A model generated the notes under the pieces. That model saw only the letters and a program-made list of their open reading frames with translations. It was not told the origin of the DNA and made no database searches. From IMG/VR virus record IMGVR_UViG_3300024312_000003, positions 116,491 to 180,490 of that record: DNA of 64,000 nucleotides; one strand, written 5' to 3'. This document shows positions 1 to 64,000 of the stretch, in pieces. The DNA is from a virus. How positions within the stretch are numbered: the stretch's first letter is position 1; every line of letters starts with the position of its first letter. Both the position numbers and the translations under genes were made by a program.

Positions 1-217
1 GTCCTCTACCGATTGAAATTGAATCTCCATCAAAATCACCAGCAAATTTCTTAATGAATGTTTGTCCATCCATCGACACTAGCTCACCAGCATTTTGAGG
101 AATGATAACTCCTCCTGCTGATAGTTTCATGATATTGCTGGCTTTTACAATTGCTGGGGCGCAAGCAGCTCCCAAAAGAGCAGACATAAAACCGCGACGT
201 GTAATGTGTTTAGTCAT
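1..217 (-). CDS. Partial ORF with twin-arginine (Tat)-like N-terminus, runs off the window edge
   Basis: Manual translation from ATG at 217: MTKHITRRGFMSALLGAACAPAIVKASNIMKL...KKFAGDFDGDSISIGRG; not in the ORF track. Confidence 0.6.
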   Translation of the reverse strand, partial: MTKHITRRGFMSALLGAACAPAIVKASNIMKLSAGGVIIPQNAGELVSMDGQTFIKKFAGDFDGDSISIGRG

Positions 218-269
218 GATATTTCTAATATAGTGTTCGTTATTTGAATTGAATAAATCGTTTACACAC

Positions 270-707
270 TCAATTGGAATCAATACAATAATAATCGAAT
301 ACTGAAATATGAATTACTTTTGTCTGAGCTTTCTTTTCACTTCTTGTGGATTTCAATCCAAGTTTTTCCCAGAAATACGAATGTGGTAGACCAACATCAG
401 AGCCTCCAGCTCTAACCACAAGAGCAGATAGATGGGGGCGAGAATGTTTAAATTCCCAATCTGTTATTCTAGCCACGCAATCATGCATCCATTCTTCAAT
501 GTCTTTCTTTTTACAAACATCAGAATAATGGATAAATGTTTGTTTATACTTATTTTCAATAAAAGATGAAATTTCAACCAAATCGGTTGTTAGACACATT
601 ACTGCCTTAGAAACCAAGTAACCAGTAATTTCAGAGATTACTTCGTCTTGAATTCTCAATTGCCAATCAATGAATGCTTTTTCCATTGAAACGAACTTAA
701 TAGTCAT
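270..707 (-). CDS. Hypothetical protein
   Basis: ORF 270..800; more likely start ATG at 707 (MTIKFVS) after an AAGGAAAG RBS-like motif. Confidence 0.6.
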   Translation of the reverse strand: MTIKFVSMEKAFIDWQLRIQDEVISEITGYLVSKAVMCLTTDLVEISSFIENKYKQTFIHYSDVCKKKDIEEWMHDCVARITDWEFKHSRPHLSALVVRAGGSDVGLPHSYFWEKLGLKSTRSEKKAQTKVIHISVFDYYCIDSN

Positions 708-869
708 TGGACTTTCCTTATGTCGGTGGACACGAAATAATAAACAACATATAGAGGAGGGAGATTTCTCTCCCTCCTCGCATTCCTGCTCTTTCCTCAA
801 TCAAAGAATTTAACTGTCTTTTTCAAATCCATTACAGATTTGATACTCATCAATTAAATCGGCAGGAAT

Positions 870-1208
870 ATCAGATTCAATAGGTTCGGATCATTATCAC
901 CTACTTGTTATTAAACCTGATAACTAGGTTTTGCTCAAGCGGCCAGGCGCTGAGCAAACGTGCTGTCGTTTGCGGCAGTTAAATTGAGATTTGTATGTTT
1001 CGATTGATTTCTCAATCTCTAACGGAGTTCTCATACTTACTCCGAGTAGTAATCTCCACTAGCTCACCCTGTCGAAACCAGATCTGGCCCACCTAAACAA
1101 ACACAATATTGAATCTGCTTAGGTGGACCAGGTGGGAATCGAACCCACGTCCAGAATGCATTTGCTTTGATTTTCAGTTTCGGTATTTCTACCTCTACAC
1201 ACTACCAT
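870..1208 (-). ncRNA. ssrA: Circularly permuted (two-piece) tmRNA gene: acceptor piece ~1208-1121, intervening hairpin, coding piece 1090-~870
   Basis: T-arm GTGGG-TTCGATT-CCCAC plus CTGGTCC-A-CC lies upstream of the 5' end GGGCCAGATCTGGTTTCGAC. The acceptor stem pairs 7/7 including G3:U70. Tag ORF, P5 hairpin and pk2-like pseudoknot (907-931) follow. The 870 boundary is approximate. Confidence 0.92.
935..973 (-). other. tmRNA tag reading frame (A)ANDSTFAQRLAA*
   Basis: GCA AAC GAC AGC ACG TTT GCT CAG CGC CTG GCC GCT TGA, preceded by TTAACTGCC resume context. Confidence 0.9.
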
Positions 1209-1742
1209 TTATACTTCAGTCCAAGTTCTGCCATTTCTAATATCAGAAACAGTTGATTTGGATATGTTGTATTTATCAACATAGTAACTGTATGGTTCTT
1301 TTCCGTATTTGATGTTACTAACCTGCTCTATTGTCAAATGCGAATTATTTCTAACATTAATACCTTTAGCAGATCGACCTTTATTTACCATATCATCCAT
1401 ATTGTCTTGATGAGTGCCTGCAAATAAATGATCAGGAGCAACACATTTACGATTATCACAATGATGACAAATCATAATACTGGGGTCAAGAATCTGACCA
1501 CCAATAAATAATTGAAAAGCCCATCTATGAGCGCGTATTTTAGACTGTTCCTCTCTAGATCCAACTGATATCTGACCGTATCCATCTTGATTGAGTTTAC
1601 CTGTCCACTCTATACAATCATTATTTGGATTAAGTTGAAGTTTGTCTATAAAACGTTTTAAGACTTTTTCATCAAATACGATATCTGGATCTAGAGAATT
1701 TGACATGATGCGTCCAAGAATTATTGTACGGAATTGTGCCAC
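1209..1742 (-). CDS. Free-standing HNH homing endonuclease (HNH_3-like); probable start 1706
   Basis: CIEWTG..N.DGYG.I, RAHR, CHHCDNRKCV.PDHL..GT..DN..DM motifs. Confidence 0.9.
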   Translation of the reverse strand: MAQFRTIILGRIMSNSLDPDIVFDEKVLKRFIDKLQLNPNNDCIEWTGKLNQDGYGQISVGSREEQSKIRAHRWAFQLFIGGQILDPSIMICHHCDNRKCVAPDHLFAGTHQDNMDDMVNKGRSAKGINVRNNSHLTIEQVSNIKYGKEPYSYYVDKYNISKSTVSDIRNGRTWTEV

Positions 1743-1905
1743 CCCCGTACGGGAGGCGCAAGGAGATCGAGGGTTTCTAACTCAATCATCGGCGCCCGCT
1801 AAAGAGTCCTTTCGAGACTCTACCTACCACGACTTTACGACCAACTGCAACATCGACGTAAACTTGTTGATTTCTCTCTACAACAAGTAGTGATGTTGTA
1901 ATTTA

Positions 1906-2385
1906 TTACCAAAAAGGATGTTGATATCCTGGATGAAACGGCGTGTTATAGAAAGAATGTGGATTAGGAATGTTAAAAATACTACGACTACACAAATTCA
2001 AATAACGATAAAAACCATTTAGCAAATCACGAGATTGTGATGTAAATTGAGTATATGGGTTACCATTGGGTTCAAAAGGTTTATTTAAGAAATTAATAAA
2101 CTCATTGAGAAGTTCAGCGAGTTTATCTTCATTCTCAGTTTTGACACCTACATGAAATCCATAAGTTACAAGTACATTCTGCAGCATATCGACATGTCTG
2201 TATACAATCGATGGGTTTACCCTCATAACGCTGCATCGCTCCACAATACCGTTAATTGTCAATTCATTATCAAGAAGAGATTGATCAATACTTAAATATG
2301 GTCTTTCTCGCATGCTTTGTTCCATCAAGAACAAAACAGCATGAAAAATAGTATTATAGGTGGTTGCATTCTTTACATTAAACAT
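1906..2385 (-). CDS. Hypothetical protein
   Basis: 159-aa ORF, co-oriented, followed by intergenic structure. Confidence 0.65.
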   Translation of the reverse strand: MFNVKNATTYNTIFHAVLFLMEQSMRERPYLSIDQSLLDNELTINGIVERCSVMRVNPSIVYRHVDMLQNVLVTYGFHVGVKTENEDKLAELLNEFINFLNKPFEPNGNPYTQFTSQSRDLLNGFYRYLNLCSRSIFNIPNPHSFYNTPFHPGYQHPFW

Positions 2386-2444
2386 TTTAATTTCCTACGA
2401 ATCATAAGAGACAGGCTTAAGCCTGTCTCTTATATGTTGTTTAC

Positions 2445-3551
2445 TTAATTACCAGTAAAACCAAACGTACGATTGCGATTGTTATTCAACACATCGTCAT
2501 CCTTACACAGTACATCAGCCAGAACTCCACTCTTATCAAAATCGATGAGAGGCAATCCAGAAGCTTTACGCGCAGTAATTGATTCTTCAATGGATAGTTC
2601 TCGGAACTCAATGATGTCGTAGCAGCGACCTTTACGAAGTAGTGCAGGATCAACCTTATTCAGTGATGACAAGTTAGTGGAGATGATCACCTTCTTATCA
2701 GGATCGTTTACAACACCATCGACGAAATTCAACAAACTAGCCAGATCTTTATTTCCTTCTTCACGGCGTGTCAGGAAAGCGTCAGCGTCTTCCAGAACCA
2801 AAAGATCGTGACCAGAACTATAGAAATAATTCATGAGTTCAACCGATCGCATGGTTGGTTCATCGTAAACAGTACAGACTTCTTTACCTGAGTGAATAGC
2901 GAGGCTACGAACAAAAGAAGACTTGCCAGTACCTGCTGGTCCAATCAAGAAAAGAATTCCAGATTTGCTTTTGATATAAGAATCAAAATACTCTTCAGGA
3001 GTTTTATTGAGGAATGGGTAATATTCTTTCTTTGCAACTTCTGCTGTTGATTTACGAATCGAGCGACGAGTGCTTTGAATACCTTGTTGAGTAATATTCA
3101 GAGTAAAAGCGGGATGTTGGTCGTCGTAAATGTGTTCAAGCAATACCTTTTCAATGGTTTCATGGTATTGCTGAATACAGGTAACCGTAGCTTTTGTCTT
3201 ATCAGAAGAAACAGTGACAAGGATAATCGCCACAGTATTGTCACCAGTTTTAACCAGTTTATCACTGATGAAGATATAACAATTAACATCATTCTTACTG
3301 CCAGTGACGTGTGTACGAATATGACACCAGTCACCTAGATTCTTGATGTCTTCAATCATCTTGCGATAATTAAAGTTATCTCGAAGACCGACTTGGGCTT
3401 CGATGAATCGAGTCTCCACACATTGATTCGAGTCAAGAGCTTTGATCTCAAAGATATCTGCAAGACCAATTTGAACATTGGCTTTCAAGTAGTGAGAAAA
3501 CAATTCTTTGGTAGAAATACCGTGAGTTTCATTTTGTTCGATCAAAGACAT
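2445..3551 (-). CDS. AAA+ ATPase
   Basis: Walker A GPAGTGKS, Walker B LLVLEDAD, STN sensor, DPALLRKGR arginine finger; start at ATG 3551 with AAGGAA RBS (track ORF extends to 3845). Confidence 0.88.
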   Translation of the reverse strand: MSLIEQNETHGISTKELFSHYLKANVQIGLADIFEIKALDSNQCVETRFIEAQVGLRDNFNYRKMIEDIKNLGDWCHIRTHVTGSKNDVNCYIFISDKLVKTGDNTVAIILVTVSSDKTKATVTCIQQYHETIEKVLLEHIYDDQHPAFTLNITQQGIQSTRRSIRKSTAEVAKKEYYPFLNKTPEEYFDSYIKSKSGILFLIGPAGTGKSSFVRSLAIHSGKEVCTVYDEPTMRSVELMNYFYSSGHDLLVLEDADAFLTRREEGNKDLASLLNFVDGVVNDPDKKVIISTNLSSLNKVDPALLRKGRCYDIIEFRELSIEESITARKASGLPLIDFDKSGVLADVLCKDDDVLNNNRNRTFGFTGN

Positions 3552-3822
3552 TTCAGTTTCCTTATTGATGTTAATGTTACTACAAGTAGCAAGTAATTTA
3601 GAAAGAGTATTATGAAATATGAATTCTGTATTAAAAGTTTTAATTCTTATTCTTGTATTTTTAGTTCCAAAATAAGACCTAATAAATTGTCTTTGTTTAA
3701 TTGGTGGGTTTATGGTTTCAAATATATGATAAGCTGAACCTGAAGTATCGTAACATGTTAAAAGGGCAGTCCATTTATAAAGTACTATGGATATATTGTC
3801 TTCTTTTGGAATACTAAACTTA

Positions 3823-4137
3823 TCAAGATTTCTGTAAAGATGCATCGTCCAGTTGATCCTTGTTAAGCATCGGGTATACTCTTACAAGATACGCCATATC
3901 GTAATTCATTGTTCTAAATTTATTAGGTTCTTCTATAAAACCGTGTCTTTTAGTTATTCGCTTTCCGTAACAATCACTCGGAATTGGTGCTAATTTAGTA
4001 CAATTAGAAACCACCCCAAACCTTGCATCCGCATAACGGGCATAGCTGTGTAGTTTATGAATGTTAACTTCCCTAATGGGGCGTCTGAATGATTTAAATA
4101 TCGGAACTTCGTGTTTGTTACTGAATATCATTTTCAA
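3823..4137 (-). CDS. Hypothetical protein
   Basis: ORF track, packed operon-like arrangement. Confidence 0.55.
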   Translation of the reverse strand: MKMIFSNKHEVPIFKSFRRPIREVNIHKLHSYARYADARFGVVSNCTKLAPIPSDCYGKRITKRHGFIEEPNKFRTMNYDMAYLVRVYPMLNKDQLDDASLQKS

Positions 4138-4450
4138 TTTCTCTGATATGAGTAAAAACTCTGAGAGTTTGATGAGAATATATTGGCAATCTCTCTACCG
4201 GAGTTGGTCTTCTTAACAATTTGGCTTTAATAGATAATTCTCTAAACAACATCGGATCTGTTGTGAGTTTGTATCTGTGAAAGTCAGCATGCTTTATGTT
4301 GAATCTGAATGATTCAGTACAATTCATATCCTCAATACCGTTGTAATAAATCATACTGAGTATACTGAACAAATGAATTTGACTAGCTCTATGATTAGGG
4401 TCCAGTAATGGATTTTCTGAAAACTTTCTCTCTGTTTTAAATAACGCCAT
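4118..4450 (-). CDS. Hypothetical protein
   Basis: ORF track, packed arrangement. Confidence 0.6.
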   Translation of the reverse strand: MALFKTERKFSENPLLDPNHRASQIHLFSILSMIYYNGIEDMNCTESFRFNIKHADFHRYKLTTDPMLFRELSIKAKLLRRPTPVERLPIYSHQTLRVFTHIREIENDIQ

Positions 4451-4452
4451 AT

Positions 4453-4638
4453 TTAATCATCATTCTTCAAAATTGATAAACATGTTTTATGTCTATCAGA
4501 ATTAACTGATACTATTTCAATCTTACTACCTAAATCTAAGATAGTAAATGTTTTATCAGAATCAGGAATGGATATATCCAATCCCTTTGATTCTTTGAGT
4601 GGTTCAATTTTAAAACCATTAATGATAACATTATTCAT
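4453..4638 (-). CDS. Hypothetical protein
   Basis: ORF track, 2-bp spacing to neighbours. Confidence 0.55.
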   Translation of the reverse strand: MNNVIINGFKIEPLKESKGLDISIPDSDKTFTILDLGSKIEIVSVNSDRHKTCLSILKNDD

Positions 4639-4640
4639 GA

Positions 4641-4997
4641 TTAATTATTAGGATATGGATTATCAAGAGGTTGGTTTGATTCATAGTACCATCTACCAGC
4701 AGCCACTTCTTGAGCACGTTCATCTAGCTCTGCATTTAATTTTTCAGCTAGTTTCTCAAGTAGTAATGGATGATATAGATGATCTACCCAAAGACATGGA
4801 TTTTCTTTGGATTGGTATTGTGAAGCTGTTTCAAAGATAACATCGCTATCAACTGTAGTAACGCCACCATCAGGCATTACCATGTAAACATCGTACCATT
4901 TTGTATAATTCTCCATTGTAATAATTGGTTTGTCTGACGGCTTACCAATATACAAAAGAGAAATATTACGCTTAGATAAATAAATTGTGTTATCCAT
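4641..4997 (-). CDS. Hypothetical protein
   Basis: ORF track. Confidence 0.65.
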   Translation of the reverse strand: MDNTIYLSKRNISLLYIGKPSDKPIITMENYTKWYDVYMVMPDGGVTTVDSDVIFETASQYQSKENPCLWVDHLYHPLLLEKLAEKLNAELDERAQEVAAGRWYYESNQPLDNPYPNN

Positions 4998-5016
4998 AAC
5001 TAGAAAGGTGATTTAA

Positions 5017-5419
5017 ATGAAAATAAAAAAGACTTAAAAGTGATCTTGTAGGCGGATACTCATTTTGGTGCCCGGCTTGCAATGAGCGACATGTCTATTA
5101 TACTGAACGCTATGATGGGAAACAACATCCGATCTGGGGATTCAATAACAACGAAGAATGTCCCACATTCACGCCTAGTTTAAACATGACTTCTATCAGG
5201 CATAAAACAATGACTGATGAAGATTGGATTGAATACGACAAATTAGTAGCTGAACAAGGTGAAAGAGCACCATTAAACCATCCTAAGTTCAGATATGTCT
5301 GCCATCTTTTCATTACTGATGGTAAAATCATTTATTGCGGAGATTGTACGCACGAATATGCTGGTAAAACAATAGACTTACCAGATATTCCTGAGCACAC
5401 TCAAAAAATTAAATCGTGA
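5017..5419 (+). pseudogene. Frameshifted Cys/His-rich (DUF6527-like) gene
   Basis: RBS AAGGTG plus ATG 5017 stops at 5035-5037. The +1 frame after the A6 run (5025-5030) reads ...FWCPACNERH...WGFNNNEECPTFTPSL...CHLFITDGKIIYCGDCTHEYAGKTIDLPD. Confidence 0.65.
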
Positions 5420-5466
5420 TATAAAATAATAAAAGAGGTAGGGATTTCTCCCTACCTCTTTTATGT

Positions 5467-5829
5467 TTACCACATCAACCATTCACGCCACTGACAGGGA
5501 AACTTAGCGATGAAAACAGGATCGTATTCACCACCAGAGTTCACCAACTTCAAAGCTTCACGCACGTTGTGACTCTCGTTCTCACGATTCCACTTCTTGC
5601 GATAGAACTTGGCGGGAGACCAAGCGTTGTAGTGTTTGGACTCACCGTGAATGGTGTGGTACTTCTCATTCTTCTCGCGTTCAGTCATCGGACGATACAC
5701 GCAGTATCCAGCGTGACCGTTACCGGTGTGGATGAACTTGTCGTATTCAGTGTAGAACCCGTTGACCTTCGAACCATACTTGTTCGGGTGTTCGAGTTCC
5801 CAGTTCTTGCGACGGAAAGTGCGACTCAT
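5467..5829 (-). CDS. Hypothetical basic phage protein
   Basis: MSRTFRRKN start, good RBS, terminator-like hairpin downstream. Confidence 0.7.
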   Translation of the reverse strand: MSRTFRRKNWELEHPNKYGSKVNGFYTEYDKFIHTGNGHAGYCVYRPMTEREKNEKYHTIHGESKHYNAWSPAKFYRKKWNRENESHNVREALKLVNSGGEYDPVFIAKFPCQWREWLMW

Positions 5830-5902
5830 CTTTGATTCTCCTATGTGATCTACATAGGCGAGTCGTGACGTATTGTTTCATCAGAAATTTTTTCATACTG
5901 TT

Positions 5903-6574
5903 TTACTTCACAACGATTTGATCTCCACAATAGGAGCGAATGATGTGGTTGCCTTTATCGCGTCCATACGAAATCCCAATTTGCTTGATCCAGTCTTTGT
6001 AAGACCCATCAAACTTTGTAAAGGTGTTATCACCTTTGTAATCTGGATCAGACCAAACAAAATTACCATGAGGAGTTTCAACAAAGAACTTTTGGCCAAA
6101 GTCCCATGAGAAATGACCGACGGAGTTCAAGAGTTGTTCGCGGTTGATTTCAGTTTGAGCTGTTTTGATTTCCATTTCTTTTCCTTCGATTGCTTTAACC
6201 ATCTTAAGAGTGGTCTCGAATATGGGGTTTTCGTAAAGCTTGTCCTGCGCAAACTTTAGAAGAGATAGAACTGCTCTCAATGAACCAGTGGCGTGATCGA
6301 ATGGAATATATCCATCTGTTCGATGATCTAGTTCGCTTAGATTGGCTGGATTATGAAATTCATGATTTTGTGCAAGAACATTCCAACACAGAACCGCATC
6401 TTCCCATAAATCGTAAGACTTAGGATCGGTTATATCAACACCTACCCCAGAAGCTTGGCTTGCTACGCAATCTGCAAGATATGGTAGTTTATGTCCTGTT
6501 GACAAAGCGACGACTACCGTGTTATTCGTGATGTAAACTGAATATGGTTTGATTTCTTTCATCTTTAACTCCAA
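5903..6574 (-). CDS. Hypothetical protein
   Basis: 223-aa ORF. Confidence 0.7.
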   Translation of the reverse strand: MELKMKEIKPYSVYITNNTVVVALSTGHKLPYLADCVASQASGVGVDITDPKSYDLWEDAVLCWNVLAQNHEFHNPANLSELDHRTDGYIPFDHATGSLRAVLSLLKFAQDKLYENPIFETTLKMVKAIEGKEMEIKTAQTEINREQLLNSVGHFSWDFGQKFFVETPHGNFVWSDPDYKGDNTFTKFDGSYKDWIKQIGISYGRDKGNHIIRSYCGDQIVVK

Positions 6575-6593
6575 AAGTAATATACTATTATAA

Positions 6594-6914
6594 TTAAGAT
6601 GTAAGATCAGATTCAGAAATTGGTCTTTTTTGAATCATTATCAGTTTCATTGTTGCAGAATACTTTTCTACATCAAAAACATTTTGACGATAATTTGGAT
6701 GACGGTGTGTTATGATGTTTATAACTGTTTGTCCGAACTCATCTATTTCAACATCCTGATCTTCGAGACTAATGTTCTCATCATTAGCCATTTGAAGAAT
6801 CATTGTTTTATCATCATTACTTGATATTTTACCACGAAATGATTCAACCTCTATATTGTCAATATAGATTTCGTCCGCAACATCGATTGCTTTAAAAAGA
6901 GTGGTTTTAATCAT
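6594..6914 (-). CDS. Hypothetical protein
   Basis: ORF track. Confidence 0.6.
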   Translation of the reverse strand: MIKTTLFKAIDVADEIYIDNIEVESFRGKISSNDDKTMILQMANDENISLEDQDVEIDEFGQTVINIITHRHPNYRQNVFDVEKYSATMKLIMIQKRPISESDLTS

Positions 6915-7257
6915 TTTTAAAAATCATTGTTAATTTTAAACGTCTTCCACTATTAATCAGATTTAATACTTCATCATCTTTAGTGGAAAGATTATCAAGA
7001 ATAAGCCAACCCTTTGAACTCAATCTCAACGAATAGACACTAACTTCTTGCAATAGGTCGCTGGGATTAACTTTCAAACTTTGACATATTTTGATAAAAT
7101 CAGAAAAGCTTAATGATGAGTTTCCATTTTCTATTTTGCAATACGCTGAAGTTTGTTTACCTAGAAACTCAGCAATGTATTTTTGACTTAGCTTTCTAGC
7201 TAACCGGTATTCTCGGATAACTAAAAGAGTTATAGAAGTCATTGATGTTTTAAACAT
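6907..7257 (-). CDS. XRE-family helix-turn-helix protein
   Basis: IREYRLARKLSQKYIAEFLGKQTSAYCKIENGNSSLS pattern. Confidence 0.85.
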   Translation of the reverse strand: MFKTSMTSITLLVIREYRLARKLSQKYIAEFLGKQTSAYCKIENGNSSLSFSDFIKICQSLKVNPSDLLQEVSVYSLRLSSKGWLILDNLSTKDDEVLNLINSGRRLKLTMIFKND

Positions 7258-7260
7258 ATG

Positions 7261-7485
7261 TCAAATATTGGAGTCTGGATTGTTATTGCTTTTTACAGTG
7301 TCAGCTGTATGGGTGATTAATTCTTTACCCAGAACAACTCGATACATTTGAATCTTCCGATTTGAATCTTCACTCATTCTATCATTAATAAATTGATTTG
7401 CTTGATCAATTGTATCAAAATCTTTAAAATCAACACCGCCGTCTTCGTAATAACCGTCGTTGTGGAATACAAAAACTTTAGACAT
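7261..7485 (-). CDS. Hypothetical protein
   Basis: ORF track. Confidence 0.6.
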   Translation of the reverse strand: MSKVFVFHNDGYYEDGGVDFKDFDTIDQANQFINDRMSEDSNRKIQMYRVVLGKELITHTADTVKSNNNPDSNI

Positions 7486-7497
7486 AGTGATTTCAAC

Positions 7498-8070
7498 TCA
7501 TTTGTTTTTAACAACATGTCCGTCATTTGAAATTACTTCACGACCAGACATGAATTGAATAATGTCGTCTTCGGTGAACAATTTGTATTCACCAAAAACA
7601 TTAAGAGAGTTATCTAGACCAACATCAAGGATTCGACCTTGTCCTTGGTATGAACCGTGGCAATGCCCGTGCGCATGGTAACTACCATAATGTTGCCTAT
7701 GCCAAACATGCATTGGAAAATGGAACATGCACAGATGTTGTCCATCTTTTAATTTCATTTCTTTATAGTCTTGAAATGAAATTACTTTATTCGTTTTTAC
7801 TTTCTTCCAAGTAGTATTACTGTCATGATTGCCCTTAATGCAAACCACATGACAATTTATTCTTTCAATTATTTCTACAATTTCATTAGGGTCTTTGCAG
7901 AAAATAAAATCACCCAATTCAAAAAGAAAGTCATTTCGTTTGACTGTTGAATTAATAAGATCAATGACCCAATCGGTATGATCTTCAAGAGTCGTGACTG
8001 TGCTTCTTTTTGTATAGTCGAGAATTCTTTTATGCTCGATGTGTAAATCTGATGTAAAGTAATTAGCCAT
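7498..8070 (-). CDS. Calcineurin-like metallophosphoesterase
   Basis: TSDLH, LGD, GNHD, HFP, HGHCH motifs. Confidence 0.9.
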   Translation of the reverse strand: MANYFTSDLHIEHKRILDYTKRSTVTTLEDHTDWVIDLINSTVKRNDFLFELGDFIFCKDPNEIVEIIERINCHVVCIKGNHDSNTTWKKVKTNKVISFQDYKEMKLKDGQHLCMFHFPMHVWHRQHYGSYHAHGHCHGSYQGQGRILDVGLDNSLNVFGEYKLFTEDDIIQFMSGREVISNDGHVVKNK

Positions 8071-8154
8071 GATATTTCATTTATTATTTCTAAGACATAA
8101 AAGAGTGGAATTACTCCACTCTTTTATACCCTATCTATCCTGATTTGAACTCAG

Positions 8155-8697
8155 TCATGTAACTGGATTCTCAGTACTAAAACTTCTTTCTTCAGCAATC
8201 TTTGTTTGTATTGCAAAATTTGCATATAGCTTAAGATCTTGATGAATTTGTTCTTGAGTACTAATGCCTTGTTCTGACAACGCTAGCTCCCATGTCCAAG
8301 ACTTATCAATTGGTAGATCACTATATAGTTCATGATTCTTGGTAGTGACGTGCAGTCTACCAGACGGAGTTTGAATCATTAGACCAATCGTATCTCCATT
8401 TTGAAGACCGCTAAGTCTCGTAGCTCCATACTCAGCGACCAATAGTGAAATGTAAAAATTATTTAAGGTTTTTGCATCTTCTATTTCTTTATACAGTTTA
8501 TTTCGCAAATCTAAAACATGATTCAGTAAATCATTTTTACAACAAAGCTGTTCGAATAGTTTATGGTTTTCTTTTTCTAATCTTGCTTCTTTGTCTGATT
8601 GAGTCTTATTTTTATTTGAATTAATGATCAAATAATGACCCAGTAATCCAGCTAAGAACATCAAAAATGCAAAAATCAAAAAGCTGTCGGTATTCAT
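8155..8697 (-). CDS. Membrane-anchored coiled-coil hypothetical protein
   Basis: N-terminal hydrophobic helix followed by a heptad-like segment. Confidence 0.65.
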   Translation of the reverse strand: MNTDSFLIFAFLMFLAGLLGHYLIINSNKNKTQSDKEARLEKENHKLFEQLCCKNDLLNHVLDLRNKLYKEIEDAKTLNNFYISLLVAEYGATRLSGLQNGDTIGLMIQTPSGRLHVTTKNHELYSDLPIDKSWTWELALSEQGISTQEQIHQDLKLYANFAIQTKIAEERSFSTENPVT

Positions 8698-8761
8698 TTT
8701 ATCTCCAATGCATATTTGCGCTAAGAACAGTCTGATAAATAGACCGTCTTAGCACAAATAA

Positions 8762-9265
8762 TCAGATAACAATAGCTTTGTTAATAACCACATCCTCGAC
8801 AGGAACATCCATATGCATTCCACGCCGACCTGTCTTGACTTTTTCAATTTGGTCAACAACTTCGAAACCGCTGATGACTTTACCGAAAACAGCGTAACCC
8901 CATCCTTGCTGTGTCTCAGACTTGAAGTTCAGAAAATCATTATTGGCTGTATTAATGAAAAACTGAGCCGAAGCAGAATGTGGGTCTGAAGTACGAGCCA
9001 TTGAAATGGTGTACTTTTCATTTCCCAAACCATTGTTTGCTTCGTTCTTAATAGGTTCTTTAGATGGAAGTTTATCCTTCATTCCAGAAAGAAAACCACC
9101 TGCCTGAATCATGAAACCTTTGATGACTCGATGAAAGGTGACTCCTTCATAGAATCCCTTTTCCACATAATCGATGAAATTAGAAACAGAACTAGGAGCT
9201 GCTTCTTCATTCAGTTCAATTTGGATGTTACCAACATTGGTTTGCAATTCTACAATCTTTGTCAT
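8762..9265 (-). CDS. ppiB: Cyclophilin-type peptidyl-prolyl cis-trans isomerase
   Basis: [43 protein letters not shown]. Confidence 0.97.
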
Positions 9266-9269
9266 TACT

Positions 9270-9790
9270 ATCTTTCAGTGAAAAGGAAACGGTTCTCGGA
9301 TTGACACCACGAGGCCAATCTTGACATCAACCCGGCAACCGTCGACTGTTACTTCTATTTGCAAAGATAGGTGATAACTCACCTGTTGTATATAAGGTCA
9401 CATCTCTTTACTGATGCTTCTCCGCTACCTGCAGATAAAGGGCTATTCTAGCTTCTAAGGGAACTGGCATTATTCCCTCCACCGTCAACCAATCACAAGG
9501 TAAGTCAACCACTAGGGTGTCTCAAAACCAAGCGACCAATTAACACGAATAATCGCATTGCTAATATAAATCAGTATAAGTCAAAATGCGACAAATGACT
9601 TTACTTTACAGGTCGTTTACCATACTAATGTTTCTTCAACATATTCTGGCCTGTGTGACTACGACTCCACTCATATCTCTTATTCCTTTCGTTCCTTATT
9701 ATGTTGTATCAGGGAAAATCAGAGCACCAGGAGTAATGGTGGGCTTTTCAAATTAAACAGTTACCTTGTAAAAAGTAACTATCTTGTTCA
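9270..9790 (-). ncRNA. Candidate large structured non-coding RNA
   Basis: 557-nt intergenic gap with no ORF of 60 aa or more, several hairpins, one H-type pseudoknot, promoter-like ACATATTAC immediately upstream. Confidence 0.45.
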
Positions 9791-9795
9791 AGTTA

Positions 9796-9804
9796 GTAAT
9801 ATGT
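9796..9804 (-). promoter_or_regulatory. Putative phage RNAP promoter ACATATTAC
   Basis: Recurrent motif upstream of minus-strand units; resembles phiKZ early promoter TATATTAC. Confidence 0.45.
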
Positions 9805-9822
9805 TACTGTAATGTTTTTTAA

Positions 9823-10278
9823 TCAGCTCACTGTTGGTGAACCCGACATTTTGTTAGCAATAGATCGACACAAATCAAATTCTGAACGATCGTTCTTTGA
9901 TTGAATAACATGAATCATCCAATCTCGAATAATGTCGATTTCAGTTAGTTGAGTAATATGGATAATCGGAATATTCAAACGCTCACAAATCTGAATTTCT
10001 GCTTCAATTCCTTTTGATTCTTTCCAACCATCCATTTGATAGACAAGCATATACTTACAACTAGAAAGCATTGCTTCATCCAATCTACCCCAATTCTTCC
10101 AACCGCCTTCCATGGCATTTGGTGAGTGTTGAATTAGACCAACATTGTGTACAATTGGAGAGATGACGGGAATACCAGCATTAATTAGCTCAACTGCTTT
10201 TTCTGCAACTTGTTTAACTCTGGCTTCTTGAACAGACTTATCTGGATGAGAATATGGTGAAGCTAGATAACCCAACAT
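9823..10278 (-). CDS. DUF1937-like (nucleoside deoxyribosyltransferase-like fold) protein
   Basis: YLASPYSHPD, SPIVH, WKESKGI.AEI pattern. Confidence 0.75.
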   Translation of the reverse strand: MLGYLASPYSHPDKSVQEARVKQVAEKAVELINAGIPVISPIVHNVGLIQHSPNAMEGGWKNWGRLDEAMLSSCKYMLVYQMDGWKESKGIEAEIQICERLNIPIIHITQLTEIDIIRDWMIHVIQSKNDRSEFDLCRSIANKMSGSPTVS

Positions 10279-10324
10279 TACAGTTTCCTTTTAAGTGGTT
10301 GTTAACTAAAAAATATAGATAGCG

Positions 10325-10360
10325 TGTAAAAAAGGATAGTCGAAAGACTATCCTTTTTTT
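10325..10360. terminator. Intrinsic terminator hairpin
   Basis: AAAAAGGATAGTC-GAAA-GACTATCCTTTTTT. Confidence 0.75.
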
Positions 10361-10364
10361 GTTT

Positions 10365-10790
10365 TTAACAAGAAGCCATGGTTGCTTCGGTATTCCATTT
10401 CTCCTTTACCAGAGAATAAATATCGTCAATATTAACTTGCAGATATTCTACGTTATTCGGATTACCTTCTTTATAACGCATGGCCACTGCGTTTCCAGTA
10501 CAATATCTACGGGCTTGTCTCCCGGATTCTTGAAGAATCAAAACTTCACCATCTTCAAGGAATGGGATCAGTCCTTCGATCTTAATTGATTCATCAGTAT
10601 CTGGATCCATGTCTGAAAACAGATTATGACTTTTAGGAATAAGTGCGTACCTGGTATGATCGGGTTTATTTCCATCTGGAGGAGTTACTTCAACAACTTC
10701 AGCTTCTAGTTTTTCAGCATAAGCCATAAAACCATCAACATCTTTGACTTTGACAAAATTAGTTCGTTGAAATCCGTAATAGTCTGACAT
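10365..10790 (-). CDS. Hypothetical protein
   Basis: ORF track, RBS AGGAAA. Confidence 0.7.
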   Translation of the reverse strand: MSDYYGFQRTNFVKVKDVDGFMAYAEKLEAEVVEVTPPDGNKPDHTRYALIPKSHNLFSDMDPDTDESIKIEGLIPFLEDGEVLILQESGRQARRYCTGNAVAMRYKEGNPNNVEYLQVNIDDIYSLVKEKWNTEATMASC

Positions 10791-10842
10791 TTTGATTTCC
10801 TAGGTCATATATAGGTAGCGATAATTATCGCTACCTATAGGT

Positions 10843-11148
10843 TTAGTATCTTTGTTTGATATCGTTAATCTGATTAATCAACTCTAGTCGATCACCAGAA
10901 TTACTCAAAAGAAATTCATGGACTAAAGAACAAGCTTCTTTCAAATTAGAAGTCTGCTCATTGGTTCCTTGGATTGCGTCAAGTTCCAACTTAATCAACT
11001 CTATGATCTCTTGAATCAGATCTTGATTATCTTGTTCATCAAGTAATTCTATCTGATGAACAAAATTAAGAATAGTAAGAGTGATAGATCCAGCAATATG
11101 GATCTTGCCTAAATCCTCTATGAATTGTTTACATATGTCTTTAAACAT
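10843..11148 (-). CDS. Hypothetical helical protein
   Basis: ORF track. Confidence 0.6.
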   Translation of the reverse strand: MFKDICKQFIEDLGKIHIAGSITLTILNFVHQIELLDEQDNQDLIQEIIELIKLELDAIQGTNEQTSNLKEACSLVHEFLLSNSGDRLELINQINDIKQRY

Positions 11149-11172
11149 GATTTCCTCTAAAGGTTTAACATA

Positions 11173-11451
11173 TCATTTTACTTGATTCCTAATTGAATCA
11201 AGTAAAACCATCTTGTCTTCGGGAATAAGAATACTCATTTCTAGATCCGCGTGAAAATTAATGTACGAGTAATTTATTCGATGATCCCATTCAACAATAA
11301 TTAGCAATTCATCGCCACGCATAAGAGATACGTCTCTTATGTAACCGGTTGCTTTTGTAATTGGAGCAATTGCTTTGCATCCAATCAACAACTTAGAAAT
11401 ATTATCTAAGTCATAAGGGTATTTTGCTTTAAGATTCTTAATCCAAGGCAT
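11173..11451 (-). CDS. Hypothetical protein
   Basis: ORF track. Confidence 0.6.
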   Translation of the reverse strand: MPWIKNLKAKYPYDLDNISKLLIGCKAIAPITKATGYIRDVSLMRGDELLIIVEWDHRINYSYINFHADLEMSILIPEDKMVLLDSIRNQVK

Positions 11452-11457
11452 GATTCT

Positions 11458-11922
11458 TCACTTAATGCTAAATGTTTCATCACTAAAGGATGCATTTTCA
11501 GGAATTGTGTAATAAAACATTCCTGTATTCAGATATTGATTAAATAAATTTCCCTGCATGAAATCATTCACATCATCAATGTATGTTTTAAGACAATTCA
11601 ATGATTCTGTATAAATTGAATTCAAAGGGCATCCGGCTTTACTGATCTTAATCTGAACATCGGCAGGATAAACGGTATCTCCATGCATACTGATCTGCAC
11701 GGTAATCACATCATCAAAAATGTAAGTTGTGGAAAAGATTTTACGTTTTGAATGGTAATGAATGATTACTTTCGTATTTTTAAAAGTAATCACTCGCTTG
11801 AAAGTAGTCATTCGATGAGACGGGTGAAATTCTACACCAACGTCTCCTTTATCATTCTCACTAAATGGCATTGTGAGAATATATTTACGAATAGCAAGCA
11901 AAGTCGAGTTAATTAATTGCAT
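11458..11922 (-). CDS. Hypothetical protein
   Basis: ORF track. Confidence 0.6.
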   Translation of the reverse strand: MQLINSTLLAIRKYILTMPFSENDKGDVGVEFHPSHRMTTFKRVITFKNTKVIIHYHSKRKIFSTTYIFDDVITVQISMHGDTVYPADVQIKISKAGCPLNSIYTESLNCLKTYIDDVNDFMQGNLFNQYLNTGMFYYTIPENASFSDETFSIK

Positions 11923-11924
11923 TT

Positions 11925-12215
11925 TTAACCTTCAATTACGAGAATGCCATTACCATGATTAATCATGACTGCTTTTCCTGGTTGATCAAATTGAAAACCA
12001 ATCTCTTCAATCTTCAAAATTCTACTCTTAATAATCGAAGAGTTGTTTACTTTTTCTTTTATGACGTCAACCAAATTGTCATAAGAAGAACTAGAGTTGA
12101 AAACTCTAGAGTTAAATTTAGAAGCCAAACCAATAGAAATCGCATAACTACTAATCAATTGGGTTAGCTCATTAAACAATTCTGGACAATTAATTTGCTT
12201 GATGAATTGATCCAT
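11925..12215 (-). CDS. Hypothetical protein
   Basis: ORF track. Confidence 0.55.
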   Translation of the reverse strand: MDQFIKQINCPELFNELTQLISSYAISIGLASKFNSRVFNSSSSYDNLVDVIKEKVNNSSIIKSRILKIEEIGFQFDQPGKAVMINHGNGILVIEG

Positions 12216-12441
12216 GATCTTTAAAATGTTTGAGTTCGTTATATACTTTTTGAATCAAACTATCATGCTTCCTAGATAAAGAATTCTCTAAAGCATCGAT
12301 GTGTTTAATAAGTTCTGAACGGATGTGATCTTCTGGAAAACCGGCTCTTAGAAGATGAATGAAGAGATCCACTGTTTTTCTTGTTTCAGTGTGATTTATA
12401 TTTTCAAGTTCTAGCAGCAATGTATGTGGTTCAAGAGACAT
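12190..12441 (-). CDS. Hypothetical protein, tandem paralogue A
   Basis: Shares LLLE..I...TR....LL..GFPE..I...KHI..LE with the next gene. Confidence 0.65.
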   Translation of the reverse strand: MSLEPHTLLLELENINHTETRKTVDLFIHLLRAGFPEDHIRSELIKHIDALENSLSRKHDSLIQKVYNELKHFKDHGSIHQAN

Positions 12442-12655
12442 AAGCTTTTAGATCAATTAGGCTTTCAAGAACACCCATTAATTCTTCATCTTTTGGTTTA
12501 GAATCAAGAAGAGATTCTAAACCAAGAATATGTTTTTTAATTTGATCTTTTATCTGCCACTCAGGAAACCCAGATTTTAGAAGACAAACGTATGGTGATA
12601 GACTTTGACGGGTTTGTAGATTGTCAATTTTTTTAATTTCTAACAGGAGGCTCAT
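12431..12655 (-). CDS. Hypothetical protein, tandem paralogue B
   Basis: Same shared pattern; start likely MSLLLE at 12655. Confidence 0.65.
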   Translation of the reverse strand: MSLLLEIKKIDNLQTRQSLSPYVCLLKSGFPEWQIKDQIKKHILGLESLLDSKPKDEELMGVLESLIDLKAYVS

Positions 12656-13268
12656 TGTCTTTCCTATTCTCTTCTTTTTCACGAATCAATCTACAGACAG
12701 TAGTTCTGAGTCCCGGATAACACTCATGAACACTACCCATCAGCTTAATTCGAGTTTTATTTCTCAATCCAGAATTTGGATCACTGTTACTGGGATCACT
12801 CAGATGCTCAAGATTTCTGTTCTGAGCATATTCGTAAATCTTTGATTTTGGAGTGCAAATCAGCGGGCGAATAACGTTGTTATTTTGATATTCCAGAATT
12901 TTAGGAGTACCTTGGAAAGTACTCATGATGTACCATTCGACAGCATCATCAAGATGGTGACCTGTGAGTACCATCCTGTCCATGGCTTGAAAGATCTTGT
13001 ATCTTTCACGACTCCAATAAGCTTCCTTTGAACCCGGTCCTTTGAATGCTTCGATTTGTTTAACAAGCAATTCAATACCTAGTTCCTTAGAAAGATTTTC
13101 AGCAAACAACTGTTCCTCATCGCAGAAATTGCCCCTGTGATGAATAAACAACAACTTAACGTCTACTTTTCTCTTTACTAGCAAATGAAGCAATACAGCA
13201 GAATCCACACCTCCAGAGAAAGCCAGGTACACTGGTGTATTGATTCGCTTAAAGAAACTAATTTTCAT
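12633..13268 (-). CDS. tilS: tRNA(Ile)-lysidine synthetase, catalytic PP-loop domain only
   Basis: AFSGGVDS PP-loop, ERY, TGHHLDD..E, IRPL, DPSN.D, RN..R motifs. Confidence 0.9.
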   Translation of the reverse strand: MKISFFKRINTPVYLAFSGGVDSAVLLHLLVKRKVDVKLLFIHHRGNFCDEEQLFAENLSKELGIELLVKQIEAFKGPGSKEAYWSRERYKIFQAMDRMVLTGHHLDDAVEWYIMSTFQGTPKILEYQNNNVIRPLICTPKSKIYEYAQNRNLEHLSDPSNSDPNSGLRNKTRIKLMGSVHECYPGLRTTVCRLIREKEENRKDNEPPVRN

Positions 13269-13314
13269 TTTACAATTATTGTTTATCAATTAGAACAAAC
13301 TCAAGTCTTTGAAA

Positions 13315-13662
13315 TTAAAGTAAATGAGTTCTGGGACCTAATTCGTAATGATATTTGTAATTACGACATTTGTATAACTTACCAATTTCTTTTTTCCTAA
13401 CGCGGATAACTTCTTTAACACTAACCCAACCAGTGTAATCAGGAATCTTTTTGATTCTGATATTTTTAACTTCTGTACAAACAGATTTTGCACTTTGGGA
13501 AATCGGCTCAATAAATGCTGAGTACGGAATACCGTAGGTTTTATCTTTCTCAACAGTTATTTTAAATCCCTTGTGAATAACTGATTTGATTGTCTTAATT
13601 GTTCGCTTATGTTTAAAGCGATATTTCCAATATCTTGCTATTTTGGTATTCTTCATTTTCAA
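13315..13662 (-). CDS. Hypothetical basic protein
   Basis: ORF track. Confidence 0.55.
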   Translation of the reverse strand: MKMKNTKIARYWKYRFKHKRTIKTIKSVIHKGFKITVEKDKTYGIPYSAFIEPISQSAKSVCTEVKNIRIKKIPDYTGWVSVKEVIRVRKKEIGKLYKCRNYKYHYELGPRTHLL

Positions 13663-13746
13663 TATATTGAGTTGGTTGATAAAAAATAAATTAAAGTTTA
13701 GGGCATATTTAGGTAGGTAGCTTATCGCTACCTACCTAAATTATGT

Positions 13747-13823
13747 TGGTCGGAGTGGAGAGATTTGAACTCCCGACCATCTGCTCCCAAAGCAGATGCG
13801 CTACCAGACTGCGCTACACTCCG
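13747..13823 (-). tRNA. tRNA-Pro(TGG)
   Basis: Full cloverleaf CGGAGTG...CACTCCG-A-CCA, anticodon loop TTTGGGA. Confidence 0.97.
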
Positions 13824-14036
13824 TCATTCTTCAAACAACTCTTTTTGATTTGCACCGATCTCTTTGAGAGACTTACCGTAAATCTTCCGAGCATTACCAC
13901 ACATCCAACAAGAACAAATCTTAGGAGTATCGATAACCATTCCGTTATGTTTATCGGAAAGATTACCACCCCAATACTTTTTACGATTCTTCTTCAAACG
14001 TTCACGATGATGAATGCGAGTTGCACGTCTTGACAT
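13824..14036 (-). CDS. Small basic CxCxxC protein
   Basis: TPKICSCWMCGNARK; stop abuts tRNA-Pro. Confidence 0.7.
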   Translation of the reverse strand: MSRRATRIHHRERLKKNRKKYWGGNLSDKHNGMVIDTPKICSCWMCGNARKIYGKSLKEIGANQKELFEE

Positions 14037-14108
14037 TTTGTTCTCCAGGAGGTCCTGACCCGGAACAGGTCAGTATCTTGGAGTAAAAATACCAATTAGT
14101 AGTTTTCT

Positions 14109-14702
14109 TCATTTAAAATATCCATCTGCCATTTTGGCAATTGAATCGATGTGCGGAATCCAAATAGCTCGAAGAACTGGATCTGTCCAAACATTGGCAG
14201 TCAAATTCTGAGCAAGGAATTCATTGCTTTGAGATGTAGTCTTTGTAATTTGACCAGCCGCAACACCAGCTACAAAAGAACCAATTGTAGCAAGATTACA
14301 TTTTGCAGGAGTACCAACCAAAAGTACTGGATAATCTTTATCCTGACAATACCAAGCAGCGATACAGCCAGTGGAGTCCTTCATGAAAAATCCCTTACTA
14401 CCAGTACCGCCAGGTACCTGTGAGGGATAACATGCGAGTACGTCTTTAACTTCCTTGCAAGATTTAGAAACTCCGGGATTCGGATCAGTTCCAAAAGTGG
14501 TATTGTTACAAATGTATGTGCCTGGAGTAAAATCTTTACTAACCCACTTTGAACCAGCGCCATAAGTTACTCTGGTATCTTTCAGAATGGTCATGGTTTT
14601 ACCACCAGACACATTAACAACTTGAGTTTGTGCTTGGACTGAACCCAACATTAGAAATGTTGAAAAAACAAAAAATAAAAAGCTTTTCAAAGAATATTTC
14701 AT
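14109..14702 (-). CDS. Predicted secreted Cys-containing protein
   Basis: Signal peptide (MKYSLKSFLFFVFSTFLMLGSVQA), YGAG..W...C.N.TFG.DP.PGV.K.C module. Confidence 0.7.
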   Translation of the reverse strand: MKYSLKSFLFFVFSTFLMLGSVQAQTQVVNVSGGKTMTILKDTRVTYGAGSKWVSKDFTPGTYICNNTTFGTDPNPGVSKSCKEVKDVLACYPSQVPGGTGSKGFFMKDSTGCIAAWYCQDKDYPVLLVGTPAKCNLATIGSFVAGVAAGQITKTTSQSNEFLAQNLTANVWTDPVLRAIWIPHIDSIAKMADGYFK

Positions 14703-14716
14703 GATTTTCTCATTGG

Positions 14717-14790
14717 TGGAGCGGGCGACGGGGATCGAACCCGCGTCATTAGCTTGGAAGGCTAAGGTTCTACCATTGAACTACACCCGC
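14717..14790 (-). tRNA. tRNA-Gly(TCC)
   Basis: GCGGGTG...CGCCCGC-T-CCA, anticodon loop CTTCCAA. Confidence 0.97.
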
Positions 14791-14823
14791 AGATTAAGAA
14801 GAAGTTCTTCTTAAGATATTGCT

Positions 14824-15033
14824 TTATTTGGAAGAAATACAAGAGTACGGATTAGCATATCCATCATTCTTTTCAGGATCATAAATCAACGTACCCTTTT
14901 GAGCAATGCAAGAATTGATTGTTGCTCGGAATTTGTATTGTGTCGAATTAAAATACAAAATAGACACAATTGAAAGAGCCAAAATAATGGCTGCGACATA
15001 AATAGAAATCGGAGTATCTTTATACGAACTCAT
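14824..15033 (-). CDS. Small single-pass membrane protein
   Basis: Hydrophobic helix then two Cys. Confidence 0.6.
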   Translation of the reverse strand: MSSYKDTPISIYVAAIILALSIVSILYFNSTQYKFRATINSCIAQKGTLIYDPEKNDGYANPYSCISSK

Positions 15034-15058
15034 GATTTATAGTAATTTAGTGGATGGA

Positions 15059-15091
15059 TGGTGCCGGTTGACAGTCTCGAACTGCCGACCT
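15059..15091 (-). pseudogene. 3' piece of a split tRNA (variable loop, T-arm, acceptor strand, CCA)
   Basis: AGGTC-GGCAG-TTCGAGA-CTGTC-AACCGGC-A-CCA. Confidence 0.85.
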
Positions 15092-15662
15092 ATTCAATAA
15101 TTATTGGTTTCACCCAATAACCCCTTGGCGGTTTTTCTATTGAATATATTTTACACCATTTTTCAATTGTCTTATCGGAAACACCATAATCCTTAGAAAT
15201 ATGGGTAGTGGGTTTCGACCAGACTAACTTCTCAAGAGTCTCTTTAGAAGGTCTATCTTTAACTATCCGTGCTCCAATTTTTGAACAGTTTGCTGAGCAA
15301 TATTTAAATTCAGGATAAATAGGGTATTCGCAAACGATACACCGTATACACCCCAATTTAATTCTTTCAGAAAATTCTTTGTTTGGTTCAAAAGAATATT
15401 TATTCATCCAACCATGCAGTTTAGCATGCATTGGATTTGAAAGAATCAACAAATTGTCAGGAGAATTATTTTGTCTATTTTGATCCAGATGATGAACTAC
15501 TTCTCCTTCTAGAAGCGATCTTCCCATCAGATTCTCAGCAACAACAATATGTTCGTAAACATATCCTTCGTAAGATCCCGAAGCTATAGCTCTCGGATGA
15601 TATGGCATCTTGACCAAAACATATCCGTTGGTATCAATTGTTCGTCTAAAAAGTTTGTACAT
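15090..15662 (-). CDS. HNH homing endonuclease
   Basis: NGYV, YEHIVVAE..MGR.L...EVVHH.DQNR.NN.PDNL, CxxC...CSxxC; ATG at 15662 (the track start at 15701 lies inside tRNA-Tyr). Confidence 0.9.
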   Translation of the reverse strand: MYKLFRRTIDTNGYVLVKMPYHPRAIASGSYEGYVYEHIVVAENLMGRSLLEGEVVHHLDQNRQNNSPDNLLILSNPMHAKLHGWMNKYSFEPNKEFSERIKLGCIRCIVCEYPIYPEFKYCSANCSKIGARIVKDRPSKETLEKLVWSKPTTHISKDYGVSDKTIEKWCKIYSIEKPPRGYWVKPIIIE

Positions 15663-15675
15663 GATTTTGATTGGA

Positions 15676-15750
15676 TGGTGCCCTGTCTGTGAATCGAACA
15701 CAGATCGCCGCCTTACAAGGGCGGTGCTAAGACCTTCCAGCTAACAGGGC
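15676..15750 (-). tRNA. tRNA-Tyr(GTA), short variable loop, nested inside the split tRNA
   Basis: GCCCTGT/ACAGGGC acceptor, CCGCC-CTTGTAA-GGCGG, CGAT variable loop, CTGTG-TTCGATT-CACAG, A-CCA. Confidence 0.85.
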
Positions 15751-15786
15751 ACTATGAAACAGAAACAAATACAGATTTAGAAAGAA

Positions 15787-15810
15787 CTCTACCAACTGAG
15801 CTAAACCGGC
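15787..15810 (-). pseudogene. 5' piece of the split tRNA (acceptor strand plus D-arm), Thr/Phe-like
   Basis: GCCGGTT-TA-GCTC-AGTTGGTA-GAG; acceptor strand pairs 7/7 with AACCGGC at 15063-15069. Confidence 0.85.
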
Positions 15811-15862
15811 GACTTAGATAACAAACCAAGAGTCAGGAGATATTTCTATCTCCTGACTGAAA

Positions 15863-15939
<77 letters not shown>

Positions 15940-16031
15940 GTTATCTACTAAACCATGGAAGCGTGTGCTTCTTTCCAAATCATAGATGATTGTGGTAAAA
16001 AAGTATTTGTTTTTCCATATCTATCAATATT

Positions 16032-16039
16032 GTAATATG
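16032..16039 (-). promoter_or_regulatory. Putative promoter CATATTAC upstream of the tRNA cluster
   Basis: Recurrent motif. Confidence 0.4.
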
Positions 16040-16057
16040 GTTCTGAAATACTTTTGA

Positions 16058-16546
16058 TTACAACTCTGTTTTAAATCCGTACTTAACAATGGACTCAATC
16101 AGATATTGACTTGAGTCTGGTTCAAAATACATGTTCTTTCTATCAAAGATTAAACACTGATTAGAACCTCTATCGTGAGCGACTAAATCTAGAAACAAAA
16201 ATACATCCTCACCATTTGAGGTAAGAATCCATTTCATGTCATCATGTTTATTTGTCTTGTCGCGAATGAGTCCAGTAATGGGTCTTTCTCTTAGTTTCCT
16301 ACAGTAATTCTTATAAATTACCAAACTGACACAATGATTTTCAAGATAATCAGATGCCACCTGACCAGCATTGTTATAAATCTTGTTGTAAGATATACTG
16401 TTTGCGTTTAACTTATTCCAAATATGATTAAACGCAACTCTGCTCATTTCTTTCAAAAGTGTTCTGACTGAGTCAGTTCTCTCGATGCTTCTTAGAAAAA
16501 GAAGATATTGTCGAAGCGTAACGTCTTGGTAATTTTGAACAATCAT
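16058..16546 (-). CDS. Hypothetical protein
   Basis: ORF track. Confidence 0.6.
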   Translation of the reverse strand: MIVQNYQDVTLRQYLLFLRSIERTDSVRTLLKEMSRVAFNHIWNKLNANSISYNKIYNNAGQVASDYLENHCVSLVIYKNYCRKLRERPITGLIRDKTNKHDDMKWILTSNGEDVFLFLDLVAHDRGSNQCLIFDRKNMYFEPDSSQYLIESIVKYGFKTEL

Positions 16547-16547
16547 T

Positions 16548-17042
16548 TTATTTATGTTTAATTGTAATCTTTTTATCTTTAAGCCAATTTGGAATATTTA
16601 TTTTCTCTACAGTTAGATACTTTATTTTAGTTTTATCGGTTTTCCATTCAGTCTTGATGTTGTTTACATCATTGTTATTTTTAATCCACTTATCTGAATC
16701 ATTAAAAACAATTGTGTATACATATACTTCTAGTTTATGTAAATCTTCTAAACTAAAAGATGTATTACTTGTAAGTATATCTATCACATTCTCGTCTAAA
16801 GATATTTTATCAAGAGTGTGCTTATGTTCTATAGAACTTGCAAATCCTAAGGATATTGCTTCTTGCCTACTGGAGGTGGCGTATAGAAACAAATTACTCT
16901 CACCATCATCCCACTCTACTAATTCTTTAGAACGATAATAACCCGGCATCAGTTCCTCATGATGAAATGATGATCCGTGAAATAAATACTTAGGATTGGT
17001 ATTATCAATACCGTTTGGGTGAGTTATGTTTAAATGTTTCAT
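16548..17042 (-). CDS. Hypothetical protein, possible ADP-ribosyltransferase-like fold
   Basis: YLFHGS...L.PG...LYAT...A pattern; start MKHLNI at 17042. Confidence 0.5.
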   Translation of the reverse strand: MKHLNITHPNGIDNTNPKYLFHGSSFHHEELMPGYYRSKELVEWDDGESNLFLYATSSRQEAISLGFASSIEHKHTLDKISLDENVIDILTSNTSFSLEDLHKLEVYVYTIVFNDSDKWIKNNNDVNNIKTEWKTDKTKIKYLTVEKINIPNWLKDKKITIKHK

Positions 17043-17112
17043 AATTACAAAAAAAAAAATCCTATACACAACATAAGACAGAGGGACCATCCCTCTGTCT
17101 TATGTCTTTCAA

Positions 17113-17838
17113 TTATTTCTTATTGCTAGAAATGTCAGTACTATTAATCTCAATCTTAGCAGCACCAGCTCGTGCTTTGATGATGTTAATACCTTCCGAT
17201 TCCAAACCCGCTGCTCGATAAACCTTCACAGCAGTAACAACATCTACCGCTTCTTGAGTTTGAGGCGAGGGATCAATCACCAAAGTAATGTCTTGTAGAT
17301 TAATTCCTTTTTCCTTCAGTTTGTCGCGAGCTTCTTTAAAAAGGAAATCTTCAGAATCTTCCACAGTTACATCAGTGATATCCTTATCATCAGAGTATTC
17401 CGTATAAATACCGCGAATAAGTTTATCGATGAGAAGGTTCTCCGCCATCTCATATTTACCTGCTACATCATCAGCGCTGATTTCAAGACTACCGCCAGCT
17501 TTACCAAGATACTTAGCGTATTTGATATATGCAATCGGGTTCTCAATTTCGTAAACATACGAAACTCGAATGATTGCTGTGACTTTGTCTTTGAAAGGAG
17601 ATTTAAATGAAACATCGCCAGTCATTGCAAAAGCAGGTAGCGCGACATTGTACTTACAGACCTGTCCTTTTGCTGTTGAGACAGATTTACCTGTATCAAT
17701 CTTAGTCCAAGTTGCACCACAGTCATTTGTAGTGATAACGTGGATGTTTGCCGGCGCATAAGAGCAAGCCTGAATTGCGATTGTAAAAATGCTCAGCAGC
17801 AGAAGCTTAATGTAGTTTTTCACGTTAATTACTTTCAT
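17113..17838 (-). CDS. Predicted lipoprotein, SPFH/band-7-like
   Basis: Lipobox-like IQAC after a hydrophobic stretch; L.EKGI.L.DI.L helix-strand pattern. Confidence 0.5.
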   Translation of the reverse strand: MKVINVKNYIKLLLLSIFTIAIQACSYAPANIHVITTNDCGATWTKIDTGKSVSTAKGQVCKYNVALPAFAMTGDVSFKSPFKDKVTAIIRVSYVYEIENPIAYIKYAKYLGKAGGSLEISADDVAGKYEMAENLLIDKLIRGIYTEYSDDKDITDVTVEDSEDFLFKEARDKLKEKGINLQDITLVIDPSPQTQEAVDVVTAVKVYRAAGLESEGINIIKARAGAAKIEINSTDISSNKK

Positions 17839-18109
17839 TAGAAATTTGTTGTTGAATTTGTTGAATGTTTTTCTTAATAGAATTTCTATATTCTCTAAGT
17901 TTGAGGAAAACAAACTTATAAACGATTAGAACAAATCCTTGAATACCGGTCATTAGAAAAATACCCATGACAGACATGCTTTCCCAAGCAGATGTCTTGA
18001 AAATATGCATAACGCCATAAGCGTTTAACATAATGACCAATGCGAGTGATAAAAACATCCACTCATTCAGAGTCAAAACTAACTTTTCAATTTTTAATCG
18101 TTCATTCAT
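17825..18109 (-). CDS. Two-TM membrane protein
   Basis: Two hydrophobic helices. Confidence 0.6.
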   Translation of the reverse strand: MNERLKIEKLVLTLNEWMFLSLALVIMLNAYGVMHIFKTSAWESMSVMGIFLMTGIQGFVLIVYKFVFLKLREYRNSIKKNIQQIQQQISNESN

Positions 18110-18157
18110 GATTGTTGCGTGAGTTATTTGATTGGTTGATGATTTTAAAGATTTTGG

Positions 18158-18436
18158 TTAGTCTCTAAGTTTATATTCGCTTATGAGTTGTGATATTCTT
18201 CCAGCAGAAAGATTTAATTTTTTAGCAATATCGTTTTGCGATATTCCAAGAACTAAACATTTTCTTATAAAAAGATACTTTAATTGTCTTACTGATTCTT
18301 GCAATAATTTCAAGTTTTCAACAAAATGCTCATCGCTGTTATTTTGTTGTAATTCAATCAATGCTTCTTTCAACAACTCTATCGATTCCTGAAGGATGTC
18401 TTTAGAAACATTGACTTCAACCTTATTTAATTGCAT
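18158..18436 (-). CDS. C-terminal HTH protein
   Basis: GISQNDIAKKLNLSAGRISQLI. Confidence 0.65.
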   Translation of the reverse strand: MQLNKVEVNVSKDILQESIELLKEALIELQQNNSDEHFVENLKLLQESVRQLKYLFIRKCLVLGISQNDIAKKLNLSAGRISQLISEYKLRD

Positions 18437-18489
18437 AAAAGTTTCTCACAAAAAGAAAAGGGAGTTACCTCCCTTTTCTAGTCTAAGAA

Positions 18490-19521
18490 TTACTTCTTAG
18501 ACTTTGGTGCGATTGTTGAGGTGTATCGAGTAAATCCAAAAGACTCAGTCGGGTTCTTGATTTCATTCCAACCGGGCTGAGGAGCAATCTTCCAATCCGA
18601 ACCACCCTCTTGCAACTTATCTAGATTGCGAGTCATACATGCTTGAAGAGCACTGACCTTTTTACCCAATTCGCCAGTTTGTTTAAACGGACGAGTAACC
18701 AGCATGCTAGGGGCAGCCAGGAAAGGGTTATTGATCACACCCATGTTGCTGTAGTTCTTGCGAACCAAAACGTACGGCGCAGAGGGTTGCAGGTCATACG
18801 GAACCAAGGCAAAACCAGAGCGAGAATTGAACGACATGATCTTACCGTTCGGATAACCCGAGATAGTCATGTATGCGTCAACCTTGTTATCCTTGACCAA
18901 CTGTTGAGCTTGTTCGTCTTTATCGACGTCAACAAACTTCATACCGTAGGCCAGAGACCGCTCTAGCATAGGACCGACAATCCGAGCAGAACCCACCAGT
19001 GCAATTGTTTTGCCTTTTAGTTCGGAGAACTTTGTGATTTGGCTACGAACAATTTGAGTCTTGGTGTCGCCTTTGACGAGCCCCATGAATTTGTCTTCAC
19101 CCTTTACGGCCACGGATGTCTCACGACCACCTGCCTTGACCACAATGTGAACCAAGTTGTAATTCAGAGGAAACACCGACTGAAGATTCGCAATTGCATC
19201 GTCGGTGTTTCGAAGAGTCGTCAAGATGTCAACCGTAGCCATCCCGATGTCTGCTTGATTTTGAGCAAGCAGATTTACAGTGGTGAACGATCCATCAGTC
19301 TCAACTGGACAAAGATTGACTTCATCAGAGCAGACTTGATTGATATCTCGCAGAAGATTTGAAAAGCCTTTACCCTTTTCACCAGCTGCAATTCGAAGAT
19401 CGCACTTGCGAGCTTCTTGCAATTCATCTGAAGCTTGAGCGTAAGGCGTCGCGCAGACAACAACAGCCATGGCGAGGACCTTACCAAAGATCCAGCCGAA
19501 ATAACGATTTTTCATTTTCAT
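18490..19521 (-). CDS. TAXI-family (TRAP) solute-binding-protein-like, signal peptide
   Basis: LRIAAG.KG.G, VETDGS...NLL.Q..AD.G, N.VH.VV, S.L.GK.IA patterns. Confidence 0.75.
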   Translation of the reverse strand: MKMKNRYFGWIFGKVLAMAVVVCATPYAQASDELQEARKCDLRIAAGEKGKGFSNLLRDINQVCSDEVNLCPVETDGSFTTVNLLAQNQADIGMATVDILTTLRNTDDAIANLQSVFPLNYNLVHIVVKAGGRETSVAVKGEDKFMGLVKGDTKTQIVRSQITKFSELKGKTIALVGSARIVGPMLERSLAYGMKFVDVDKDEQAQQLVKDNKVDAYMTISGYPNGKIMSFNSRSGFALVPYDLQPSAPYVLVRKNYSNMGVINNPFLAAPSMLVTRPFKQTGELGKKVSALQACMTRNLDKLQEGGSDWKIAPQPGWNEIKNPTESFGFTRYTSTIAPKSKK

Positions 19522-19542
19522 TTCCTTTTAAAGTTAAGTATG

Positions 19543-19764
19543 TTAAGGCAGATTGAGTTGTTTGTTGGGTTGACCAACCGCAGGATCTGCTTGCGTGGGA
19601 ACTTCTACGTTATCCTGTTGTACTTCTTGAATGCCGCTTGGTTCGGATTTCTCACCCGAAGAAACAGCAAATGCAACAATGATACCGATGATGAAAAATG
19701 CGGTGACGACCGCATTAACAATACTGATAAACTTAGAGTTTCCAGTTTGCTCTTTGTTTTCCAT
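19543..19764 (-). CDS. Small single-pass membrane protein
   Basis: Hydrophobic helix; abuts the next gene. Confidence 0.65.
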   Translation of the reverse strand: MENKEQTGNSKFISIVNAVVTAFFIIGIIVAFAVSSGEKSEPSGIQEVQQDNVEVPTQADPAVGQPNKQLNLP

Positions 19765-20553
19765 TTAAGACACCTTCGTTTTAGAAATGACAGATTGTCC
19801 GGAGATAGAGGAAGAAGGATTGTTTTCAAGACTAGGGGTTACTTCCTCTACCATACCCATGTCTAGATTTTTAACACCAAAATTTGTAGCTGTAAAAGCT
19901 GCTTCGAGTTCTGCAAAACTTTGATTATACTGAATCGAAATTTCATCAGAAGCGGTGTTGTCAAGGAGCATATCGGTGACTGCATCGCCTTGAGTTTTAC
20001 GAATTGCTTCGCGAGTGGTTCGTGAAGCTTGAGCCCAGCTGTAGCGGAAACGCTCGTGTTCAATGTGTTTGAGATATTCTTCTTGCTTCTTTGCAAAATC
20101 AGCAAGTTGAATTCGCTTCATCTCAATGCCGCGCTCCATGAGTTCGAGATCTTTGAAGAGATCAAGCAGATCTTCACCTGTCTTCTTCTTTCGATTCTCA
20201 AGCATCTCACGCATGCGGCGAGTGCTGGCAATCAAATTAGTAAGTTCTTGATTGCGAAGCTCATAGATTTGTTCGCCTCGACGATACATGTTTTCTTTTT
20301 GAGCAATTGGATTCTTTCGAGCTTCTGCTTTTTGAAGTTCCAATACTTCATTATCAAGTTTTTGCATGAACCATGGAATGAGTTTCCACATTCCAAACAA
20401 TGCCGCAATTGCAACTGCCAGAACGTTCAATGCAATGACTCCGGATGCTGCGAGCCATAGAACTTTACTGAGAATTGCCAGTACTGCAATTGCGGCAGCG
20501 ATTGTTCCATACTTAACACCCTGTGGTGTTTTTAGAAAGTCAAAGATTTTCAC
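19765..20553 (-). CDS. Membrane-anchored coiled-coil protein, PspA/IM30-like (tentative)
   Basis: Two N-terminal TM helices then a long helical heptad region. Confidence 0.5.
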   Translation of the reverse strand: MKIFDFLKTPQGVKYGTIAAAIAVLAILSKVLWLAASGVIALNVLAVAIAALFGMWKLIPWFMQKLDNEVLELQKAEARKNPIAQKENMYRRGEQIYELRNQELTNLIASTRRMREMLENRKKKTGEDLLDLFKDLELMERGIEMKRIQLADFAKKQEEYLKHIEHERFRYSWAQASRTTREAIRKTQGDAVTDMLLDNTASDEISIQYNQSFAELEAAFTATNFGVKNLDMGMVEEVTPSLENNPSSSISGQSVISKTKVS

Positions 20554-20592
20554 TTAGTTTCCTTTATTAAACTTAATACAACAAAATCAGAA

Positions 20593-20799
20593 TTAATGAA
20601 CGATGGTTCCGCGTTCTTGAAGATATTCGTCGATTCTCTTTTTCAATTCATCAACTGTACACTCGCCATCCATTGGTTCAGAATAATGTTCCGAATATAG
20701 GACATTTGCCGTACAATTTACACTCAACGATATTTTCACATTTTCAAATTGAAAGATATCGTCTTCGATTTCTTTCTTAGAATATGTTTTATCACTCAT
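20593..20799 (-). CDS. Hypothetical protein
   Basis: ORF track. Confidence 0.55.
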   Translation of the reverse strand: MSDKTYSKKEIEDDIFQFENVKISLSVNCTANVLYSEHYSEPMDGECTVDELKKRIDEYLQERGTIVH

Positions 20800-21169
20800 C
20801 TAACTCTCCAAGAAGTTTAGTAATGTATTGGGTTGTTGGAAGAACGCAATCTTCCATTATTTGTTCATATTGAGCAAATAGAGCTAAGTGATAACTCTTA
20901 TCAATCTTGTTCATTCTGAGAAAACAGATGAACAACTCGGAGGCGTCATCCGTATAAATTGGTACTTCTCTCTGAAACACCATTACCGGAGGATCTTCAT
21001 TGGTTGGAGCTTTAGCATACATTTCCGAACATTCAGTCATGCGATGAGAAAGCTTTACCAATTGCCAATTACAAAGGAATGTGAAGTGTCGACTAAGTTG
21101 GGATTTAAAATAGTCCCTCATGAAGCTTTTGATTTTGATATCTGCTTCATTCATTTCTCTATTAGACAT
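20792..21169 (-). CDS. Hypothetical protein
   Basis: ORF track. Confidence 0.6.
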   Translation of the reverse strand: MSNREMNEADIKIKSFMRDYFKSQLSRHFTFLCNWQLVKLSHRMTECSEMYAKAPTNEDPPVMVFQREVPIYTDDASELFICFLRMNKIDKSYHLALFAQYEQIMEDCVLPTTQYITKLLGELDE

Positions 21170-21236
21170 GATTGCCCTTATTTAAATAAATGAGAAACTG
21201 ACGCCAGTCATTACACTTCAGTGATATATGCTTAAA

Positions 21237-21584
21237 TTATTTTTGATTCAGTAAAATGTTTAAAGAATGTTTTACTGAATTAAGATATCTAGCCTTAGCT
21301 TCTTGATTTAATTCATTACTCTTGGAGATATCTTTATACAACTGATCCAACACCAATACATGATCTTTTAATTCTTGAGGAAGTGAATTAAAGATGGTAA
21401 CTTGATGATCTATCTCATTGATAAGGGTATCTATTGGATTTTCTGGACCTAACGGGAATCCTCTAGTAACTTGCAATTCTCTAATAAGATGCGATGGACC
21501 GTTTATAGCTGTTAATACCTGAATCAACGCTCCACGACTAACAACAATGTGTTTTCTAGAAAAATCAGATTCTGGATTATTCAC
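21237..21584 (-). CDS. Hypothetical protein
   Basis: ORF track. Confidence 0.6.
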   Translation of the reverse strand: MNNPESDFSRKHIVVSRGALIQVLTAINGPSHLIRELQVTRGFPLGPENPIDTLINEIDHQVTIFNSLPQELKDHVLVLDQLYKDISKSNELNQEAKARYLNSVKHSLNILLNQK

Positions 21585-21755
21585 GATTCATCCTTATGTA
21601 CTGCGTTTGATGCAATTGGTATGATGCTCGCTTGTCTTTTTCAACGAATCAAAATAAGAAGAATAATGTATTGCTTCTTTAATAAGTTCTTTGGACATAT
21701 TCATTCTGGTAGGTTAATCTATCTGATTTGGTAAACTAGTAAATAACAACTAATT

Positions 21756-22190
21756 ATGACAAATCCTAATCTTCAAAAAACAGAACTTGAAAACTTTATT
21801 GATTTAATCAATCTTTGTTCACAAGTAACATTTACTCAACAACACATTCAATTAAGCATACCTCAAGGACTTGCCGTCATTGAGGGGCGTTTTGAGAATA
21901 CATATATAACTATAACCGCAACACCACAGTCTCCAATACAAGGAGATAAGTTGGTCAAATACAGAAGAATTGATTTATCTACTGATTTTGGATCTATTCA
22001 ATCCACATTTACATATCCGACAGGTACTCCAGCATCAACAATTGTTAACGATGTAAAGAATCTATACGGAATACTACCCGATTCAAATATTCTGTCTGAA
22101 TCAATAACTCAAAATAGATTCAAGATCAAAGCCGATCCTCTGAGTCTCATTTATACTGGCGAAAAAGAACTATACATTAACTACGTCTAA
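21756..22190 (+). CDS. phiKZ-like virion structural protein (small tail-associated)
   Basis: LIN..S.V.F......P....GR..NT.I...A.......G...V.YRRIDL pattern shared with 34826..35365. Confidence 0.6.
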   Translation: MTNPNLQKTELENFIDLINLCSQVTFTQQHIQLSIPQGLAVIEGRFENTYITITATPQSPIQGDKLVKYRRIDLSTDFGSIQSTFTYPTGTPASTIVNDVKNLYGILPDSNILSESITQNRFKIKADPLSLIYTGEKELYINYV

Positions 22191-22240
22191 AGACAAAAAA
22201 AAATGTATTAGCAGAATAAGGGGGGCATAGCCCCCTCTTG

Positions 22241-22744
22241 TCAAAAGCCTAAAAGATGATCGTAAAAAGTTTCGATATTTTCGTGTTTTTCGAGAATGGC
22301 ATCGCCGTTCCCAGTGAAGCTGTGGAATTGATATGGAAGGTAGCGGCCCACGAGTCTCATCCTGTATTGCTCTACTTTATCATAAATCATTAGGCATGCT
22401 GTTTCCAGTATGATTCCTGATTCGATATTGTTGACTCTTCCGATATCATAAGACCATTGAAGTCTTGCAATCTCGTCCGAGGTTTGTTCGATCAATTTCT
22501 TTATCCTCTGTACTGCAATCAATCGATCAACAATGCAATCGAAAAATTGAGATACAAAAGGAGCCACATCGCTAATAGACCCTTTATCATAAGGTGTGTT
22601 TCTACTAGGATTGGTTTCGTCTAACGAAAAGACAAACGATGTAATTATCTTATTGATTTCCTGACCGCAAGGAACAATGAAGTAACGAGGCATTTGATTG
22701 AACAAATGTAATTCCTCAGTAGAAAGAAACTGATCGATGTACAT
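22241..22744 (-). CDS. Hypothetical jumbo-phage protein
   Basis: 167-aa ORF with upstream ACATATTAC (22776-22784). Confidence 0.65.
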   Translation of the reverse strand: MYIDQFLSTEELHLFNQMPRYFIVPCGQEINKIITSFVFSLDETNPSRNTPYDKGSISDVAPFVSQFFDCIVDRLIAVQRIKKLIEQTSDEIARLQWSYDIGRVNNIESGIILETACLMIYDKVEQYRMRLVGRYLPYQFHSFTGNGDAILEKHENIETFYDHLLGF

Positions 22745-22807
22745 AAGACCTTAGTAGTCCTGTTATACTGATTATGTAATATGTATTTGTTATTTTTTTC
22801 ATTACAG

Positions 22808-22835
22808 CATAAAGAGGGGAATTCCCCTCTTTATG
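22808..22835. terminator. Perfect 28-bp palindrome, identical to 29414-29441
   Basis: CATAAAGAGGGGAATTCCCCTCTTTATG. Confidence 0.75.
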
Positions 22836-23492
22836 TCACAATGCTTCAGCTTCACGCCAGTCTACTTTGACAGATAACTGCCATGTACCAGCAGCATCCA
22901 TTGCAACAGGGTTTCTTATTGTTAAGTATTGATCGGCATTCAAAACCAATTCAGAACATTCGGTTGCGCTGAATTCAAACACTTGTTCAAGATAGTTACC
23001 CGCTGTTCCAACATGAGCTAAAGATATGGTTGCTACAGGCTCTGACTCAAGGACCGCACTAGTTAACGTCAGTGCACCAGTTGTTGCTAATCTAACATCA
23101 CCACCATTTGACGGATCACAAACTGAGTTTGCAGAAATAGAGGTGTCTTTCTTACTTACTGCACCAGACGCAACACCGGTACCGCCGGAGCTAGCCGTTA
23201 TTGATGATCCTCTATGAATTGTCAGTCGTCTACCGGCAGTTAGTGCTGTGGTAAATGTAACTAAGCAAGTATACTGGATTCTAATTCTATCTATGTATAC
23301 TTTTTTGGTAACGCCAGTACCTGACCGCATTACAAATAGGTTTGATCCCACAGCCAAAGCTGCAGCTATAGTTCCTGTTGTTCCTGAGTAAACATATCCG
23401 TCACCTCTTGGAACTATAACTGATCTTAATGCTTTTAAAGAACTCTCTATTTTTAAAGGTGTCGATGTAAGTGCATCTTCTATTACAGCCAT
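22836..23492 (-). CDS. Tail-associated beta-rich structural protein
   Basis: Gly/Ala/Thr-rich, last gene of the fibre cassette. Confidence 0.55.
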   Translation of the reverse strand: MAVIEDALTSTPLKIESSLKALRSVIVPRGDGYVYSGTTGTIAAALAVGSNLFVMRSGTGVTKKVYIDRIRIQYTCLVTFTTALTAGRRLTIHRGSSITASSGGTGVASGAVSKKDTSISANSVCDPSNGGDVRLATTGALTLTSAVLESEPVATISLAHVGTAGNYLEQVFEFSATECSELVLNADQYLTIRNPVAMDAAGTWQLSVKVDWREAEAL

Positions 23493-24536
23493 TTAACTTC
23501 CTTTCACGATTAATGATATTCCTGATATTGCTGTACCGTCTGGACTGGTTATGTATGGATCGTAGTTTCCTATCGATGTAACTTGTTTACCAACAGCAAT
23601 AATTTGATCCACCTGACCATTACCGTCGTTGAAACCTTCAATCTTTGGCCACTCTGGATCAATAGTCATAATGACTGAACTACTGTACCATCCAAAGAAA
23701 CCAATAACCAAAGCATTGGTCGTAGTGGTTGATGGATTATCGATTGTTTTCACACCAGCGCCACTGCTGGTCATTTCCGAATAGATGGAAGGATTATCAA
23801 AAGGAGTTACTTGGTTGTGATTTTTAATCACAACAACTACCAATGATGAGAATCTGTCCTGATCAAATTTTATTCGTCTTGTAGCAGAATTTCTATTTGA
23901 TATACTGTAAAAAGCATTAAACAGAAAATCATTACCCAAATTATGACTAGATGGCATAACTTTAGTAAAGGTTTGACCATCGGTATAACTACCATCATCG
24001 GAATCTCTTACAGTCATTCCGCCTTCGCCATTGATGACGTTATATTTAGCAGCATACGCCAATATTAGATCACCAGAAGCGATGTCTGTCAATACTACCT
24101 CAGGATAAACATCCCAATCACCAGAAACACTAGATTTACCTGTTTTGTAAACAACAGGTAAAGAACCAGAAGGTTGAGTTGGTGCTTTAGTTACTTTATA
24201 ACTTAAATTAAAGTAACCTTTTTGTAAATATGGAGAATTCCAATAAACATGAATCTCACCCGTCCTAGCAATTGCCGTAAAAGTAACAGGACCCATTAAT
24301 TCATATTCATCCGGATTTGTGCCTTTATCGGTATATGGTCCGGGCATTGGAACTATATCGATTCTATCACCGATTGCAACTGTGTTATCTGTTATTGTTA
24401 TTTTTCCAGATTTCCTAGCTGTTGAGCTAAGTATTACCTGCACATCGGTGTAGGTTGTTGAGGCACCCGAACCCCCACTACTATCGAAAGCTCCAATACT
24501 GTTTCTTACAATATTACTAAGTGCCTCAATTGCCAT
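23493..24536 (-). CDS. Tail/receptor-binding-like protein with C-terminal module paralogous to 27009..29411
   Basis: [24 protein letters not shown] versus [24 protein letters not shown]. Confidence 0.6.
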   Translation of the reverse strand: MAIEALSNIVRNSIGAFDSSGGSGASTTYTDVQVILSSTARKSGKITITDNTVAIGDRIDIVPMPGPYTDKGTNPDEYELMGPVTFTAIARTGEIHVYWNSPYLQKGYFNLSYKVTKAPTQPSGSLPVVYKTGKSSVSGDWDVYPEVVLTDIASGDLILAYAAKYNVINGEGGMTVRDSDDGSYTDGQTFTKVMPSSHNLGNDFLFNAFYSISNRNSATRRIKFDQDRFSSLVVVVIKNHNQVTPFDNPSIYSEMTSSGAGVKTIDNPSTTTTNALVIGFFGWYSSSVIMTIDPEWPKIEGFNDGNGQVDQIIAVGKQVTSIGNYDPYITSPDGTAISGISLIVKGS

Positions 24537-24546
24537 TTTTTAACCT

Positions 24547-25338
24547 TTAATCAGTGATCTTAACTCTCAATGCATTGTTTCCTGGAGCAGCATCCACAAC
24601 AATGCGAATCATGTTTACTGTAGGTCTTTGTATTTCTACCAGAACCTCATCATAATTACCAGAGTTTCTGTAAACAGTTACATCAACATCTCTTGTATTG
24701 AGATTATGAGTTATGTCGTAAGAAGTAGTTGTGGTATCTCCAAAAGTTTGAGTAAACTTTCGAGAAGCAAACTTAGAGGCAGATAAAGTAGACGGAGTGA
24801 TTGCTTTGTTAGCGTTCGTGCCTGTATCTACTTCAGCCAGAGTGGCTAATTGAATCTTACCTTCAACAGAGGTCGATGCCGGAGGAACGCTTGATCCGAA
24901 AGAAGTCCAAGTAATGGGATCTGTTCCAACAACGGCAACTGTTGCTGACTGTCTGTAAGCGGTGCCTGCGCTTGTACCTAATTCAACAGGAACGACGGCT
25001 TGGGTCAAATCATCTGCCGAATTAGCGTCTAGTGCTCTGGTCATTGCGGTCGAAGGACCGTTCCAGATATAAATGCCGTTTTCAGAAGTAGTTGTTTGAT
25101 TAGGTAAGAGAACTCTATCGTTTACAGACATAGCTTGTCCGTCAATAGATGCTCCTGGACTGGAAATATTGATATTATTAGGTGCTGCTACCTTTACGGT
25201 ATCTTTCCAAGCAAGACCCTCAATAGCTTGTCTTAACTGCGCAATGGTTGCTGGTTCTTGAGGATCAACACCGTCAGGCAGTCCTATAATTCTAGCAACA
25301 TTATTAAAATTAAGTGAACGTAAGACGTCTAAACTCAT
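24547..25338 (-). CDS. Tail fibre protein
   Basis: WKDTVKVAA..NINISSPGASIDG...NDRVLL.NQT..SENGIY.WNG and THNLNTRDV modules. Confidence 0.75.
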   Translation of the reverse strand: MSLDVLRSLNFNNVARIIGLPDGVDPQEPATIAQLRQAIEGLAWKDTVKVAAPNNINISSPGASIDGQAMSVNDRVLLPNQTTTSENGIYIWNGPSTAMTRALDANSADDLTQAVVPVELGTSAGTAYRQSATVAVVGTDPITWTSFGSSVPPASTSVEGKIQLATLAEVDTGTNANKAITPSTLSASKFASRKFTQTFGDTTTTSYDITHNLNTRDVDVTVYRNSGNYDEVLVEIQRPTVNMIRIVVDAAPGNNALRVKITD

Positions 25339-25353
25339 GATTATTCCTTGTGA

Positions 25354-25953
25354 TTATGAACATATAACTCTACCTTGCATTGGTGTATCGAAATATATAA
25401 AGAAATGATTAACAGTTGTGTTAACGATTTCCGCCATCATCTCTTTACCACCAACTGACAATATAGTTACGTTTGGATTTCGCCCTAAATTGTGATTTAT
25501 GCTCCATGTATCTGAAGCTGTATTTATGATGAACTCAATGGGTTGTGGAATTAATCCAGGCTCACCCTGAGGACCTGCAGGTCCGGTATCACCTTGATCA
25601 CCTTTAGGTCCAATCGGACCCTGAATACCCTGAGGACCTGCAGGTCCCATTAAACCATCTGATCCCGCAGGTCCTCTTGTACCTTGTAAACCCTGAGGAC
25701 CTTGTATGCCTTGCGGACCTTGGATACCCTGGGGTCCAGCGGGACCTTGTGGTCCTTGAGGACCTTTTAAAGATTCTAACCATTCATCCTCAGTACCTAT
25801 GAATCCATTAACCTTGGCTATCTCATAAGCATTAAGAACAAGAAATCTAAGTTGTTCAATGGTTAATTTTTTATTTGTACCACCTTGTACAATTTCCAGT
25901 AGCTCACTACCAGATATACTAGTGGCTTGCTGCATTGTAGAAATCTTAGACAT
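25354..25953 (-). CDS. Collagen-like fibre protein 1
   Basis: MSKISTM N-terminus, Gly-X-Y repeats, HNLG C-terminus. Confidence 0.85.
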
Positions 25954-26029
25954 AGCGGCAACTTTACTTTAATATAACATATGATTCATTATTAAACAGC
26001 ATAAAGAGGATGTTAATCCTCTTTATGCT

Positions 26030-26875
26030 TTAGAATGTACCGCCGTCAAATACCTGATCACCAGGGGTAGCTGTCCCTCTTGGTTCCCAAACAGATCCAT
26101 TACAATCGTAGAATAGATATGGTGCAGCAGTACCAACTAAAGCGTAATTAGCTTTATTAGTGGCCGGGGGTCTGTTTTGAGTCAAATTTTCAACCGTAGT
26201 ATATTCACCTACATATTTGTTAGCAGCGGATACCAATTGATTCAAAACATAACCTTGTCTAGCTGATAGCGCTGAAGTTGTGCTCTGATCTGTTAGTGAG
26301 TCCGAAACTATAGCACCAGGACCTGCAGGACCCTGTAAGCCCTGAATACCCTGAGGACCTGCAGGTCCTTGTGGTCCTTGAGGACCTGCTGGACCTGCAG
26401 GTCCTGTATTTCCAGTATCACCTTTTGGTCCCGCTGGACCAACATTACCAGCTGGACCAGCTGGACCTTGTAAACCCTGAGGGCCAGTTGCTCCAGTAAG
26501 TCCTTGAATACCTTGAGGTCCTATTGGACCTGGATCTCCCTGAGGACCTACGGGTCCTCTGATTGATAATAGCCAGTCTGCTTGAGTTCCTACAAAACCA
26601 CCTTCGACTGCTACCTGGTAAGCAGACTTACCAATAGATCCTGTAGGACCTGTAGGACCTTGTATGCCTTGCGGACCACGAATAGATTGTAACCACTGAG
26701 CTTCTGTGCCTACAAAACCATTCTGCACTGCTACTTCATAAGCAGATTTACCGTTTGGTCCCTGCGATTGTAAACTAGTTAATGGTATCTTTTTATTTGT
26801 ACCATTTTGAATAACCTCAACCACTTCAGTGCCGTTTAGCGCACCAGCGGAAGGCATTGTAGAAATCTTAGACAT
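26030..26875 (-). CDS. Collagen-like fibre protein 2
   Basis: MSKISTM N-terminus, SAYEVA spacers, Gly-X-Y repeats. Confidence 0.85.
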
Positions 26876-27008
26876 AATTAACTCCTATTGGAGATTTGAT
26901 AATTGATTTAGCACATTTAGCGCATGTCATACAATCTCGTATTTTCTATATCTTAGTCAGTAATTAGCTTAATAATTTGAATTATACATTTCTTGCCAAG
27001 GAGAAATA

Positions 27009-29411
27009 ATGAGTAAAATAAGTGAAATGGGTCTTGCTGGTCCATTATCAGGTAATGAATTATTAGAAATAATTCAGAATGGTCAAAACAAAAGAATTAG
27101 ATTAAGTGACTTAGATCTAACCGCAGCATCAGCATATGAGATTGCTGTTAATAACGGATTCGTAGGTACTGAGGCAGATTGGCTGCTATCTCTTAAAGGG
27201 GAGAATGGACTAGATGGTGCTCCGGGCACACCTGGAGCAATAGGTCCTGTTGGTCCTCAAGGTCTGTCCGGTCCATCCGCTTATCAAATAGCTATTTTAG
27301 CTGGATTTAATGGCACTCAAGCCGAATGGTTAAACAGTCTAAAAGGAGCCGATGGTGCACCCGGACCACAGGGACCACAAGGGGTCCCTGGATTAAATGG
27401 TGGTGCTGACGGATTGTCAGCTTACGAAGTAGCTGTACAAGACGGATTCATTGGTACTCAGTCGGAATGGCTGCAATCATTAAGAGGACCTCAAGGTGAA
27501 GTCGGACCTCAAGGTATACCTGGTCCGACTGGTATTCAAGGACCTGCGGGTCCGCAGGGACCACAAGGTCCCGCAGGTCCAGTTGGTCCAGCCGGAGACG
27601 CTGGCCCCCAAGGACCAATTGGATTAGCTGGACCCCAGGGTCCACAAGGTCCTCAGGGTATCCAGGGTAAATCCAATTATGATTTAGCTGTAGATTCTGG
27701 TTTTCAAGGAACACTCCAGGATTTTGTAGCCACGATGAATGGTGTCAAAGGCGACACTGGAGATTCTGCCTATCAACTAGCAGTCAACGCTGGATTTATA
27801 GGAACTGAATTACAATGGCTACAATCGCTAACTGGTCCAATAGGACCACAAGGGTTACAAGGACCAGTAGGACCACAAGGACCTACTGGTCCTAAAGGTG
27901 ATCAAGGTGATACCGGACCACAAGGACCGGCTGGTCCTCAAGGTCCTCAAGGTATAAAAGGAGATGAAGGCATTCAGGGTCCTCAAGGACCTGCAGGTCC
28001 TCAAGGACTGCAAGGTATACAAGGTATACAAGGGGAAGTGGGTCCTCAAGGACCGGTTGGAACAACCGGTCCAGCTGGTCCTAAGGGTGATACAGGTAAT
28101 CAAGGACCGATAGGTAAATCGGCCTACCAGATAGCTCTGGATACTGGATACGTCGGTACGGAAAATCAATGGTTACAAACATTGATAGGTAGTCAAGGAC
28201 CACAGGGTCCACAAGGACCAGTGGGTCCTCAAGGAGCAGCTGGTAGTAACCTACTCGGAACTTTTGCAAATACAGCTACATTACAAACTTCACATCCGGC
28301 CGCGACCAATACAGGATCTGTTGCCGTAGTTGGTTCGTCAAGTCCTTTTAAAATAAGAATAGCAAATCAAAACGCATGGGTACCTGCTAGCTCGATAGTA
28401 AAGAATGTATCGGCATCCAGAACTATAACCGAGCATGATGATGGCGATATTCTCAATATCACCAATCCAAACGTGACTTTGACAATAGCTGAATCCATAT
28501 ACAATCACAAAGATCTAAAAATAAAGATACTTGTAAATGACAATACTGTTTTTGCGCCAGAATCAGCAAATGTGAAAATTAACGGACAAAGTAGTTCAAT
28601 TACTGTTAATAAGTCTTCTGGTTTAATTGCTGAATTATTTGGAACTGGTAATTTAAATAATGAATTTACCATAGCTCATAGTGGTAGCGGTGGGTCTGGT
28701 GGAACTGGTTCTGGAGGTTTTGTCTCTACAGCTCCAACTATAGTTGATACTGATAAATTCTCTGCCAGATATGATTCAGCTTCAACAACTCTTGGGAATG
28801 CTCAAGCTGGAGACATGATTGTGGTCTTCTTATCAAAGTGGGCCAGTGATTCTGAAGCAGTAATGACAATCAGCGATAACCAAGGTAATGTATATACTAA
28901 AATAGATTCAAGCATTAACTTAGATGGTGCTGGTTTCCGTTATACTGCGTTCTATACTTTCTGCACTCAAGGAGCGGTTTCTACAACAATAACCACTCCT
29001 TTAGTCGACTATAACAGCATGATATCTCTTCTCATAAGAGGAGTTGATTCTCAAAATCCATTTGATGACGGCGGTACAAGGAAAAGAGCCTACCTAGATG
29101 GAAGTGGTTCTCTTACCATAGATAATTCAGTTACCACATTCAGTGATGATTTGGTACTGGCTTTAATAGGTTGGTACAATAGTTCGATGGTTATGACTAT
29201 TGATCCAGAGTGGCCGGTTATAGATGGGTTTAACGATGGATCGAGCCAAACCAATCAAATGGTTGCTATAGGTAAAAGAGTAGATGCTGTTGGTAATTAT
29301 GACCCTACCATAAGCACTGGGTCTAATTCGACTAGAATTAGTGGAATATCTTTGGTTCTTAAAGGTATGTCAGATTCATCACAATCTGTCATCGATCCTG
29401 GTACGTTCTAA
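27009..29411 (+). CDS. Collagen-like fibre protein 3 with C-terminal receptor-like domains
   Basis: MSKISEM N-terminus, repeated SAY..A...GF.GT..EWL.SL.G spacers plus Gly-X-Y. Confidence 0.88.
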
Positions 29412-29413
29412 GG

Positions 29414-29441
29414 CATAAAGAGGGGAATTCCCCTCTTTATG
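29414..29441. terminator. Bidirectional terminator-like 28-bp palindrome between convergent genes
   Basis: Identical to 22808-22835. Confidence 0.8.
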
Positions 29442-29448
29442 CTGTTAT

Positions 29449-31041
29449 TTATTTTGTTATAAATATTTTATTATTTAAAGAGGTACCAACTGTTCTTGTA
29501 AATCTTAGATTGGTTATTGCTGTTTCTGAGGGCAAGGGCGCCCATCTGAATGATCCATAATCCGTATATGTATCATAAACAGTATATGCACCACCATTAT
29601 TGGTAGAATATTCAACAAGAATTGTTACCGCTCCAGCAGTCAAATCCGGAACAATATCGACATCAAAAGGTACTGAATTATAGCTTGACGTATTAATAAC
29701 AACAGGATTATTACCCAACAGTGTAACTTCAGGTTTCTGAATAGAATTATCTGCTTTAGTACCCTGAGCAGCGGTAGCGAAGTCTGCAATATTTGAATAC
29801 AGGACATCACCTAAAGTAGCTTGATAATCGATGAAAAATTGTTCATCTAATTTTGAATCTACTTGCTGTTTTAATAATCTGCCTTGATTAGCTGATAAAG
29901 CTTCAGTGCTCGATGTACTGGATAGCGTATCATTGATTACTGATGGTCCTGCGGGGCCTTGTTCACCAGTATCGCCTTTAGGACCAGCAGGACCCTGTAA
30001 GCCTTGAATACCCTGAGGACCTGCAGGTCCTTGTGGACCAATAGGTCCAGATATACCTTGTTCGCCTTGCGGACCTATTGGTCCAGCTGGTCCAGTTAAT
30101 CCAGCTGGACCCTGGGGTCCAGTGTCACCCTGATCACCCTTAAGAGTTAGTAACCATTGAGTTTCATCTCCTCCAAATCCAGCCAATACCGCTACTTCAT
30201 AAGCTGACAATCCATCGGTTCCGGCTGGACCCTGAATTCCCTGTGGACCTTGGATTCCCGCAGGTCCTTGAGGACCCTGTGGACCCGCTGGTCCTTGAGG
30301 ACCAGTATTACCAATACTACCTTGCGGACCTGCTGGCCCAACGGCGCCAGTATCTCCTTTGGGTCCTATTGGGCCTGGATCACCTTGATCACCTTTTAAT
30401 CCTTGAGGACCCGCTGGTCCTATTGGACCTTGTGGTCCTATTAAACTAGCTAACCACTGCGTTTCGGTACCAATAAATCCATTATCTAAAGCATGCTGAT
30501 ATGATGTTTTACCAGGTGAACCTTGTGGACCTATAGACCCTTGTGGACCCTGGGGTCCGGAAGTTCCTTGAGGACCTTGTGGACCAATAGGACCAGCTAA
30601 CGATTGTAACCACTCGGCTTGAGTACCTGTAAATCCACTATCAACAGCGTGTTGGTAAGACGATTTTCCTGGGTTACCTTGTGGTCCTTGTGGACCAACG
30701 GGTCCTATATCACCAGTGTCTCCCTTTAATCCTTTTAGACTGTTTAACCAATCATTCTGAGTTCCTACGAAACCAGACATTAGCGCTATTTCATAAGCAG
30801 ACTGTCCAGTAGGTCCTTGTTGACCTTCTGGACCTCTCTGTCCAATTAGACTGGCTAACCATTGCGTCTCTGTACCAACGAAACCATTTTGAATCGCGAC
30901 ATCGTAAGCGGACTTACCGTTAGGAATAAGAGACAAAAGAGAAGATACCGTTATTCTCCTATTGTATCCTTCTTGTACTATTTCAATTAACTCTATACCT
31001 GATAATGGACTAGCAAGGTCCATTGTAGAAATCTTAGACAT
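29449..31041 (-). CDS. Collagen-like fibre protein 4
   Basis: True start MSKISTMD at 31041; Gly-X-Y and SAY spacers. Confidence 0.88.
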
Positions 31042-31111
31042 ACTTGTTCTCCATTTAAAGACAGTACTGCATATAAATCCAGCATAAAGAGAGGGGAATC
31101 CCCTCTCTTTA

Positions 31112-32266
31112 TTACTTACCCAATATCCGACTATTGGAAGGTCTATCAAACTGATAAATTTTAGAAGATAGAACTTGATTAACAATGCCTACCTTATATT
31201 GGTTACTGTCTTGTTCTTGAGGAGAGCGCTGCGTATCAGAGATACGAATCCACTCGTTCATGAACGACAGGGGATTTTTCTGAACCAAAGTATGTTGACT
31301 TTGATTTTCCAAACCCAAAAGATAGTAAACAGGATAAGCTACAAAACGAGTCCAATTCTGGAACGTTTGCAGGGTACCACCAGGCAATTGCTTACCATCT
31401 GGTAGAATTGTTTCAAGCCAGGTTAGCTCGGATGTTACAATCTCATCAAGAAGACTGATGATTGTTGGTCTGAGATTTTCAAGAGCTTTCTTTCCGCGTT
31501 CGGTTGCCAATTCTACTTTGAGAATTTCTTGACCAAACTTAGCATGGATCTCGTATTCATCCTGAGCAATCTTCTGGACAGCCATACCGATTGGTTGGAA
31601 CAAACCAGTGTTGCAAATTGAGAAAGTTACTGCAAAAGATGCCATGAATTGGATTCTCTCCAAAGCATAGTTCGCAATCAATCCGAGGATCACATATTCG
31701 TAAAGTTCTTGAGAGTATGAAATCTGACCAAGTGCATATTTATGACTAAGCTCGTACAGCTTAGAAAAAATAGATCCCACTACACGCATGCGTTCGTGAG
31801 CTTCTTTGACTTTTGTGATTTCTTTGAAAACATCACTGGGATCATCAAAGGAGAGTCGTACAATTTCTGAATAAGTCAGAGCATGTAGATTCTCATTATC
31901 CATGATTCGACCATATCCAGTCCATACTTCACTAGAAGTAACAAACGGAGCCATGATAGGTACAAAACACCTGGATGCTACTGTGTCTGCTTCCCATTGC
32001 CACGCAATGGTTTTTATCATTGCATCGTAGATATCGCGACTACATGTCTTAAATTCAGTATTACAAGTACTGAAATCAAATTCAATTTCATCCCAATCAA
32101 GAGTCTTTAGAGTCTTATAGATTTTCCAAAGTTCTGGATGAACTCGATTGATGGAATCGTAAAACCCAGGTTGTTCTCCAAAGAAGATGGGTGTCTTCTC
32201 GTATGTCGATTTTTCAGTATTGAAAATCTTATTAGATACTTCAGAATCAATAACGATGTCAGTCAT
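31112..32266 (-). CDS. nrdB: Ribonucleotide reductase class Ia beta subunit
   Basis: W..DE, QWEADT, E.LH..TY, LERIQF.ASF, DE..IH diiron ligands. Confidence 0.93.
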
Positions 32267-32313
32267 TTTAGTTTCCTACAGGAGGGAGTTTTATCTCCCT
32301 CCTGCTAAATTGT

Positions 32314-34620
32314 TTACAAACTACAAGCCCCACCAGCACATCCGCGTTCCTCTCCAGCATTTGCCAGATCTGAAGCAGACATATCTGACGAACCTCTTTG
32401 GACTGCGTCCAATTCGTCTCCGTCAGCAGTATAGCTATTAACGTAATAACGAGTCTTAAGACCTCTGCGAATACCGTGTAGATAGATATCCATGATTTCT
32501 TCTTCATCAATCTTATTGTCTTTACTGATCTTCTTGTATAGGTCAGCACTGATCGATTGATCTGTAAACTTTTGGAATATTGAGTAAATGTCAATCAGAC
32601 GTTTAGTCGGAATATCCCAGGCAATTTCGTAATCATGACCCATCGTATCGCCTTCAGGCGCTGCCCAGCGGATAACGATGTTATTGTCAGATTTGTTAAT
32701 GGTTAATGCTCTGATAGGGTATAAGCTATTTGCCCCACCAAGAGCCTTAGAAGAGGCTTCTCCAGGCATGTAGGCCACCAGAGAGCTGTGCCCAATACCG
32801 CCATTTTCAATGATCTGTTTCCTAAGGGTTTCCCAGTCATAGCGATATTCGAACTTACCTAATTCATCGACACCGCGATTATAAGTGTCAATAGGAAGCC
32901 AACCTTGAGGCCACTTCGTTTTATGTATCCAAGGAGCAAGACCGCGTTCCTTGGAATGTCTCAGAGATGCCTTGATGGCAAAATACATGTGACGCTCAGC
33001 CACCCGGTGAGCAAATCTCAGGCCAGTTTGATCTGAATATTTGACACCAGATCTAGCCATTAGAGTAGCCAGTCCCATGATACCGACTGCAGCATTGCGG
33101 CGACGCTTAGCAGTATATCCAACGTGAGGCAGAATGTAGTCAGCCATATCCGTTGTTCGGTCGATCATGTAGTAGGCATAGTACATTGCTTTTTCATATT
33201 CAGCGTCGTCTTTGACGTTGGATACTTCAATGGCTGCCAAGTTACAAGTAGAGACTTCACCTTGACCGTGATCTTCTTCCATGTAGAGATACTTAACGGA
33301 AGGGTAATCAATGGTAGGTTGAGTGATCTCGACACAAAGATTAGATGACCAAATCGTCTCCAGATAAGGAGTGTGACGATTAATTTCATCCATGTTAGCT
33401 TGATACGAAACTCCTGTTTCGAAAGCCTCGTTAAACGACGAGACAATCAACTTCTTGGCTGAGACGTATGTCTTTTTGAAACCAGGATCATTTTCATATT
33501 TTTCGTAGAGATCGATGAAATTATCAATATCTCCACTATAGAAGGCACGATCAAGATCTGGAGCGTTAAAGCAATTGAATACAAAGATATCTTCGTTTCT
33601 AGCTGCCTTGTAAGCAAGCCATGCATTACCCATCATGGTGTAATGTAGATCTCGATTCTTTTTATCTTCTGTCGAGCGCGGATTACTTAGCTTTGAGATA
33701 ACCAATGCTTCAGGATCAAATGCACTGAAGAAAATATTACCAGCACCGCCTCGACCATTTTGCAAATTGGCTCTAGTTGCCTTACCAACCGAGTTCAGAT
33801 AAGGAAGACGTCCTTGGTGCTGAATCAAACCACCTCTGACAGGATCACCAATTGAGCGAGTACGAATATTACCACCAATACCAGCAGACGCAACTGTCTG
33901 CATGTAGGCAATGTGGTCACCGGCAGCTAAAGAGCCAGCGCTATCAGAAGAAGTGAACAGACAGCAAGATGCATAGCTATTCAGATAAGTGCCTAGATTC
34001 ACGTAATTGGGAGTAGGCGCAGATAGAATCTTTCTAGAAAACAAATCGTAAAGATCTTTAACCTTTACCATTCGCACTTCTTTGTCTGTTTCTGCTTCAG
34101 CCAAAGCCATGGCCATTCGCATGTAAACAAATTGTTGAGATTCGTATTCTTTCTTCGTCACTCGATTGCGAAGAGAATACTTGTATCGAATATGATGAAG
34201 TGCGAAATGAGGACACTCAAGATCACGATTGTGATTAATTACTTTTTCTAGCTCTGCATATTCTTCATCAGAATACTTAAGAGTCCGCATGAGTCCAGCG
34301 TCTGCTAGTGCTCTTTGAACAGACTTAATCGAGGGAGGTACATCACTTCCAAAGATATCCTTGTAGATCATTGAAGTGTAGAGACGCCCAGCCATCAAAT
34401 AGTGGGACCAGGATCGACCTTCTAGTGTCGATTCAATCAAGTTATTCTGGAAGTCTCTAGATGTAATTTCCTTTGGACTTTTGTAAATTGCCTTTAGCAA
34501 AACTGAAGGCCAATCGATTCTATCACCAACAAGTTCGGCAGCCCATTGTGCCCAGCGATTTGGTTTTTCAGCAATGAATGGCTCACGCTGACCATTTCTC
34601 TTGATTATGGTTTCGATCAT
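32314..34620 (-). CDS. nrdA: Ribonucleotide reductase class Ia alpha subunit
   Basis: APTP...N, ASCC, SSNLC.EI, CNLAA, P...SS, GLKTRYY, C-terminal C..GACSL. Confidence 0.95.
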   Translation of the reverse strand: MIETIIKRNGQREPFIAEKPNRWAQWAAELVGDRIDWPSVLLKAIYKSPKEITSRDFQNNLIESTLEGRSWSHYLMAGRLYTSMIYKDIFGSDVPPSIKSVQRALADAGLMRTLKYSDEEYAELEKVINHNRDLECPHFALHHIRYKYSLRNRVTKKEYESQQFVYMRMAMALAEAETDKEVRMVKVKDLYDLFSRKILSAPTPNYVNLGTYLNSYASCCLFTSSDSAGSLAAGDHIAYMQTVASAGIGGNIRTRSIGDPVRGGLIQHQGRLPYLNSVGKATRANLQNGRGGAGNIFFSAFDPEALVISKLSNPRSTEDKKNRDLHYTMMGNAWLAYKAARNEDIFVFNCFNAPDLDRAFYSGDIDNFIDLYEKYENDPGFKKTYVSAKKLIVSSFNEAFETGVSYQANMDEINRHTPYLETIWSSNLCVEITQPTIDYPSVKYLYMEEDHGQGEVSTCNLAAIEVSNVKDDAEYEKAMYYAYYMIDRTTDMADYILPHVGYTAKRRRNAAVGIMGLATLMARSGVKYSDQTGLRFAHRVAERHMYFAIKASLRHSKERGLAPWIHKTKWPQGWLPIDTYNRGVDELGKFEYRYDWETLRKQIIENGGIGHSSLVAYMPGEASSKALGGANSLYPIRALTINKSDNNIVIRWAAPEGDTMGHDYEIAWDIPTKRLIDIYSIFQKFTDQSISADLYKKISKDNKIDEEEIMDIYLHGIRRGLKTRYYVNSYTADGDELDAVQRGSSDMSASDLANAGEERGCAGGACSL

Positions 34621-34825
34621 TTCCTAGTCTTTCGCAACTGCTTTGAAAATGGTTTTTGATTGTTAATTTAGCAGACGACTGAGTTACAATTATACATTCT
34701 CACCCTTACGTCAACATATTAAAACAGGCAAAAAAATAAACTTTTATTCACGCAATATCATATTACAATTTATGCTTTTTTAGATAAATTAGGGGCAAAT
34801 AAAAGGAGGGAATTCCCTCCTTTTA

Positions 34826-35365
34826 TTATCCTAGTAAACTCTCCATTAATCTTGGAGAACCGTCTTCCATGAGACGAACTGAACCATCTTCCATCAAACG
34901 CACATTCTGATGTTGTGCTTGGAAATAGAATTCACTTTCAAGCCAAGCAAATGATGCAGAGTTATCTCTTATCTTTATTCGATAAGAGTCAACCATCGAT
35001 GTATGTAGCTCATTGAGTATTTCTGAAGGATCAAGATTTAAACCCAAAGCTTCATTGATTTCAGGAAGAACTTCATGGGTAAAAAATGGAACTCTTTGAA
35101 TTACTACTTTCTGAATTTCTTCAGCAGGTAATGTGTTCAAAACAGCGAGGCTTAATCGCTTGTATTGGATGTTTTGATTATTGTAGAATTGAAATTGTCT
35201 GGGTGTGAATGTTAGTTGTGTATTTCTACCATTCGTTCCTACGACAGGGGTTAAATTTGTTAATGTGAAATCTGTGTTGTAATTTAAATTAAGCCCGTTA
35301 TTCAGGTTAATAAGGCTAACTAATCTATCCAGACTTCTTCCGGAATAAGGTTTGGTTCTGGCCAT
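34826..35365 (-). CDS. phiKZ-like virion structural protein
   Basis: LINLNNG...GRNTQLTF...Y.RL.L; C-terminal RLMEDGS repeats. Confidence 0.6.
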   Translation of the reverse strand: MARTKPYSGRSLDRLVSLINLNNGLNLNYNTDFTLTNLTPVVGTNGRNTQLTFTPRQFQFYNNQNIQYKRLSLAVLNTLPAEEIQKVVIQRVPFFTHEVLPEINEALGLNLDPSEILNELHTSMVDSYRIKIRDNSASFAWLESEFYFQAQHQNVRLMEDGSVRLMEDGSPRLMESLLG

Positions 35366-35379
35366 TTCTTTATCCTATC

Positions 35380-37491
35380 TTACCAATCGAGCCAACCGGG
35401 TCGATTTTCGTTTTTAATGTTGGGAATGAGTTCGCTAGTATCACAAACATCAGAGATGCTCTCCAAAGCAGCAACATCAGATACTTCCATATTCATAATT
35501 GCTGCAACTTGTTCTCTACTCCACTTAATAATGTCGTTAGAACGAGTAGAGATATTAGATTCTTTACCTGTGTCGAGAAAGACATTGACAACCCTAACTA
35601 TCTCTGTTTGTCCCAATCGATCTACTCTTGATACTGTTTGATCATATTCGTGCGCTCTAAATGGCGAATTCATGAGTATAACAGTATTAGCCATTATTAA
35701 TGGTACTGCTGTTGATAATGAGTCAAACGTAGCAATTAAGGGATTTATATCCTCGTCTTTTTCAAACGATTTAATTATTTCTGATAAGTTCTTATTTGTA
35801 TCGGCATAAACTTTCATTGGTTTATATCCGTTTTCTTCTAGGAAAGAGAACATCTCATCAACCACAGCGACATAGCTTGTAAATATGATTGTTTTCTTCT
35901 CGGAAGAGTCAATTAAATCAAATATACTAACTTCGTCTTCAGTTTCTTTATTAGATCCTGATCCCCAAGACAATTTCATCTTCGTGGTATTTCTAACGAT
36001 ATCTACATTACACTGTTCTCTTTGTTTTCCTAATATTCTACCCAATGCTTCGCCTTGTACTTTTAAATAATAATACTTATAAACAGACTTACTGTTTCTA
36101 AAATCTTTAACCATGTTAGATGGTAGATTTGGTATTATTACTTTATTTTCGTAATTATTACAAAAGGCTACTTCTTCTTTATTATTCATCGGGTCTAAAC
36201 CGCCGTGTAGAGCGTTTGCGTATTTTTCATAGCGCAGATATTCATCATGCTCTTCTCGCGTCTTTATCGTCTTTTTAAAAGCTTCTAGGCATGTTTTATA
36301 AATGGAAACATAATGACCCATGTTGTTTTTATAGTATCGAAGTCTCTCATCTATAAACTTCGACATTTTAACTCTTATCTCGGCCAAAGTATATTCTTGC
36401 CCATTAGACATCCTTACGTCAGCTCTTTTTACTTCAACAACATTACCGACAACTTTGGCTTTTTCAATTTTGAAACTCATAAAGCCAATTCGGTTTGCTA
36501 GTATATCGAGACCTCTTGCAACACTTACACCAAAGATCTTTTTGAATCTATCGGCAACATCTTTATTAAAGAATGAGTCTATGGTTGTCATTAAAGATAT
36601 TACTTCGGAACCCATTGCTTTAACGGGAGTTCCAGACATCCAAAGTACGTGATTGCAATTAAGTATAGAACAAAGTTGTATAAAGTATTGTGTTCTGGCT
36701 GAACTCATGTCGTTGAAATTATGACATTCATCCAATACCACAAATGGTTTCTTATAAAGCTGTTTTACTTTGTCAAAGAAAATAACAGCTTTTTCCAAAG
36801 ATTCGTAGTGGAAAACATAATGAGTGTAACCATACTCAAGAGGATCATTCGATCTAGAATCCCAAACTTTAAATCCCGGTCTTAAACAATCGTTAAGAGT
36901 AGTTCTCCAAACTCTATCAATTGAATTAGGCGGAACAACAGCCACAAATACATCAGCTTCTAAGGAATGTGATAGGAATATGGATGTTAGAGTCTTACCG
37001 CTTCCAGGAGCTGCGGCTAAAAGATAACCTTTTAGCTTAAATTTCTGGACCATTTGATCGTAAGTCTTTATAAATTCTTCCTGATGATCCAACGGACTGA
37101 AAAGGATATCTGATAACTTACCCTTATTCATCATTGAATTATACTCAGTCTGAGTCGACTTAAGCCAAGTGTCAGTATATATTCTGTCTATTATTTTAGT
37201 TATTATTCTCGGACCGACTCTGTATGCTTTTTTATGACTTAATAAAGTTCTAAGAACATAAACAAAATCAGGTAAAAAGAAGGAATGCATAATAAGATGA
37301 TTTCTACCAACTTCGTTGAAGAAATTCAATCCTATCCTACTGGTTCCCCAGACTTTTTCCATGTCCCTTAATAATTTCTCTCCAGGTATACCTTTTATCT
37401 TAACAATGTTATTAGATTCCTCCACACTGATGGAGCTTAGTAGTCTCATTATCTTTTCTAACATAACTATCTCGTAAGTTATTTTAATCAA
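35380..37491 (-). CDS. SF2 (SNF2/DEAD-like) helicase
   Basis: AAPGSGKT, LDECHNF, MSGTP, Q..SRVDRLGQ motif VI. Confidence 0.88.
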   Translation of the reverse strand: MIKITYEIVMLEKIMRLLSSISVEESNNIVKIKGIPGEKLLRDMEKVWGTSRIGLNFFNEVGRNHLIMHSFFLPDFVYVLRTLLSHKKAYRVGPRIITKIIDRIYTDTWLKSTQTEYNSMMNKGKLSDILFSPLDHQEEFIKTYDQMVQKFKLKGYLLAAAPGSGKTLTSIFLSHSLEADVFVAVVPPNSIDRVWRTTLNDCLRPGFKVWDSRSNDPLEYGYTHYVFHYESLEKAVIFFDKVKQLYKKPFVVLDECHNFNDMSSARTQYFIQLCSILNCNHVLWMSGTPVKAMGSEVISLMTTIDSFFNKDVADRFKKIFGVSVARGLDILANRIGFMSFKIEKAKVVGNVVEVKRADVRMSNGQEYTLAEIRVKMSKFIDERLRYYKNNMGHYVSIYKTCLEAFKKTIKTREEHDEYLRYEKYANALHGGLDPMNNKEEVAFCNNYENKVIIPNLPSNMVKDFRNSKSVYKYYYLKVQGEALGRILGKQREQCNVDIVRNTTKMKLSWGSGSNKETEDEVSIFDLIDSSEKKTIIFTSYVAVVDEMFSFLEENGYKPMKVYADTNKNLSEIIKSFEKDEDINPLIATFDSLSTAVPLIMANTVILMNSPFRAHEYDQTVSRVDRLGQTEIVRVVNVFLDTGKESNISTRSNDIIKWSREQVAAIMNMEVSDVAALESISDVCDTSELIPNIKNENRPGWLDW

Positions 37492-37549
37492 ATGATTTCG
37501 ATAAATAACAGCATAAAAGAGAAGGATTTCATACCTTCTCTTTTATGCC

Positions 37550-38056
37550 TTATTCATTTAACCTATAAACATAAGTTCTAACTTTATTACCTTCCGGTAA
37601 TTGTCCCAGTTCATGGATTTGTTCTACTCGGTACTTATGCAGATGCGAGAAGTTAAAGAAAGCATCTCCTTCGTATGCTTTTTCCACAATGGTGATGTGG
37701 ATCTCTTCAACTCTGTGATTCTTAAGAACTTCTTCATAAATAGAAGCTCCTCCAATTACCCAAACAACTCCAGGATTGGAAAAGTTAATTGCTTGTTCAA
37801 TTGATTGACAAACAAGAGCGCCTTTTGCATCGTAATTGTGATGTCGACTGATAACAGTATTTACTCTATTTGGAAGTGGTTTAAATTTCTCAGGAATGGA
37901 TTCCCAAGTCTTTCTTCCCATTATAACTGAGTGACCTTCTGTTACCTGTTTAAAGTAACGCATGTCTTCAGGAATTCTCCATGGTAAAGTATTGTCTTTA
38001 CCTATCACTCCGTTTATGGAGCACGCTAAAATTAGCTTTAGTTTTTTATCGTACAT
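37550..38056 (-). CDS. folA: Dihydrofolate reductase
   Basis: GVIG....LPWRIPEDM.YF, VIMGRKTWESI..PLPNR.N, VIGGA.IY. Confidence 0.97.
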   Translation of the reverse strand: MYDKKLKLILACSINGVIGKDNTLPWRIPEDMRYFKQVTEGHSVIMGRKTWESIPEKFKPLPNRVNTVISRHHNYDAKGALVCQSIEQAINFSNPGVVWVIGGASIYEEVLKNHRVEEIHITIVEKAYEGDAFFNFSHLHKYRVEQIHELGQLPEGNKVRTYVYRLNE

Positions 38057-38118
38057 AATTTAAAAAAAAAGATGTGGATAAATAGATAGGGGGTGATCCC
38101 CCTATCTATGTTTAGTTA

Positions 38119-38418
38119 TCAAACCGCCGCAGCCGGAAACTTAATCGCTGGATGAGATTCGTAATTTTCAATCTTGATATCTTCGATTTTAAAATCTTCG
38201 ATATTTTTGATATCCGGGTTAAGAACCAATGTTGGCAGAGGCTTAGGCTCTCTCTCAACTTGTTCGACAATAAGATCAATTTGATTTTTGTAGATGTGGG
38301 TATTTCCACCCGTCCAAATAAAATCACCAACTTTCGTATTAGTGACCTGAGCAACCATATGCGTGAGAATAGCATAACTTGCAATGTTAAAAGGAACGCC
38401 CAAAGGAACGTCGGCTGA
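38119..38418 (-). CDS. thyA: Thymidylate synthase exon 2
   Basis: SADVPLGVPFNIASY, GNTHIY, Y..HPAIKFP.AV. Confidence 0.95.
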   Translation of the reverse strand, partial: SADVPLGVPFNIASYAILTHMVAQVTNTKVGDFIWTGGNTHIYKNQIDLIVEQVEREPKPLPTLVLNPDIKNIEDFKIEDIKIENYESHPAIKFPAAAV

Positions 38419-38755
38419 TGTTGAGTTCAATATGGTTCGTTAATCCATACCCGCACCATGACGTGCAGCTGCATGTTTCCATGCATGACCAGACTATATC
38501 ATCTTTCCTATTTGGAAAGCTTTCTGTTTCGAACCACTTGGTTCTACTCTACTTACTTCCAGCGTTTGCTGTGTTTTCGATAGTCGTTGAACGTGCCTCC
38601 AATCATTGGAGGATTCGCTGCTGGTTGTCCAATCCATCTCGTTTTCAAACCATGGCTTTGCTTTGCAGCTCGCAGTGGTGAAATGGCTCTAAGGAGTTTC
38701 TAGCAATTAAGAAAGTTTTCTAATGAGATTACTCTCAAAAGGCGCTCAGTAATTA
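38419..38755 (-). mobile_element. Group I intron in thyA (337 nt, no homing endonuclease)
   Basis: P AATTGCTAGAAAC, Q AACCAGCAGC, R GTTCAACGACTA, S GATATAGTCTG; P1 with U:G after CAGCGT; splits YQR|SADV. Confidence 0.92.
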
Positions 38756-39706
38756 ACGCTGATACAGAAGGCATGAAAGTCTACCACTAGGAATTCCAAT
38801 TTCCTTAGCAATCTTAGCAGCGATTTTGAAACCACTCTCTCCAGATTCTACAGCTTGAGTAATTTCGATTATTCGAGACTCATGACCAGCAGTAATGATA
38901 TCTGCGGTGATTTCTTCCAAAGGAATTGGTTCCACGTCAAACTGGAACAAGCAATGACATGCTGCCAAAGCCATTTTACCTTGAATAACATTATCTTGAG
39001 GACTAATGGTTTCGTCAGGCAGATCGGCAGGATTCCAGGCAGTAACAATGATGCGTCTAGAATAAGGACGATTCTTAATCGTATCAATTGCTTCTTGAAG
39101 CTGATCGATAACTAGACCTGATGGAGTTTTCCAATTGCGCCATTGTGCACCATATACTGGACCGAGATCACCGGATTTAGCAATCGTATATTCAACAAAT
39201 GGATTAACACCACCGTCAAGTAGAAACTTCATGGTTCCTTTAGTAAAACCATTCTTAAGTCCATCTTGCATGTATTCGTTTACTTTGGTACGAATAACAT
39301 CTAGTGGTTCTCCGATATTGTAAATACCAGATTCGATATCTGCTTTTTTCAGATAACCAATTACCTGTTCCTCATGCAGATTATGAGCTTTAGAATATTC
39401 TGAGATCAATTCATTAAAAGGACGAATTCTTTTAATGACAGCGTCTTCTTTAAGAGCCCAGCTGTCCCAGATGTGTACGTCTTTTTCAAGAAGATAATTG
39501 ATGTTGGTATCACCTTTGATGAACCAAATCAGCTCTTCAATGATTCCTCTGGTAAATACCTTCTTAGTCGTCAAAAGAGGAAAACCTTCTCGGAGATTAA
39601 AACGCATCATTGCACCAAAAATAGCAATCGTTCCAGTGTTGGTTCGATCGTCTCTCTCAGTGCCGTTTTCCAAAATATTCTTAACAAGATCTGTGTATTG
39701 TTTCAT
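38756..39706 (-). CDS. thyA: Thymidylate synthase exon 1 with large insertions
   Basis: DRT.TGT, GFPLLTTKK, EL.WF..G.TN, LGPVYG.QWR, ACH, YQR. Confidence 0.95.
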
Positions 39707-39717
39707 TTTAGTTTCCT

Positions 39718-40383
39718 TTAAAAATTGTTGATTTTCTGAAGAGCTTGAATAATCTTTAGACTTGTTTCTAAAGCCAGCAAATCTGATTCCTCAAATGTCA
39801 CCTCATTGTTAATTTCTTCAATAACCAAATCAAATTCAGTCATATTCTCAAGATGATGGTTTCTACATTCTTGAAATTGATTAGCTACTAGGTGATGGTG
39901 TGCCTCAGGTTTATGATCAAAAAAATCAAACTTACCACGAGATTCCAGTCTCTGTAGGGAAACCCCTACAGAGACTGTGATGTAATAACGCATTTTGTAG
40001 AATTGCTCACCATTCAAGATGTAGTCTTGAATGTGATTTACCAATTTCTTATCGAAGTCAGTTTTACCCTGAATAGCGTATGCTGAATCCATATATCGAT
40101 CCAACAAAATTACTTTTCCAGTTTTTAACTGAGGTACTAGAATTTTCTTGGTAAATTCAGCGTGGGATGATAACATACCCAATAGCATTGCCTCATTGCT
40201 TGGTTCCTCACCGCTTTGAAACAACGCTGTTCTTGCCATTTCGCCGTAAGGAGTACCTCCAGGCGCCCGATATGACTCACAATCCACGCCCGCCTTTATC
40301 AGACACTCTTTAACTTTTTTGACAAATGTGGTTTTGCCACTTCCGTCAATACCTTCAAAAATGACAGCAATTCCTTTACTCAT
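39718..40383 (-). CDS. tmk: Thymidylate kinase
   Basis: FEGIDGSGKTT, R.PGGT, LLDRY..S..A.QG. Confidence 0.9.
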   Translation of the reverse strand: MSKGIAVIFEGIDGSGKTTFVKKVKECLIKAGVDCESYRAPGGTPYGEMARTALFQSGEEPSNEAMLLGMLSSHAEFTKKILVPQLKTGKVILLDRYMDSAYAIQGKTDFDKKLVNHIQDYILNGEQFYKMRYYITVSVGVSLQRLESRGKFDFFDHKPEAHHHLVANQFQECRNHHLENMTEFDLVIEEINNEVTFEESDLLALETSLKIIQALQKINNF

Positions 40384-40742
40384 TGCGCTTCCATATTCTC
40401 AAGAGTAGATCGATAAGTATCGGGTTGGAATACCCGATACCCGTTCTTGGTTTTGATCTTCAGAGAAACAGGAACCATACCTTCACCGATCTTTGCGATT
40501 TGTCGAAATACGCGACGGTGGGTAAACCAGTTCATACCTTTTTCGATAAGGAAGGGTTTGTTGATCCAAACATTTCGATTGACAGTGGCTGTCAACTTTC
40601 CTTCTGAATCCAAGACTTGAAAACTAACGACTCCGTCGGGAGGTTTGTTACTGTTTCGGACATCAGGTCGATCACTGATATTTACTGGACGTTCTTGAAT
40701 ATGCATGGTTATATATCCTTGCTTTTCTTGAAGACGCTCCAA
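40380..40742 (-). CDS. Hypothetical protein
   Basis: ORF track, overlaps tmk start. Confidence 0.55.
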   Translation of the reverse strand: MERLQEKQGYITMHIQERPVNISDRPDVRNSNKPPDGVVSFQVLDSEGKLTATVNRNVWINKPFLIEKGMNWFTHRRVFRQIAKIGEGMVPVSLKIKTKNGYRVFQPDTYRSTLENMEAQ

Positions 40743-40933
40743 TAAGTTGGGTATCTGAATAAAAATAAACAGATACCCAACTTATCACAGGTCTTCCAAA
40801 CAAATGTTCTGTCATTTGCTTGTTGAAATTAAAATGGTTTAAAAAAGATAGAGCATAAATGGAGAGATTTCTCTCTCCATTTAAAACTCAGTTAGTGAGT
40901 AGAATTCCTGTTGATCCTCCGTAAGGAATGATT

Positions 40934-42004
40934 TTAAATCCGGTAATGTTTGTCGATGAAACCCAAATCGACGTTGCCGACCAGCATCCAGTTGATCCAA
41001 ATCTTCTTATCAGCATCAATAACGCGCCAATGCCCTCGCCTCCAATGCAGTCTGGGTGACTTGCGTTCACCAGAAGCAATGGCTTCGGAATTACTCTTCT
41101 TATCCTTGAACTGTTGGGCCAAGTCAACGATGTGGTAATTCTTCAAGGGAGTTTTACCTGCCTTGATTCGCTTCTTGTTGATCTGAGAACCAGCGGTGAT
41201 CTTGACGGATTCGGCAATCTTTGCATCCAGAGCAATACAGATAGCCAAAGCCTGACGTTCGGCCAATGCGATCGCCTTTTGCATCATCTCGTCTCGATTG
41301 TTCAGTCTGAACCATTTGTCTTTCTCAAACTCAACAAAATGCGTGAATTCGATTTCATGACAAACACCTTCTTCCTGTTCTTGGCTGGCGAGTGTTGTAA
41401 CGCTTTTGCCATGCATGCGGAATTCAAAAACAGTGATCGGGTACGGAAGACGAACATCGCTTGTGAGATACTGGAGCATGTTACCCAAGGCATTGTACCA
41501 ATCGTGTTTGACGACAATGGTATTGCTGTGCCTGATCATCCTTTCCAAAAGATCCAGATTGGAGTATCGATCAGCGTCGCTAACTTTGGAGAAATCCGGA
41601 GCAAGGGGATAAAGCCCCTTGTGAATGATTCGAGATTCCTTTTGATTGATCACGACTTCAGAAAGCTTGTGACTGCGAGTGTGCTCGTTCGATTCGATTT
41701 GCTCAAACGCATTTGCTTTCATCCAATTGTCCAGAATTTGCACAGATCGTGCATCTTCCATACGACACTCCAGAATCATCTTGTGGTACTGAAGCAAAAC
41801 AAAGAACTGACGAGAATATTCATCCCCCAATTGCGTCTTGACTTCATTGACGACCTTAGACTGATACTTCTTAAAGTCTTGACCTTTCTCGTAGTACTTA
41901 CCAAACAGCTGAGCGAGCTTTGCAGTCAGAATGGGGTTCGTGCCGACATTGATGCATTCGTCAACAGTTGTTTTAATTTCTAGAATTTCTTGTTGAGTAA
42001 ACAT
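40934..42004 (-). CDS. Hypothetical protein with C-terminal SPRLHWRRGHWR motif
   Basis: 356-aa ORF with biased codons. Confidence 0.75.
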   Translation of the reverse strand: MFTQQEILEIKTTVDECINVGTNPILTAKLAQLFGKYYEKGQDFKKYQSKVVNEVKTQLGDEYSRQFFVLLQYHKMILECRMEDARSVQILDNWMKANAFEQIESNEHTRSHKLSEVVINQKESRIIHKGLYPLAPDFSKVSDADRYSNLDLLERMIRHSNTIVVKHDWYNALGNMLQYLTSDVRLPYPITVFEFRMHGKSVTTLASQEQEEGVCHEIEFTHFVEFEKDKWFRLNNRDEMMQKAIALAERQALAICIALDAKIAESVKITAGSQINKKRIKAGKTPLKNYHIVDLAQQFKDKKSNSEAIASGERKSPRLHWRRGHWRVIDADKKIWINWMLVGNVDLGFIDKHYRI

Positions 42005-42083
42005 GATTGCGAGCTTGAAAGAAAAAAATGAGTAGTGAACATAAATGAGAGGGTTTAAACCCTCTCATTTATAATCGAATTGA

Positions 42084-42368
42084 TCACGATTGAAGGCGCT
42101 TGAGTCCGAATTGGACAGGCTTGTACAGAAGGACAAGCGATGTTGCAAAAGACAGAACCCCGGCGATGCCGCCGAGCTTGTCCATGGTGAAAACGCTCAC
42201 GTTGGCCGCCACGATGAATGCAGCAATGATGACTGTCCAACCGGAAAAGAACTTGAAGAGTTCCATGTTAGTGTTGTCATTCATGATTTTCTTGCATTGG
42301 AGGTTGGAGTTTACTGCATTCGGGTTGTAATGCGAACGGCCAATTTGATTAGACACAGACTTCTTCAT
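42084..42368 (-). CDS. Small two-TM membrane protein
   Basis: Hydrophobic helices; start may be MNDNTN. Confidence 0.6.
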   Translation of the reverse strand: MKKSVSNQIGRSHYNPNAVNSNLQCKKIMNDNTNMELFKFFSGWTVIIAAFIVAANVSVFTMDKLGGIAGVLSFATSLVLLYKPVQFGLKRLQS

Positions 42369-42369
42369 T

Positions 42370-42597
42370 TTAAAAGCTCCTAAGGTCGAGTTCTTCGGAA
42401 AAGCACTGAATCAACTTATAGAGACAGTACATGAAAAGGACAACCGCGAAACCAAGCAATGCCAACGTGGCCAGCGCACCAATGGCAAGCATGATTTCAT
42501 AAATTATCAACAGGATGAAACCGACAATCATCTTGACAACTGGCCAGATGATGATTGCAAGGATACCCAGGGCAATGAGTGTTGTGATTTCTTCCAT
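42370..42597 (-). CDS. Small membrane protein
   Basis: Almost entirely hydrophobic. Confidence 0.7.
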   Translation of the reverse strand: MEEITTLIALGILAIIIWPVVKMIVGFILLIIYEIMLAIGALATLALLGFAVVLFMYCLYKLIQCFSEELDLRSF

Positions 42598-42598
42598 A

Positions 42599-42874
42599 TT
42601 AAAAAATGGAGATGAGGTCAGAGATCAAATTCTTGATCTTCTTTTGAACAGGAACAATCCAATTCCTGTTCATGTGGTCGTAACCATTGTAAACGCAGAT
42701 GCCGTAAATGGAGGCGACTACGGTGGTGACTTCAGAGCCGAGATTGGTCTGACTCACTCCCTCGATCACAACAGGGACTGAAGTCAGGTAGAGGCTGTAA
42801 AAGAAACCATAGGCGAGGACCTTCGAAACGATTTCCGAGGTCGATTGATTCTGAATGCTGAAAGCGGTGTTCAT
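42599..42874 (-). CDS. Small membrane protein
   Basis: Two moderately hydrophobic helices. Confidence 0.65.
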   Translation of the reverse strand: MNTAFSIQNQSTSEIVSKVLAYGFFYSLYLTSVPVVIEGVSQTNLGSEVTTVVASIYGICVYNGYDHMNRNWIVPVQKKIKNLISDLISIF

Positions 42875-43006
42875 GATTGTTTATCCTCTGTGATTTGTTA
42901 GATGGTGAACCTTCTTCATACTGAAAGGTCCGTTATAAATTATTATTTTAACGATTAGAAAAAAGGGGGAGTGGCGACCACTCCCCCTCGACGCCTAATT
43001 TATTGC

Positions 43007-43633
43007 TTAGGCGGCAGCACCTGCAGCGTCACCCAGGTCAGGACCAGTAGTGGGTTGTTGCTGTTCAGCAGATTGTTGTTCTGCTGCGGTTTGAGTCTCA
43101 CCGGCCTTTTCTTCGAACTTGTTCTTGCGATTCATCAGAACGTAGAAGAAGTTGTTCACACCAGCCATGCCCTTGAGGACCTTGTTGGTCAGCCAGCCCG
43201 TGAAGCGCATCAGTTGGGGGACGATCCACTTCATGAAAGCAAACATGAAGCCTGCAAGCATGAGAATCATAGCGATGGCTGCCAGGATCGGGTAGCCGGC
43301 GGCGACGATCAAATTGGCGATCAGACCAATCAGATAACCGACGGCGAAACCGGTCGAGAAAGCCAGCAGGAAAAGCAGTGCGTAGAAAACTCCTTCTGCC
43401 AAGTTGGCGACAGTCTTCTCGCCACGACCGTAGAAAATGGCTGCCTTAGTTTCAGCACCCATCTCATTCATGGCAATCAGATGCTCGCGATCAGTGATGA
43501 TTTCTTCACCAGTGACAAAACGCAAATTTTCGTTGATGTGATCAACGTCAACGCGAACTGCAGCGGCGACGGTGACCTTGGGGAAAGCTTCGTGAGTGGG
43601 GAAAAAGGAATCAAACATGATGGTTTCTTTCAA
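43007..43633 (-). CDS. Membrane protein with N-terminal HEAFP motif
   Basis: FFPTHEAFP...VRVD, TM hairpin, Gln/Ala-rich tail. Confidence 0.75.
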   Translation of the reverse strand: MKETIMFDSFFPTHEAFPKVTVAAAVRVDVDHINENLRFVTGEEIITDREHLIAMNEMGAETKAAIFYGRGEKTVANLAEGVFYALLFLLAFSTGFAVGYLIGLIANLIVAAGYPILAAIAMILMLAGFMFAFMKWIVPQLMRFTGWLTNKVLKGMAGVNNFFYVLMNRKNKFEEKAGETQTAAEQQSAEQQQPTTGPDLGDAAGAAA

Positions 43634-43644
43634 GTGGAAAGTTG

Positions 43645-43968
43645 TTAAGCGAATTGAACGGTTTCAACAAAATCACCGAGGTGATTGGCGATAGCCATCC
43701 AAAAATTGAAAGCCTTCATGAAAAGGCCGGAATGCAGGAGGTAGATGAATGCGATGCCCGCAGCGATCCAGCCCATTGCGATCACACCGGTTGCCGAGAC
43801 TACCAAGGCAATGATGTAACCTGCAAAGATGCTGCATCCAATCGAGAACAGCACGAAGAAGAGCGCTTGGATCAACTTACGTGTTGTCGATGCATTACCG
43901 CCTTCGACGTTGGTAGTCATTGTTTTTTCCTTACTCTTCCTTCTTTTGGAAGATGTTGCGGATGCCAT
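43645..43968 (-). CDS. Small membrane protein (TM hairpin)
   Basis: Likely start MTTNVEG; hydrophobic hairpin. Confidence 0.7.
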   Translation of the reverse strand: MASATSSKRRKSKEKTMTTNVEGGNASTTRKLIQALFFVLFSIGCSIFAGYIIALVVSATGVIAMGWIAAGIAFIYLLHSGLFMKAFNFWMAIANHLGDFVETVQFA

Positions 43969-44401
43969 TGTTGACGTAAGAGCACAAGGTCAACGAGAGG
44001 TTCGTCAGACCGTTGCGCAGCGGATTGAGGAAGTTCTGAGGCCACAGCAGGAAGTAAGCCCAGAAGATGAACTCGACCAAGACAGCGATGAAGCCGCCAG
44101 TCAGTCCAAGTGCGGAAAGAATCATGAAGATCACCACGATGCCAACCACTGCAAACGCAATATTGACAAAAACCGCACAGATGAAATACATGAACCTGGC
44201 AAAGTTCTGAGTGGAGTTCATCGACCAGCCGTTGAACTTTGCGTAAGTGTGAATGTCGTTCGATTCCGGGTTGGTGACGGTATCTTTGTCGACGACTTGA
44301 ATCACAGCCGTGTTGTCGATTTCAACAACACGAACATAAGTGCCTGCTTGACGGTCCGGGAAGGCTTCGTGACCGGAAAAGAAGGTGGCGAAGGAGGACA
44401 T
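43931..44401 (-). CDS. Membrane protein with N-terminal HEAFP motif
   Basis: FFSGHEAFP...VRVVE, TM hairpin. Confidence 0.75.
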   Translation of the reverse strand: MSSFATFFSGHEAFPDRQAGTYVRVVEIDNTAVIQVVDKDTVTNPESNDIHTYAKFNGWSMNSTQNFARFMYFICAVFVNIAFAVVGIVVIFMILSALGLTGGFIAVLVEFIFWAYFLLWPQNFLNPLRNGLTNLSLTLCSYVNNGIRNIFQKKEE

Positions 44402-44443
44402 TCTTTTTTCCTTTAGTACAAAAAGAAACTGCTTTAGAAGCAG

Positions 44444-44492
44444 ATTGGAATAAGTATAGCACCTATTCCAAGATTGTTATATGTATCTGAAA
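44444..44492 (-). promoter_or_regulatory. 49-bp promoter plus hairpin repeat, copy 1
   Basis: 45/49 identical to 46503-46551; ACATATAAC followed by TTGGAATA..TATTCCAA hairpin. Confidence 0.65.
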
Positions 44493-44528
44493 CTTTTTTC
44501 ATTACAATTTCAGATACTCTACTGCGTA

Positions 44529-44897
44529 TCAACCTCGACGTTCGATTTCTTTTAGATAGTCATTCATTGTTTGTTCAACCTTAGAAGACAGAATCTCATC
44601 TGCAAATTGGTTGAACACAGTCAATTTTCTTTCACAATCAGGCATTGTGCCGGACTGCGAAAACTCGACAATGTCTTGAATTTGAAAATGCTCAGAGCAC
44701 TTTTGAAAAATCTCCGAAGTTGCCTCTTGAACAAATTCCGTCATAAAAGAGATCCCAACATCTTTCGGGATCTTTTGGACGACCATGTCGTAGGACATTT
44801 TATCCAACAACACCTGGCTGTGTTGTTTGATCTTGGCATCCAGTCCGGAACGAAACGAAAACTGGACAATTGCGTGAACGATGGTGGGATCAATCAT
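44529..44897 (-). CDS. Hypothetical protein
   Basis: ORF track. Confidence 0.65.
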   Translation of the reverse strand: MIDPTIVHAIVQFSFRSGLDAKIKQHSQVLLDKMSYDMVVQKIPKDVGISFMTEFVQEATSEIFQKCSEHFQIQDIVEFSQSGTMPDCERKLTVFNQFADEILSSKVEQTMNDYLKEIERRG

Positions 44898-44900
44898 GAT

Positions 44901-45218
44901 TTAGATGAATTTGTTTTCTTCGGAACACCAGATCAAGGTGCTTTTGATTTGTTCTTCGGTGAGGTTCGAGTAAAAGTCCTTGTAGTCAAAAACTCGCACG
45001 CGCTCACCATTGGAGTAGATGGCCTTGATTCGACACATCGTTCCGACACGAATCATTTTGCCAGGCATCATCTTACTCAACTCACGAGCCTCGATGTCCG
45101 CCCTTTTGTTGCTGACATAAACCAGAACATTGTTGAGAGGATTCACAGATGGGATTTCCATTTCCATCATGTGTTCGGCATAATCCTGGTTTTCAGAATC
45201 AATCATCAACTTGGTCAT
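44901..45218 (-). CDS. Hypothetical protein
   Basis: ORF track. Confidence 0.65.
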   Translation of the reverse strand: MTKLMIDSENQDYAEHMMEMEIPSVNPLNNVLVYVSNKRADIEARELSKMMPGKMIRVGTMCRIKAIYSNGERVRVFDYKDFYSNLTEEQIKSTLIWCSEENKFI

Positions 45219-45299
45219 TTTGTTTCCTTGTTTATTAATGTAATGAACTCAACAGATGGAAGTACAAAAAGAGGGTGGAATTAACCACCCTCTTTTTGT

Positions 45300-45755
45300 T
45301 TACAGGTCGTACTTCGAAGTCATCTCATCGATGAAATCGGTGCTGAGTTTTTCCAGTTTTTCTCGGGTGGTTTGTGAGATCATTCCACCGTAACCCTTGA
45401 GCTTCTGACCCAACTGGCTGTTGTGAAAATCAATCAACTCAATGATGGTTTCGGATTCGAGGTGATCAGACAAATCAACAGCGAGGGTGTGTGTCATCTT
45501 GCGAAGATGATCGCTGGTGTGCTGGTCCAGAGCTTTCGAATTATCTTCACCATTAGCACTACTCCAGAGTATGTTCTCATACTTCAGGCGAAACGAGTCG
45601 ATGTAATGCAGCATGCCACTGACATGAATCAGAAGCAAAGCCTTGTTGTAGTCATCCATCATTTCGATCGCCATCGATTTGTGGATGTCAGCCTCATCGT
45701 CCAGACCAAGATTTGCGTAGATGTTGGTCTTGATCTTTTTGTAATGCTGTTTCAT
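45300..45755 (-). CDS. Hypothetical protein, DUF2059-like C-terminus (tentative)
   Basis: ELIDFHNSQLGQKL pattern. Confidence 0.55.
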   Translation of the reverse strand: MKQHYKKIKTNIYANLGLDDEADIHKSMAIEMMDDYNKALLLIHVSGMLHYIDSFRLKYENILWSSANGEDNSKALDQHTSDHLRKMTHTLAVDLSDHLESETIIELIDFHNSQLGQKLKGYGGMISQTTREKLEKLSTDFIDEMTSKYDL

Positions 45756-45769
45756 GTTGTCTTCCTTAT

Positions 45770-46192
45770 TTAGAAGTTATCATCTTGAGAGTCATAGTAG
45801 TCCATTTCAGACTCGTAGTCTTCTCGGTCTTTCCTGACTCGCTCCCGATGCTTCTCTTTACCCCAGCATTCTTTGCAGATTATCAGAGGCTCATCGCCTT
45901 GGGGTGCGTAGAAATCATACCACTTCCAAGAGATCGCATCTTTCATCAAAACTGTTTTCGAACAGTCGTGGCAGACTTCAGATTGCTGGCCTTCGTGTTC
46001 TTCGCATTTTTCATCACATTCCCTGCAACAAACAAAAGACGAAACAATGCCGAAGCTGTCCATTTCACGACGAAGAACCTGAGCCAGATTCAGATCAGAC
46101 CGAGCATGTTCACAAGCACCATCATCTTCAATGAGTGCCTTCTTCTGTTCTTCAGTCTTACCTTCAATCCCGACGTTGGTAAACCAATTCAT
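45770..46192 (-). CDS. Cys-rich putative zinc-binding protein
   Basis: C.H, CCREC, CHDC, CKEC. Confidence 0.65.
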   Translation of the reverse strand: MNWFTNVGIEGKTEEQKKALIEDDGACEHARSDLNLAQVLRREMDSFGIVSSFVCCRECDEKCEEHEGQQSEVCHDCSKTVLMKDAISWKWYDFYAPQGDEPLIICKECWGKEKHRERVRKDREDYESEMDYYDSQDDNF

Positions 46193-46206
46193 GTTGATTC
46201 TCCGAG

Positions 46207-46431
46207 TTACTTATTTCGATTCAAAACGAATTTCTTGACAAAACGCTCCATGTCCGTGAGTTCTGAGTCCGGAAGATTCATCAGCGGGTACAAAACTTCA
46301 GAAATGGAAATACCAGGCATACCAGCTTCGTTGAGAAGCTGGTCAACGTATTGACTGACATCCGGGTTTGGATGGGTCTTGAGTTGGAAAAGACCGTTCA
46401 GCCAGAAAACACAAAGTTCGGTGTTCTTCAT
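46207..46431 (-). CDS. Hypothetical protein
   Basis: ORF track. Confidence 0.6.
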   Translation of the reverse strand: MKNTELCVFWLNGLFQLKTHPNPDVSQYVDQLLNEAGMPGISISEVLYPLMNLPDSELTDMERFVKKFVLNRNK

Positions 46432-46502
46432 TTGGTATTTAAAAGAATTGTCTTTGGTCTATGTTTATAATTTTAACCAAAAGAAAATCAATTAAGTTAA
46501 GA

Positions 46503-46551
46503 ATTGGAATAAGTATAGCACTTATTCCAATTTAGTTATATGTATCTGAAA
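46503..46551 (-). promoter_or_regulatory. 49-bp promoter plus hairpin repeat, copy 2
   Basis: See copy 1. Confidence 0.65.
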
Positions 46552-46566
46552 ATTATTTCATTGTAT

Positions 46567-46800
46567 TTAATAGTTTGGTTTAAAAGTATCTTTCTTAATG
46601 TAAGCGCGATCTTTGTGACTGTACTTTACATTATCTGGAAACATTTCGGAATACATTTTCAAGTCAATGCTGGCTTGAGGTTGAGATATTCCAAAATAAT
46701 ACATCAATGCATTTCGGTCAGCTTTACCGTTAAACATGATGAAACATTCAATGAAACGCAAGCGTTGAGTTACTGCGTATGTGACTGTGTTTTTAGACAT
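46567..46800 (-). CDS. Stand-alone CapW/BrxR-type winged helix-turn-helix protein (no WYL domain)
   Basis: QRLRFIE....NG...R..L..YFGISQPQASIDL..Y....PDN..Y...RAY....F.P matches the N-terminal wHTH pattern of WYL repressors. Confidence 0.72.
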   Translation of the reverse strand: MSKNTVTYAVTQRLRFIECFIMFNGKADRNALMYYFGISQPQASIDLKMYSEMFPDNVKYSHKDRAYIKKDTFKPNY

Positions 46801-46890
46801 GTTGATTTATATTGGTGTTTATTCGAGTTAGTCATATGTATCTAAAAATATTTAGAACATAAAAGAGAGGTTTACCCTCTCTTTTATGTC

Positions 46891-47352
46891 TTAGAATAGA
46901 AATGATTGTTTCGGGTCTGGATATTTCTTAAACTTACTAAGTATAAAGTAAAAGTATCGTCTATGCATCGGTACTTTTAATTCTTTCATTATTTTTAAGA
47001 ATACATCATCAGCCACGGATCTATTTATTTTTTCTACTTCACCATTGACTCTAAGTTTTAGCTTATAGCAAAGATAGTCGTGAAATATTCCAGCTTTAAA
47101 AACCGGATCATTCATAGCCATGTTTCTTGATAAGTTAAAAGGAATGATTGGACCAATCGTAACAAAGTAGTTTGGTATATTTACGTCTATTCGATTTCCA
47201 TTTTGTTTAAATGAAAAACTTATACCGCCTACCACTCTCCAAGATTCGTATCCATCTTTCATTCTGGAATTATCAACGTATGGCTCTAGTCTCTTTACTG
47301 AATCAAATCTTGAGACATGAGTCATGTTGTGATATTGTCTATTATTTTTCAT
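46891..47352 (-). CDS. DUF1353-like protein
   Basis: IP..FVT...IP, AGIFHDYL, R..AD..F...M. Confidence 0.7.
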   Translation of the reverse strand: MKNNRQYHNMTHVSRFDSVKRLEPYVDNSRMKDGYESWRVVGGISFSFKQNGNRIDVNIPNYFVTIGPIIPFNLSRNMAMNDPVFKAGIFHDYLCYKLKLRVNGEVEKINRSVADDVFLKIMKELKVPMHRRYFYFILSKFKKYPDPKQSFLF

Positions 47353-47515
47353 GATTCTCTCATTAAGAATAATCCGCTATTCCTAATCCAATGTAAGTTG
47401 GATTTTCATTAGAATTTAGCTTCTTCTTTTCTTCCTCGGTCAGTTCTTTAACCAATCCATTTTCAGATATTTCTTTTAAAATATCATCTTCAGTCAACTC
47501 GATAGGATCGCTCAT

Positions 47516-48874
47516 TCATAATCCTTTAAAAACTTGACGTTTCACAAATATAGCAAAATTAGTAGTCGATATATATCTGTTATTTAAAAGACCATCTCCG
47601 ACCATTTGAACATAGTGGTGTGCTTTCAAAATAACGCCTTCTACTTCTTTTAGTACGTCGTCTTTAAGAAATCTAAACTTAACGGGCATTCCTGGATAGA
47701 TTAAACTCATATCTGAATTTTCCCAAGACAGACTGATCATTACTCCGTCTCTGGCTGCTAGTTTTGACAACTCAAATTTAGCATTGGAAGATATTCTCTC
47801 GGAACTCAATGCTGCATTATTAAGACCATTTGGTCTATTAAGAGTAACAAACTCACTGTTGTTTTTACCACGACTAACAACTGCTTTGTTATCGGAAATA
47901 TCTACAAAACTTTCCATGTACTTATTTGCATCTGAAAAGCGCAATCCATTACCCATGTTTAGCAATTGAGGTTCACTGACATCGGTGAACTTTGTATCCC
48001 CAGTTGCCAAAATGATTGTGTGTGAACCTTCGGTTATAAACGATTTCTCATTACCAGGCAATCTTCTAGATGGCACATTAATGATTGTCATTATTTTATC
48101 TGTGGTATTGAAACGCTCAGTATTGTACGTCGGATAAACGAACCAATAGTCATCTTGAAAGTAATAACTAAATCCAGTAGAATATACACCGCCACATTTC
48201 TTGTGAATGTATCCTGGTACATCCACCACCCTCGTTCCTTGCGGAATGACAAAATGCTCTCTTTTCTCAAGATTATCAACCGGAATCATATTGACTCCAA
48301 GCGGCATCATTTCTGAAGAAATTTCAACCTTACCAGAATGAAGAGTCAGCATCGATTTAATAAGATCGTCACAGCTGGTATTTCTGAAAACACCACCAAC
48401 AGTCATCATTCTCAATTGATCTATTGTTGTAGGAATAAGTTGAACGTCAATAGTCAATAATTGAGTTATATTCAGATTCTTTTCAGTTGACTCGTTCTTT
48501 GTATTTTGCTCTACCGCCATTGCTGGCGGTTTTATGACGCTTGCTACATATCTGTGACTCCAGCTGGCTTTGCTTGGAATCAATCTTTCAGCGCTATTTT
48601 TAGTAGAGGAGAATTTATACAAAGTCGCTTCTAAGTTATCGAGGTGTGGGTAGAGTTTAAACATCCAATCGCCACCAGGAATCACCACACTTACCAATAA
48701 CTCATCACCAAAGTTATCTTCATAATCTCTGGTTACATCTATCGATACTAATTTGAAAATATCGACATCTTCTGCTGGTGTGTGAAATTGAAGCAACCAT
48801 GCTTCGTATTTTGGATTGGCATTATTGAGTATGTTCTTAATGTCCAGTCCAAGAACAGAATCCAATATATCCAT
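47516..48874 (-). CDS. phiKZ-like virion (baseplate hub-like) protein
   Basis: Size and position in the structural module; GGVY..GF..Y, L.PGMPV patterns. Confidence 0.6.
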   Translation of the reverse strand: MDILDSVLGLDIKNILNNANPKYEAWLLQFHTPAEDVDIFKLVSIDVTRDYEDNFGDELLVSVVIPGGDWMFKLYPHLDNLEATLYKFSSTKNSAERLIPSKASWSHRYVASVIKPPAMAVEQNTKNESTEKNLNITQLLTIDVQLIPTTIDQLRMMTVGGVFRNTSCDDLIKSMLTLHSGKVEISSEMMPLGVNMIPVDNLEKREHFVIPQGTRVVDVPGYIHKKCGGVYSTGFSYYFQDDYWFVYPTYNTERFNTTDKIMTIINVPSRRLPGNEKSFITEGSHTIILATGDTKFTDVSEPQLLNMGNGLRFSDANKYMESFVDISDNKAVVSRGKNNSEFVTLNRPNGLNNAALSSERISSNAKFELSKLAARDGVMISLSWENSDMSLIYPGMPVKFRFLKDDVLKEVEGVILKAHHYVQMVGDGLLNNRYISTTNFAIFVKRQVFKGL

Positions 48875-49677
48875 TACTGACCTCTCTTGACAAGACTACT
48901 GTACGACAGTTTTTGACCACCGAGAAATTTTCCTCTTGACGTTTTGTCTTGGACATTAGAGGATGCGTCATCGTGAAAACCGTATGGTCTCTGCCCTTGT
49001 GACTTTTCCTCAGTAACAAAACTCGTAAAATTATTTCTTTTAGGAAATACTCTTTCTGGTTCAGGTTCTGGTTGTGTGGGTGCAGAACTTTTATCAGATA
49101 CGAATCTTATACTTCCTTTGTACTCTTGTGGTTTTGTGGAAACTGGAGTGCTGAAAATTTTGGATATTCCATTTAGCTTCTTCATGGAATCTGGCATTAC
49201 TGCTTGTAATTCACTGAAGAATTCTTCAGTGATGTGATATTTTGCATGTTCGTAAATTGAATTGGCAAAGTCATCTAGTTTCTTTAGGTCTTCTATCGGG
49301 GCTATAGAAAGATTACGAGTATGTCTAATTTCTGACATCCAGACATTAAGATGGTTTGTGATTCTATTATAGATTTCAAGAACTGTTTCTTCTGAAGGAA
49401 TGTAAATTTGTCCACCAGAATGATAACACTCAACCATCTTATCGATTGTCCACATGACCGTTATCTTTTCATACGGGTCATCATATTCACGCATACCTGA
49501 AGTCGGTACTCCAAAATATTGAATATCCTCAGTTGTGCGAGTGTGAATCAAAGGCACTCTTATTAAAAATATTTCTTTGAATATTCCGTATCTTGAATCA
49601 CTAATAGGGATGTTGAGATCTTGGGAATTGCTCATGGTTACTCTTTCTTTAAGACAGAGTGTGGGAGCAATTCCCAC
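48874..49677 (-). CDS. phiKZ-like virion-associated protein
   Basis: Synteny in structural module. Confidence 0.55.
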   Translation of the reverse strand: MGIAPTLCLKERVTMSNSQDLNIPISDSRYGIFKEIFLIRVPLIHTRTTEDIQYFGVPTSGMREYDDPYEKITVMWTIDKMVECYHSGGQIYIPSEETVLEIYNRITNHLNVWMSEIRHTRNLSIAPIEDLKKLDDFANSIYEHAKYHITEEFFSELQAVMPDSMKKLNGISKIFSTPVSTKPQEYKGSIRFVSDKSSAPTQPEPEPERVFPKRNNFTSFVTEEKSQGQRPYGFHDDASSNVQDKTSRGKFLGGQKLSYSSLVKRGQ

Positions 49678-49683
49678 ACTCTG

Positions 49684-51126
49684 TTATATGCTTCTTATCA
49701 ATGACTTTATTAAAAACAGAACAATTGGAACGTAATAGAACTGATCAAGAGGATTCCATTCTGGGATAGAGTCTGCAATTTTCTTAACAGACTTTAAGTC
49801 CAGTGATTCGTCTTTTATGTATCTTCTAATCATTACTTCCAGTAGGCTTTGTTTGCCAGGTTCTGAATCGTTTTCATAAAAGGCTTGAGATAAAACGTAA
49901 TAACCATCTTTAAAAGACGGATGTATAACTGGCGGTTCATTATCGATAGATGGCTTACCTGGTAAAGTAAACCCAGACAACACATCATCTACGACATCGG
50001 AGAGAGTTTTTGGACGAAGTTGTGATAAGTAACCACCTATTGATCTCAATGAAGTCTCTGGAGAAGTGACATCACCAGTTATTGTCTTTGGCACTCTTGT
50101 ATATGTATAGTCTACATTAACAGAGGGATCGGCCGGATAAATTACTTCTTTTATGCCGCTGAATCTAATACTCTCGTGCAGCGGTTCGTAAGAAAACATA
50201 TTGCTGTAGACTTTACCAGCTTTTGTAAAGCTGTGTTTTAACAATACTTCATTCTTAGTGAACATTGCGTCCCAGAAAGAGGTGGCTCTCAGAGTATTGT
50301 CGTCGTCTACATTTAGTTTTCTGATGTATCTTATTTCATCAGAATCCCAGGTGGAGAAATTCTTCAAAATAGCGGTGGTATGATAGTGATCATACGTTGG
50401 AGTATTTTGAAGAGGCACCAGCATAACACTGTATTCTCTACTGAAGAAAGATTTGAAATAACTATCAGCAATGTTTCTGTAGCTATTTTGGAGTTGTTTA
50501 AGAACAACGTAATCTTCTTCAAAAAGAAGTGGATTCTGTCCATGTATCAGAAAATCTTTTTGATAAAAGAAAGTCTGTATTACCTTAGAGTTAAGATCGT
50601 TTCTTCTCTGATTAGACGAGTAGTCAATAAGAGAATAATCTATAACGTGACACGTTTGAGTCATGATGCTCATTCTGGTCACGTTTGTTATTTGGAATAC
50701 ACCCTCTCTTCCAGAACCAATGTCTGCTAAAAATACATCACCTTCGTTAGGGATAACAAAAGGATAGACAGTAGCGCTACCTGTGGTAGTCATTGTTTTG
50801 GAATCAGAATCCTGACTGGTTACCAAGGGACTGGTAACCTTTAATTCCATTCCATTTATTAATTTATATTGCTGGTGAACTGGATTCGTACCCAGACCTT
50901 GTCCAGCAGAGGCATTATCTTTATTTAGAATTTGACTATAGTAGTTAACACTCCAAGAACTACCTTCAACGTGAGATAACAATGAACTAACCGGAATTAG
51001 TTTGGTATCAACAGTGACACCTTTGTATTCTGGTTTTGCTATTGCTACTGTGATTGGTTTTGGAGCATCAACAATGTCATTTTTTGGATTAACTAATGGC
51101 ATTTTAATTCCTATTACCGGCACCAA
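49684..51126 (-). CDS. phiKZ-like virion structural protein
   Basis: VEGSSWSVNYYSQ, PN.GD.F.ADIG.GR. Confidence 0.7.
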   Translation of the reverse strand: MVPVIGIKMPLVNPKNDIVDAPKPITVAIAKPEYKGVTVDTKLIPVSSLLSHVEGSSWSVNYYSQILNKDNASAGQGLGTNPVHQQYKLINGMELKVTSPLVTSQDSDSKTMTTTGSATVYPFVIPNEGDVFLADIGSGREGVFQITNVTRMSIMTQTCHVIDYSLIDYSSNQRRNDLNSKVIQTFFYQKDFLIHGQNPLLFEEDYVVLKQLQNSYRNIADSYFKSFFSREYSVMLVPLQNTPTYDHYHTTAILKNFSTWDSDEIRYIRKLNVDDDNTLRATSFWDAMFTKNEVLLKHSFTKAGKVYSNMFSYEPLHESIRFSGIKEVIYPADPSVNVDYTYTRVPKTITGDVTSPETSLRSIGGYLSQLRPKTLSDVVDDVLSGFTLPGKPSIDNEPPVIHPSFKDGYYVLSQAFYENDSEPGKQSLLEVMIRRYIKDESLDLKSVKKIADSIPEWNPLDQFYYVPIVLFLIKSLIRSI

Positions 51127-52639
51127 TCAATAATGACATCACTGTATTAAACTGATATACTGAATTAGTTTTATTTCTGGTGATTTCATCATCGATTAAT
51201 TCCAGAGCATTGTTGAAATCTTTTCTAGTCATGACATTACCTGGTAGAGGAGGTCCAATAACTAGTCTAGTATGTATGTCTGGTTTAAGAGCTTCAATAA
51301 CTTGTTTTGCAACAGTGTAGTTATTTCTAAGCCTATCTTTGGCTTCTTGATTTAACATCACTGGGTTCTTGTGCACAGATAGTCTGACATGATACACGTC
51401 TCTAAGACTAGGTGTGTACTTTAATCTAACCATTAGACTAGAATCTACTTCGACTCTATCGAAATCTAGTAAATTCTCAAATCTATAAACACAAACGTTG
51501 AATATAGATCTATCTAATTTACAGAGATATGGATACTCTGTATTTAAAAAAGAAAGTACTTCAGGAGTTAACTTGTAATCGTCAAAATCCGTCAGAGTCA
51601 TTAACGCTAATGGATTATCTTGATCGATTGAAGTTAAGGCAGTGACAAGTCTTAAAGTGTTTGGTGGTATTTCAGCCGGGATGAACTCGTCAAAACTAGG
51701 TATTGAGATTCCAGGTAAGCCGTGTTTGCTGGGAGATCTTGTCGATCTCATGGATGCTAGTGCTCTGGAAGATATGGAGTAATTAGACTGATAGTTGTTG
51801 ACTTGAGCTGGTGCTTCAGTCGGCCTGTACTTCGATGATAGCAGTTGATTGTGTATCATCAACGGATATTCTATCTCACAACTCTCAGGTCTATCATACT
51901 TGAATAAGAAACTAAAATTCACATTCCATCCACTGTGATCGGAATCTTTGGTTCCTTTTTCCGGTTCACCTTCTATCTCAAAATAACCAACTACTTCACC
52001 TTGAGTTTCAGCTATAGCCCACTCTGGATTATTACCTATGGCATTGGTAACTATTGTGGCTTTCTTTGTAAACTTTTCTTTTATATAAGTATCAAGATCT
52101 TGACCATACCCCGCCACATTCTCACGAAGTCTGTGCAATTCTTTCACAAGAGCCATGCATTCTTTTGGAATCAAATAACTATAAGTTACCGTAAACAGTC
52201 TTGATTCTCTGTTTGCTGAGATCATAGTTCTCATTCCATCTATCCAGCGCTGTGCTGAATCGTGGTCTGTGAATCTATGTGTTATACTTAATCGAGCATC
52301 TACCGGAACATAAACTGGTTTAATGTATGCTCTGATTTTATCATCGTAGTAAACATGCGGATTGTCGTCGTAGTAAACAGCTGTAGACAATATTCTAGTG
52401 GCTTGTGCCGTTTCATCTAATTCGACATACCACTTTGGATCTGTTCCGAAAGCATTGAAATCTTCATCGACGCCAACACTTGAGCCCGGTTGTTTGTTTC
52501 TGTCGGTCTCACCGTCGTATTGTATTTTTGTTGTATTTGGTATACCTGACCATTCCATCACTTGCCTGACAATGTCAAACACGACGGGTCTGGTAACACT
52601 TTCTCGCAAACTTGCGATTGGAAATATAACCTTAGGCAC
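51104..52639 (-). CDS. phiKZ-like virion structural protein
   Basis: VTRPVV..I...V, YPLMIHNQ. Confidence 0.7.
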   Translation of the reverse strand: MPKVIFPIASLRESVTRPVVFDIVRQVMEWSGIPNTTKIQYDGETDRNKQPGSSVGVDEDFNAFGTDPKWYVELDETAQATRILSTAVYYDDNPHVYYDDKIRAYIKPVYVPVDARLSITHRFTDHDSAQRWIDGMRTMISANRESRLFTVTYSYLIPKECMALVKELHRLRENVAGYGQDLDTYIKEKFTKKATIVTNAIGNNPEWAIAETQGEVVGYFEIEGEPEKGTKDSDHSGWNVNFSFLFKYDRPESCEIEYPLMIHNQLLSSKYRPTEAPAQVNNYQSNYSISSRALASMRSTRSPSKHGLPGISIPSFDEFIPAEIPPNTLRLVTALTSIDQDNPLALMTLTDFDDYKLTPEVLSFLNTEYPYLCKLDRSIFNVCVYRFENLLDFDRVEVDSSLMVRLKYTPSLRDVYHVRLSVHKNPVMLNQEAKDRLRNNYTVAKQVIEALKPDIHTRLVIGPPLPGNVMTRKDFNNALELIDDEITRNKTNSVYQFNTVMSLLIGAGNRN

Positions 52640-52719
52640 TTTTGCCTCCTAATTGTTCATCACACGATAAGAACAAGACATACCAAAAGGCATAAAGAGG
52701 GGAGATCCCCTCTTTATGT

Positions 52720-53829
52720 TTATTGCTCTGATTCAGCTTTCTTTTTAGAATCAAATTCCTTAAAAGCTCTAATAGAACGCTTACAATAATCCAAGATATC
52801 CTTAGTTGTGTCTATTGTGGTGTCCATTGCAGAATACTGAATACCCTTGACAGCGATCGGATATATGGCGGTTGCAGTTATTGCCTTGATTGATTTGGCA
52901 TCCTTACCTATGTCTCTAGCTGACTCTGCAATTTTCTTCAATTCGGAATGCAATCTTCCAAACTCAATGATTTCGTGTGCAAAGCTTTCAGCTATCTTAC
53001 TTATTTCCCAAATCTCACTTGCAGATAGGGCGGGCAATCTTTCCCTATCCGGTATGACTTCCATATTTCTAGCAACACCGATTTTATAGCCAGAAATATT
53101 TTTATCACTATTTGGAATTATTGCATAGATATATCTTTCTCCAGGATGTGGTCCTGTTTGATAAATCTTGTAATCTGAATCCGAATACATGTCCTTTAGG
53201 AATACGGGTACTCCATTAGGTGTCATGATTTTTTCAATTGGAGTAAGTAGTTCTTTTTTAATTTCGGAAACAACAGAATCCACCTGAGAATCTTCGGCTG
53301 TCTTTAGTTTATCGAGTAACGTTGCCAAGGCAGCGTAATTCATACCGTGATATGCGGCACCAGACAAATTGACCAATCTTCTATATGCTTCTTGAAGATT
53401 TCCGCCACCTTTACTCATGTATAAAGATGAAGCCAGTCTTTGACTGATTATTGTAACGTCTCTTCTTCTTATTGAGGTTATACCGGCTAGTCTTCCTTGA
53501 ATAACTTGTAATTCAGAGAGAATAGACTCTGCTGCAAAACGATAGTAATTAAAGTTAGCCAGTATCTTATCTATGGTGTTTAGAATAGCTTGAATTATTG
53601 CTTTGGCTATTCTTTTTATTTTATCTGTGAAAGTTTCGTTAGATTCCAAACCTAAACTATCGACAGAATTGTATTTGGAATACATGGATTCAAAAGCAAC
53701 AAATACAATATTCATTGCTTCAGTCGATAAATTATTTTGTTCACAAAGTTCCATTAACTCAGATAAGTTACATGCATCTTCCAAACACATTTGTAACTTA
53801 TCATTAATTTGTTTGTTTGTTAAATTCAT
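52720..53829 (-). CDS. Internal head (inner-body) protein paralogue
   Basis: S/A/G-x-E processing motifs; LPG/HPG core shared with neighbours. Confidence 0.65.
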   Translation of the reverse strand: MNLTNKQINDKLQMCLEDACNLSELMELCEQNNLSTEAMNIVFVAFESMYSKYNSVDSLGLESNETFTDKIKRIAKAIIQAILNTIDKILANFNYYRFAAESILSELQVIQGRLAGITSIRRRDVTIISQRLASSLYMSKGGGNLQEAYRRLVNLSGAAYHGMNYAALATLLDKLKTAEDSQVDSVVSEIKKELLTPIEKIMTPNGVPVFLKDMYSDSDYKIYQTGPHPGERYIYAIIPNSDKNISGYKIGVARNMEVIPDRERLPALSASEIWEISKIAESFAHEIIEFGRLHSELKKIAESARDIGKDAKSIKAITATAIYPIAVKGIQYSAMDTTIDTTKDILDYCKRSIRAFKEFDSKKKAESEQ

Positions 53830-53874
53830 AAAGGATTCCTCTTTAAACAGAGAGGAAAATCCTCTCTGTTTAAA

Positions 53875-55185
53875 TTACGCAGTTTTAGTGTCTAGACAAA
53901 CGTTAATATAATCTAGTCCTGCATTGATAACTTTGTAAGATTCTGCTAATGGAATAGATAGCATCACACTAGTTGTTGTAATGATATTTTTAACTAGGTG
54001 ATAAATATCATTATTTATTCTTTTTCTTTCCGCAAGTGATCCCCAAAAATTAACACTATTATTATCATTATCAATAAAGTTAATCAGATACTGTTCAGCA
54101 TTTTCTAATTTTTTAATTAAATCTATCGAGTCTTCTTTAGCTTTATTGTATTTGGTAATAAAGCTATTAGCAACATCTAAGATTTCTAATAATGAATTAA
54201 AAGGTAATTTTGACCATTCTAAATTTGATAGGTCTGTATCTTCTATATTCTTTTTGATTATAAATTTTGCATATCTTAATCCCTCGGTTGTTTCCGGAAC
54301 AAGACAGCTCATATTTATTCCACCAGGTAATGATTCTGGATAGCTATAAGGGGTAACATGCTCTTTGGGTAACTCATTGATTTCATTAGAATGAGTTAAT
54401 TTTTTGCTGCATGTTTTAATAAGGGATTGTTTAAAAGATTCTAACAATTCGCTAGTTGTGGGTTTTCCTTCAAAGTTTTTATCAGTTAATAGTTTATTAA
54501 AACTATTATTTAATTTGATACCAAAATCTACCCGCATGAAATATGCGGCAGACTCAAATGTTAGCATATATGCCTTCCAGGCTTTAGTAATTTGCTGTGG
54601 AATATCGGTGTATGTTTTACGACCATCGATGTACAGTGCATTACTTATGCGTTCGTTTTTAAAGACACCATTAGGATTGTAGTCTTTTTTAGATTTATTT
54701 AAGAGTTCTGTCAAATTCTTCACTCTAGATTCAACAGTATTTAATTTATTAAAAATACTTTTTATTAAATTCTTTATAAAAAGTATTGCATTCTTTATAA
54801 ACGATTTAATCATTTCTGGAATCTTGGATAAAGTATCCGATATAGATTCCATTGCTTGTGCTGCCGTCTTATTCTTAAAATCAGTATTCGTTATAAGTTT
54901 AAATTCTAGCGATTCGTTAATTGATTCTAAAGAAGCCCTAAGCAACTTAGCTTCAAGTTGAGTTATATTATCGGTTCTTGTACCGATGGAATCTCTAATT
55001 GATTCCAATGAATGACCGATGTCCCCAATGACATCAGATGTCATTTCCAAATCAATGATGAGTTCTGTAATTTCTTCTAAACTGATACTTTCAGCTTGAG
55101 CTATATCGGCTTCGAGCTTTTTTATTTCGTTCTCTTTGTTTTGCATTTGTACAACAGTCATTAATGGAAGTGATTTATTTTTCAT
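53875..55185 (-). CDS. Internal head protein paralogue
   Basis: SLE/AME motifs in acidic N-terminus; S..LPG core. Confidence 0.65.
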   Translation of the reverse strand: MKNKSLPLMTVVQMQNKENEIKKLEADIAQAESISLEEITELIIDLEMTSDVIGDIGHSLESIRDSIGTRTDNITQLEAKLLRASLESINESLEFKLITNTDFKNKTAAQAMESISDTLSKIPEMIKSFIKNAILFIKNLIKSIFNKLNTVESRVKNLTELLNKSKKDYNPNGVFKNERISNALYIDGRKTYTDIPQQITKAWKAYMLTFESAAYFMRVDFGIKLNNSFNKLLTDKNFEGKPTTSELLESFKQSLIKTCSKKLTHSNEINELPKEHVTPYSYPESLPGGINMSCLVPETTEGLRYAKFIIKKNIEDTDLSNLEWSKLPFNSLLEILDVANSFITKYNKAKEDSIDLIKKLENAEQYLINFIDNDNNSVNFWGSLAERKRINNDIYHLVKNIITTTSVMLSIPLAESYKVINAGLDYINVCLDTKTA

Positions 55186-55257
55186 GGTTAACTCACAATT
55201 TGTTTAAGCTATCATAAAATAGGAAAGGAGGTAACCCTCCTTTCCTATTATGTTCTG

Positions 55258-56520
55258 TTACTTCCAGGCAGCCATCGAATAATCGATGTGCTTGAGTATC
55301 GTTCTGCTATTGTTGAGCGAGAAAGCAAAAGCTCTATGATGGATACCTTGAATGATTTTCGGCAGAGTTGAAGCTATTACTCTGAGCAGTTTTGTTTGTT
55401 CTGCTTGAGTTATCTTTTCTGCTCTTTCATTCAAAGCGTTAGCGATTTTCTTAGAATCTAGATAACGATTCTTTATATCATTGAAAATGCTAATGTCTTT
55501 TTGGAACTTACGAATTTGACCGCAGTTCTGAATCACCATCTTTAACAACTGGTCTTGCTCTCTCAGATCCGAAATAGGAATGTCCTTATTGATTTCAGAC
55601 TCTTCTGAATCAGAATCGACAGGGATAATCTTAAATCCGAAACTAGATATTGAATCAATGCCTTTAGGAACCATTAAAACGGCCGCCATTGAACCCATTA
55701 ACTCTGGAGACATCAAGACATCAACTCCATCCGGAACGCCGTACGAGCTTAAATTGGTATCTCCGTTCGTAACCTTTAAAAAGTTAGCAGAATAAGACTT
55801 CTGGACAACAGCCATTAATTCTTCAGAGAATTTATCCGCTGAAATTTCAGACTCTGACCCATCTAAGAGCTGAGATACCAATTTCTCAATCTTCTTAGCA
55901 GGCTCCATGTATGCTGCGCGAGTTGCAATTTCTGTTAGATCTAATGTTCTATCAAACAGATATATCAGACCAACTGAGGGATCTCCAGACAAAGCACGAG
56001 CCATGTCTTTGTTTCTGTAAGTTGTCTTCTTTGGAGCGCCGGTGAGTTTACGACTCTCTCTAAGCTTATCAACTGCTGCTTTTTCAATTCTAGCGGCTGC
56101 ATTGAACGACATTGCCAAATAATCACTTATGAAATCATAGGCACGATTAAATGCATCTATGATCATTTCCCACAAGCGCTTGACAAACTTCTTTGCTTTT
56201 TCTAGAGTTGTATCTCCGTCTTCTTCCATCGAGATAGATTGACTTGAGATACCCAATTTGATACAAGCTTGTTCAACAGCAACAGCCAACACTCTTTGAG
56301 TGGTTTCAGGAACTTTATCTTCAGGATTGGTAGGAGTTGCCGCAACCAAAATATCTTCAAGTGAACTAGCTGTCTCAATTGCTTGATCTATTTGACCAAC
56401 ACAATCTTGTTGGTAGCCTTGTTCAAAATTAAGATCGGAAACTATATCGATAGCTTCTTCGGTATTTTGTTGAGTTTGCTCTACTATGGCGTTTTCTAAA
56501 GCTGCTTTTAATTTACGCAT
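55258..56520 (-). CDS. Internal head protein paralogue
   Basis: AALE, SLE, SMEE motifs; S..L.G core. Confidence 0.7.
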   Translation of the reverse strand: MRKLKAALENAIVEQTQQNTEEAIDIVSDLNFEQGYQQDCVGQIDQAIETASSLEDILVAATPTNPEDKVPETTQRVLAVAVEQACIKLGISSQSISMEEDGDTTLEKAKKFVKRLWEMIIDAFNRAYDFISDYLAMSFNAAARIEKAAVDKLRESRKLTGAPKKTTYRNKDMARALSGDPSVGLIYLFDRTLDLTEIATRAAYMEPAKKIEKLVSQLLDGSESEISADKFSEELMAVVQKSYSANFLKVTNGDTNLSSYGVPDGVDVLMSPELMGSMAAVLMVPKGIDSISSFGFKIIPVDSDSEESEINKDIPISDLREQDQLLKMVIQNCGQIRKFQKDISIFNDIKNRYLDSKKIANALNERAEKITQAEQTKLLRVIASTLPKIIQGIHHRAFAFSLNNSRTILKHIDYSMAAWK

Positions 56521-56578
56521 TTTACTTCTCCTAGTAAAAAGAATAAAAGAGGAGCCGAAGCTCCTCTTTTATAATTGC

Positions 56579-58477
56579 TTAAGCAGCAGCTAATTGCTTA
56601 GGAGCTTCCTTACTCTTAGTGCCTGAGGCCAGAGCAAGTTGAGCGTAATCCAGAGCAGCGTTATGTACTCTGGTGGCTTCAGAAATCGAGATGAATGAGA
56701 AACCTTTAGCGACGTTAGTTATGAATCGATTAGTGGACTTGATTACGCTAAATAACTTACCAAGAGTAGCATCACCATCCTCGTAAGATTTGTCAATTCC
56801 TTTATCAGAAGCGACCAGAGAAATTTCCAAAATTGCTTTCTCAATTTTCTTATAGTTTTCTTCAAAACCTCTACGAATCTCGACAAATCTGATAGCTTCT
56901 TGAGCTATCTTTTCGATTTGTGAAGAATTCAGATTAGGAAGTTTACCAGATCCTTCGTGATTATAACTACCGACACCAATATTAAAATTAAAAGGGTTAG
57001 ATCCTTCAACAGGAATGTGTGCCCAAATCATTCTGTTACCAGGTAAAATTGGAGAGCTTACTAAGGTAGTTCCTTCCGGACCTTCCTCTATACCGAATTC
57101 AGCAGCCTTACCTGTATTGCCGGCTTTTAAGATTGAAAGGTTCAGCAGCTCAGCAACTTTGTTGAATTCTCTAAATTCACTCCTGTCATTGACGAGTTGA
57201 TTGATGTTCTTACGCAGATCAGATAACTTATCTGCCAGATCAACCAATTTTTGCGATTTAGCAGGAGATGTAGCCTCAGCAACGAAATCGTTAATCAGCT
57301 TCATTCCACCAGCTAGATCGGCAGGAACAGAAGTACCGACAACCAGCTTCTTGAACAGACCAGGAGAAGTCAGTTCCGAAGAAGAATTACCCTTGAAAGT
57401 CTTAACAGCTTCCAGAATCTTCTTAGCACGAGCTTCAATGCGTCCGGTGGCAGTAAAGATACTCTTGAAGAAGTTAGACAGGAATTCCAAGAACTTCTTA
57501 GCACCTTCAACAATGGCAGCGCCAAAGCTCTTGAGCTTACCAGCAATATCTTCCATGGCAATGGTGGTTGCACCAACGCGCGAATGCTTACCTTGGAAGG
57601 ATTCCATCGAAGGAATACCACAATAGCCAGCAAGACCAACGCGCTCGTAAGCAGCCTCAACAGCAACAGTCAGAATACGAGCAGCGTCATCGCTCAGACC
57701 ACCATTTTGAGCAGCGTCAGAAGCGATTTGACCGTATTGAGCGATTTCAGCACCAGTATCCAGCAGAGTAGACATTTCACCGCAAACTTCTTCAGCTTCG
57801 GTAGCAGCTTGAGTAGCTTGTTCCAGATCGCTTTCGATCTCTTCACCTTGATCGGCCAGCTCATTCTGTTCGTCTTCCGACAGAGCAGGCTCAACAACAG
57901 TGACGACCACGCGGGTTTCTTCAGGAACACCAGCTTCAGCCAGGGCAGCGGCGGCAGCTTGAGCGGCAACTTCAGCAGCAGGAGCTTGGGGTGTGGGTTC
58001 CGAAGCAGGGACTTCGGCGGCAGGAGCTTCGGCGGCAGGAGCTTCGGCGGCAGGAGTTTCTTCCGAAGGAACTTCAGCTCCAACTTCAGGAGATGCGTCA
58101 GAAACTACTGTTTCATCAGCAGCGGGAGCAGATGTAGTTTCCATCTCAGAAACTTCTCTTTGTAGTTGTTCGATGAGGGCCTTCTTCTGTTCGACAGTTT
58201 GGACTTCACCGGCTTCGGTTGCAGGAGCAACAGGTTCACCTTCAGGAGTAGCCACCGGGGTTTCAGCAGTAACAGGTACTTCGGCCGAAGCGGTGGTAAC
58301 CACGACTTCAGCAGCGGTCTGAACTTCAGGAGGAGTTTCAGAGGTAGCAGGAGGCGTGGTCGAAGCAGGAGTTTCAACAACTGCATCTGCAGGCAGTTGT
58401 TCAGAAGGATCACGCACTTCTTCGTTTTCCATCGAGGCTGCCAGGTTAGAGATAAGAGTTCTAGAAATACGACGCAT
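56579..58477 (-). CDS. Internal head protein with long acidic Ala/Glu/Pro propeptide
   Basis: SME/AME sites, low-complexity N-terminus, S..LPGN core. Confidence 0.75.
   Translation of the reverse strand: MRRISRTLISNLAASMENEEVRDPSEQLPADAVVETPASTTPPATSETPPEVQTAAEVVVTTASAEVPVTAETPVATPEGEPVAPATEAGEVQTVEQKKALIEQLQREVSEMETTSAPAADETVVSDASPEVGAEVPSEETPAAEAPAAEAPAAEVPASEPTPQAPAAEVAAQAAAAALAEAGVPEETRVVVTVVEPALSEDEQNELADQGEEIESDLEQATQAATEAEEVCGEMSTLLDTGAEIAQYGQIASDAAQNGGLSDDAARILTVAVEAAYERVGLAGYCGIPSMESFQGKHSRVGATTIAMEDIAGKLKSFGAAIVEGAKKFLEFLSNFFKSIFTATGRIEARAKKILEAVKTFKGNSSSELTSPGLFKKLVVGTSVPADLAGGMKLINDFVAEATSPAKSQKLVDLADKLSDLRKNINQLVNDRSEFREFNKVAELLNLSILKAGNTGKAAEFGIEEGPEGTTLVSSPILPGNRMIWAHIPVEGSNPFNFNIGVGSYNHEGSGKLPNLNSSQIEKIAQEAIRFVEIRRGFEENYKKIEKAILEISLVASDKGIDKSYEDGDATLGKLFSVIKSTNRFITNVAKGFSFISISEATRVHNAALDYAQLALASGTKSKEAPKQLAAA
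58012..58056. repeat. 3 x 15-bp tandem repeat encoding PAAEA
   Basis: CTTCGGCGGCAGGAG x3. Confidence 0.9.
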
Positions 58478-58576
58478 TTTTAATGCTCCATTGCAATGGT
58501 TTTTGATTGTTAAATATCGCGCGACACGATACAGTAGGACTAGAGTCGCGTCCAGTCCAACCTATAGGATGTGTTA

Positions 58577-59188
58577 TCAGTTCTCACTTATGCCAAACAG
58601 GATGTGTACTGTCATGGCAAAATCATTGAATCCGCCTTCTTGGGATAACCATTTCTGAGTTATCTCAACAATGCTTGGTCTATAGTCTGGGTTTTTATTT
58701 CCAGAATATTGGAACAACTTAGAAGCGTTAGGTCCATGTGTTATTTTAGAAGAATTATCTTCCTCTGGACCAACTAAAACATTCCAAGTCGAAAGAGGAA
58801 TATCTCTCTTACCGGTGAGTATGAACTTGAATGTATCTTCTAAGAATCTTTGATGAATGTCACCAAAAGAAGGGGATTGAAATTGTGCAAGGTACCATGT
58901 ATGAAAATTGATAGATCCAAAAGCAAACAATGCTGCTTTTAGAAATCTTTCTCTTCTTTCGAAAGAACCAGATCCATGCATTTGGATTTCTTTAAAGATA
59001 CCATCAACCATCAGGTTGGCTGTTATCTTTTCAGATCTGCCTTGACTGAATAAAGATAAATCTACAGTTAATCGAGTATTAGGTCTAGCGTTATCGGTTT
59101 TCACAATTGTGGTGCTTTGTAGACCACCTAGAAAACCTCTTGGATGAACCTTAAAGCCTCGATCAAGACTGGTCGAGAGCTTACCCAT
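58577..59188 (-). CDS. phiKZ-like conserved protein
   Basis: Synteny in head module. Confidence 0.6.
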   Translation of the reverse strand: MGKLSTSLDRGFKVHPRGFLGGLQSTTIVKTDNARPNTRLTVDLSLFSQGRSEKITANLMVDGIFKEIQMHGSGSFERRERFLKAALFAFGSINFHTWYLAQFQSPSFGDIHQRFLEDTFKFILTGKRDIPLSTWNVLVGPEEDNSSKITHGPNASKLFQYSGNKNPDYRPSIVEITQKWLSQEGGFNDFAMTVHILFGISEN

Positions 59189-60098
59189 AGTTCTTCTCCA
59201 TTTCGTTTATATCGTACTGCTTCTTTTGAACAAGCTTTTCATAGTACTGAATTTCCTGTTCGAGCTTAGGATTTTCCTTACCAGCTTTTTCTTGCTGAAG
59301 CTTTAGAATACGAAGGCGAAGAACTTGGACTTCATCCTTTGCTGCCTGATATCGCGCAACCTGCCATTCAGCGATTGACATGCGAATGAAATAGATAGGA
59401 TTCATCCAATGGCCAGAAAAACCCAGCTTAAAAGGATCAATCTTATTAATGCCAACGGTGGCGGTTAAAGTCTTATTTGAAGATTCTGTTACTTGCGCTT
59501 CAGGTATATCGTTTATCTTTTTAGTCAGCTCATCCTTTTTCATGATGGCTGTCTTGAACGCATAACAGAAGTTTTGAAAGTCCTTCTCTAAAGATTCACG
59601 GTCAGGCTTAGATATAGCCAACAGCGCTTCTTCAGGATCTGCTTGATATTGACTCGATTCAGTTACAAACACAAAGTGTAGGAACTTACGAGCCATACGG
59701 TTAACATAGTGAATGTTGTCCGTAAATTGAATGATGTTAGCTTGTTTGTAATTGATTCCGGATGCGGCGACAGAAGTGCCGATGTAATCAGTTACTAGCT
59801 TCTCACAGAAATCAAGATTATCAATGATCGTCTTGATATTCTTACTGATGTAGACGATGGCGTTGTCTGAACCCGTACCGACGGTACTGCGGAACATTTC
59901 CATCTTCTTAGTTACTTCTTTATGCTTGAAGTTGGTTCTTCCAAGCAGTTTAGCGGCTTCGTCATAAATGTCTTGAAGCTCACTGATTTCACCACGAGTA
60001 ATCCGGATATCTTCCAGAATACGATCTCTGCCAAAAGAAGGCAGCATCTTTGATACAAATTTGATGATGTCCATTTTATTAACAGGCCCAGCGCTCAC
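59181..60098 (-). CDS. phiKZ-like head protein (gp90-like by synteny)
   Basis: NPIY.IRM.IAEWQ..RY...K, L..Q...GK.NPKLE..I. Confidence 0.65.
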   Translation of the reverse strand: MSAGPVNKMDIIKFVSKMLPSFGRDRILEDIRITRGEISELQDIYDEAAKLLGRTNFKHKEVTKKMEMFRSTVGTGSDNAIVYISKNIKTIIDNLDFCEKLVTDYIGTSVAASGINYKQANIIQFTDNIHYVNRMARKFLHFVFVTESSQYQADPEEALLAISKPDRESLEKDFQNFCYAFKTAIMKKDELTKKINDIPEAQVTESSNKTLTATVGINKIDPFKLGFSGHWMNPIYFIRMSIAEWQVARYQAAKDEVQVLRLRILKLQQEKAGKENPKLEQEIQYYEKLVQKKQYDINEMEKNYG

Positions 60099-60120
60099 GC
60101 CAGGCCAGTCCTTTTAGTTG

Positions 60121-61230
60121 TTAGAGAGCCAGGGACTTGCCTTCACGGAAGGCATTGAGAATCGCCATGATGTCGGTGCCGCCATCTTTACCAGAAGATT
60201 TAAGTTCACGAGCACCAACTGTTGTTGCTTCAGGAATACCACGGAAGTAGAACGTTACTCTATCCCATTCTTGGTCAACAACAGCCAATATCATCAGATA
60301 CGTTTCTTCAAACAGTTTCTGACGTATTTGATACTTATTGAGCGAACCCATTAAAGCATCTTCCATCTTTCTGGCTGTAGCTGTAGAAACAACGCACAGA
60401 TTAGACGCACTACCAACAGAAGGTTGACCGCTCAAAATAGAAGCAACGGCATTCTTTGTTCTGCGAGCAAGTATGTGCTGATAAACACCAGACTTGTCTT
60501 GTACCAAGTTCTTCTTATGTGCGTCAATCAAATCCTGACAGAGGATAAGGTCTCGAACAAATTCAAGACGACCGGATCTCCATCCGTGCCATCTCTCCAT
60601 GAAAGAAGTATCTTTTCTACTGGCGGAGGTAAGAATATGAGCCAGGTTCTCTGAAGGAATCGTGTTAGCCATCAATCTGATTGAGATTGGAATGCTGGCT
60701 TTTCTCTCACCCTCTTGGAACTCAACATTTACAATTTTACCAACAGCCAGATTGGCTGCTTCCGTAATTGTTTTAGCCGGATCCTTAATGGACGAATAAG
60801 TTGATTTCTTATCGGGATCAATTATATACTTGGCGTCTTCAATTGCTTCCATTGCAAAGCTAGGAAGTTTGAAACTATATGAGGCGCTTTCAGCACCAAT
60901 TCCAAATCTTGTCAGGTCACCGACTGGTAGTTCATCCACACCGATGCGGTTTGGATTGAGTTTATCCAAATGACCGACAACATTGATTGATCCTATGTTG
61001 ATAGATAAGCTAAAAGCTTGCAAATAGTAAGCTGTGAACATCGATAGCAGTGTCTGCATCGTGTCCGGCAAAATAGGAGAATATAAAACCTCCGAGTCAA
61101 TCAGAGTAATTGGCTCAACTCTAGCAGGCTTAGTGTATGAAATATACGAATCAGCTGCGCGTTCTGACTGGAGTCTATTAATAACTTTGGACAAACTAGT
61201 TAGTCCAGCTTCAACGGTCGTGTCTAGCAT
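60121..61230 (-). CDS. phiKZ-like head protein (gp89-like by synteny)
   Basis: S...YTKPARVEP.T, DL..CQDLI. Confidence 0.65.
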   Translation of the reverse strand: MLDTTVEAGLTSLSKVINRLQSERAADSYISYTKPARVEPITLIDSEVLYSPILPDTMQTLLSMFTAYYLQAFSLSINIGSINVVGHLDKLNPNRIGVDELPVGDLTRFGIGAESASYSFKLPSFAMEAIEDAKYIIDPDKKSTYSSIKDPAKTITEAANLAVGKIVNVEFQEGERKASIPISIRLMANTIPSENLAHILTSASRKDTSFMERWHGWRSGRLEFVRDLILCQDLIDAHKKNLVQDKSGVYQHILARRTKNAVASILSGQPSVGSASNLCVVSTATARKMEDALMGSLNKYQIRQKLFEETYLMILAVVDQEWDRVTFYFRGIPEATTVGARELKSSGKDGGTDIMAILNAFREGKSLAL

Positions 61231-61259
61231 TTTCTATTCCTTTTCCAGGATTCTTAATT

Positions 61260-62372
61260 ATGTCATTATTACAATATTCAGATCTACTGTCAGGTGATCC
61301 GTCCAACGAAAAAATAAAAGATGTGGTTGATCGAGTTTTCTCGAATACATCTACAGGTTCAATTTCATCCGCAATTACAGATACCATCATTGGTCTAAAC
61401 CACAGACAGCAGCCTAACTCTGTTCAAATTAATAGAGATTATTACGGTCTTACTTTTTTCACAAGACCCAGAATGAACATGAGTAGTGATAACTTGAGAC
61501 AAGTAAGAGAGTTTTCTCCATTACTTACCACTGTGGATAAATCACTACCCAGAGCAATTAGAGCCATTCTTGACACTGAATGTCGCAACACCGAATTACA
61601 TAAATTTGATCACGGTTGTTCGCTTGTGGACGATAACCAATCATTCATACCGATATTGACAAATCAATTGATTAGTATGTCTGGTTGGCCCGATATCGAT
61701 GTTCCGACATACACGTCAAAACCAGGAGCATACAAAGAGGAATACGGTCACGTAGACGGTATTACCCGGATATACTCTTCATACGATATCACTGCTAATT
61801 TCAGAAATCTAAGCGGAGATCCAATAATACCATTGTTTTTGACATGGGTGCATTATGCATCTTTAGCATTTACTGGAATATTGGTTCCATACTACGATTC
61901 CTTAATTGAAAATGAAATAGATTCAGTTACCAGAATTTATAGACTGGTATTGGACCCCAGTAAGAAGTATGTTCAAAAGATAGCGGCTTGCGGCTATGGT
62001 TTCCCTGTGAACTGTCCTATAGGAAACGTATTCAATTTCGAAAGTGGTGAGCCTTTAAACAGAGCCAATGATCAAATTACAATTAGATTCAGATGTTTTG
62101 GAGCCATCTATAATGATCCGATTCTAATTGACGAATTCAATAAAACAGTACAAATAACTAATTCAGACATGTCTGATGGTTTTCGAGAGAAGACTCATGT
62201 TAAACTAAATGCTGATACTGCTGTTCTGTTTAATCATCAAGGCTACCCTCGAATTCACCCTGATACCTGGGAATTAGAATGGTGGGTTAGAAAAGAAAAA
62301 TATCAACAACTATTAGGAAGTTCTACTTCCGCAGAATCTGATGATTCAGATTACTTTGTTATCAAGGATTAA
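61260..62372 (+). CDS. phiKZ-like baseplate/tail protein (gp88-like by synteny)
   Basis: GLTFFTRP..N, SGWPD, F.N..GDP. Confidence 0.65.
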   Translation: MSLLQYSDLLSGDPSNEKIKDVVDRVFSNTSTGSISSAITDTIIGLNHRQQPNSVQINRDYYGLTFFTRPRMNMSSDNLRQVREFSPLLTTVDKSLPRAIRAILDTECRNTELHKFDHGCSLVDDNQSFIPILTNQLISMSGWPDIDVPTYTSKPGAYKEEYGHVDGITRIYSSYDITANFRNLSGDPIIPLFLTWVHYASLAFTGILVPYYDSLIENEIDSVTRIYRLVLDPSKKYVQKIAACGYGFPVNCPIGNVFNFESGEPLNRANDQITIRFRCFGAIYNDPILIDEFNKTVQITNSDMSDGFREKTHVKLNADTAVLFNHQGYPRIHPDTWELEWWVRKEKYQQLLGSSTSAESDDSDYFVIKD

Positions 62373-62374
62373 AA

Positions 62375-64000
62375 ATGACAACCAGTGTTCAGAAGTTATC
62401 TTCGGAAGTAATAAAGTACAAGAACGATCCAGCGGCAATACAAAGAGCAGTTTCTAACATGCTTGTTGAATTGACAAACGGAACGATAGATATTGTTGAT
62501 CCTAGTAATCCTTTTGTTTTCTGTCTTGAATCTTCAGCTATTTTAACAGCAAGTTTCATGTCTGAAAACGAAATTCAGAATAGAAAACAGTATCCTCTTT
62601 CAGCACAAACATCCGAAGATCTTTATCCACACATGAGTGATAAAGATTTTGCAGATATATTTGCGCTGCCTACCTCCGGTAAGTTTGTTTTCTTAATTGA
62701 AAAAAATGAACTAATTAATAAACTGGTGACTGATCCCGATACTGGAGTTAGGAAGATTGTTATTCCTAGAAATACAACAATCACTGTATCTGGTACAAAA
62801 TTCTCGCTGCAGTATCCTGTTGAAATTCGGCAGATGACTCACGGCGGTATTCAAATCGTCTACGATGGATCACAAGCATCACCACTGCATGTTCTTACCA
62901 GTAATTTGATTGACTGGATACCCATTGCATCGGACGACGGTACTGAATACATTGGTTTTCAGTTAGAGATGCATCAATTTGACATCATAACCAGAACAGC
63001 ACCAATTACTCAGGCTTCGGCTTTTGTTCTCAACGTAGACATTACCGATTACTATTACTACACGCGGGTGTGGATTAATAATGGTGATGGGACGTATACT
63101 GAGATCAAGACGACTCACACTGACGACATCTATGATCCAAGAACTGTTACTGCTGTCTTAAAAGTAACTGATAAAAGAGTAACCATTAAGATTCCTCAAG
63201 TCTACATTAACACCGGGCTTGTTAGTAAGACTATTCGAGTTGATGTTTACCAAACTAAAGGCGCCATCAACATGAATCTTGGTAATTACTTGAATACTCA
63301 ATATCAAGTTGACTTTATTGCACTGAATAAATCTGAAGAGAATGCCTTTGTAGCGCCTCTTAAGAGTTTAAGAAACATTCAAGCAACTTCTAACTCGATA
63401 GTTCAAGGCGGTAAAGCCGAGATGTCTTTTGAAGAGTTAAGACAGAGAGTTGTCAAAAATGCGATTGGTTCTCCAGACTTACCGATTACTCCTGTTCAAA
63501 TTGAATCGGCACTGCAAAGACGAGGCTATAAAGTTGTCAAAAACATAGACAACATAACGAACAGAATTTTCCTAGCGACAAGAGGAATGCCTGCACCTGC
63601 TGAATCCGATTTATTAACAGCAGCGAACTCAGGAATAGCTACTCTTTCCATAACAGCTAAAAAAGCAATAACGTACGATACGATTGTTGATAACATAACA
63701 ACAATCACCATAACTCCGGATACAATATTCAAATTAAAATCCGGAATATTGGATATCGTTCCTCAGTCTGAAATAGACGTTATTAAGAGCCTTCCAGTTG
63801 ATCAACAAGCTACAGTTATCACGAGTGGAAACTATCTATACACGCCCTTTCACTATGTAATGGATTTCTCAAATAACGAATTTGATCTTCGCGCCTATTA
63901 TCTTGATAATCCGGAGATTGTTAATAGATCATTCGTTTCTGAGAACGACACAACTTTATTGCAAGTGGGAACTGGCTCTAGCACAATAAGCAGGAATCCG
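62375..64000 (+). CDS. phiKZ-like baseplate wedge protein (gp87-like), partial
   Basis: Manual translation MTTSVQKLSSEVIKYKNDPAAIQRAV...IVDPSNPFVFCLESSA; open to the window end and absent from the ORF track. Confidence 0.75.
   Translation, partial: MTTSVQKLSSEVIKYKNDPAAIQRAVSNMLVELTNGTIDIVDPSNPFVFCLESSAILTASFMSENEIQNRKQYPLSAQTSEDLYPHMSDKDFADIFALPTSGKFVFLIEKNELINKLVTDPDTGVRKIVIPRNTTITVSGTKFSLQYPVEIRQMTHGGIQIVYDGSQASPLHVLTSNLIDWIPIASDDGTEYIGFQLEMHQFDIITRTAPITQASAFVLNVDITDYYYYTRVWINNGDGTYTEIKTTHTDDIYDPRTVTAVLKVTDKRVTIKIPQVYINTGLVSKTIRVDVYQTKGAINMNLGNYLNTQYQVDFIALNKSEENAFVAPLKSLRNIQATSNSIVQGGKAEMSFEELRQRVVKNAIGSPDLPITPVQIESALQRRGYKVVKNIDNITNRIFLATRGMPAPAESDLLTAANSGIATLSITAKKAITYDTIVDNITTITITPDTIFKLKSGILDIVPQSEIDVIKSLPVDQQATVITSGNYLYTPFHYVMDFSNNEFDLRAYYLDNPEIVNRSFVSENDTTLLQVGTGSSTISRNP

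Follow-up and report, generated by a model that had tools for sequence, protein, structure and literature searches.

An apparently intact two-piece tmRNA gene of the betaproteobacterial permuted type in an uncultured phiKZ-related jumbo phage

We report here a phage-borne tmRNA gene that is very probably an intact two-piece gene of the betaproteobacterial permuted type, carried in a dispersed tRNA region of an uncultured phiKZ-related jumbo phage. The DNA analysed, referred to as the window, is a stretch of 64 kb that forms the end of a 180,490-bp IMG/VR record, and we determined the identity, type, anatomy, genomic context and relatives of its tmRNA gene. ARAGORN places a permuted tmRNA (tmRNA*), with the tag AANDSTFAQRLAA*, at 844-1213 of the minus strand; it finds no other tmRNA in the window and returns the same permuted call from the whole 180,490-bp record. 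Two Rfam models are also above their cut-offs. RF04321 (tmRNA_permuted) scores 76.3 bits over 935-1193 (model positions 1-213; cut-off 47 bits) and RF01850 (beta_tmRNA) scores 91.4 bits over 1060-1159 (cut-off 84 bits). A sequence-only reading of this DNA had proposed that a large phage carries a circularly permuted tmRNA gene, and had suggested that detectors for permuted genes be run; ARAGORN and the two models confirm the proposal. On the same stretch the alphaproteobacterial permuted model RF01849 and the cyanobacterial permuted model RF01851 reach 32.9 and 42.5 bits, below their cut-offs of 50 and 70 bits. A search pattern made of T-arm/ACC, a gap of 20-50 nt and UGGUUUCGAC has a single match in the window and none in 100 shuffles.

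The RF01850 alignment covers only model positions 75-172 of 331, and the gene is therefore filed as beta-type in its tRNA-like domain and junction only. Model positions 1-74 (the 5' leader) and 173-331 (the post-tag hairpins and the terminal hairpin) stay unaligned, so that the full-length RF01850 architecture is not found. Other members of the type, from viral contigs, cultured phages and bacteria, cover the model from position 1 to 331. In BLAST comparisons with about 100 viral and bacterial beta-type genes, the 5' leader of the window tmRNA and everything past P2 have no detectable similarity. The part that aligns crosses the permuted junction itself, from ACC through the spacer hairpin to GGG, and the junction is thus homologous to that of the betaproteobacterial lineage. 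The gene does not have a one-piece or intron-bearing form: the order is reversed and the T-loop is unbroken. A conventional 5' tmRNA end upstream of the neighbouring HNH gene would have turned the locus into a one-piece gene, but neither such an end nor a tmRNA remnant is found there, and the order stays permuted.

The order of the modules can be read directly from the sequence. On the minus strand the 3' module, with the T-arm and CUGGUCC-A-CC, precedes the 5' module, as had been noticed at the outset. The acceptor piece is put at 1122-1206 (minus strand), with a provisional 5' end, by the Rfam alignments, ARAGORN and the sequence, and contains the 5' strands of P2, the T-arm, the 3' acceptor strand, the discriminator and CC. 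The T-arm occupies 1148-1132 (GUGGG 1148-1144, loop UUCGAUU 1143-1137, CCCAC 1136-1132) and is followed by the 3' acceptor strand CUGGUCC (1131-1125), the discriminator A1124 and CC (1123-1122). Since the next nucleotide is U1121, the terminal A of CCA is not encoded. The coding piece, assigned to 845-1090 (minus strand) from ARAGORN, Rfam, the sequence and the precursor fold, begins with the 5' acceptor strand GGGCCAG (1090-1084) and the D-loop analogue AUCUGGUUUCGA (1083-1072). Its 3' end is provisional: ARAGORN puts it at 844, and a terminator-like hairpin stands at 779-754. The two acceptor strands pair 7/7 with a G3:U70 pair, exactly as described before, and together with the discriminator A the alanine identity set is complete. 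T-arm and D-loop analogue are intact, and both GUGGG-UUCGAUU-CCCAC and AUCUGGUUUCGA fit the Rfam consensus with high posterior probability.

The P2-type pairings that had been suggested to link the two pieces are present. Inner P2 joins CAUUCUG (1158-1152) to CAGGGUG (1071-1065), and the Rfam alignment flags no non-standard pair in it. In outer P2, UACUACU (1051-1045) pairs 7/7 with GGUAGUG (1206-1200); the choice of the latter strand is ambiguous, because Rfam aligns GGUAG (1193-1189) instead. Against the beta consensus (GGGggUG / CAccUCC), the acceptor stem of the window gene (GGGCCAG / CUGGUCC) differs in both partners of pairs 4-6, and one T-stem pair and one P2 pair are likewise altered in both partners. 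As far as can be judged from sequence, these two-sided changes argue that pairing in the tRNA-like domain and in P2 is still kept under selection.

Between the pieces lies a segment of 31 nt (1091-1121, minus strand) that holds no ORF and is delimited by the sequence, an inverted repeat, the precursor fold and the alignment to the consensus spacer of beta_tmRNA. It had been estimated at about 30 nt and seen as a prolongation of the stem. This description holds: ACCUAAGCAGA (1124-1114) pairs with UUUGUUUAGGU (1101-1091) in a hairpin of 11 pairs, two of them G:U, and in the minimum-free-energy fold of the precursor the acceptor stem and the spacer form one continuous long helix. Maturation is predicted to remove the segment. 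The loop of the spacer (1117-1107) also matches the tail of the coding piece (882-872) in an uninterrupted complementarity of 11 nt. This complementarity was found post hoc and was reached by 0 of 300 spacer shuffles; as a family feature it was rejected, the relatives having no comparable pairing at a consistent place. It could have a role in the folding of the precursor, or it could be due to chance.

Further structure is seen in the mRNA-like part of the coding piece. A hairpin at the PK1 position (CGGAGU 1044-1039 / ACUCCG 1028-1023) carries the loop GUAUG, for which CAUAC (997-993) is a possible partner, and two more hairpins follow the tag at 930-914 and 905-879. The pseudoknots of the window tmRNA are candidates only. 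The tag ORF noted earlier was recovered by ARAGORN at 935-976 (minus strand), and the Rfam tmRNA_permuted alignment stops at its stop codon. The frame runs from 976 to 935 with the codons GCC GCA AAC GAC AGC ACG UUU GCU CAG CGC CUG GCC GCU UGA and encodes AANDSTFAQRLAA*. Because two alanine codons stand before AAC, the resume codon is either GCC at 976 or GCA at 973, and resumption at the latter would give the tag ANDSTFAQRLAA. The tag has a GCN resume codon, starts with AND and ends with LAA directly before the stop; the LAA end matches the ClpXP degron. Judged by these elements, the gene looks intact. Phage-borne beta-type tags are often longer, and 7 of their 22 distinct tags end in R-(L/I)-A-A, an ending found at 0 bacterial loci. 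The loci with this ending are L005, L007, L016, L020, L022, L026-L029, L159 and L160, and they include Pseudomonas phage SM1 and Stenotrophomonas phage Marzo.

The carrier is a large phage related to phiKZ. CheckV rates the record as about 65% complete, which at 180,490 bp points to a genome considerably larger than 200 kb. Among its genes are those for tail fibres, an internal head protein, NrdA, a helicase and a thymidylate synthase; phiKZ-type virion genes are present, and carrier proteins match PHROGs 3245, 3289 and 3248 strongly. For the PHROG 3248 protein, Burkholderia phage FLC9 has a counterpart with 49% identity, Ralstonia phages RP12, RP31 and FLC4-3B have counterparts with 44-45%, and other cultured jumbo phages, including the phiKZ-related Pseudomonas phage PhiPA3, reach 37-39%. 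The AAA ATPase adjoining the tmRNA locus also matches phiKZ-group phages. The nearest cultured relatives FLC9, FLC4-3B and RP12 have no tmRNA of either form. This indicates that the window gene was acquired within its own phage line and is not a group trait, and that a tmRNA is dispensable for the phiKZ-related group. A group I intron (RF00028, 94.1 bits) lies at 38469-38765 (minus strand) of the window, directly after the ORF at 38753-39706 (minus strand) that matches thymidylate synthase (PHROG 160); intron and ORF look like a td-type intron-split thyA.

The tmRNA gene is located 117 kb into the 180-kb record and is flanked by phage genes at either end. It lies among nine tRNA genes of the same orientation, which ARAGORN finds over 37 kb of the record. 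Its G+C content is 41.6% (50% in the tRNA-like domain and about 40% in the rest), compared with 38.5% for the phage and a median of 58% for bacterial beta-type genes. A value so near to that of the phage fits long residence in A+T-rich phage genomes, not a recent capture. Genes for SmpB or a CCA-adding enzyme were not found in the 180-kb record, which at about 65% completeness lacks a third of the genome; on this record the function of the tmRNA would depend wholly on the host. Blastn of window positions 800-1300 against cultured phages gave no match, nor did IMG/VR scans with two flanking proteins and one virion protein, and metagenome scans, both exact-pattern and alignment-based, returned no close relative of the window tmRNA. 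The ORF at 1906-2385 has homologues in Logan assemblies with 83% and 73% identity.

The 5' edge of the tmRNA gene adjoins a free-standing HNH endonuclease gene of 177 aa (Pfam HNH_3; 1209-1742, minus strand), which neighbours the RNA without belonging to it. Both genes point the same way, and the HNH stop codon (1211-1209) lies 2 nt before the first possible P2 strand (GGUAGUG, 1206). Homologues are present in about 1400 phage records, where they are annotated as HNH homing endonucleases, and the alignments reach residue 177. No paralogue is found in the record, and the second HNH gene of the window (15090-15701) is unrelated. We read this arrangement as the insertion of a mobile HNH gene at the 5' edge of the tmRNA gene; transcription of the tmRNA would now depend on read-through or on a promoter within the HNH gene. 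A scan for sigma-70 promoters of the window tmRNA gave nothing above shuffled expectation, and the HNH gene fills the upstream space; in the viral contig L009 a strong TTGACA-17-TATACT promoter stands directly upstream of P2. Prompted by a tRNA-Thr case in the same genome, we also considered that the HNH gene split an older tmRNA, or that an HNH-tmRNA cassette sits inside one. Both ideas were rejected, as no tmRNA remnant is found on the far side of either gene; between the tail and the upstream regions of the locus there is no significant pairing. Adjacency to an HNH gene is not a general feature either, since 0 of the 10 ORFs tested (within about 350 nt upstream of other viral beta-type tmRNAs) encode an HNH protein.

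The ORF at 1906-2385, the HNH gene and the tmRNA are bracketed by hairpin elements at 2404-2443 and 754-779. The latter is a terminator-like hairpin of 11 bp (minus strand; 7 G:C) followed by UAUAUGUUGUUUAUUAUUU, recognised as a case of a recurring hairpin element, and probably closes the transcription unit. The combination of a G+C-rich hairpin and a following TATGTTGTT(T/C)A is repeated at gene ends on both strands (window 741-779, minus, and 2404-2443, plus; genome 110786, 112999 and 115166) and is probably a phage terminator and/or promoter signal. Its TATG presumably recalls phiKZ late promoters. The 13-nt inverted repeats at 741-753 and 2431-2443 were considered as the ends of a mobile block and rejected, because further copies of the hairpin and TATGTTGTT element are present in the genome, on either strand, and there is no sign that the block of ORF 1906-2385, HNH gene and tmRNA is a cassette. 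A G+C-rich stretch of 120 nt between ORF 1906-2385 and the HNH start (1743-1860, minus strand) forms local hairpins; its structure is not significant (z = -1.55), and Rfam gives no match to it.

Relatives of the window tmRNA were found in several settings. A pattern scan of IMG/VR returned 28 contigs with a beta-type tmRNA, and ARAGORN makes a permuted call in 27 of them. They include contigs of 146, 170, 184 and 317 kb, two have terminal repeats, and a phiKZ-type virion protein is encoded in none of them. Several of these copies adjoin phage genes (SAM lyase, PD-(D/E)XK nuclease, dNMP kinase). Among cultured phages, XacN1, SM1, DLP_6 and Marzo, whose hosts are gammaproteobacteria, carry beta-type permuted tmRNAs above the RF01850 cut-off. 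The tRNA-like domains nearest to that of the window are viral, with 75-78% identity for L009 and about 71% for L007 and L022. In a maximum-likelihood tree of the tRNA-like domain, which with 112 columns is only indicative, window and L009 are joined with a support of 100/93. They belong to a group of 20 rows that holds 11 viral copies together with copies from Cupriavidus, Gallionellaceae and Alcaligenaceae and that is separate from the Rhodocyclales group. Genomes of Variovorax (G007/L083), Cupriavidus necator (G008/L105) and Gallionellaceae (G009/L056) have a standard one-piece tmRNA (186-226 bits) and in addition a permuted beta-type copy, which suggests that the extra copies came via mobile elements. 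In the order containing Azonexus, a beta-type gene above cut-off is present in only 4 of 151 sampled genomes. One genome of the search set, G036, is unpublished, and none of the conclusions here relies on it. The carriers among gammaproteobacterial phages and the genomes with two tmRNAs indicate that the beta-type RNA travels on mobile DNA, and hence its presence does not show that a host uses a two-piece tmRNA.

By its sequence, the window tmRNA is a descendant of the beta-type permuted lineage. It had been left open whether the permutation arose independently within the phage, from a one-piece tmRNA, or whether the gene was captured from a permuted host. An mRNA-like domain unlike that of the beta-type relatives would suit an independent event. 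However, the junction (ACC, spacer hairpin, GGG) aligns to beta_tmRNA, the score of 91.4 bits stands against 32.9 for the alpha and 42.5 for the cyanobacterial model, and in the tree of the tRNA-like domain the window gene nests among beta-type permuted genes; an independent permutation is thus unsupported and highly improbable. Of the capture idea, the descent from a permuted lineage stands, but the gene does not look like a fresh capture from the current host, since the nearest tRNA-like domains are viral, its G+C content is 41.6% against the bacterial median of 58%, and phages of Xanthomonas, Stenotrophomonas and Pseudomonas also carry the beta type. It is highly improbable that the locus is host DNA, whether left behind at a prophage attachment site, picked up recently from the current host or joined to the phage in a chimeric assembly. 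Integration at tmRNA genes is common, and among the IMG/VR matches there are some that look like host flanks (e.g. L004 and L021: 298 bits, 58% G+C, Rhodocyclales tag ANDERFALAA). The window gene, in contrast, lies deep in the record between phage genes and is phage-like in G+C, and none of the bacterial copies found resembles it in tag or mRNA-like domain.

It is also conceivable, if improbable, that mainly the tRNA-like domain works, as a decoy for SmpB and AlaRS that damps host trans-translation, or that the gene is a decaying relic; in either case the mRNA-like part would be no tag template. A phage RNA that consists of the tRNA-like domain (TLD) only, as in DS6A, has been described together with an inhibitory effect on tmRNA (PMC4131195, PMC11915505). 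In the window gene, alignment to the family model is confined to the tRNA-like domain and the spacer, the rest is unlike any of about 100 beta-type tmRNAs, and the record has no phage smpB. Yet the tag frame is canonical throughout: it lies at the usual distance from P2, opens with a GCN resume codon, encodes AND...LAA and closes with a stop. This would be unexpected under drift, and we rate the decoy or relic low for this reason. The hairpin at the PK1 position and the structured hairpins after the tag likewise speak for a complete RNA, and other phage copies keep full tag frames. Our preferred reading therefore remains an intact two-piece gene of the beta type.

Two-piece tmRNAs, including the beta type and some on jumbo genomes, are already present in published phages, and the window is an ordinary new example. 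The premise of the sequence-only reading that phage tmRNAs are one-piece is out of date: a 2022 study (PMC9004378) has 53 two-piece forms among 133 unique phage tmRNAs. The same study describes the two-piece tmRNA of phage Melnitz, places its ssrA with the alphaproteobacterial lineage and lists in Table S1 permuted forms in 215-322 kb Caulobacter phages, cyanophages, pelagiphages, Stenotrophomonas phages and others. tmRNAs and SmpB are known from huge phages (PMC7162821), and the two-piece betaproteobacterial tmRNA is attributed to Sharkady and Williams 2004, here as cited in PMC9004378. Marine T4-like phages (OM43 phage Melnitz, pelagimyophages), cyanophages and phiCbK-group Caulobacter phages encode a permuted tmRNA as the window phage does; several of these genomes are jumbo, and the role proposed for the RNA, keeping translation going, is the same (PMC9004378). 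Melnitz pairs its tmRNA with a glutamine riboswitch, whereas none was found at the window locus. The mycobacteriophage Bxz1 group and Bacillus phage G (one-piece) and DS6A (TLD-only) resemble the window phage in relying on host SmpB for a phage ssrA (PMC4131195). The first two have the standard order and DS6A has the tRNA-like domain only, while the window gene is permuted and has a tag frame.

Closest in type are the four cultured phages XacN1 (AP018399.1, 384,670 bp), SM1, DLP_6 and Marzo, one of them jumbo. Their tmRNAs have the permuted order of the window gene, score 94.6-111.2 bits with RF01850 (window 91.4) and are also found with RF04321. They adjoin phage tRNA genes as the window gene does, and that of Marzo is annotated as tmRNA. 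Their tags are of the form AN(D)...(A/L/I)AA, and that of SM1 ends in RLAA like the window tag. There are, however, clear differences. Identity to the window is 84-87% over only about 31-35 nt of the tRNA-like domain, and all four align to the whole beta model and not only to positions 75-172. Spacers exceed 100 nt in XacN1 and SM1, compared with 31 nt in the window, and CCA is encoded in XacN1, DLP_6 and Marzo, where the window encodes ACC-U. Nothing in record taxonomy or name marks XacN1, SM1 and DLP_6 as phiKZ-like, and Marzo is a Menderavirus. The bacterial two-piece tmRNAs of Rhodocyclales (Azonexus, Dechloromonas, Thauera; RF01850) share with the window the arrangement of tRNA-like domain, spacer hairpin and P2, and their tags, like the window tag, begin with AND and end with AA. 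Bacterial beta genes reach 170-314 bits over all 331 positions, of which the window shares the central 98 only. They have about 58% G+C and tags of 10 residues (ANDE[QR]FA[ILV]AA), in contrast to 41.6% and 12-13 residues ending in RLAA in the window.

By analogy with established two-piece tmRNA processing, summarised in PMC11915505, we infer that processing, alanylation and tagging by the window tmRNA depend on the host. A single precursor, which probably also includes the upstream ORF and the HNH gene, would be transcribed from the interval bounded by the elements at 2404-2443 and 754-779, and its acceptor stem would be prolonged by the 31-nt spacer hairpin. Host RNase P would cut 5' of G1090, host 3' trimming would take off U1121 onward, and the host CCA-adding enzyme would supply the terminal A. 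The acceptor and coding pieces would then be held together by the acceptor and P2 helices, and host AlaRS could charge the RNA via G3:U70 and A73. Brought to stalled ribosomes by host SmpB, the RNA would let translation resume on the tag frame, adding (A)ANDSTFAQRLAA. The behaviour of the E. coli ssrA tag is a further basis for these steps. A likely benefit would be that ribosomes are kept free while host and phage mRNAs are cut during infection.

The window phage is one more large phage that brings its own ribosome-rescue RNA. As far as checked, it is the first such phage in the phiKZ-related group with cultured relatives on Burkholderia and Ralstonia. Since the betaproteobacterial permuted form occurs widely on phages and other mobile DNA, it cannot by itself imply a host with a two-piece tmRNA. 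More speculatively, and with considerable doubt on our side, the beta-type two-piece tmRNAs might be a lineage that circulates among unrelated phages whatever the form of the host tmRNA, with an own longer R-(L/I)-A-A tag as a phage-specified degron and the window phage as a very divergent member. If so, such a degron could shift the handling of rescued proteins by proteases and adaptors, and the phage tag lineage could counter defences that cleave mRNA or stall ribosomes.

Two observations on the relatives may be added. The GenBank records of XacN1 (L157; AP018399.1, at about 37.2 kb), DLP_6 and SM1 (L158, L160) carry no feature at the position of the tmRNA. In the related viral contigs L005 (672-1059) and L017 (11745-12132), two tRNA genes with a CUA anticodon, called Pyl by ARAGORN and resembling amber suppressors, stand beside the permuted tmRNA, and they may point to stop-codon recoding.

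Follow-up and report, generated by a model that had tools for sequence, protein, structure and literature searches.

An uncatalogued family of large structured RNAs in phiKZ-like jumbo phages of probable Burkholderiales hosts

What is encoded in more than half a kilobase of phage DNA that no recognizable gene occupies? The locus that raises this question lies in a stretch of 64,000 nucleotides (the window) from a 180-kb IMG/VR virus record, G000, that is about 65% complete. The preliminary description, made from the letters of the window, had singled out an ORF-free gap of 557 nt and proposed that it encodes a structured non-coding RNA with a promoter of its own. The gap is indeed free of any ORF of at least 60 amino acids. 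It extends from 9266 to 9822 between two genes on the minus strand, a DUF1937/nucleoside-deoxyribosyltransferase-like gene (9823–10278) and a cyclophilin gene (8762–9265), and its GC content is the same as that of the window. The minimum folding energy of the single sequence corresponds to z-scores of −2.0 (minus strand) and −0.8 (plus strand). Folding of this kind is hardly beyond chance (the most distant family member, introduced below, gives −0.7), and it is the comparative evidence that decides.

Relatives were reached through homologues of both flanking proteins in a collection of 5.8 billion proteins, which led to short metagenomic contigs. The corresponding gap in these contigs measures 546–552 nt between the same two flanking genes, or 595 nt with a different downstream gene in loci L018 and L019. 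The gaps align with that of the window, contain long invariant blocks, and are 98, 96, 88, 87.5, 76.5, and 74.4% identical to it in nucleotide sequence. In a divergent lineage (L015, L016, and L023), identity falls to about 70% and is confined to the last 200 nt. A pattern search of IMG/VR with a 21-nt invariant block added one further, distant member (L021/L026) in G001, a 261-kb record that is 95% complete; by blastn, locus L026 shares just 27 nt with the window. The same element is thus found at 12 loci, all on uncultured phage contigs, which represent only six lineages, several of them close kin. The RNA described below is about 510 nt long in the window and about 510–600 nt long across the family, and it is single-copy in G000 and in G001 alike.

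Searches elsewhere returned no further members. Queried by blastn with the locus and the invariant block, 50,697 phage records gave nothing or chance matches of 17–24 nt; IMG/VR scans with single proteins (both flanking proteins and one virion protein) found no relatives; and the invariant-block pattern gave chance matches only in a collection of bacterial genomes. Hits to a relaxed two-block pattern were dismissed, L031 because it lies inside a 248-aa ORF and L032 and L033 because they failed the covariance model. The four closest cultured phages showed no 3′ domain with our covariance models R1 and R3. For RP12, FLC4-3B, and RSL2, neither model gave a match; the first-pass filter had let no candidates through, and these negatives therefore weigh less than those of a full scan. 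The 3′-domain model R3 likewise had no match in the RaK2 or 121Q genomes, with G001 as a positive control at 114 bits. In the literature, we found no paper on a large structured RNA in any jumbo phage; a transcriptome study of phiKZ predicted one sRNA, of 75 nt, whose confirmation failed (PMC8244752).

Could the gap nevertheless be a gene in decay, several small ORFs that escaped annotation, or mere spacer? Short ORFs of 34–56 amino acids do occur in it, and the preliminary description had itself named decay of a coding gene as a danger to its proposal. But stop codons of all three kinds are numerous in all six frames, so that an alternative genetic code rescues no gene. Substitutions lack three-base periodicity, being distributed evenly over the codon positions (52/48/50 and 50/46/45) in comparisons with L011 and L018. 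The relatives often differ by indels of 1, 2, and 7 nt, and the 56-aa ORF, which is antisense, is disrupted by a 7-nt indel in L013, a relative of 96% identity. Moreover, the compensatory changes described next are specific to RNA pairing. We see no coding signal in stops, codon positions, or indels, and the chance that the gap is a decayed gene or a mere spacer is practically negligible.

The helices of the 5′, central, and 3′ domains (Table 1) are kept through many compensatory changes across the six lineages. Applied to seven sequences, RNAalifold proposed 128 pairs, and compensatory changes are seen in 32. For all three domains, pair counts were compared with controls in which the partners were slid by 1–3 columns and with shuffled controls (500 shuffles for the 3′ domain). 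The alignments were fitted to covariance models and compare related sequences, so that significance is overstated by the shuffle counts; safer measures are the slid controls and the number of distinct pair types, and these two agree. The preliminary description had proposed collecting homologues and looking for covariation, and the loci assembled here display strong compensatory change against slid and shuffled controls. Every helix that it had listed on the minus strand is present where it was placed, including the pseudoknot arms at 9578–9601 and their loop partner at 9553–9559. The supported pairs contain 104 G·U cells versus 3 A·C cells, and 95–97% of cells are paired on the minus strand versus 81–87% when the opposite strand is read. 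The folded molecule is therefore the minus-strand transcript, in the same sense as the flanking genes. As judged from these alignments, the locus is a conserved gene for a pseudoknotted RNA that belongs to a new family.

Table 1. Features of the RNA locus in window coordinates, ordered from 5′ to 3′ along the minus strand
Feature	Position	Strand	Remarks
Promoter-like core, 10 nt	9796–9805	minus	A-rich stretch upstream, reaching to about 9822
Stem P1 and hairpin P1a	9749–9791 (P1, 9786–9791 with 9753–9758; P1a, 9757–9782)	minus	P1 97% paired, one pair changed on both sides
Hairpin P2	9725–9741	minus	7-nt loop able to pair with 9668–9672 (candidate pseudoknot PK2)
Stem P3/P3a, variable insert at tip	9677–9724	minus	98% of cells paired, three pairs changed on both sides
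Near-invariant 13-nt segment, 5′/central junction	9660–9672	minus	Identical in the first four lineages, one base different in L015/L016
Central domain	9484–9672	minus	P5, P6 with PK1, three-tier P8
Three-tier stem P5/P5a/P5b	9608–9654	minus	93–100% paired; 8 of 13 pairs changed on both sides
Stem P6/P6a and PK1	9553–9605 (P6/P6a, 9573–9605)	minus	Loop 9585–9591 pairs with 9553–9559 (H-type)
Three-tier stem-loop P8/P8a/P9	9484–9544	minus	One shape, different sequences, in all five alignable lineages
3′ domain	9285–9483	minus	Closed, about 200 nt; five hairpins and a 22-pair terminal stem (9288–9343)
21-nt block, 20 invariant positions, 6-nt palindrome	9334–9354	minus	Mostly single-stranded, leads into the terminal stem
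Short tail, weak hairpin, no U-run	9266–9284	minus	Poorly conserved; abuts the cyclophilin start codon (9265)

The 3′ domain is the sole part common to all six lineages, and the only part that the two deepest lineages share. Model R1 scores the members at 187–234 bits and finds the distant G001 member at full length with 54 bits (E about 1e-12). When 11 sequences are aligned under the guidance of the model, 96.9% of cells are paired, versus 42–48% with slid partners; 19 of the 45 pairs have changed on both sides, versus 2–6 when slid, and a count as high was reached in 0 of the 500 shuffles. The 21-nt block is matched by all 12 loci, with A or G at its one variable position. The helices that the preliminary description had assigned to the 3′ junction are present. 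Its inner pairing of GATTGGC with GTCAATC, however, finds no support, and the helix that covaries there joins 9321–9333 to 9296–9308.

The central domain is similarly well paired. With the pseudoknot included, 95.5% of its cells are paired versus 25–37% when slid, and both-sided changes affect 20 of 40 pairs versus 0–4. Model R2, which covers this domain, recovers L015 (E = 7e-5) and L016 (E = 8e-4) at the expected place; searched with filters off, G001 yielded no central domain. In P8, the outer four pairs are 100% paired and the tip helix 89%, and 7 of these 8 pairs have changed on both sides. The H-type pseudoknot proposed earlier, PK1, is borne out by pairing in 97.9% of cells and by two pairs changed on both sides, from A–U to U–A, in L015/L016. 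Two competing pairings were dismissed. A local hairpin that would replace PK1 has fewer pairs in L011 and L015/L016, and it overlaps the foot of the covarying P8. RNAalifold also drew a long-range helix that joins the 5′ hairpin to the strand just ahead of the 3′ domain; it competes with the local P8, which covaries in all five lineages, and L015/L016 cannot form this helix. No loop palindrome is conserved across the lineages.

Support is weaker for the 5′ domain than for the other two: 93.5% of cells are paired, versus 37–47% when slid, and four pairs have changed on both sides. P1a is variable, in that every lineage has a 5′ hairpin there but its register differs. The loop of P2 and its partner in PK2 are invariant in four lineages; in L015/L016 both are altered and the pairing is kept. 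PK2 is nevertheless tentative because this is a single compensatory event and because the pairing overlaps the weak hairpin P4, helix P4 and PK2 being weak and mutually exclusive. A helix of 5 bp that would link the promoter motif to the 3′ domain was dismissed, as it is invariant and lies at or before the likely start of the RNA.

Where, then, might transcription begin? The preliminary description had read a promoter-like motif at 9796–9804, pointing into the gap, as the RNA's own promoter. The motif is present on the minus strand, does not vary among the four lineages that possess it, and is repeated in about 15 copies along the gene strand of the phage, all of which speaks for that reading. 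The 180-kb record has 15 copies on the gene strand versus 3 weaker ones on the other; only 1 of the 15 lies inside an ORF of at least 150 amino acids, and most are found 26–160 nt upstream of an ORF. Most copies also share the A-rich upstream stretch and similar downstream bases. The consensus layout is an A-rich stretch, a conserved spacer, and the 10-nt core, often with a short inverted repeat downstream; the copies in the window have their first bases at 46840, 46544, 44485, 22785, and 9805 (minus strand), and ten more lie outside it. Each of the phiKZ-like phages studied has a conserved AT-rich motif of about 10 nt centered near −10 of its early genes, and the early promoters of phiKZ itself combine an extended −10 box with an upstream T-rich element (PMC7598289, PMC8244752). 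The motif fits these published early promoters, and taken together the copies resemble a set of early promoters of a phiKZ-like phage. By this analogy, the RNA would be an early transcript, made from one of about 15 early-type promoter copies and starting near 9790, at the foot of P1. In the sister lineage L016, the RNA follows immediately on the CCA of a tRNA-Gly(CCC) gene that is itself preceded by promoter-like sequences, and there the 5′ end would instead be made by processing of the tRNA.

The other end of the molecule bears on how it acts. One possibility is a giant cis-acting leader, in which the RNA is part of the cyclophilin mRNA and controls its stability or translation. In the window lineage, we found no intrinsic terminator on the minus strand between the RNA and the cyclophilin gene, whose start codon follows 20 nt past the 3′ domain, so that the RNA of the window may stay attached to the cyclophilin mRNA. 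A terminator before cyclophilin is likewise lacking in L009, L011, and L015/L016/L023, with the start codon within about 20–45 nt. But a leader or riboswitch is recognized by a constant downstream gene and an expression platform, and here the gene that follows is cyclophilin in three lineages but an unrelated 104-aa ORF in L018/L019, and in G001 a strong intrinsic terminator ends the RNA directly. Further, the segment adjoining the start codon is the least conserved part, and leaders that reach 500 nt, combine three domains, and contain long invariant single strands have no known precedent. The upstream neighbor varies as well, being the DUF1937-type gene, the tRNA-Gly gene, or something else. 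Because the neighbors differ between lineages, the RNA is independent of any one gene, which argues for a trans-acting RNA over a leader. We therefore consider the leader unlikely and think that the RNA would be released or terminated as a discrete molecule.

If the RNA acts in trans, does it belong to a class already described? The preliminary description had left two options, a member of a class such as ROOL or GOLLD, or a new class, and had suggested scanning Rfam with ROOL, GOLLD, OLE, RNase P, and the group I and II introns in mind. In a cmscan against Rfam 15, the window locus had no match at gathering score or at E values up to 10, and L016, L026, L018, and L011 had none at the RNA at E up to 5; the same scans do detect tRNAs, tmRNA, and a group I intron. 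The lack of a match in five lineages indicates that the RNA is no member of the ROOL, GOLLD, OLE, RNase P, or intron families. Of the two options, then, the new class stands, given covariation in six lineages and no counterpart in Rfam, and membership in ROOL or GOLLD falls. For RNase P (RF00010, RF00011, and relatives), there was no match at E up to 10, and the strand that could mimic the 3′ side of P4 sits in a covarying local stem. The group I model (RF00028) finds nothing at the RNA locus. Elsewhere in the window it identifies an intron at 38469–38765 (minus strand), which matches the full Rfam model at 94 bits.

The likeness to known ornate RNAs is instead one of habit. Both ROOL and GOLLD form RNA-only cages, and such phage RNAs often lie near tRNA islands (PMC12286853). 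GOLLD (RF01998) comprises large structured phage RNAs in or beside tRNA islands, some members directly downstream of a tRNA. Its 3′ region is universal and conserved, its 5′ region varies, and a well-studied member is located downstream of a tRNA-Met (PMC12286853). The family described here has the same division, in that R1 and R3 find the G001 member at full length and R2 finds no central domain there. It differs from GOLLD in that the GOLLD model matches none of five lineages, in length (many GOLLD RNAs exceed 800 nt, versus about 510–600 nt here), and in being carried by phiKZ-like phages of probable Burkholderiales hosts. With ROOL (RF03087), the family shares size, several pseudoknots, carriage by phages, tRNA genes nearby, and the lack of a constant protein partner gene (PMC12286853); in the present case, tRNA genes lie 4–6 kb upstream in the window, a tRNA abuts the RNA in L016, and PK1 is supported. 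There is no match to the ROOL model, however, and the sequence and helix plan differ. OLE RNAs (RF01071) are also ornate, 500–600 nt long, and rich in long conserved single strands. In contrast to the present family, they are chromosomal in Gram-positive extremophiles and have partner protein genes, and the OLE model does not match here.

The genomic surroundings of the RNA repeatedly include genes connected with translation. In the window, the tRNA genes upstream number four, on the same strand as the RNA, and 8 kb downstream, also on that strand, there is a permuted tmRNA. In L016, the tRNA, the RNA, and a permuted tmRNA all fall within 6 kb. The full order in that locus is tRNA-Gly(CCC), RNA, cyclophilin, a BubE-family gene on the opposite strand, an HNH gene, and the permuted tmRNA (L016 coordinates 230–304 and 5648–5906; 1377–1778 and 5118–5615), an island arranged unlike that of the window. 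Both deep lineages also have a short PP-loop (TilS-like, PF01171) gene of 211 amino acids near the RNA. In G001 it is one gene downstream of the RNA (L026, 7590–8225), with two tRNAs 5 kb upstream, and in L009 it is 2.6 kb upstream of the RNA (1211–1846).

These neighbors could suggest a different kind of trans-acting molecule, namely a catalytic RNA, or the RNA subunit of a ribonucleoprotein, that matures or modifies the phage tRNAs or the two-piece tmRNA. An island of tRNA, TilS-like, and tmRNA genes accompanies the RNA in two deep lineages, the direct fusion to a tRNA in L016 would be in keeping with such an activity, and long invariant single-stranded segments are also seen in ribozyme cores. 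Yet at E values up to 10 there is no match to RNase P or to group I or II introns, even though the group I model does detect an intron elsewhere in the window. No protein gene is constantly linked to the RNA, and the 3′ domain alone is universal. We regard an enzyme of this sort as somewhat less likely even than the leader.

What phage carries the RNA, and in what host? The virion protein phrog_3013 of this phage is 42% identical to that of the Ralstonia phages RP12 and RP31, 41.6% to that of Burkholderia phage FLC9, and 37% to that of G001, and by this measure the carrier is phiKZ-like. Its cyclophilin is 69–75% identical to PpiB of Aquabacterium and other Burkholderiales and looks like a gene of host origin, and the tmRNA is of the beta-proteobacterial type. 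From these two similarities, the host is probably a member of the Burkholderiales. In FLC9, the cyclophilin match falls within a longer annotated protein. Pfam models of multisubunit RNA polymerases had no match in the 65%-complete record; the phage versions are very divergent, and this result is hence uninformative.

Phages of the phiKZ kind shield their DNA, and their transcripts are the exposed target. One could therefore imagine an early anti-defense decoy or sponge, an RNA that binds a host RNA-guided or RNA-binding defense factor in the cytoplasm, and both the kind of phage and the early-type promoter (PMC7598289) would suit this idea. The case is contextual, however. The RNA has no repeat, spacer-like, or toxin–antitoxin-like feature, and no defense or counter-defense gene has been identified adjoining it, so that we consider a decoy distinctly improbable. 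A promoter-driven, structured, non-coding transcript of about 0.5 kb could also be a replication primer or origin transcript, of the type of ColE1 RNA II or the T4 R-loop origins. But the RNA is single-copy, and cumulative GC skew does not turn at the locus, although in phages of this kind skew gives only weak guidance and the record is just 65% complete. In addition, its placement varies by lineage and includes fusion to a tRNA, and in G001 a terminator directly follows it. A role in priming is very improbable.

We thus favor, with a probability of roughly 0.6, the view that positions 9285–9791 (minus strand) encode a highly structured non-coding RNA about 510 nt long, which represents an uncatalogued family of phiKZ-like jumbo phages with probable Burkholderiales hosts and would act in trans in the manner of ROOL and GOLLD. 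Its action would depend on the fold: the invariant 3′ domain would form the functional core, and the 5′ two-thirds would serve as a scaffold particular to each lineage. By analogy, its most likely mode would be that of ROOL and GOLLD, an RNA architecture that either self-assembles or holds a tRNA, ribosome, or protein partner, and it may serve the translation-related gene island of the phage, with its tRNAs, TilS-like enzyme, and tmRNA. Our confidence in an architectural role tied to this island is moderate. A bolder form of this reading, which is doubtful at present, is that the family joins GOLLD and ROOL as a third and unrelated class of ornate phage RNAs able to self-assemble or hold cargo, and that it is made early and acts on the cytoplasmic translation apparatus (tRNA, tmRNA, or ribosome), or else that the 3′ domain is the core of a new ribozyme. 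If true, this would be the first such ornate RNA from phiKZ-like phages, which are of the nucleus-forming type, of Gram-negative hosts.

Several consequences would follow from the favored reading. Few natural RNAs longer than 500 nt have a conserved fold of the tertiary type, and each class so far has opened structural work. The present family would add an independent example, whose universal 3′ domain, at 200 nt, is compact enough for such work. It would also place a large non-coding RNA in the phiKZ-like phages, a group in which none has been reported so far. Finally, the repeated link with tRNA, TilS-like, and tmRNA genes offers a testable lead on the role of RNAs found in tRNA islands.

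Two further structured segments were noticed in the related phages. FLC9 has a 507-nt gap, gene-free as annotated, one gene upstream of its cyclophilin-like gene (L002, 2720–3226; positions 137441–137947 of the record). Its folding z-score is −3.5, and it has no relative among cultured phages. We considered it as a distant member of the family and dismissed it, as it has no sequence similarity to the family, no Rfam match, and no match to R1 or R3 with filters off; the gap may contain either a large RNA of an unrelated kind or an overlooked gene. In the tRNA region of G001, a 64-nt hairpin (L026, 3099–3162) scores 42 bits against a microRNA model (E = 8e-6), which is short of the gathering score. 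Although certainly no microRNA, the hairpin is strong and looks conserved.

Follow-up and report, generated by a model that had tools for sequence, protein, structure and literature searches.

A threonine tRNA gene in the 64,000-nt stretch of viral DNA analysed here (the window, part of a 180,490-nt contig) is interrupted in an unusual manner: positions 25–42 of the resident canonical tRNA-Thr(TGT) are gone, and their place is taken by a non-canonical tRNA-Thr(TGT) together with an HNH gene. We consider it likely that this insert is an HNH homing-endonuclease cassette of the free-standing, intron-less kind, which targets tRNA genes and carries its own cut-resistant rescue tRNA, and that the two flanking halves are remnants of the resident gene. 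The components of the locus and its immediate neighbours, all on the minus strand, are the following.

15863..15939 (-): intact tRNA with a CAT anticodon (Met or Ile2), adjoining the split gene
15831..15858 (-): 12-bp hairpin in the gap that separates the CAT tRNA from the split gene
15810..15787 (-): outer 5′ half, tRNA positions 1–24 (acceptor strand and D-arm), a probable remnant of the resident canonical tRNA-Thr(TGT)
15786..15751 (-): AT-rich spacer of 36 nt between the outer 5′ half and the inner tRNA
15750..15676 (-): inner complete tRNA-Thr(TGT) with encoded CCA (ARAGORN; Rfam, 58.5 bits)
15662..15090 (-): HNH ORF of 190 aa, whose TAG stop is made up of tRNA bases T43-A44-G45
15092..15059 (-): outer 3′ half, positions 43–76 (variable loop, T-arm, acceptor strand, A73 and CCA), a probable remnant
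14717..14790 (-): intact tRNA-Gly(TCC), downstream; in L020, its counterpart is interrupted by the HNH gene that is the closest homolog (63% identical)

An earlier note on this DNA, made from the letters alone, had described a replacement of positions ~25–43 by ~695 nt; the replacement is real, and the exact values are positions 25–42 and 694 nt, although A42 of the outer tRNA (15093) is perhaps also kept. The perfect acceptor stem, T-arm and CCA of the outer frame hold up on inspection (all seven acceptor pairs form, and the T-arm, the discriminator A and the CCA are intact). The D-arm is present, as that note had it, but only three Watson–Crick pairs remain in its stem, with C25 lost or in a G-U wobble. 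The 190-aa HNH ORF, separated from the inner tRNA by 13 nt, does overlap the outer variable loop with its stop codon, as had been noticed. The last ~22 nt of the spacer resemble, in alignment, the leader of the stand-alone odd tRNA-Thr found in sister phages.

The nested layout is genuine, exceeds what chance would give and was met again in sequence data of three further studies. The real 180-kb genome has one frame of this sort, whereas 20 order-2 Markov simulations of it produced none. In runs X3, X4 and X6 (from the three further studies) and in L289/L290, the insert is bridged by single contigs, so the layout is not an assembly artefact. Neither the outer 3′ half nor the inner tRNA had a match when viral contigs were scanned for exact patterns, and ARAGORN, run with a relaxed threshold and long introns, returned only noise. 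Read joints from 15090/15092 to 15787, which mimicked an empty allele, were arms of tRNA-Val(TAC) from other organisms. RNA run X17 yielded one 258-nt contig over 15530–15787, at a depth of three and without ends, which may be DNA.

The identity of the outer tRNA follows from its uninterrupted look-alikes: 102 of the 102 intact viral-contig tRNAs that share its acceptor end and D-arm (the first 24 bases matching, with one variable position permitted, and an identical acceptor end) are Thr(TGT). At 23 of 24 positions, the outer 5′ half agrees with the intact syntenic Thr gene of L020, the best phage matches of the outer 3′ half are annotated tRNA-Thr genes, and this 3′ half also aligns with the intact syntenic allele of L296 and with L020. 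When the gap is filled with the anticodon arm of L296, a normal tRNA-Thr results. The inner tRNA, complete as the earlier note had claimed, was there called tRNA-Tyr(GTA); the anticodon had been misregistered by one base, and ARAGORN and Rfam both return Thr(TGT). Its oddities are G14 instead of A14, the lack of A21, A15-U48, U52-A62 and a 4-nt variable loop, and it retains the Thr identity bases G1-C72, C2-G71, G35 and U36. An identical copy exists in L286, a copy with two changes in L295, and the stand-alone tRNA-Thr of Vibrio phage V05 matches it at 76%. As both tRNAs are Thr(TGT), the cassette replaces like with like. Of the homing cassette proposed earlier as a means of swapping tRNA identity, the destruction of the resident anticodon arm and the delivery of its own tRNA are supported, but no swap has taken place.

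Relatives carry three alleles at this locus. Allele A, the intact canonical Thr gene, is present at the syntenic site in L296 and L020, so that the uninterrupted outer tRNA which the earlier note wished to see in relatives does exist. In L296 (~80% nucleotide identity), the full anticodon arm is followed by the same 69-aa ORF and tRNA-Gly, on a contig that begins at tRNA position 22 (L284, L291 and L296 stem from one sample, in which contigs break at tRNAs); in L020, the intact Thr gene sits between its CAT tRNA and Gly. With L296 only ~80% identical, no same-species empty allele for the window phage was found among these relatives. The HNH gene is optional, as it is missing at the homologous locus of L296 and L020, where the intact site remains. 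Allele B, the nested form, is that of the window, L289/L290, X3, X4 and X6. Allele C consists of the odd tRNA-Thr alone, followed by an ORF of 59–62 aa, without halves and without HNH, and is carried by L286/L294 (flanks mostly 96–98% identical) and L295. Since allele C has the inner tRNA without the outer halves, the outer frame is dispensable. Alignment gave no direction to the order of alleles B and C: allele C could have supplied the inner tRNA or could be the end point of decay.

Among the strains with allele B, the cassette is nearly invariant, against 2–3% divergence in its flanks. X4 differs from the window at one of 866 positions in the cassette region and at 21 of 907 in the flank, X3 (matching L298) at two of 877 and 20 of 907, and X6 at seven of 833 and 16 of 506, a comparison of three strains that is suggestive only, with mosaic genomes and clustered differences making Fisher p-values overstate the effect. 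L289 and L290, identical to each other, have an invariant tract (14560–16774) that reaches far past the cassette and were left out of this comparison. The pattern fits, suggestively, a recent spread of the cassette among allele-B strains, in which case the perfect outer stems would need no selection; they had earlier been attributed to either recency or selection, of which the former fits and the latter is not required.

The HNH ORF matches Pfam HNH_3 (E 1e-9) and phrog_15471 (E 3.5e-34), and is built of an HNH_3 domain, a Cys-rich middle and a helical C-terminal domain. The His/Asp/Asn and Cys columns are invariant across 71 homologs, and the AlphaFold2 model (pLDDT 92) has its best Foldseek match in I-HmuI (1u3e; E 0.013, probability 1.0). 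The protein is the sole member of its family in the 180-kb contig. It combines an HNH domain with an intact catalytic motif and a DNA-binding region, and its gene has no intron or intein setting (Rfam, with L105/L110 as positive controls), as expected of a free-standing HNH homing endonuclease. From its family and its predicted fold, we infer that it nicks or cuts DNA at tRNA genes.

The association with tRNA genes extends to the family. A tRNA lies within 350 nt at 25 of 35 distinct loci of full-length homologs versus two of 63 loci that share the HNH domain only (p 4e-13); seven of the 10 full-length loci without such a tRNA show halves or odd tRNAs when inspected by eye. Family members split Thr, Gly, Asn, Lys and Met/Ile2 genes, at times inside group I introns. 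The gene is split without a spare in L017 (Thr), L020 (Gly), L038 and L044 (both Asn) and L040 (Lys), and with a matching spare in L030 and L033 (CAT) and L001 (Thr), while an odd tRNA accompanies the HNH gene without any halves in L023, L026 and L297. In L017, the same kind of Thr gene is split by a 59% homolog with an identical 3′ junction, at position 43; L272 has the tRNA of L017 intact, but without synteny to L017. Group I introns surround homologous HNH genes in L105 and L110 (Rfam) and in L002, L041 and L111 (by eye), and these introns lie in the anticodon loops of tRNA(CAT). Nested forms are spread over at least four distinct regions of the HNH tree, and inner and outer isoacceptors match wherever both could be typed; near neighbours in the tree occupy different tRNAs. 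This scatter suggests that a general tRNA motif is the target and that the cassette has been assembled repeatedly.

Other tRNA genes of the same phage group have met a comparable fate. In sister L286 (4608–5301), the counterpart of the window's CAT tRNA is cut after approximately position 27 by an unrelated HNH_3 ORF, which is followed by a long-armed replacement tRNA(CAT), and the old 3′ half is gone. In sister L297 (1340–2040), an odd, rewired Arg(TCT) that ARAGORN missed and a 51% HNH homolog replace the canonical Arg(TCT). The window genome keeps both its canonical Arg(TCT) (C1:109371–109447) and its CAT tRNA intact. Four tRNA genes (Thr, CAT, Gly and Arg) have thus been struck in different strains of the window's phage group. 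A rewired Arg tRNA like that of L297 is also present in L025. The tRNAs beside members of the HNH family often have the T-loop GGATCG and not GGTTCG (L023:2384–2468, L026:2345–2419, L031:2398–2472 and L033:2379–2453), a candidate immunity signature. In L038 (1887–2307), a GOLLD RNA lies immediately upstream of the tRNA cluster with the HNH-split Asn gene. In L031 (2111–3055), an outer tRNA with an apparent group I-like stretch is followed by a spare tRNA(CAT) and the HNH gene; this layout is possibly an intermediate between the intron and cassette forms, and Rfam gives no match there at the gathering threshold.

A counterpart of the cassette exists in a laboratory phage. In phiKZ (AF399011, L299:1766–2615) and PA1C (L300), the halves of a tRNA-Asn gene, which carry no annotation in the phiKZ record, flank an odd, long-armed tRNA-Asn and the HNH gene gp296, whose product is 43% identical to the window protein. 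Some 20 phiKZ-like isolates (e.g., L304 and L307) have an intact Asn gene, 774 bp shorter, and approximately eight others have the cassette. Compared with the intact allele, the phiKZ halves are changed at four of 76 positions, by which an anticodon-stem pair and the T-loop are broken; three of the four changes are adjacent and may be one event. The phiKZ flank, in comparison, has three differences from phage LC in ~1,250 nt. In a knock-down screen (PMC12571901), gene 296 is given as coding for an HNH nuclease, and its effect as weak. Churi (L305:102–234) and OMKO1 (L306:1548–1634) have the odd phiKZ tRNA-Asn at a second site as well, where gp296 is absent; at the Churi site, a 5′ tRNA half with a TTT-containing loop precedes the tRNA-Asn, and a 335-aa ORF comes after it.

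Taken as a homing cassette with a spare tRNA, the insert would work as follows. In a co-infecting relative with the intact allele, the HNH protein would cut or nick conserved tRNA-gene sequence, and repair from the cassette-bearing genome would copy the cassette across, with homology provided by the flanking DNA and the leftover halves. The old Thr gene would be dead, since no intron is spliced and the anticodon arm is absent from the DNA, and the inner isoacceptor would offset the loss of the resident tRNA-Thr. The changes at normally conserved positions of the inner tRNA may also prevent its own cutting. In relatives, the halves have proved dispensable, being eroded or lost. Cleavage and homing by the cassette are what we infer from this arrangement. 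The odd tRNA-Thr is not an obligate part of the cassette, as it also occurs without HNH (L286, L295 and Vibrio phage V05), and some HNH homologs split a tRNA gene without any spare (L017 and L020).

The earlier note had also raised the reading that the outer halves are a functional, tmRNA-like frame around the HNH mRNA, which would be processed, protected by its CCA, charged or used as a decoy. The outer stems are indeed perfect, and a fold prediction for the isolated 752-nt RNA includes the acceptor stem (pair probabilities of 0.75–1.0), but the remaining evidence speaks against such a frame, which we regard as improbable. Sister phages have the inner tRNA without the outer halves, and one or both halves are gone in other cassettes. 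The ends of the insert form no P2-like helix (−10.7 kcal/mol versus −10.6 ± 2.8 for shuffled sequences, 44% of which do as well), the frame has C3-G70 rather than G3-U70, and without an anticodon it offers none to ThrRS. Maturation of the inner tRNA would presumably cut the long RNA twice. The phiKZ halves appear to decay, their four changes in 76 nt (three of them clustered) standing against the three in ~1,250 nt of flank. Moreover, the genome already has a permuted tmRNA of its own (844–1213), which was the only match of tmRNA covariance models and ARAGORN, with none at the split gene. A narrower variant, in which the halves form, in this lineage, a tRNA mimic that lacks an anticodon and, with its T-arm and CCA, caps the nuclease mRNA, controls the level of this mRNA or acts as a decoy for host tRNA-cleaving defences, strikes us as very doubtful, since it is disfavoured by the sisters without halves and the decay in phiKZ.

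An unusual intron, the splicing of which would restore the outer tRNA, might be thought of, as homologous HNH genes do occupy group I introns in tRNA(CAT) anticodon loops. Rfam, however, finds no group I core in the insert, at the gathering threshold or at E values up to 5, in agreement with the earlier note, and only 49 nt of the insert are non-coding outside the inner tRNA. With positions 25–42 missing from the DNA, a spliced product would have no anticodon arm, and a full tRNA is obtained only with the arm borrowed from L296; we hold this explanation to be extremely improbable. Rather unlikely, in our judgement, is the proposal that the nuclease cuts tRNA genes mainly to attack co-infecting relatives, as a weapon, or has lost its mobility. 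On this view, illegitimate recombination would have joined an odd-tRNA allele and an HNH-split allele a single time, and ordinary selection, such as selection for resistance of the tRNA to host anticodon nucleases, would have spread the resulting nested allele. Possible parents exist, both for the odd Thr alone (L286 and L295) and for an HNH-split Thr gene without a spare (L017). Interference by an HNH homing endonuclease has been demonstrated for phiPA3 gp210 (PMC11620839), and phage tRNA loci are under selection from host tRNA-cleaving defences (PMC13096335). A single accident is, however, hard to reconcile with nested forms that have matching isoacceptors in at least four regions of the HNH tree. 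Use as a weapon and homing can, besides, both hold.

Set against known systems, the enzyme class and homing in tRNA clusters are familiar. SegB of T4/T6 is a homing endonuclease whose free-standing gene lies in a tRNA gene cluster (PMC2330249, PMC13096335); like the window gene, it is intron-less and lies among phage tRNA genes, and it cuts the tRNA genes of relatives at a T-arm motif and spreads with the flanking tRNAs (PMC2330249, PMC13096335). SegB is, however, a GIY-YIG enzyme encoded between intact tRNA genes, whereas the window gene codes for an HNH enzyme and sits within a tRNA gene with its anticodon arm deleted, and has a divergent isoacceptor at its side. Genes of the mob type (Aeh1 mobE in nrdA, T4 mobA; PMC2988022) share the insertion of an HNH gene into a critical part of a gene without a splicing intron, and I-HmuI is the closest fold match to the window HNH model; genes split by mob elements still work as two polypeptides, while the split RNA gene here would be dead, with a second copy in its stead. 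Another known system is that of group I introns in tRNA genes (reviewed in PMC3984707). Introns of this type with HNH ORFs occur in anticodon loops, and the same HNH family is found in tRNA(CAT) introns; in contrast, the window locus has no ribozyme core, its target is partly deleted, and rescue would come from a spare gene rather than from splicing. Like tmRNA, the locus has a reading frame where the anticodon arm would be, enclosed by an acceptor stem and a T-arm with CCA, yet here there is no G3-U70, no P2 helix and no conservation in sisters, a D-arm is present, and the ORF has its own ATG and encodes a 190-aa enzyme. Integrative elements and prophages that enter tRNA genes bring along a duplicated fragment of the tRNA, by which the gene is restored. 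The cassette resembles them in that an element enters a tRNA gene and brings function-preserving sequence with it; it differs in having neither an integrase nor an att duplication, and in that the spare is a whole, divergent tRNA. A literature search that covered a minority of subscription papers found no paper on a nested tRNA layout in phages, and the main text of PMC7162821, consulted for a tRNA within a tRNA in huge phages, does not contain the word 'intron'.

Beside splicing and working split halves, the cassette would represent a third route to occupy an essential site, namely to destroy the gene and carry a divergent spare, and thus a natural cleave-and-rescue drive against an RNA gene. 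If this is true, it would help to explain why non-canonical tRNAs are so numerous, and the turnover of tRNA clusters so fast, in large phages, and such tRNAs would be predicted to be immune to the adjoining nuclease. The phiKZ layout, together with the cultured empty-allele relatives LC and SL2, makes homing, target site and immunity testable with existing tools.

The genome is that of a phiKZ-related jumbo phage, judged from the sequence of its nrdA (~60% identical to PA1C-like phages) and the presence of internal head protein families; a sister contig measures 265 kb. Six phiKZ core genes, including that for chimallin, have no tblastn match in the 180-kb contig, which is probably partial. 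The permuted tmRNA at 844–1213 (-) is phage-encoded, specifies a tag peptide and is of the betaproteobacterial type, which hints at a betaproteobacterial host. A short TilS-like PP-loop protein is encoded at 12633–13289 (-), near the CAT tRNA (15863–15939), which may for this reason be Ile2 rather than Met. Sister phages have a different sequence that forms a similar hairpin at the place of 15831..15858, and other strong intergenic hairpins in the window lie at 17071–17105, 13707–13741 and 18454–18479. The window also contains a group I intron at 38469–38765 (-) (Rfam RF00028, 94 bits).

Follow-up and report, generated by a model that had tools for sequence, protein, structure and literature searches.

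A stand-alone CapW/BrxR-type winged-helix protein in a phiKZ-related jumbo phage, possibly an uninducible competitor at host defence operators

The locus and its phage

The window analyzed here is a stretch of 64,000 nucleotides, the last 64 kb of a 180,490-bp IMG/VR record that is estimated to be 65% complete. Its minus strand carries an ORF with an ATG start and 77 codons that encodes a 77-aa winged helix-turn-helix (wHTH) protein (Table 1). An identical protein is found on a 265-kb contig, and Megablast of the wHTH region against deposited phages returned no match. No defence operon adjoins the gene. Its neighbours are virion genes, the DUF1353 gene, and small phage genes of unknown family.

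Table 1. Features at and around the wHTH gene; positions are those of the window unless stated otherwise.
Feature	Position	Strand	Evidence or remark
480-aa protein	49684-51126		similar to phiKZ-type virion proteins
DUF1353 protein (PF07087, E 1e-10; PHROG 'tail assembly chaperone')	46891-47352	-	end of the virion-gene block, directly 5' of the wHTH gene
15-bp stem-loop right after the DUF1353 stop codon	46857..46889	-	probable terminator
Promoter-like motif directly 5' of the wHTH gene	46815..46860	-	PWM score 34.5
Dyad TCTAAA-N4-TTTAGA	~46844-46859		within the upstream half of the motif 46815..46860
ACATATGAC	46839-46831	-	ends 30 nt before the ATG of the wHTH gene
77-aa stand-alone CapW/BrxR-type winged helix gene	46567..46800, stop codon included	-	ORF, PDB phmmer, AF2, Foldseek, dN/dS
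Secondary structure of the 77-aa wHTH	H1 8-24, H2 29-36, recognition helix H3 40-53, beta wing 58-69 (residues)		AF2 model
Promoter-like motif plus 14-bp hairpin, between the wHTH stop and a 74-aa gene	46503..46564	-	PWM 55.6; one 60-nt repeat copy
140-aa acidic protein	45770-46192	-	phrog_8344
Second 60-nt promoter-plus-hairpin copy	44444..44505	-	upstream of a 156-aa gene (43931-44401)
356-aa protein	40934-42004	-	AcrVA2-like by its L005 counterpart
Nucleotide-metabolism and helicase block	35380-40383	-	
Motif site starts in the window	46860, 46564, 44505, 22805, 21250, 16061, 9825	-	nine more elsewhere in the record
109-aa Tad1-like protein	C1:82559-82888 (locus L024 160-489)	-	~33.6 kb before the window start

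The 480-aa protein is similar to virion proteins of 289 phiKZ-type phages, with the best matches in Ralstonia phages RP12 and RP31 (42% identity). A syntenic relative, L005, encodes a 70%-identical ortholog of the wHTH protein and has a phiKZ internal-head-protein domain. Judged from its sequence, the record is that of a phiKZ-related jumbo phage. RP12, a close cultured relative, has an annotated nuclear shell protein. Searches with phiKZ and RP12 queries and with Pfam RNAP profiles found neither chimallin nor RNAP in the 65%-complete record. These missing matches say nothing either way because synteny with RP12 puts the genes past the end of the record.

Several nearby genes have recognizable features. 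Two genes downstream of the wHTH gene, the 140-aa acidic protein contains several CxxC pairs, matches phrog_8344 (E 3e-39, function unknown), and is possibly a zinc-binding early protein. The nucleotide-metabolism and helicase block includes a SNF2/ResIII helicase (703 aa), a dihydrofolate reductase, a thymidylate synthase, and a thymidylate kinase. The 356-aa protein is 89% identical to an L005 protein with the precomputed label PF26125 AcrVA2-like, and its one match in the local Pfam copy, to SIMPL, falls below the threshold. The 109-aa protein matches the Tad1 'Thoeris anti-defense 1' structure 8KBB (E 8e-8) and, more weakly, 7UAV and 8KBE-H. From the presence of a Tad1 homolog and an AcrVA2-like gene in the same phage, we infer that this phage invests in counter-defence.

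A CapW/BrxR-type winged helix

A phmmer search of the PDB with the 77-aa protein returns five chains in total, every one CapW or BrxR. The top match is Sm CapW from S. maltophilia (7TB6, E 1.1e-11), followed by Pa CapW from P. aeruginosa (7TB5, 2.5e-9), Rl CapW from R. leguminosarum (9C5G, 6.5e-8), E. fergusonii BrxR (7QFZ, 1.5e-7), and Acinetobacter BrxR (7T8K, 1.7e-6). The aligned span covers query residues ~5-76 and chain residues ~8-90. The resemblance to the N-terminal wHTH of CapW and BrxR that the initial annotation had proposed is thus far above chance. Two of the sequence patterns on which that proposal was based are found as claimed, RLRFIE at residues 13-18 and FGISQPQASIDLKMY at residues 36-50. 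The third is present but with a different spacing; it reads P55-x-N57-x-x-Y60-x5-A66-Y67, with five residues rather than three between Y60 and AY.

The AlphaFold2 model, computed from an input alignment of 29 short homologs, has a pLDDT of 94.8 and a pTM of 0.83 and contains H1, H2, and H3 together with a beta wing. A Foldseek search of the PDB with this model places CapW/BrxR wHTH domains in all of the first 12 positions (TMq 0.80-0.93, rmsd 0.6-1.6 A); a different fold comes next at E 8e-3, three orders of magnitude poorer. The structural match anticipated from the sequence patterns is therefore borne out. The precomputed label PF26109 (WHD_BrxR) is attached to the protein and to its homologs. 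An hmmscan against the local Pfam copy with E up to 1, a copy that possibly lacks the PF26109 model, found no match, and PHROG, NCBIfam, and PADLOC scans assigned no family. It was thus the sequence search of the PDB, together with the precomputed labels, that revealed the CapW/BrxR link, and not the local profile libraries.

CapW and BrxR are considerably longer proteins. In Rl CapW, the wHTH (residues 1-70) is followed by a linker (71-136), a WYL domain (137-193), and a WCX domain (193-297), and the domain-swapped CapW/BrxR dimer is built from the linker, WYL, and WCX (PMC11662680). When ssDNA binds the WYL domain, the two wHTH heads are pulled apart (PMC11662680). The phage protein stops at the wHTH boundary, so the linker, WYL, and WCX are all absent, as the initial annotation had observed for WYL and WCX. 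The WYL profile PF13280 also has no match in the whole 180-kb record, whereas seven control genomes are positive in the same search. Since the protein ends at the wHTH and the record encodes no recognizable WYL domain, the protein is unable to sense ssDNA by the known route and has no counterpart of the known dimer interface. The 77-aa protein is almost certainly a CapW/BrxR-type wHTH that stands alone, lacking both WYL and WCX.

The phage wHTH and CapW share their fold (TM 0.92, rmsd 0.7 A to 7TB6; 37% identity over 73 residues), the recognition-helix motif S-x-PQAS-x-DL-x-x-Y, and the CapW-typical arginine. They differ in that CapW has the linker, WYL, WCX, ssDNA sensing, and dimer interface and lies beside a defence operon, whereas the wHTH has none of these parts and is phage-encoded. 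In addition, the variable residue after the conserved serine is A in Sm CapW and Q in the phage protein. BrxR (7QFZ, 7T8K/7T8L) also shares the fold (TM 0.82-0.93), and the S37 and Q40 positions of Acinetobacter BrxR are conserved. However, its R38 is replaced by Q, the similarity is weaker than that to CapW (E 1e-7 to 2e-6), and only BrxR has sensor and dimerization domains.

DNA-contact residues and selection

Operator binding by Sm CapW is lost entirely upon R32A mutation and also in an S42A/Q45A/S47A triple mutant, and the equivalent Ec CapW mutants likewise lose operator binding (PMC9122588). The same paper regards R32 as characteristic of CapW, not of BrxR. A gap-free alignment with an offset of +3 places R32, S42, Q45, and S47 of Sm CapW at R29, S39, Q42, and S44 of the phage protein, and all four are kept. 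R29 is nearly invariant among the short homologs (alignment A1) and invariant in the closer subset (A2). The base-reading residue of Acinetobacter BrxR is R38 (PMC9122589), whose position is occupied by Q40 in the phage protein and A43 in Sm CapW. The DNA-binding machinery is thus conserved, but because the R38 position is Q here and A in Sm CapW, the target specificity is not readable from the sequence.

Comparison with the L005 ortholog gives a dN/dS of 0.11, with saturated synonymous sites (pS 0.70), and the gene is under purifying selection. Nineteen residues across H2-H3 are identical in the two phages, and the differences are concentrated in three places: the N-terminus, the final part of H1, and the stretch that follows H3. 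The small neighbour genes have diverged to a similar degree (44-73% identity to L005), and identity is 88-91% for the virion genes and the 356-aa gene. Given the divergence of its neighbours and the identity of H2-H3, the gene lies in a fast-evolving accessory block, yet its DNA-reading head is held constant.

A promoter-like motif upstream of the gene

The initial annotation had assigned the gene its own ACATATGAC motif. This motif is not private to the gene but forms the core of a consensus that recurs along the phage genome. A 22-nt motif that includes ACATATGAC has three copies in the window and none in shuffles, and two of the three copies sit inside a 60-nt repeat. A looser search combined with a PWM scan of the whole record yields a longer consensus of approximately AATGAAAAA-N3-TTCAG-N2-ACATAT-N-AC. 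The scan finds 16 sites in the record, three of them outside the seed set. All 16 are on the coding strand, with none on the opposite strand and none in five shuffled genomes. Fourteen sites precede an ATG-started ORF at a distance of 16-148 nt, and the ORFs behind the motif are 72-376 aa long and almost all without a known family, in keeping with early genes (PMC7598289). The remaining two, at 9825 and 16061 (minus), have no ORF downstream and are followed by an ORF-free structured stretch and a tRNA region, which suggests that the same promoter class also drives RNA genes. A stable hairpin directly follows several of the 16 sites.

[quoted passage not shown] The motif described here agrees with that published description: it is AT-rich and phage-specific, precedes many small genes, and in every case points the way they are transcribed. 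A search of 46350-46950 for sigma-70-like promoters found none, against an average of 2.9 in shuffles. The motif is kept 5' of the L005 ortholog, while the spacer to the ATG has diverged, and besides this motif no palindromic operator is conserved between this locus and L005. The 16-copy motif is therefore taken to be a promoter element rather than a CapW-like palindromic operator. By analogy with the published promoters, it probably represents an early promoter class, and the wHTH gene is probably made early. The sequence TGAAA-N4-TTTCA beside GATACATATAAC was considered as an operator dyad and rejected because it is part of this strand-consistent, 16-copy consensus.

The 49-bp repeat reported by the initial annotation does exist, but its nature is that of a promoter plus a 5' hairpin. 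The two copies of the 60-nt cassette (46503-46562 and 44444-44503) are 90% identical within the genome. The copy that follows the wHTH gene is near-identical in L005 (6246-6300) although synonymous sites are saturated between the two phages, which identifies the cassette as a non-coding element under strong constraint. Its hairpin would form the 5' end of the transcript.

On the other side of the gene, the stem-loop after the DUF1353 stop codon has a folding energy of -22.1 kcal/mol and a z of -6.75, and none of 200 shuffles folds as well. It probably acts as a terminator, which would insulate the wHTH gene against the block of virion genes. Framed by this strong stem-loop and by the next promoter copy, which sets its 3' limit, the wHTH gene looks like its own monocistronic transcription unit.

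A family of solo heads in phages

A word-based homolog search among longer proteins found nothing, and an exhaustive HMMER search recovered 603 cluster representatives with E up to 1e-3. The best 150 of the 603 are a mixture of full-length proteins (~290 aa) and short ones. Forty of these 150 end no more than 15 residues past the domain, and many begin right at the domain. In a 149-row domain tree, 36 of the 40 short forms fall in one clade (SH-aLRT 95), whereas proteins of intermediate length are interleaved with full-length ones and are probably fragments. The window protein and its L005 ortholog lie outside the starred 39-row solo clade, in a polytomy (149-row tree, 78 columns). When only solo and full-length rows are compared (89 rows, 78 columns), constraining all solo forms to one group improves the likelihood by 28 lnL units over the free tree (p-AU 0.78), so a single origin of solo heads is not rejected by these alignments.

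The 77-aa protein has the conserved features of the family, R13, R29, D46, Y50, N57, and F73, and the end at F-x-x-x-aromatic (A1, A2). The tighter alignment A2 retrieves 73 IMG/VR loci, where a single-protein query gave one. At 66 of these 73 loci the protein is solo and at two it is full length; seven loci are on contigs of at least 150 kb. No recurrent partner gene is found across the IMG/VR loci, where only antisense shadow ORFs and lineage-limited clusters appear. Seven metagenomic contexts are all phage-like, with no WYL neighbour, and contain an integrase, RdgC, homing nucleases, and runs of small ORFs. The solo form is thus a viral signature of a family that is mostly phage-borne and spread across unrelated phage types.

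Two cultured phages encode solo forms, Stenotrophomonas phage Sonora (CPT_Sonora_088, 75 aa) and Yersinia jumbo phage fHe-Yen9-02 (gp285, 110 aa). Like the window protein, these WHD_BrxR proteins consist of the wHTH only, keep the DNA-contact residues, and occur in a phage context. Many further solo WHD_BrxR ORFs of 66-130 aa are present in IMG/VR and metagenomes. The solo proteins are 35-48% identical to the window protein, and all are annotated as hypothetical. Full-text literature searches and a reading of the papers on CapW, BrxR, and later WYL proteins turned up no account of phage-borne heads that lack WYL.

The nearest full-length relative is an Acinetobacter WYL-domain regulator (44% identity). 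Matches filed under 'Acinetobacter phage MD-2021a' were considered as phage solo genes and rejected, as they represent full-length BrxR in a BREX operon. In that record (L003, CAKLQH020000045.1), a 288-aa BrxR is followed by DUF1819, DUF1788, and a large ATPase, with flanking IS transposases. The record looks like bacterial or mobile-element DNA filed under phage.

Possible functions of the solo head

The reading preferred here, tentatively and short of even confidence, is that the solo head acts as an uninducible competitor at host CapW/BrxR-type operators. The head would be made early in infection, and its recognition helix would contact double-stranded DNA in the manner of CapW. It could then sit on the CapW/BrxR-type operators of host defence-operon promoters, and, lacking the ssDNA-sensing WYL and WCX domains, it could not be released by an infection or DNA-damage signal. 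The infection-triggered rise ('priming') of CBASS, BREX, and other WYL-controlled defences would thereby be blocked, and the gain would fall to the phage or its kin in later attacks. This reading is favoured because the only cellular relatives of the protein are defence regulators, because the family is spread over unrelated phages with no partner gene or fixed position, because no operator is conserved near the gene, and because the phage already invests in counter-defence (Tad1, AcrVA2-like).

Several published observations weigh against the competitor. Full CapW/BrxR dimers bind their palindromes with an affinity of only ~0.1-3 uM (PMC11662680, PMC9122589, PMC9122588). As even full dimers bind modestly and the dimer parts are absent here, a monomeric head should bind much more weakly than a dimer. 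Two further findings count against the competitor: WYL repressors act on their own operators only, with no crosstalk (bioRxiv 2025.11.13.688357), and derepression is dispensable for defence against a first infection (PMC9122588). Because induction is dispensable in the first infection, any benefit shifts to blocking the priming of survivors, which is speculative. Host-matched mimicry was also considered and shows no sign. The Sonora protein is equally distant from S. maltophilia CapW and P. aeruginosa CapW, that is, no closer to the former.

Aca autorepressors resemble the window protein in being small phage HTH proteins tied to counter-defence loci. However, Aca genes form an operon with acr genes and Aca proteins act at inverted repeats in the acr promoter, whereas the wHTH gene is monocistronic and its neighbours are not acr genes. 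The window protein is also set apart from the Aca HTH proteins by its fold, which is that of the CapW/BrxR wHTH family. The AcrVA2-like gene, the closest candidate for an anti-defence gene, is ~4.6 kb from the wHTH gene, past further promoter copies.

Regulation of the phage's own genes is nearly as likely as competition at defence operators, and likewise short of even confidence. Small phage HTH proteins usually regulate phage genes. Here the protein would adjust early or middle transcription or act as an autorepressor, for example through the AT-rich dyad TCTAAA-N4-TTTAGA that overlaps its promoter or through further sites on phage DNA, and its likeness to CapW and BrxR would reflect only the shared ancestry of a DNA-binding fold. 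The motif 5' of the gene departs from the consensus in such a way that this 6+6 dyad forms, and the recognition helix is strictly conserved in two phages that share the promoter motif. However, the L005 ortholog is not preceded by the dyad, AT-rich dyads of this kind often arise by chance, and no other repeated palindrome is tied to the gene. Additionally, close relatives in culture, such as RP12 with its annotated shell protein, form a phage nucleus, and if this phage does so too, the protein would have to be imported to reach phage DNA. The family also occurs in many unrelated phage types with neither neighbours nor position conserved. Such a distribution, without a recurrent partner, is easier to reconcile with a portable function directed at the host than with a component of one phage's own circuit.

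A host-directed function need not concern defence. The protein may instead be a host-takeover or inter-element factor that acts on DNA-damage WYL operators, on transfer genes of ICEs, prophages, or satellites, or by general nucleoid binding. Regulators with the wHTH-WYL-WCX architecture do govern DNA-damage regulons (DriD, PafBC) and are carried by mobile elements such as SXT ICEs (bioRxiv 2025.11.13.688357 among the sources), and the gene, apparently an early one, is surrounded by small genes without a known family. By sequence and by structure, however, the protein comes closest to the defence CapW/BrxR branch and not to DriD or PafBC, and this alternative is improbable.

The initial annotation had also raised a dominant-negative action. 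Through heterodimers this is unlikely, as the dimer-forming parts are missing. A variant that needs no heterodimer is a decoy at the protein level, in which the free head would dock on the WYL face of the host repressor and upset its switching. CapW has a domain-swapped arrangement in which every wHTH rests on the WYL domain of its partner (PMC9122588, PMC11662680), so a surface of the required kind is documented. Disturbing the repressor would nevertheless be expected to raise defence expression, to the detriment of the phage, and the DNA-contact residues are strictly conserved, which points to DNA binding as the activity under selection. Such a decoy is highly improbable.

The chance that the gene is a decaying, functionless remnant of a captured full-length regulator is negligible: it is a truncated form of a longer family, but this reading is already contradicted by the selection and conservation data, namely the low dN/dS with saturated synonymous sites and a protein end that coincides cleanly with the limit of the domain, a feature shared by dozens of independent phage homologs, and it also sits poorly with the gene's own promoter-like motif and terminator and with a very confident fold model.

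Implications

If the solo head does jam the switch of host defence operons, it would represent a simple, transcription-level route of counter-defence that is hardly documented. It is possible, although rather unlikely at present, that solo heads in general are a widespread and so far undescribed form of counter-defence in which uninducible heads made early block immune priming. The family is large, and its members are short, easily expressed, and found in cultured phages with tractable hosts (Stenotrophomonas, Yersinia), which makes the proposal directly testable. If the target is phage DNA instead, the protein would show that a domain of defence regulators has been recruited into phage gene control. 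The promoter-like consensus, for its part, maps for the first time what is probably an early transcription class of this uncultured jumbo phage.
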